From Candidatus Iainarchaeum sp. (GTDB lineage Archaea > Iainarchaeota > Iainarchaeia > Iainarchaeales > DTGL01), in NCBI GenBank assembly GCA_038736825.1, contig JAVYME010000048.1, positions 1-5,609 of the forward strand: DNA of 5,609 bases. Direction: 5' to 3'. The notes beneath the pieces are model-generated. The model did not search any database. It saw nothing but the letters and a program-made list of their open reading frames with translations, and had not been told where the DNA came from. The position numbers and the translations under genes were made by a program. This document shows, one piece after another, positions 1 to 5,609 of this stretch. The number at the start of each line of letters is the position of its first letter. The first letter of the stretch is position 1.

Positions 1-163
1 TTTTTTCCCCAAAAAGCCCATTCCTCAGTTGAAGTGATGTGACTAGATAATGGTGTTCGTCTGTAGAAGAATAGAATTGTGGAAAAAATGCCAAGTAAAA
101 CAAGGCAAATACTAGCACACAGGCAAAAATCTTTTTTTCTTGCATGTTTAATCCGTAGTTCAT
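1..163 (-). CDS. 5' fragment (about 54 codons, continues past the left edge) of a GT-C-fold, polyprenyl-phosphate-sugar-dependent membrane glycosyltransferase, ArnT/PMT-like (GT83/GT39 type)
   Basis: Absent from the supplied ORF track (too short). The reverse complement of 1..163 starts at ATG (163..161) and reads MNYGLNMQEKKIFACVLVFALFYLAFFPQFYSSTDEHHYLVTSLQLRNGLFGEK with no stop before the window edge. A second in-frame ATG lies at 145..143. The layout is a short basic N-terminus (KK), one hydrophobic helix, then D-E-x-x-Y-x-x-x-S-x-x-L-x-x-G. This lines up with the first-loop DE motif of ArnT (PDETRYAEISREMLASG in E. coli ArnT, from memory) and of PMT-family enzymes. Only 54 residues are visible, so the family call is tentative. 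Confidence 0.5.
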   Translation of the reverse strand, partial: MNYGLNMQEKKIFACVLVFALFYLAFFPQFYSSTDEHHYLVTSLQLRNGLFGEK

Positions 164-177
164 GCAAGTATTTGCCT
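121..177. repeat. Nested inverted repeat: inner arms CTTGCATG (139..146) and CATGCAAG (161..168) with a 14-nt spacer; outer arms AGGCAAA (121..127) and TTTGCCT (171..177)
   Basis: Both arm pairs are perfect reverse complements on direct reading. Each inner arm contains one of the two candidate minus-strand ATG codons of the GT-C-like ORF (163..161 and 145..143). AGGCAAA also occurs as a direct copy at 104..110. Function is unknown; an operator or a start-codon-sequestering RNA hairpin are possibilities. Confidence 0.6.
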
Positions 178-185
178 AAGAACTG

Positions 186-191
186 TTTAAA
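186..191 (-). promoter_or_regulatory. TATA-like box (TTTAAA) for the minus-strand GT-C-like gene
   Basis: The palindromic TTTAAA is centred about 25.5 nt upstream of the minus-strand ATG at 163. There is no Shine-Dalgarno motif in between. This fits an archaeal TATA box about 26 nt upstream of the start of a leaderless transcript. AT-rich spacers produce such hexamers by chance, so confidence is low. Confidence 0.3.
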
Positions 192-247
192 AAAATGTAA
201 TGGCAAATGAGAAAAAATCGAGTCATGTACCAAAAATTGCGCTATTT

Positions 248-253
248 TTTAAA
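248..253 (+). promoter_or_regulatory. TATA-like box (TTTAAA) for the plus-strand flippase-like/GNAT gene
   Basis: TTTAAA is centred about 26.5 nt upstream of the ATG at 277, and no Shine-Dalgarno motif precedes either 277 or the GTG at 256. It mirrors the box at 186..191 for the divergent gene. If real, it rules out the GTG at 256 as the start. Confidence 0.3.
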
Positions 254-276
254 AAGTGAACACTCAAAGTTATTTT

Positions 277-1611
277 ATGGGCGTCAACAAAAGAAACATT
301 TTATTGAATGCGATCAGGATACTTTTCACCATAGTTTTGGTAGTAGCAATATTTTTCTTTGTTGGACCAGAAAGGATATTGGACTCCATTGTAAATTTCA
401 ATCTTTTTTTCCTTCCAGCAATAATACTTTTGATGGGAGCAATACTTCTTTTCGGTGCCATCGCAGTGTTTGTGCTCCTACCGCCAGAAAAAAAAATAGA
501 TTTTTCAATTTTCCTTAAAGCATATCTTTCCAGTTGGGCTGTCGGCCACATTTTTCCTGGAAAAATGGGTGAGTTTTCGCTTCCCTTTTTTTTGAAAGAT
601 GCCATCCCAACAGGCCAGACATTGGCAATAGTTCTTGTTGAAAAACTTGTTTCTTTTATAGTTCTTTTCTTTTTTGGGTTAATATTTTTTTTAAAGTTCG
701 GCTTGGATTTTTTTTCAATTACTGTATTTTCTTTGATTGCCCTAATAGCCGTTCTTTTCTTTATTGTAAGTCCTTTTGGCAGAGAGTTGCTCAAAAGAAC
801 CATTTTCAGGCAAAAAAAGGAGCTCTTTGTGGGATTTTATAGCACCCTCAAAGCCTGCGCCATAGAAAGGAAAAAAGCACTCGTGATGACAGTGGTATTC
901 ACCACCTTAAGGTCACTTGCAATGGGGCTTTCGCTTTCCTTAATACTATTGGGTTTTGGCTTTTCAGCTGATTTAATTGATCTTACTGCTCTTACTTCTG
1001 CTGTGACATTGATTGCATTTGTTCCCGTCACAATCAGTGGACTTGGCTTGAGGGAGGGCTCTTTTGTTTTCCTTTCTTCTTTTCTCGGGTTATCTAGCGC
1101 TTCAGCAGCAGGCGCAATGGTGATCGTGAATTTGATCAATTACCTTGTCGTGCTATTTATTTTCTATTTCCTGCTTTCTCGGCATATGCCAAAATTGTTT
1201 GGCAAAATAGCAAAAAGAAAACAAAAATGCAGAAAAAGCTTTTTGCGCTCTCCCCAAAAGGAAAAGCTCTTGCTTTCATGTGGCGTGATTACCAAACCAG
1301 GTGAAGCTCTAAAGACAAAGCTTGAGATAGAAAAGAAAATTGGCGGTCAGCTTGTGGGCATTGCCGGCATTTCAGTAAGATATGGTTTCATCCCAGCCCT
1401 TTTCCTTGCAGTAGACGAAAAACACCGAAGCAAAGGCATTGGAACAGAATTGGTAAAGGAATTATTGAAAAAAAAGAAAGGACCAGTATTCCTTACAGTA
1501 ACTAGACATGATTCGCCACAGTTGAGTATCTACAAAAAAAACGGCTTTAGGAAATTAATGAATTGGAGGACCATACGTGGCACCAAAACAATGATAATGT
1601 TCCATTTTTGA
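277..1611 (+). CDS. Fusion protein: N-terminal LPG_synthase_TM / UPF0104 flippase-like polytopic membrane domain (about 8 TM) plus a C-terminal minimal GNAT-type N-acyltransferase domain
   Basis: The maximal ORF is 256..1611 (GTG at 256); the first ATG is at 277 (MGVNKRN...), which I prefer. Membrane-domain hallmarks are HIFPGKMGEFSLPFFLKD and VPVTISGLGLREGSFVFL, matching the conserved P-x-G-E and GlG-x-E motifs of the MprF flippase-type family. About 8 hydrophobic segments are followed by a strongly basic linker (KIAKRKQKCRKSFLR). The C-terminal part reads QLVGIAGISVRYGFIPALFLAVDEKHRSKGIGTELVKELL ... LSIYKKNGFRKL. This is GNAT motif A (R-x-x-G-x-G, codons 1426..1443) plus the motif-B-like YxxxGF. 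Confidence 0.8.
   Translation: MGVNKRNILLNAIRILFTIVLVVAIFFFVGPERILDSIVNFNLFFLPAIILLMGAILLFGAIAVFVLLPPEKKIDFSIFLKAYLSSWAVGHIFPGKMGEFSLPFFLKDAIPTGQTLAIVLVEKLVSFIVLFFFGLIFFLKFGLDFFSITVFSLIALIAVLFFIVSPFGRELLKRTIFRQKKELFVGFYSTLKACAIERKKALVMTVVFTTLRSLAMGLSLSLILLGFGFSADLIDLTALTSAVTLIAFVPVTISGLGLREGSFVFLSSFLGLSSASAAGAMVIVNLINYLVVLFIFYFLLSRHMPKLFGKIAKRKQKCRKSFLRSPQKEKLLLSCGVITKPGEALKTKLEIEKKIGGQLVGIAGISVRYGFIPALFLAVDEKHRSKGIGTELVKELLKKKKGPVFLTVTRHDSPQLSIYKKNGFRKLMNWRTIRGTKTMIMFHF
1288..1608 (+). other. GNAT acyltransferase domain portion of the 277..1611 fusion (approximate boundaries)
   Basis: Covers residues about 345..451 of the 256-numbered ORF. Includes beta-strand-like EIEKKIGGQLVGIAGISV, the acetyl-CoA pyrophosphate-binding-type loop HRSKGIG, and YKKNGF. 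It is shorter than a canonical GNAT unless the basic segment from the in-frame ATG at 1186 is counted, which would give 141 aa. Confidence 0.6.
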
Positions 1612-1664
1612 ACAGACGGCAACAGATAAATAGATTGTGCTTCAATATAGAACGGTTGAAAAAT

Positions 1665-1670
1665 AGAAGG
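1665..1670 (+). promoter_or_regulatory. Shine-Dalgarno-like motif GAAGGA for the SDR gene
   Basis: GAAGGA ends 10 nt upstream of the ATG at 1681. An in-frame TGA at 1672..1674 excludes any longer N-terminus. Confidence 0.4.
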
Positions 1671-1680
1671 ATGAAAAAAA

Positions 1681-2619
1681 ATGATTTTGGTTACAGGGTG
1701 TTTTGGGTTTTTAGTCTCGAATCTTTGCAATAACTTAGTTAAACGCGAAAAAATAGTTGGTCTAGATTTGTTTGATGGGAAAAGAAACTTGGAGAAAGAG
1801 TTTACCTTTGTAAAATCAGAGAATTTTATCTTGGCGAGGGCAGACATTTCAAATACGCATGATTTAAGGCGCGTATTCAAAAAATACAAATTTGAGAAAG
1901 TCGTGCACTTGGCTGCCAAATCAGAACCACGAAGCCAAAAAAGCAAGGCTAATAGTTATGTGATCACCAATGTAATCGGCACCCTTAATTTGCTGGAAGA
2001 GTGCAGAAAAAACCGTGTTAAAAAAGTGGTTTTTGCATCAACTTCCAATATTTATGGCTTGGCCAAGGCTCCTTTTAATGAGGAAAAAACCAAGTGCTGC
2101 CAGATCTCTGCATATGCAATGACAAAACTGTGTGGAGAATTGCTTTGCAAAATTTACTCTACGAACTATTTCATAGATATACCCTGCTTAAGGTTTTCTA
2201 CAGTGTACGGCGAAAATGGACGCAAGGACATGGCTGTTGAAAAATTCACAAAATCCATATTAAGTGGGCGAAAGATAAAAAAATTTGGGAACGGGGAAAG
2301 CAAAAGGGATTACCTCTATGTGGGTGATGCTGTCAATGCAGTGCTAAGGTCGCTCGAACTCCGCCTCGGGTTTGAAATAATTAACATCGGTTCAGGCAGG
2401 GCAATATCAATAAATGAGCTCATTAACCTTATAGAAAAAGAAACAGGCAGAAAGGCAATTGTGGAGATCGTGCCTGAACCGCTTGAAAACTTGCCGACAA
2501 ATTTGCTTGAAATATCAAAGGCAAAACGCCTGCTCAACTGGAAACCAAAAGTGCAGATTGAAGATGGAATAAGAGAAATTTGCAGGAAAAAAGTGAGCCG
2601 GATTGTAAAAAAGAACTGA
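1681..2619 (+). CDS. NAD(P)-dependent nucleotide-sugar epimerase/dehydratase, extended SDR family (GalE/UXS-like)
   Basis: N-terminal Rossmann motif LVTGCFGFLVSNL, an acidic residue after beta-2 (VGLDLF), HLAAKS, NVIGTLNLLEE, the catalytic Ser region FASTSNIYG, YxxxK as YAMTK (Y145/K149), RFSTVYGENGR, and GNGESKRDYLYVGDAV. All are classic extended-SDR landmarks in the expected order. Confidence 0.9.
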   Translation: MILVTGCFGFLVSNLCNNLVKREKIVGLDLFDGKRNLEKEFTFVKSENFILARADISNTHDLRRVFKKYKFEKVVHLAAKSEPRSQKSKANSYVITNVIGTLNLLEECRKNRVKKVVFASTSNIYGLAKAPFNEEKTKCCQISAYAMTKLCGELLCKIYSTNYFIDIPCLRFSTVYGENGRKDMAVEKFTKSILSGRKIKKFGNGESKRDYLYVGDAVNAVLRSLELRLGFEIINIGSGRAISINELINLIEKETGRKAIVEIVPEPLENLPTNLLEISKAKRLLNWKPKVQIEDGIREICRKKVSRIVKKN

Positions 2620-2625
2620 CTATTA

Positions 2626-2631
2626 AAGGAG
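2626..2631 (+). promoter_or_regulatory. Shine-Dalgarno motif AAGGAG for the GT4 gene
   Basis: AAGGAG lies 6 nt upstream of the ATG at 2638, inside the 18-nt spacer after the SDR stop. This suggests co-transcription with the upstream gene. Confidence 0.55.
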
Positions 2632-2637
2632 CAATAC

Positions 2638-3735
2638 ATGGCCAAAATTGCAATACTTTGCCCGAGAACTCCAAGGCTTTACTCTGCAGGCATAGAAACC
2701 TCAGTAATTCATGTTGGTGATGGGTTGAAAAAAGCTGGCTTTGAAGTGGAAATCTTTACAACTGCAAAAAAGCCCGAAAAAAATGCTTGCTTGAACGGAA
2801 TTCCAATTCACGAATTTCCCGCTTTTGCCCCAAGCGATGCATATTTTTTCTCCCCGCAACTTTATTTTGCAGTGAAAAAATCCAGAGCAGACATAATTCA
2901 CTGCAATGGCTATAACAATCTCGTAACACTACTTGGAATGCTTGCAAAAAAAAAGAACCAAAGGCTGATTGTCACCCTTAACAGTTCAGGCCCTTCCTCT
3001 GCCTTTAGAAAACTTCTCTGGAGCCCATATTCCCTGCTTTTCAACCTTTTTTCAAAAAAAGCCGACTTTTTCGTCTGCGTTTCCAAATTCGAACTTGAAA
3101 TCTTTTCAAAAAAAATAAGCGCTCCACGTGAAAGATTCGTTTTTATCCCAAACGGAGTCGATATTGACTTCATCAAGAGCGTGAAAGCTGGCAAAAAAGG
3201 CAATTACCTGATTTCAATAGGCAGGCTTGTCAAAAACAAGGGCTTTCATCACATTTTGAAGGCGTTTCCAAAAGTGCTTGAAGAGTTTCCATCACTCAGG
3301 CTGAAAATTGTCGGCGAAGGCCCTTACAAGAAAGAGCTTGAAAGAATGGCAATGAAACTTGGAATTTTGGAAAAAGTGGATTTTGAGCCTTGGATTCCTT
3401 TTTCAAGGCGTGAAGACTTGGTCAGGCTTTTGAAAAAGGCAAGGGCTTTTGTGTTCTTGAGCGCTTACGAGTCACAAGGAATTGTGGTGAGCGAAGCTAT
3501 TGCTGCTGGAACGCCATGCATTGTGACTGAAAATTCTGGGTTGAAAGAATTTGTGGAGAATTCTGGCGCATTGGGTGTGAAAAACCCTGAAAATTCTGAA
3601 GAAGTAAGCGAGAAAATAATTTTGGTAATGAAAAACCCAAAAAAATTCAAGCCGAAAAAGGAAACTGTTTGGAGCTGGAAAAAAGTGATCCAGACAACAG
3701 TCAAGGAATTCAAAAAACTACAGCCTATTTCTTGA
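2638..3735 (+). CDS. Glycosyltransferase family 4 (GT-B fold, Glycos_transf_1 type)
   Basis: N-terminal KIAILCP...GIETSVIHVGDGLKKAGFEVEIFT, central LISIGRLVKNKGFHHILKAF...LKIVGEGP, and the EX7E motif as E-SQGIVVS-E (3469..3495) followed by AIAAGTPCIV. These are typical retaining GT4 signatures. The donor and acceptor sugars cannot be inferred. Confidence 0.9.
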   Translation: MAKIAILCPRTPRLYSAGIETSVIHVGDGLKKAGFEVEIFTTAKKPEKNACLNGIPIHEFPAFAPSDAYFFSPQLYFAVKKSRADIIHCNGYNNLVTLLGMLAKKKNQRLIVTLNSSGPSSAFRKLLWSPYSLLFNLFSKKADFFVCVSKFELEIFSKKISAPRERFVFIPNGVDIDFIKSVKAGKKGNYLISIGRLVKNKGFHHILKAFPKVLEEFPSLRLKIVGEGPYKKELERMAMKLGILEKVDFEPWIPFSRREDLVRLLKKARAFVFLSAYESQGIVVSEAIAAGTPCIVTENSGLKEFVENSGALGVKNPENSEEVSEKIILVMKNPKKFKPKKETVWSWKKVIQTTVKEFKKLQPIS

Positions 3736-4651
3736 GCCTGTACAGTATTTCTTCGTTTGTTTTCCTGTCAAACTTGACTATTTCTGCAACCAAACCAATC
3801 ATTATTACTTCCAATCCGAGTATGAGCAAAAGCGAGGAGAGAAGCGCTGTAGGCATGAATGGTTCTATTGCGCCTGTTTCCAAAAAGCGGGCTAGCACTC
3901 TTGATCCAGCCAAAAGCCCGCCCAAGACAAGCAGTCCACCCAATGAAAGAAAGAATTTTAGTGGGTGATAGTTGAGGTATGCTATTAATAGTGTCATTCC
4001 AGCGCGCTTTGCATAACCCCAAATGCTGCTAAAAAGCCTTGAAGAATCAGCGCGCTTCCTGAAATCAACCGGAACCTCAGCTATTTTCAAATTGTATTCT
4101 GATGCAATCAAAAGCGATTCTTGAGTGTAAGTAAAATCGCTTGAAATGTTCATTCTGAGGGCGGCTTCTCTTGAAAAAGCCCTAAAACCGGTTTGTGCAT
4201 CGCTTACCTTACAACCAGCAACAAAGTTGACTATTTTGGTTGCAAGAATGTTTCCCCAGCGCTTGCTTGCAGGCATTTCCTCTATATGTCCCTTGAACCT
4301 GGAGCCCAAAACAATGTCGGCTTTTCCCTCCAAAATCGGTTTTATTAAAAGTGGAACCTGTTTTTGGTTGTATTGAAAATCAGCATCAGTATTGACAATA
4401 ATGTCAGCACCGCACTCCAAAGCAGCATCCAAGCCTGTTTTAAAGGCTTTGGCAAGACCACGATTGCACGCATGCCTTACAACGATTGCATTAAGGCGCT
4501 TGGCAATTTGTGCAGTTTTATCTGTAGAGCCATCGTCAACCACAATGATTTCAATCTTGTCAATTCCAGCTATCTTTTTTGGAATCTCTTCAATCACTTT
4601 TGCAATTGTTTTCTCTTCATTGAAAGCAGGAATTGTAATGACAAGCTTCAT
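3725..4651 (-). CDS. GT2 polyprenyl-phosphate sugar transferase (ArnC / GtrB / dolichyl-phosphate glycosyltransferase-like) with a C-terminal two-helix membrane anchor
   Basis: MKLVITIPAFNEEKTI...IIVVDDGSTDKT...NRGLAKAFKTGL...NTDADFQY (DXD codons 4379..4387). Two C-terminal TM helices lie at about residues 231..253 and 266..291 (nt about 3779..3961) and end in IGLVAEIVKFDRK. This corresponds to the GEY-type tail motif of GtrB/ArnC-like enzymes. The length (308 aa) matches that family. Confidence 0.9.
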   Translation of the reverse strand: MKLVITIPAFNEEKTIAKVIEEIPKKIAGIDKIEIIVVDDGSTDKTAQIAKRLNAIVVRHACNRGLAKAFKTGLDAALECGADIIVNTDADFQYNQKQVPLLIKPILEGKADIVLGSRFKGHIEEMPASKRWGNILATKIVNFVAGCKVSDAQTGFRAFSREAALRMNISSDFTYTQESLLIASEYNLKIAEVPVDFRKRADSSRLFSSIWGYAKRAGMTLLIAYLNYHPLKFFLSLGGLLVLGGLLAGSRVLARFLETGAIEPFMPTALLSSLLLILGLEVIMIGLVAEIVKFDRKTNEEILYRLKK

Positions 4652-4659
4652 TTAGTGCG

Positions 4660-4663
4660 CCTC
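4660..4663 (-). promoter_or_regulatory. Shine-Dalgarno-like GAGG for the GT2 gene, overlapping the aminotransferase stop codon (TGAGG)
   Basis: The minus strand reads TGAGGCGCACTAAATG. GAGG is followed by an 8-nt spacer before the ATG at 4651..4649, and only 10 nt separate the two CDSs. This suggests translational coupling. Confidence 0.45.
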
Positions 4664-5609
4664 ACATTTTTTTTAATTCACTGCAAACAAAATCTATTTC
4701 TTCACTTTTAAGGCTTGCTCCAGAAGGCAAAGTAAGGCCGTGCAAGTGCAAATGCCTGCTTACAGGAAATTTTTCTTTGGTTTTGTAAAAAGGAAGCTCT
4801 GAGAGTGGTGTGAAAAAAGGCCTTGTTTCAATTCCTTTGGCTTTTAGGGCTTTTGCCACTTGGGCGGCTGGTTTGAATGGTTTTTCCAGGGTAATGCTGA
4901 AAAACCACCATGAACTGTCAGCACCCCTTGGAATTTCTTGGAATGAAATTCCTTTAAGCCCTGAAAGAAGGTCCAAGTAATGCTTTGCTATTTCCCGCTT
5001 TCTTTTCAAAAGCCTGTCAATTCCCTCTAGTTGCGCCAGCCCGAAAGCCGCTTGAAGGTTTGTAAAGCGAAAATTGTAACCCAAAACATCGTGGTAGAAT
5101 TTGCGGGTTTTGCTTTTTCCCTGGTCTTTCAAAATGTTTACTCTTTCAATGAATTTTTTGTTATTGCTTAAAACCATTCCGCCTTCGCCAGTGGTGATGA
5201 GTTTGTTTCCATAAAAAGAAAAAATTGAGGCATTTCCAAGCGCACCGCATTTTTTTCCAAAGTATTCTGCTCCATGGGCTTCTGCAGCGTCCTCTAAAAC
5301 AAATAGGGAGTGCTCTTTTGCTATTTTATTGATTTCTTTCATTTTTGCAGGGCAGCCATACAAGTGAACTGGAATAATGGCTTTTGTTTTTGGTGTTATT
5401 TTTTGTTCAATTTTTTTTACATCAATGTTCCAAGAGGTTTCTTCAACATCAACAAAAACAGGTTTTGCCCCGCAAAAAACAACAGCGTTTGCAGTGGAAA
5501 CAAAAGTCAGGTTTGGCACAATCACTTCATCGCCTTCTCCAATGCCTGCTGCCAAAAGAGCAACATGCAATGCAGCAGTGCCATTAGCAATACTGCTTGC
5601 ATATTTTAC
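4662..5609 (-). CDS. DegT/DnrJ/EryC1/StrS-family PLP-dependent nucleotide-sugar aminotransferase (partial; N-terminus beyond the right edge)
   Basis: The track start at 5570 is a TTG read as Met. The frame stays open to the window edge and reads VKYASSIANGTAALHVALLAAGIGEGDEVIVPNLTF, the canonical family N-terminal region, so the gene is truncated by the window. Other motifs are EDAAEAHGAEYFGK, the PLP-lysine motif SFYGNKLITTGEGG (Lys codon 5202..5204), GYNFRFTNLQAAFGLAQLE and ETRPFF. The position aminated (C3 or C4) and the sugar cannot be told from sequence. Confidence 0.92.
   Translation of the reverse strand, partial: VKYASSIANGTAALHVALLAAGIGEGDEVIVPNLTFVSTANAVVFCGAKPVFVDVEETSWNIDVKKIEQKITPKTKAIIPVHLYGCPAKMKEINKIAKEHSLFVLEDAAEAHGAEYFGKKCGALGNASIFSFYGNKLITTGEGGMVLSNNKKFIERVNILKDQGKSKTRKFYHDVLGYNFRFTNLQAAFGLAQLEGIDRLLKRKREIAKHYLDLLSGLKGISFQEIPRGADSSWWFFSITLEKPFKPAAQVAKALKAKGIETRPFFTPLSELPFYKTKEKFPVSRHLHLHGLTLPSGASLKSEEIDFVCSELKKM

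Follow-up and report, generated by a model that had tools for sequence, protein, structure and literature searches.

Which protein would carry a lipid-linked amino sugar across the membrane in a gene cluster that encodes neither GtrA nor ArnE/F? The question is raised by a window of 5,609 bp, the entire contig of a Candidatus Diapherotrites/Iainarchaeum MAG (a DPANN archaeon), in which six genes are tightly packed. A preliminary description had interpreted these genes as an Arn- or Gtr-like module that decorates an extracytoplasmic acceptor through a lipid carrier, lacking the canonical flippase and formyl-protection enzymes. An ORF check and profile searches recovered all six coding regions and the named domains where they had been placed. 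The intergenic gaps (164-255/276, 1612-1680 and 2620-2637) could not hold another gene, and GtrA, ArnE/F, ArnA-N and ArnD are thus truly absent from the window. RNA genes and meaningful repeats were likewise not found in it. The comparison with relatives covered only about a dozen loci, mostly on short metagenomic contigs. None of the annotated ones contained a gene for GtrA, SMR, ArnE/F, ArnD, a polysaccharide deacetylase, PIG-L or another deacetylase or deformylase. Judged by family and fold, the missing flippase is a PF03706 (MprF/PplT) domain, for which flipping activity is predicted.

The flippase-like/GNAT fusion

The gene at 256..1611 (plus strand) encodes an N-terminal MprF-type flippase-like (PplT/PF03706) membrane domain fused to a small C-terminal GNAT acetyltransferase. 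In the NCBI annotation the protein starts at the ATG at position 277 (444 aa) and is named 'flippase-like domain-containing protein'. The PF03706 (LPG_synthase_TM) transmembrane domain covers aa 24-301 (325..1158, plus strand) with 94.3 bits (E 1.2e-26; gathering score 33.4), and TIGR00374 'flippase-like domain' was matched with 47.5 against 43.2. The GNAT domain (aa ~331-451; 1246..1608, plus strand) has an intact acetyl-CoA motif A (R-S-K-G-I-G); within it, aa 361-435 exceeded the gathering scores of both Acetyltransf_7 and Acetyltransf_1, and the G/R/P/W columns are invariant between this domain and stand-alone homologues of 122-160 aa. Given the Lys/Arg-rich linker in front of it, the GNAT domain is predicted to be cytoplasmic. 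With the AF2 model of the fusion (pLDDT 92), Foldseek returned MprF (7f47, 7duw) as the sole membrane-protein matches, at TM-scores of 0.43-0.45 between the transmembrane domains over 321-345 columns, and GNATs for the C-terminus.

Makarova et al. 2015 predicted PF03706 proteins to be flippases of lipid-linked sugars in archaeal glycosylation (PMC5898192). The suggestion that the fusion protein acts as flippase thus fits its domain family and fold, but is not a new idea for archaea. The kind of pathway has already been predicted for this domain of life; the unusual feature is the fusion of the flippase-like domain to GNAT. This combination is new and rare: only four full-length examples were present among the best 150 matches in a library of 1.84 billion proteins. 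The GNAT partner is swappable, and N-modifying enzymes adjoin or are fused to PplT in three configurations, namely the GNAT fusion, a fusion with a methyltransferase (locus L004), and formyltransferase and GNAT genes coupled to PplT. Coupling of a formyltransferase gene to PplT was seen in L006 and L007, which are only distantly related, and both loci encode a GNAT and a methyltransferase as well.

Conserved core and accessory genes

The left edge of the window (1..163, minus strand) contains the N-terminal 54 codons of a gene that runs off the contig and was assigned to a GT-C-fold membrane glycosyltransferase of ~495 aa. The fragment comprises TM1 and a loop-1 'FYSSTDEHH' motif, and by itself yielded no family match in Pfam and NCBIfam profile searches. 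It shares 57% identity with the N-terminus of a 498-aa protein from locus L002, encoded there in divergent orientation next to the same fusion. The L002 protein exceeds the gathering score of Pfam PMT_2 (27.2 vs 26.1), the loop-1 Asp-Glu pair (D35/E36) is invariant in the orthologues of the family alignment, and the AF2 model of the GT-C protein (pLDDT 88) matched exclusively GT-C enzymes (ALG9, STT3, PglB, AftA) in Foldseek at E<=0.001. Together these findings support the earlier assignment of the fragment to a GT-C enzyme. The GT-C and fusion genes diverge from an AT-rich intergenic stretch (164..276), read from the sequence and presumed to be their shared promoter region. Divergent pairing of the two genes was also seen in L001, L002, L003, L005, L010 and L011, and the PplT gene lies divergently adjacent to GT-C in seven of the eight close loci.

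At the other side of the window, two genes lie on the minus strand. The first (3725..4651) encodes a GT2 of the polyprenyl/dolichyl-phosphate sugar synthase type (Pfam GT2, 108 bits), with a GT-A catalytic domain at aa 5-164 and a C-terminal two-helix membrane hairpin (GT2TM); the helices, located by hydropathy, span approximately aa 231-253 and aa 262-292. Its best NCBIfam matches were AglJ, PpgS and a Dol-P-hexose transferase, all below cutoff (AglJ 134 vs 325; ArnC 47 vs 529). The best PDB sequence matches were the P. furiosus Dol-P-Man synthase DPMS (5mlz), ArnC and GtrB, with Dol-P-Man synthase and ArnC/GtrB providing the two longest alignments. The proposed polyprenyl-phosphate type of this GT2 and its hairpin were thereby corroborated. 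Identity amounts to 80% in the closest relative (L032) and to 68-73% in L001, L004 and L005.

The second gene (4662..5609, 369 bits) encodes a DegT-family sugar 4-aminotransferase that is truncated by the contig end and lacks ~45-50 N-terminal residues; its counterparts in L032 and L005 show 82% and 70% identity. An ArnB-like role had been suggested for it. The scores place it nearest to LegC (320.6 bits), PseC (266) and GDP-perosamine synthase rather than ArnB (187), and therefore the sugar is probably a 4-amino-4,6-dideoxyhexose and not Ara4N. Since all curated equivalog scores stay below cutoff (LegC 320.6/366 vs 420), they do not fix the identity of the sugar, which counts against the reading preferred below. 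The DegT and GT2 genes had been described as translationally coupled; they are closely packed in the window but do not overlap, being separated by a 10-nt spacer (TGA GGCGCACTAA ATG). Their counterparts share 4 nt in L005 and directly adjoin each other in L032. A keto-sugar-forming enzyme had been expected to the right of the window, and the relatives indeed carry a LegB-like 4,6-dehydratase there, directly upstream of DegT in five independent loci (L001, L004/L009, L005, L012 and L032).

The order (LegB-like)-DegT-GT2TM ... PplT-GNAT <> GT-C-(soluble GT2)-RmlA-RmlB recurs in L001, L004/L009, L005 and L002+L032, which derive from different samples. In more distant Iainarchaeum/Aenigmatarchaeota loci, GT2TM and a stand-alone PplT were found less than 8 kb from GT-C. 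The view of the six genes as conserved neighbours thus holds for GT-C, fusion, GT2 and DegT in related DPANN contigs, but not for SDR and GT4, which are variable accessories outside the conserved core. The extended SDR (1681..2619, plus strand; Epimerase, 169 bits) carries the 4-epimerase-type motif S-T-S-N-I-Y-G and YxxxK, and its top PDB matches were GalE enzymes and 6zl6 (database name 'Epimerase domain-containing protein'), which we take to be the B. cereus UDP-GlcA 4-epimerase. With UDP-GlcA/UDP-Glc 4-epimerases as nearest structural relatives and at most 37% identity to SDRs from related loci, it does not represent the oxidising step of the pathway in which it had been included. The GT4 (GT-B fold; 2638..3735, plus strand), identified in profile searches as a cytoplasmic glycosyltransferase, shares 11 nt at the 3' end of its gene with the convergently oriented GT2 gene and is likewise not conserved as a core member; relatives with 40-46% identity adjoin GNAT/PplT in L029 and lie near GT-C in L024 and L013. 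Both enzymes, which vary between strains, probably supply or add another sugar of the same glycan.

A predicted pathway and its alternatives

We consider it fairly probable, on the basis of domains, folds, synteny and literature, that the core encodes a three-component lipid-carrier ('Dol-P-monosaccharide') glycosylation by which an N-acylated 4-amino-4,6-dideoxyhexose is attached to an acceptor outside the cytoplasm. The LegB-like NAD-dependent 4,6-dehydratase, expected from synteny just past the right contig end, would form an NDP-4-keto-6-deoxy-hexose or -HexNAc; as the relatives also carry RmlA/RmlB, a route to the aminotransferase via dTDP-4-keto-6-deoxyglucose is equally possible. The LegC/perosamine-synthase-like enzyme would then aminate C4, and the GNAT, tethered to the cytoplasmic face via the flippase-like domain, would N-acetylate the 4-amino group, acting in the manner of PseH or WecD if its substrate is the nucleotide sugar and in that of MprF if the sugar is already lipid-linked. 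The GT2, assigned by family, would load the sugar onto dolichyl or polyprenyl phosphate, the PF03706 domain would bring the resulting lipid-linked sugar into the outer leaflet, and the GT-C enzyme, recognized by its fold, would pass the single sugar to the acceptor, for which a glycan exported beforehand or an S-layer/surface glycoprotein is the most likely candidate.

An unlikely alternative separates two sub-pathways: GT2TM, PF03706 and GT-C would deliver a common neutral sugar (e.g. hexose or HexNAc) via Dol-P, while dehydratase, aminotransferase and GNAT make an NDP-acetamido-dideoxyhexose for GT4 and soluble GT2s, which build a lipid-linked oligosaccharide; the fusion would merely tether the acetyltransferase to the membrane. 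GT2TM is well conserved (58-61% identity) even in the DegT-less loci L018, L021 and L022, which encode other sugar-nucleotide enzymes, and may therefore load a common sugar instead of the amino sugar. Several cytoplasmic GT4 and GT2 genes in the related clusters and a Wzx-like Polysacc_synt gene in L006 fit this scheme, as does the use of nucleotide sugars by the GNAT-type sugar N-acetyltransferases PseH and WecD. The likeness of the fusion GNAT to generic protein/small-molecule GNATs, and not to PseH or WecD specifically, counts against the single pathway. Two sub-pathways are, however, difficult to reconcile with five loci in which DegT and GT2TM lie side by side and are coupled in translation, and with GNAT, methyltransferase or formyltransferase being repeatedly fused or coupled to the flippase-like gene and not to the GT4/GT2 genes.

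To our knowledge, movement of phospholipids and glycolipids has been shown or proposed for PF03706 proteins, and never experimentally that of a polyprenyl-phosphate sugar, which also weighs against the preferred single pathway. The experimentally studied systems, such as MprF (PMC11980842) and gpgSDF (PMC12713373), all concern phospho- or glycolipids. The fusion could accordingly be imagined as a membrane-lipid headgroup modifier like MprF, GpgSDF or HexSDF, in which GNAT N-acetylates an amino-containing polar lipid or glycolipid, PF03706 flips that lipid and the proximity of GT-C reflects an envelope-gene neighbourhood rather than one pathway. A CDP-alcohol phosphatidyltransferase gene adjoins the fusion in L001, and the GT4 of the window weakly matches the lipid-glycosylating GlcNAc-PG synthase (36.8 bits) and MGlcDAG synthase (56.7 bits) models, both far below cutoff. 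We regard this explanation as quite improbable, given that the CDP-OH transferase occurs in that locus only, that conservation concerns the divergent GT-C pairing and the links with genes for a Dol-P-type GT2 and a sugar aminotransferase, and that PF03706 shows the same linkage to PMT/STT3-like (GT-C-like) and AglD-like neighbours across archaea (Makarova et al., PMC5898192).

An Arn-style cycle, in which N-acetylation makes the sugar acceptable to the GT2 and an enzyme encoded elsewhere deacetylates it on the lipid carrier to leave a cationic free amino sugar at the surface, is very doubtful: analogy with ArnA-N/ArnC/ArnD and mycobacterial PpgS (polyprenyl-P-GalNAc, leading to GalN on arabinogalactan) and the formyltransferase gene coupled to PplT in L006 and L007 speak for it, but deacetylase and deformylase families occur in no annotated related locus, the methyl group added by the L004 partner cannot serve as removable protection, and formyltransferase, GNAT and methyltransferase together in L006/L007 better fit diverse final N-substituents. 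The transient N-acetyl protection proposed earlier was thus not upheld; as no deacylase was found in the window or its annotated relatives, the acetyl is probably a lasting substituent, which is also more economical.

Comparison with known systems

In the single pathway favoured here, the PF03706 domain would replace GtrA or ArnE/F of the Gtr and Arn systems, and, in contrast to Arn, the aminotransferase is LegC/perosamine-synthase-like and the sugar probably not Ara4N. Addition of a sugar outside the cell is established for Haloferax, in which AglD/AglR/AglS add the final mannose from Dol-P-Man (PMC3871713). The transport domain of MprF acts as a promiscuous scramblase, and the fused enzyme was proposed to confer its substrate preference (PMC11980842). 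The fusion described here shares its transmembrane fold with MprF, which modifies and then flips its lipid.

Gene content and conserved neighbourhood

The window comprises one entire contig and is nearly filled by six genes. On the forward strand, a gene fusing a PF03706 flippase-like domain to a GNAT domain (256/277..1611) is followed by an extended SDR (1681..2619) and a GT4 (2638..3735). The reverse strand encodes the N-terminal 54 codons of a GT-C membrane glycosyltransferase (1..163), a GT2 with a C-terminal membrane hairpin (3725..4651; hereafter GT2TM) and a DegT aminotransferase truncated at its N-terminus (4662..5609). Pfam and NCBIfam searches confirmed the genes and domains named in the preliminary description, with the exception of the short GT-C fragment, which matched no domain model by itself. 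The 444-aa product of 277..1611 is 100% identical to a protein named 'MAG: flippase-like domain-containing protein [Candidatus Diapherotrites archaeon]' at NCBI, and the archaeal host considered earlier is accordingly a member of the DPANN. Neither RNA genes (Rfam and tRNA scans) nor meaningful repeats were detected in the window, and no space is left in it for a gene encoding GtrA, ArnE/F, ArnD or a formyltransferase. Long ORFs of 100-177 aa occur antisense or out of frame inside supported genes (270-803, minus strand; 837-1139, minus; 1530-1946, minus; 4364-4711, plus). Their translations are of low complexity and rich in Lys and Phe, with a GC content of 34-43%, and the ORFs most likely arise spuriously from the AT-rich composition. 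Those in the fusion gene (e.g. 270..803, minus) were rejected as genes, being embedded in a well-supported AT-rich coding region.

JGI metagenomes, NCBI MAGs and GTDB genomes provided the contigs with orthologues of the fusion or GT-C genes, and the core gene order was derived by mapping reference proteins onto these contigs (L001 to L032). All recovered relatives were DPANN archaea affiliated with Iainarchaeum, Micrarchaeota or Aenigmatarchaeota. The left part of the core consists of a LegB-like SDR (321 aa), a LegC-like DegT, the GT2TM and an optional NodU-like carbamoyltransferase; the right part consists of the PF03706-GNAT fusion and the divergent GT-C, followed by a soluble GT2, RmlA and RmlB. 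In the closest relative, GCA_026396995.1, the fusion gene is split over two contigs (L002 and L032), and the proteins share identities with those of the window of 82% (DegT), 80% (GT2), 60-66% (fusion) and 57% (GT-C N-terminus). A LegB-like dehydratase gene lies directly upstream of DegT in this relative and in L001, L004, L005 and L012. The same enzyme is thus almost certainly encoded just past the right end of the window, where a keto-sugar enzyme had been expected. In seven of the eight close loci, the PF03706 and GT-C genes are direct neighbours in divergent orientation. More distant DPANN loci combine, within 8 kb of GT-C, a PF03706 gene that stands alone and an orthologue of GT2TM (58-61% identical). 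Altogether, PF03706, GT-C-like and Dol-P-type GT2 genes are co-localised in the window and in at least 12 related DPANN loci.

The conserved core of DegT, GT2TM, PF03706 and GT-C bears out the Arn/Gtr-like pathway logic initially proposed, but conservation as neighbours does not extend to all six genes: the SDR and the GT4 had identities of at most 37% and 46%, respectively, to anything in the relatives and are not part of the core. DegT and GT2TM, initially described as translationally coupled, are closely packed in the window, but without overlap, as 10 nt separate the DegT stop codon from the GT2 start codon. The lack of a canonical flippase was corroborated, since GtrA-family (PF04138) and ArnE/F proteins were found neither in the window nor among the annotated related loci. 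ArnA formyltransferase and ArnD were likewise not present in the Pfam lists of the related loci, where a Formyl_trans_N gene was confined to L006 and L007, both distant.

The position of the window SDR and GT4, between GT2TM and fusion, appears to be a variable slot. Three relatives encode here a NodU-like carbamoyltransferase of 561-567 aa (L003 3300-4985; L005 6893-8578; L032 424-2127), which may add an extra O-carbamoyl substituent to the sugar. Relatives of the window GT4 with 40-46% identity were located directly beside a stand-alone GNAT copy and a PF03706 gene (L029 4-1585) and divergent from or near GT-C (L024 19-735; L013 3529-4599), which suggests a looser recurring association. A Fic-domain gene between RmlA and the soluble GT2 was present in L002 (4494-5471), but not in other loci. 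Several genes in the related contigs were broken: the GT-C gene is apparently split into two ORFs of 165 and 320 aa in L003 (455-1868) and interrupted in L024 (1131-2538), and the DegT of L001 (14803-15900) is annotated with 214 aa although tblastn spans 365 residues. Frameshifts, pseudogenes or misassembly of low-coverage metagenomic contigs may account for these cases.

The membrane glycosyltransferase and the PF03706 fusion protein

The fold and family of the GT-C protein were determined on full-length orthologues, as the window carries only 54 aa. This fragment (MNYGLNMQEKKIFACVLVFALFYLAFFPQFYSSTDEHHYL...) shares 57% identity with the N-terminal end of a protein of 498 aa from a related Iainarchaeum MAG, the gene of which forms a divergent pair with the orthologous fusion gene. 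The fragment comprises TM1 followed by the sequence FYSSTDEHH, in which D35 and E36, directly after TM1, are invariant in an alignment of 19 GT-C orthologues. Twenty-two members of the family occurred in the searched collection, and some sources annotate it as 'glycosyltransferase family 39' or 'Dol-P-Man protein mannosyltransferase'; the L002 orthologue exceeded the gathering score of Pfam PMT_2 (27.2 versus 26.1). A sequence profile of the family matched nothing in the PDB, which marks the clade as divergent, and the GT-C fold was therefore established with an AlphaFold (AF2) model of a full-length orthologue (pLDDT 88, pTM 0.88). In Foldseek searches with this model, the matches at E ≤ 0.001 were all GT-C enzymes (ALG9, STT3, PglB, AftA), followed by AftB, ALG3, EmbB, AglB and Pmt1/2 with weaker E values. 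The possibility that the ORF 1..163 is not a GT-C gene was checked and did not hold, given the conserved acidic loop-1 motif of the fragment together with the PMT_2 score and Foldseek matches of its orthologues.

The fusion protein scored 94.3 on PF03706 (cutoff 33.4) and 47.5 on the flippase-like model TIGR00374 (cutoff 43.2). Its AlphaFold (AF2) model (pLDDT 92) consists of an all-helical membrane domain, a short disordered linker rich in Lys and Arg, and a compact alpha/beta domain. The sole membrane-protein matches in Foldseek were the MprF structures 7f47 and 7duw, with TMq values of 0.43-0.45 over 321-345 columns, and many GNAT proteins matched the C-terminus. The latter is an acetyl-CoA-type GNAT of about 120 aa (Acetyltransf_1/7/10) with an intact acetyl-CoA motif A (R-S-K-G-I-G), and the good conservation of the domain extends to stand-alone homologues of 122-160 aa. 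PF09924 (DUF2156), the tRNA-dependent aminoacyl-transferase domain of MprF, had no match in the fusion. The positive charge of the linker and the requirement for acetyl-CoA place the GNAT domain in the cytoplasm, and the PF03706 domain is a predicted translocator of a lipid-linked sugar. The architecture is rare. In a search of 1.84 billion cluster representatives, both domains were covered by only four of the 150 best matches, the remainder being stand-alone PF03706 proteins of about 300 aa or small GNATs. A metagenome scan with the fusion alignment returned three loci, and a word-based search with the GNAT alone retrieved one protein, which corresponds to the other half of the fusion gene that is split in the closest relative.

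The PF03706 gene has interchangeable enzyme partners, fused or coupled, among the relatives. In L004 and L009, PF03706 is fused to a C-terminal SAM-methyltransferase in a protein of 511 aa (2814-4349). In L006 and L007 (L006 2619-5681), GNAT and formyltransferase are encoded separately, in an operon shared with the PF03706 gene; the genes are translationally coupled, formyltransferase and PF03706 gene overlapping by 4 nt, and a divergent methyltransferase gene adjoins the operon. In L010 (149-2707), a stand-alone PF03706 gene adjoins a 'Phosphodiest' gene of the alkaline phosphatase superfamily.

Two further loci contained unusual ORFs. L031 retains a decayed copy of the same GNAT, interrupted by stops (2659-3354), between DegT and a stand-alone PF03706 gene, and a hydrophobic ORF of 525 aa without Pfam match (6309-7886) at the expected GT-C position, which was rejected as a GT-C of the same family (hhalign probability 1.7%). 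In L006 (8880-9860) and L007 (5463-6443), an ORF of 326 aa with faint LAGLIDADG and HTH_50 matches lies between the RmlA and RmlB genes and may be a homing-endonuclease-type selfish element in the sugar-nucleotide operon.

Proposed route of amino-sugar synthesis and export

The nearest PDB sequences of GT2TM were the Dol-P-Man synthase of P. furiosus, ArnC and GtrB. The protein has two C-terminal hydrophobic helices and aligned with GtrB 5ekp over aa 2-292. AglJ, PpgS and a haloarchaeal Dol-P-hexose transferase were the nearest curated models, all scoring below the equivalog cutoffs. The aminotransferase had been regarded as ArnB-like, but its score on the ArnB model was 187 against a cutoff of 631, and LegC, PseC and perosamine synthase scored higher. 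LegC was the best model, with 320.6 bits for the truncated window protein and 365.7 bits for the full-length L005 orthologue (cutoff 420), followed by PseC; the best named PDB matches were GDP-perosamine synthases (271 bits) versus 169 bits for ArnB. The SDR partner of DegT, encoded outside the window, reached 261 bits on the LegB model. The sugar suggested by this pair is a 4-amino-4,6-dideoxyhexose or -HexNAc rather than Ara4N. A legionaminic or pseudaminic acid pathway was rejected, as genes of the NeuB, NeuC and NeuA type were found neither in the window nor in the annotated related loci.

The window SDR, initially assigned to the same pathway, had to be removed from it. It carries the motif S-T-S-N-I-Y-G in place of the dehydratase motif S-T-D-E-V-Y-G seen in co-resident RmlB orthologues (e.g. 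L005), and its best PDB relatives are 4-epimerases; we take the nearest structures to be UDP-GlcA and UDP-Glc 4-epimerases. A role as ArnA-like decarboxylase or 4,6-dehydratase was rejected on these grounds, and the protein would most simply be an epimerase feeding another sugar.

With the families and folds of its enzymes established, the cluster is best supported as a three-component Dol-P-monosaccharide system, for which we infer the substrates, the order of acetylation and loading, the translocation activity and the acceptor. In this system, dehydratase and aminotransferase would make a nucleotide-linked 4-amino-4,6-dideoxy sugar, which the membrane-tethered GNAT would N-acetylate. GT2TM would load the sugar on dolichyl or polyprenyl phosphate, the PF03706 domain would translocate the lipid-linked sugar and the GT-C would pass it to an extracytoplasmic acceptor. 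Acetylation could take place on the nucleotide sugar first, as with PseH and WecD and in line with the N-acylated donor that ArnC requires; a specific likeness of the fusion GNAT to PseH or WecD was not seen. Alternatively, the lipid-linked sugar would be acetylated and then flipped, as in MprF. That N-modifying enzymes are recurrently fused or coupled specifically to the flippase-like gene speaks for a functional connection. According to a recent proposal, transport domains of the MprF type are promiscuous scramblases that owe their preference for a cargo to the enzyme attached to them (PMC11980842), and the pattern described here agrees with it. The acetyl group had been suggested to serve as transient protection, as the formyl group does in the Arn pathway. 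Deacetylase and deformylase families were not present in any annotated relative, however, and a methyltransferase takes the place of the GNAT in one of them, so that the N-substituent is probably permanent.

Of all genes in the neighbourhood, GT2TM showed by far the strongest conservation (window 3725-4651 against L018-L022 and L031). Identities amounted to 80% in the closest relative and to 58-61% in Aenigmatarchaeota and Micrarchaeota loci without aminotransferase. This conservation is higher than expected if the donor sugar varied by cluster. Since it persists in loci without aminotransferase, GT2TM might load a common sugar, and the amino sugar might go to the cytoplasmic GT4 and GT2 enzymes. 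The recurrent association of N-modifying enzymes with the PF03706 gene argues for the three-component system, in which the amino sugar itself is exported. A more specific and rather doubtful version of this system would make the fusion a bifunctional enzyme that modifies and then flips a Dol-P-amino sugar, with the exchangeable module (GNAT, methyltransferase or formyltransferase) setting the N-substituent of the sugar that DPANN cells would display on their surface. By analogy, this would be an MprF-like coupling acting on a polyprenyl glycan donor instead of a phospholipid. If true, it would provide direct genetic evidence for PF03706 proteins as the long-sought translocators of polyprenyl-phosphate monosaccharides.

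Little is settled about which proteins carry polyprenyl- and dolichyl-phosphate monosaccharides across membranes: the characterisation of GtrA and ArnE/F is partial, and to our knowledge the eukaryotic Dol-P-Man and Dol-P-Glc scramblases have not been identified. The cluster offers a compact and testable candidate gene set. In the DPANN clusters, an MprF-type transport domain recurs at exactly the point at which a flippase would be required, flanked by a Dol-P-type GT2 and a GT-C, and is fused or coupled to enzymes modifying sugar amines. The gene set thereby bears on two ideas, that PF03706 proteins flip polyprenyl-phosphate sugars and that a fused enzyme provides cargo preference, as proposed for MprF. 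It also indicates that genome-reduced DPANN archaea invest in surface glycans with acetamido-dideoxy sugars, which bears on host-symbiont contact.

Comparison with known systems

The Arn pathway (PmrHFIJKLM), which adds L-Ara4N to lipid A, resembles the window in its sequence of SDR oxidation, DegT transamination, N-acylation, GT2 with hairpin, flipping and GT-C transfer. The window lacks ArnA (decarboxylase/formyltransferase), ArnD and ArnE/F, and as for ArnB, the equivalog scores of ArnC (46.9 versus 529) and ArnA (40.5 versus 777, on the SDR) were not reached. The Arn sugar is a pentose, whereas a 6-deoxyhexose is predicted here; the acyl group would be an acetyl group, probably permanent, and the archaeal host has no lipid A. 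Gtr-type systems (GtrA/GtrB/GtrV, CsbB/GtcA/YfhO and PpgS/Rv3779) share the polyprenyl-phosphate GT2 with hairpin and the GT-C, and employ a small flippase to add one sugar to an exported glycan. In the window, a GtrA-family protein is absent, PF03706 would take its role, and an amino-sugar synthesis arm is built in.

MprF and the gpgSDF and hexSDF systems couple PF03706 physically or genetically to a cytoplasmic enzyme that changes a lipid headgroup in its charge or amine; the latter two are amino-sugar lipid operons with PF03706 genes (PMC12713373). The synthase domain of MprF has a GNAT-type fold, as has the window fusion, but it is a tRNA-dependent tandem-GNAT DUF2156 compared with a single acetyl-CoA-type GNAT of about 120 aa. 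The cargo of these systems is a phospho- or glycolipid, in contrast to the predicted polyprenyl-phosphate sugar, and their aminoacylation or deacetylation adds charge, whereas acetylation in the window would neutralise the amine.

Haloferax volcanii provides an experimental precedent for the external addition of a single sugar from Dol-P, as AglD, AglR and AglS attach the last mannose of its S-layer N-glycan in this way (PMC3871713); AglD has a C-terminal PF03706 domain (PMC5898192). As proposed for the window, a GT2 loads a single sugar on Dol-P, which is translocated and used by a multi-spanning Dol-P-sugar-dependent transferase outside. The Haloferax system differs in its sugar, mannose, in the absence of aminotransferase and GNAT and in the domain fusion partner, and its flippase role was experimentally assigned to the Wzx-like AglR, unlike that predicted for the PF03706 domain of the window.

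The closest counterpart is the archaeal module of Makarova, Galperin and Koonin (2015), who linked arCOG00899 (PF03706/UPF0104, 'AglD2/YbhN') with arCOG00563 (PMT/STT3-like) and AglD-like GT2 genes and inferred that archaeal PF03706 proteins flip lipid-linked sugars (PMC5898192). The linkage of PF03706, GT-C-like and Dol-P-type GT2 genes and the flippase prediction are the same, so that the novelty implied for the flippase role in the preliminary description had been anticipated in 2015. In the window, however, PF03706 is fused to a GNAT, and neither to a GT2 as in AglD nor stand-alone. The PplT preprint, on PF03706 proteins, includes GT-A, GT-B, kinase and methyltransferase domains among the fusion partners and does not name GNAT. 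Further differences from the 2015 module are the linked 4,6-dehydratase/aminotransferase pair, from which the handling of an amino sugar follows, the DPANN hosts and the distinct GT-C clade of about 495 aa. As a genomic finding, the cluster extends the 2015 prediction; it is not a new kind of system and overturns nothing. It works like the Arn and Gtr systems without belonging to either by model scores and gene content, and it fits the predicted archaeal module, to which it adds the rare GNAT fusion and the built-in amino-sugar arm.

Follow-up and report, generated by a model that had tools for sequence, protein, structure and literature searches.

The locus described here raises the question of what is acted upon by a protein that joins a flippase-like membrane domain to a very small acetyltransferase, and whether its two halves serve a single pathway. 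The gene lies in a 5,609-nt contig (JAVYME010000048.1) of a Candidatus Iainarchaeum sp. assembly, the whole of which was analysed and is hereafter called the window (Table 1). It forms one uninterrupted forward reading frame (256..1611), encoding 451 aa from a GTG at 256, or 444 aa from an ATG at 277 as in NCBI MEM0360837.1. As an earlier sequence-only reading had anticipated, PF03706 is matched N-terminally (aa 24-301, E 1.2e-26, 94.3 bits against a cutoff of 33.4, covering positions 3-300 of the 302 in the profile), and GNAT families C-terminally (PF13508 at aa 363-432, 38.8 bits against 27; PF00583, 37.8 against 20.7; PF13673, 28.9 against 23.6). The NCBIfam 'flippase-like' model TIGR00374 also exceeds its cutoff (47.5 against 43.2), and the motifs FPGKMGEF (aa 100-107), ISGLGLREG (aa 260-268) and RSKGIG (aa 391-396) lie where that reading had placed them. 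The full-length AlphaFold model has a pLDDT of 91.4 and a pTM of 0.80, with low pLDDT confined to approximately aa 320-330. The product of this Diapherotrites (DPANN) gene is most likely a bifunctional inner-face/transmembrane protein.

Table 1. Features of the window and their positions, strands and supporting remarks.
Feature	Position	Strand	Remarks
GT-C (PMT_2/ArnT/AglS-like), 5' end, first 54 codons	1..163	-	Cut by contig end
Intergenic region between divergent GT-C and fusion genes	164..255	.	Reaches 276 with the ATG start
Whole fusion ORF	256..1611	+	PF03706 membrane domain, basic linker, mini-GNAT; stop 1609-1611
Membrane domain, MprF-Subdomain-1 type	256..1182	+	aa 1-309; PF03706, TM-only model, Foldseek
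Basic juxtamembrane linker	1183..1266	+	aa 310-337; 11 K/R and 1 D/E in 28 residues
Minimal GNAT	1267..1608	+	aa 338-451; Pfam GNAT models, secondary structure, Foldseek
SDR, sugar epimerase/reductase-like, NAD-dependent	1681..2619	+	Profile matches
GT4 (GT-B fold) glycosyltransferase	2638..3735	+	Profile matches
GT2, polyprenyl/dolichyl-phosphate sugar synthase type (AglJ/PpgS/DPM/ArnC-like)	3725..4651	-	Two C-terminal TM helices
DegT/LegC/PseC/WecE-type PLP sugar aminotransferase	4662..5609	-	N-terminal ~50 residues lost at contig end

Six further independently assembled genes share the fusion architecture at 29-61% identity, one of them reconstructed from two contigs with an exact 23-nt overlap, and a frameshift or assembly artefact was rejected as the origin of the fusion: with seven independent members, it is real. 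It is also rare, and the named carriers are all Diapherotrites/Iainarchaeum. The members came mainly from an exhaustive HMMER search, to which word-indexed protein searches added almost nothing; two metagenome-contig scans and one viral-contig scan with degenerate patterns yielded no further loci, and a GTDB scan found none beyond the one Iainarchaeum MAG already counted. Two related arrangements accompany the family. In locus L011, PF03706 is fused at the same position, and within the same cassette, to a SAM-methyltransferase; such methyltransferase modules might, at a guess, provide N-methyl in place of N-acetyl. In a split locus, separate co-directional genes encode a mini-GNAT of 125 aa, a protein of the Formyl_trans_N family and a PF03706 protein, and genes for a methyltransferase and a PMT_2-like GT-C are divergent from them. 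The best NCBIfam match of the Formyl_trans_N protein, a weak one, is to dTDP-4-amino-4,6-dideoxyglucose formyltransferase.

On sequence grounds, the membrane domain belongs to the arCOG00899/COG0392 (AglD2/YbhN/PplT) flippase-like family. Its archaeal arCOG00899/PF03706 members adjoin genes for PMT/STT3-like and AglD-like proteins and have been predicted to flip lipid-linked sugars in glycosylation (Makarova et al. 2015, PMC5898192). Translocation by archaeal members is thus a prediction (PMC5898192), flippase activity having been demonstrated for MprF alone (PMC11980842). The AlphaFold models order the helices as TM1, TM2, 3a/3b, TM4, TM5, TM6, 7a/7b and TM8 (aa 281-309), with a basic cytoplasmic loop between TM5 and TM6 (aa 172-207, 10 K/R). 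The approximate figure of eight TM helices given by the sequence-only reading is therefore better stated as six full TM helices and two half-spanning pairs, the pattern of two inverted repeats found in MprF Subdomain 1, which likewise combines full TM helices with half-spanning pairs and in which TM8 ends inside (PMC8131360). The tips of the re-entrant pairs are FPGKMGEF in 3a/3b (nt 553-576) and SGLGLRE in 7a/7b, within ISGLGLREG (nt 1033-1059). When the whole 451-aa model was searched, Foldseek returned GNATs only, and the relation to MprF became visible after the membrane half was modelled separately (pLDDT 91.2, pTM 0.88): the best six matches were then all MprF structures (TM 0.54-0.60, prob 1.0), those matched including 7f47, 7duw, 9j8s, 9goe and 6lvf, and the matches that followed had TM values of at most 0.28. 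The anticipated resemblance to the MprF cryo-EM structures was thereby found for this half. All of the clade-conserved residues P101, G102, K103, G105, E106, K130, P257, G262, G264, R266, E267 and Y296 are present in the window protein, as are the tip motifs P-G-K/R-x-G-E/D and P-x-T/S-x-x-G-L-G-x-R/K-E and the TM4 Lys, which are conserved at 90% or above among 142 relatives.

The C-terminal half is a GNAT reduced to its core. DSSP of the model gives one short helix followed by beta2-beta3-beta4-alpha3-beta5-alpha4-beta6-beta7, and the beta1-alpha1-alpha2 arm is absent from the model, in which only a short helix (aa 333-342) precedes beta2. Foldseek matched approximately 50 GNAT structures over 96-110 aligned residues at 2.1-3.6 A, in agreement with the predicted small GNAT fold. 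The module, for which about 105-140 aa had been claimed, measures approximately 115-120 aa, and its standalone homologues are likewise only 122-125 aa long. Its proposed acetyl-CoA-dependent rather than tRNA-dependent nature is borne out by the Pfam profiles: PF09924 was not matched at E<=0.1, and a single GNAT of about 115 aa fits the acetyl-CoA-type families PF13508, PF00583 and PF13673. Motif A (R391-S-K-G-I-G396, nt 1426-1443) and I-Y-K-K-N-G-F with Tyr426 (nt 1528-1548) are kept, as Q/R-x-x-G-x-G and as the Tyr of I-Y-x-x-x-G-F, in all six of the fusions aligned, among which overall identity falls as low as 29%, Q replacing R in P0008. Across these six, 29 columns are invariant in the GNAT half, and conservation is lower in the membrane half. 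The sequences support a GNAT that is competent and under selection, and Tyr426 would be consistent with a general-acid role. The nature of the acceptor is not readable from the structure, because the alpha1-alpha2 arm that usually shapes the acceptor site is missing.

In the model, the linker prolongs the TM8 helix into the cytoplasm before a short break, and predicted inside loops of the protein contain 26 K/R as opposed to one outside. Since an MprF-type fold has TM8 ending inside, and since the charge bias agrees, the GNAT is placed in the cytoplasm, as the sequence-only reading had argued; the models support a domain attached to TM8 at the cytoplasmic face. A rival view is that the GNAT acetylates proteins from a membrane anchor, as an N-acetyltransferase of the NAA60, RimI or NatC kind whose targets would be lysines or cytoplasmic termini in membrane or glycosylation proteins, or else that it is a non-catalytic, acetyl-CoA-binding regulator of the flippase. 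NAA60 is itself membrane-anchored, and in sequence and fold the module comes closest to Naa30, NAA60, RimI and ARD1-type enzymes, together with phosphinothricin acetyltransferases. These matches are, however, generic and weak (E ~1e-4 to 1e-3, ~20% identity), the alpha1-alpha2 region through which NATs bind peptides is absent, and a small-molecule reaction is suggested both by the exchange of GNAT for methyltransferase in a sugar cassette and by the formyltransferase gene of the split locus. We consider a protein target or a purely regulatory role improbable.

The sequence-only reading had placed the gene in an amino-sugar and polyprenyl-phosphate glycosylation context rather than a phospholipid one, and the SDR, GT4, GT2 and DegT genes of the window bear this out; tabulation of homologous neighbourhoods, which it had recommended, shows that GT-C, Dol-P-type GT2, DegT and SDR are the conserved set. 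The truncated GT-C carries the conserved SSxDEHH after TM1, and the L003 GT-C, which itself matches PMT_2 (27.2 bits against a cutoff of 26.1), aligns with it by tblastn at 57% identity over aa 1-54 (window 163..2). Its full-length homologues (494-499 aa) lie at this divergent position in L001, L002 (where the gene is frameshifted), L003, L007 and L011, and a divergent GT-C adjoins the fusion gene in the window, L001, L002, L003 and L007. The GT2 (PF00535, 108 bits; AglJ, 134 bits; PpgS, 99 bits), with which ArnC aligns end to end (2-292), is the best-conserved gene of the cassette, being 68-73% identical in L001, L007 and L011. Directly upstream of it in the same operon is the DegT gene, whose frame is open to the contig end (PF01041, 350 bits; LegC family, 303 bits) and which is 67-70% identical in L001 and L007; a Dol-P-type GT2 and a DegT are both present in the window, L001, L007 and L017. 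An orthologue of the GT4 (49% identical) adjoins DegT in L009. In the related loci the GT2 and DegT are accompanied by a LegB-like SDR, with overlapping stop and start codons. The window SDR is not orthologous to the SDR that adjoins DegT in those loci; it reads STSNIYG where 4,6-dehydratases have T-D-E and lacks the dehydratase dyad, and the keto-forming enzyme is absent from the 5.6-kb window.

An N-acetyl step normally follows aminotransferases of the DegT type, as with PseH, WecD, PglD and LegH, or a formyl step in the case of ArnA. The family HMM detected no other GNAT in these loci, nor did precomputed Pfam annotation of the called genes in the related loci reveal another acetyltransferase; for hexapeptide-repeat (LbH) enzymes this absence rests mainly on the Pfam annotations, as a crude regex screen returned noise only. 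Because no other acetyltransferase was found, the fused GNAT is the sole candidate for the N-acetyl step, and in the related loci it clusters, as the only acetyltransferase, with an SDR of the 4-keto-sugar-forming type and DegT. Equally, no GtrA, ArnE/F or Wzx-type flippase was detected in the window or the related loci, where PF03706 fills that slot. This conserved set also bears on a lipid-headgroup substrate, whereby the GNAT would acetylate an amine on the headgroup of a membrane lipid (for example archaetidylethanolamine, archaetidylserine or a GlcN-lipid) and PF03706 would flip that lipid, modifying charge as do MprF, GpgSDF and HexSDF, but removing charge where those add it. PF03706 is indeed tied to aminolipid and aminoglycolipid systems through MprF, GpgF (PMC12713373) and HexF (PMC10128005), and a CDP-alcohol phosphatidyltransferase adjoins the fusion gene in L001. 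That is, however, the only locus with a lipid-synthesis gene, the recurrent genes being those of glycosylation, and we regard a headgroup substrate as very improbable.

We tentatively favour, with somewhat less than even confidence, a pathway in which the GNAT caps the amine made by DegT and the membrane domain flips the resulting Dol-P-sugar, within a lipid-carrier cassette of the Arn, Gtr or AglD-AglS type. Judging from their families, an SDR would convert a nucleotide sugar to a 4-keto sugar by oxidation or dehydration, and DegT would convert this to a 4-amino sugar. The C-terminal mini-GNAT may then N-acetylate the amine with acetyl-CoA at the cytoplasmic face, and the membrane-anchored GT2 would load the N-acetylated sugar onto dolichyl or polyprenyl phosphate. 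The PF03706 domain, for which homology is established, could move the Dol-P-sugar to the outer leaflet, probably by energy-independent, scramblase-like transport, whereupon the divergent GT-C would transfer the sugar to an extracellular acceptor such as a protein glycan (of the S-layer, for instance) or a lipid. The fusion would keep amine capping, lipid loading by the GT2 and flipping close to one another at the membrane. Several observations sit less easily with this scheme. The mini-GNAT has no specific similarity to known sugar N-acetyltransferases, the window SDR is without a dehydratase dyad, and MprF, the one protein with demonstrated activity, has a Subdomain 2 that the fusion lacks. 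The GT2 is equally similar in methyltransferase and GNAT loci, which would be easier to understand if capping followed lipid loading, and a close homologue of the mini-GNAT also occurs in L012, in an unrelated context of small ORFs.

The GT2 similarity is better accommodated if the GNAT acetylates the Dol-P-linked amino sugar after GT2 loading and feeds the cavity of its own flippase, such that acetylation licenses, drives or gates translocation, as the sequence-only reading had preferred. The short basic linker to TM8 would set the active site at the membrane surface, where the membrane domain or the bilayer could replace the missing acceptor arm, and the full-length pTM suggests a defined two-domain arrangement. 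The identity of the GT2, at 73% in the methyltransferase locus and 68-71% in the GNAT loci, suggests a common, uncapped donor, although 73% identity is no proof of identical donor specificity. There is precedent for modification at this stage, as ArnD acts on the lipid-linked intermediate of the Arn pathway. MprF offers another, in that its modified lipid is synthesised beside Cavity C (PMC8131360). Against such coupling, however, the same mini-GNAT exists in split loci as a free 125-aa protein with no membrane anchor. To our knowledge, moreover, all characterised aminotransferase-coupled N-acyltransferases use nucleotide sugars. The logic of the cassette (dehydratase-type SDR, DegT, Dol-P GT2 and GT-C) would fit equally well or better if the nucleotide sugar were acetylated first and loaded onto lipid afterwards, in the manner of the Pse, Leg, Pgl, ECA and Arn pathways. 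We consider the proposed coupling of acylation to translocation rather unlikely, and acetylation at the nucleotide-sugar stage the more likely course. If acetylation precedes lipid loading, then the fusion represents co-localisation within a pathway, and not a direct hand-off.

Should a modify-then-flip pathway prove correct, this protein would be a minimal, self-contained unit that modifies a polyprenyl-phosphate sugar and then flips it, the choice of C-terminal module (acetyl or methyl) deciding which decorated sugar reaches the cell surface, and the long-sought identity of a Dol-P-monosaccharide flippase could be approached directly by experiment. In prokaryotes, PF03706 domains rank with the most widespread candidates for lipid flippases, although only MprF has been tested, and the flipping of Dol-P- and Und-P-monosaccharides is still poorly defined in archaea. 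The fusion, the methyltransferase swap and the split genes provide three genomic ties between PF03706 and one amino-sugar/lipid-carrier pathway, and a compact 451-aa, two-domain protein could allow chemistry and transport to be assayed together. An unusually small GNAT (~115-125 aa) is documented without the canonical acceptor-binding arm, and the cassette extends what little is known about how DPANN archaea glycosylate their cell surface.

Comparison with characterised systems sets these features in context. MprF, which had been put forward as the closest paradigm, matches the membrane domain in Subdomain 1 only, with two re-entrant helix pairs bearing Gly-rich tips, and, like the fusion, carries a cytoplasmic GNAT-fold transferase C-terminal to its membrane part. 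Yet MprF has a Subdomain 2 (TM9-14), which contributes to its outer cavity, and a tandem-GNAT, aminoacyl-tRNA-dependent synthase (DUF2156/PF09924, ~300 aa), whereas the fusion lacks both and has no hydrophobic helices past TM8. On TM8 of MprF, the gate Arg of a YRxxY motif pairs with a Glu of TM7b (PMC8131360); the fusion reads NLINY with no Arg, and only Y296 of this motif is conserved in its clade, the Glu partner being present as E267. Both proteins have a Glu five residues past the tip Gly (G262...E267, against G275...E280 in Rt MprF), an equivalence based on spacing and tip position only. Searches of all PDB sequences with a 147-sequence clade profile (E<=10), and of PDB sequences with the fusion profile, recovered no MprF chain, and the genomic context of MprF is phospholipid synthesis as opposed to glycosylation. 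Lacking Subdomain 2, the aminoacyl-tRNA-dependent synthase and the gate Arg of YRxxY, the fusion protein is not an MprF.

The AglD2/YbhN/PplT family is closer, sharing a membrane domain that exceeds both Pfam and NCBIfam cutoffs, an archaeal glycosylation context with PMT/STT3-like GT-C and AglD/DPM-like GT2 (PMC5898192), and a habit of fusion to cytoplasmic enzymes. The arCOG00899/COG0392 domain is known in fusions with the AglD GT2 and with SAM-methyltransferases (preprint 10.1101/2022.03.11.483950); in AglD the partner is an N-terminal GT2, whereas here a minimal GNAT is attached at the C-terminus. Among the fusion partners given in the PplT survey (GT-A, GT-B, kinase, HAD and SAM-MTase) no acetyltransferase is mentioned, which supports the earlier supposition that this one had not been characterised. 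The cassette as a whole recalls the Arn, GtrA/B/V, PpgS/Rv3632/Rv3779 and AglD/AglR/AglS systems, with an SDR, DegT, an N-acyl capping enzyme, a GT2 polyprenyl-P synthase with C-terminal TMs, a flippase and a PMT_2/ArnT-type GT-C. It differs in that the Arn pathway (ArnA, ArnB, ArnC, ArnD, ArnE/F, ArnT) caps by formyltransferase and this cassette by a GNAT (acetyl); in that SMR-like ArnE/F, GtrA or Wzx-like AglR take the place of PF03706 as flippase; and in that capping enzyme and flippase are here one polypeptide, with no deacylase seen. GpgSDF of P. aeruginosa and HexSDF of C. difficile also combine a PF03706 'flippase' with enzymes acting on the N-acetyl group of a lipid-linked amino sugar, but their PF03706 protein stands alone, whereas here it is fused to an acetyltransferase, and they deacetylate a glycolipid or PG headgroup to yield a cationic lipid, whereas the carrier here is most likely polyprenyl phosphate. 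Finally, PseH and WecD (GNAT fold) and PglD and LegH (LbH fold) parallel the predicted capping of a DegT-made 4-amino sugar. Neither PseH nor WecD is specifically matched by the mini-GNAT in sequence or fold, neither being represented among NCBIfam matches at E<=0.1 or the top 50 Foldseek matches, and the mini-GNAT is distinguished by its much smaller size (~115 aa), its lack of an N-terminal arm and its membrane tether. Rare though it is, the PF03706-GNAT fusion fits a type of pathway that is already known.

The open reading frame that joins a flippase-like membrane domain to an acetyltransferase is real, not an artefact. It runs uninterrupted in the window, a whole contig (5,609 bp) from a Candidatus Diapherotrites (DPANN) MAG, and encodes 451 residues from a GTG start (the numbering used here) or 444 from the ATG at 277 chosen by NCBI, whose sole annotation of the product (MEM0360837.1) is "flippase-like domain-containing protein". 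Residues 24-301 match PF03706 (LPG_synthase_TM; 94 bits, cutoff 33) in Pfam, TIGR00374 ("flippase-like domain") likewise exceeds its NCBIfam cutoff, and residues ~361-444 match the acetyl-CoA-type GNAT profiles PF13508, PF00583, PF13673 and FR47, each above its cutoff. These matches bear out the sequence-only reading, which had placed PF03706 and GNAT domains in one frame, and the motifs it quoted are in place. Searched exhaustively with HMMER, 1.84 billion cluster representatives yielded 5,159 matches (1,177 under 1e-10); among the best 150, which were inspected, only four clusters (P0001, P0006, P0007 and P0008) match the profile end to end, the remainder being nearly all standalone PF03706 proteins of ~300 aa. 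Including P0003 and P0004, there are six full-length fusions (29-46% identity), each on a separate contig and each with both domains. A seventh, from a Ca. Iainarchaeum MAG, is divided between contigs L003, which ends in the linker, and L017, which starts there; the two share an exact 23-nt overlap across which the reading frame is continuous. The architecture is rare, being carried by one of 185,579 GTDB species representatives and with one member sequence per fusion cluster; PF03706 may be fused to unrelated GNATs in more distant proteins that rank below the best 150 of the 5,159 matches.

Full-length and membrane-only AlphaFold2 models, the former from a 147-sequence alignment, gave mean pLDDT values of 91.4 and 91.2 and pTM values of 0.80 and 0.88, respectively. 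As the sequence-only reading had anticipated, the membrane domain alone matches MprF best in Foldseek: MprF cryo-EM structures fill the six top places among the PDB matches (R. etli 7f47; R. tropici 7duw and 6lvf; P. aeruginosa 9j8s, 9j8q and 9goe), with probability 1.0 and TM-scores between 0.54 and 0.60 across 313-339 columns, and all later matches have TM-scores of at most 0.28. The region matched is Subdomain 1, two inverted repeats built from TM1, TM2, half-helices 3a and 3b, TM4-6, half-helices 7a and 7b, and TM8, the last with its end on the cytoplasmic side (PMC8131360). This helix succession is reproduced in the model of the fusion, in which the 3a/3b tip carries FPGKMGEF and the 7a/7b tip SGLGLRE, motifs that are at least 90% conserved among 142 relatives. 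An MprF-type topology puts 26 Lys/Arg residues in the cytoplasmic loops and linker against one in the external loops, and together these predict, in agreement with the earlier placement, that the GNAT lies on the cytoplasmic side, where acetyl-CoA is available.

As a paradigm, MprF holds for the fold of Subdomain 1 but not beyond it, and we rejected identity with MprF itself. The fusion protein lacks both Subdomain 2 (TM9-14) and the DUF2156/PF09924 tRNA-dependent synthase; where MprF has the YRxxY gate arginine on TM8 it has NLINY, of which the Tyr alone is conserved in the clade; and a clade profile finds no sequence match to MprF chains even at E ≤ 10. It belongs to a broader family, arCOG00899/COG0392 (AglD2/YbhN/"PplT"), whose arCOG00899 proteins have been predicted to act in archaeal glycosylation as flippases of lipid-linked sugars, with genes for a PMT/STT3-like protein and for an AglD-like GT2 noted among their neighbours (PMC5898192). 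A preprint on PplT describes 148 domain architectures, with aaPG-synthase, GT-A, GT-B, kinase, HAD, O-antigen ligase, SAM-methyltransferase and phosphotransferase partners, and makes no mention of an acetyltransferase (10.1101/2022.03.11.483950); our literature search found no published description of a PF03706-GNAT fusion. One homologue, P0010 (603 aa), is a tandem pair of PF03706 domains, which may bear on whether standalone Subdomain-1 proteins dimerise to replace MprF Subdomain 2.

Foldseek with the whole model retrieved GNATs only (~100-110 residues aligned, 2-3.6 Å, E ~4e-4), so that the C-terminal part also has the structural matches expected of it. In the model, the TM8 extension and a short helix (residues 333-342) lead into beta2-beta3-beta4-alpha3-beta5-alpha4-beta6-beta7, and the beta1-alpha1-alpha2 arm, which usually contributes to the acceptor site of GNATs, is absent; the domain is minimal in form. 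Across the six aligned fusions, invariant positions are more numerous in the GNAT half than in the membrane half and include motif A (Q/R-x-x-G-x-G) and the Tyr of I-Y-x-x-x-G-F, a pattern which argues for a functional enzyme rather than a decaying appendage.

The surrounding genes (see table) support the amino-sugar/polyprenyl-phosphate glycosylation cluster previously proposed, in that an SDR, a GT4, a GT2, a DegT aminotransferase and a GT-C are all present.

Coordinates of the fusion gene, its neighbours and related features (L-handles denote loci carrying homologues)
Feature	Location	Strand	Remarks
GT-C-type glycosyltransferase (PMT_2/ArnT/AglS-like), N-terminal 54 codons	window 1-163	-	conserved SSxDEHH motif just after TM1
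PF03706-GNAT fusion gene	window 256-1611	+	
SDR	window 1681-2619	+	downstream of fusion gene
GT4	window, beyond SDR		
GT2	window, beyond SDR		AglJ/PpgS/DPM/ArnC type, two C-terminal TM helices
DegT aminotransferase	window, beyond SDR		LegC/PseC/WecE-like
PF03706-methyltransferase gene (P0014)	L011:5539-7074		
Split mini-GNAT, Formyl_trans_N and PF03706 genes	L014:809-3023		co-directional, in this order
Mini-GNAT, 122 aa (P0159)	L012:9001-9369; L013:586-954		
NodU/CmcH-type carbamoyltransferase, 561-567 aa	L002:3300-4985; L007:7479-9164; L017:424-2127		convergent, directly after fusion gene, upstream of Dol-P-type GT2
Fic-domain protein	L003:4494-5471	+	in Iainarchaeum cassette, between RmlA-like gene and GT2/GT-C pair
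UDP-glucose dehydrogenase, SDR and DegT operon	L009:1902-5270		adjoins standalone PF03706 relative
88-aa ORF	L001:11355-11621	+	directly downstream of fusion gene

Full-length GT-C homologues have 494-499 aa (PMT_2 barely exceeds its cutoff for L003), and the gene is divergent beside the fusion gene in L001, L002 (frameshifted), L003 and L007. Judged by identity across loci, GT2 (68-73%) and DegT (67-70%) are the best-conserved neighbourhood genes, against 40-46% for the fusion protein. L007, the longest locus (from a 36.6-kb contig), carries RmlB (438 bits, cutoff 365) and an RmlA-like gene, then a GT2 and a GT-C that are divergent from the fusion gene. Convergent with the latter are a NodU-like carbamoyltransferase and three genes whose stop and start codons overlap, for a Dol-P-type GT2, DegT and a LegB-like SDR; L017 has the same arrangement. 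The window has its SDR and GT4 in place of the carbamoyltransferase, whose presence in three loci suggests that the transferred sugar is additionally O-carbamoylated in some lineages. The window SDR, with 26-30% identity to RmlB and the DegT-adjacent SDRs, has S-T-S-N-I-Y-G, with no acidic residue at the catalytic Ser/Thr motif, against T-D-E in RmlB (L007) and T-S-E in the DegT-adjacent enzymes, and is probably an epimerase or reductase rather than the keto-forming enzyme. A family HMM found no second GNAT in the window or related loci, nor do Pfam annotations of the genes called in related loci include an LbH acetyltransferase. Lipid-synthesis genes are not a conserved part of the neighbourhood, which makes acetylation of a lipid headgroup unlikely. 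The L001 ORF aligns with PF03706 solely over the final third (TM6-TM8), with 34% identity to window residues 232-311, and looks like the vestige of a second, duplicated or degraded copy. The L009 operon has the Ugd/ArnA-C/ArnB gene set, which hints at an Ara4N-like 4-amino pentose rather than a 4-amino-6-deoxyhexose in some cassettes of the clade.

Two kinds of relative link the mini-GNAT functionally to PF03706. P0014 and P0029, among the closest membrane-domain relatives, carry a SAM-methyltransferase exactly where the GNAT sits. The former, from a Diapherotrites MAG, is encoded in the order SDR, NTP-transferase, GT2, GT-C, Dol-P-type GT2 (73% identical to the window GT2), PF03706-methyltransferase (the GT-C lying divergent beside it), DegT, SDR; as the GT-C/GT2/DegT/SDR cassette is the same, this is a clean module swap. 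Conversely, the nearest non-fused GNAT relatives are proteins of 122-125 aa, and in L014, L015 and L016 a 125-aa mini-GNAT precedes a Formyl_trans_N protein (top NCBIfam match dTDP-4-amino-4,6-dideoxyglucose formyltransferase, weak at 48 bits) and a standalone PF03706 protein 30% identical to the window membrane domain, with a methyltransferase and PMT_2-like GT-C divergent; a large CTP_transf_like plus PPDK_N protein follows. Together, the swap and the split genes indicate a C-terminal slot for a small-group transferase acting on pathway cargo. A role as protein N-acetyltransferase or regulatory module is unlikely: the RimI/Naa30/NAA60 matches are of a generic kind, there is no peptide-binding arm, and the module swap speaks for small-molecule chemistry. 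Elsewhere, P0159, 50% identical to the window GNAT, has no link to PF03706; ~20 small ORFs without Pfam or PHROG match, a 1,148-aa ORF and a STAND/DnaA-like ATPase surround it, and the context may be a mobile element or archaeal virus.

The analysis establishes what the domains are and how they fold, the topology, the conservation and synteny, and the existence of the module swap and the split genes; from these we infer the activities, sugar, carrier and acceptor of a candidate pathway. A nucleotide sugar would be converted by SDR and DegT, via a 4-keto intermediate, to a 4-amino sugar, whose amine the membrane-tethered GNAT would N-acetylate; GT2 would load the product on dolichyl phosphate, PF03706 would translocate it, and GT-C would hand the sugar to an extracellular acceptor. 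The sugar may be a 4-acetamido-4,6-dideoxyhexose, a bacillosamine-like sugar or an Ara4N-like pentose. We tentatively set acetylation at the nucleotide-sugar stage, where, to our knowledge, all characterised aminotransferase-coupled N-acyltransferases (PseH, WecD, PglD, LegH, ArnA) act; the soluble 125-aa GNAT of the split loci also favours this. That the GNAT acts on the lipid-linked sugar, as the "mini-MprF" of the sequence-only reading would have it, is the less likely of the two, with the membrane tether, the missing acceptor arm and a GT2 as conserved in the methyltransferase locus as in GNAT loci in its favour. If PaMprF is a guide (PMC11980842), the translocation step probably requires no energy and resembles that of a scramblase.

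Earlier publications already cover the membrane-domain family, the flippase role predicted for it in archaeal glycosylation and its propensity for fusion with enzymes. New are an uncharacterised GNAT partner, so far in a handful of Diapherotrites/Iainarchaeum sequences only, its very small form, and a C-terminal module apparently exchangeable within one conserved cassette. The fusion offers a compact model for testing PF03706 flipping of polyprenyl-phosphate sugars, coupled or not; if acetylation were mechanically coupled to flipping, then its interest would be considerably greater. The parts list of the cassette follows the logic of Arn (ArnA/B/C/E-F/T) and of other three-component systems, among them Haloferax AglD/AglR/AglS, in which Dol-P-mannose is synthesised on the inner side and, once flipped, serves a GT-C on the outer side (PMC3871713).
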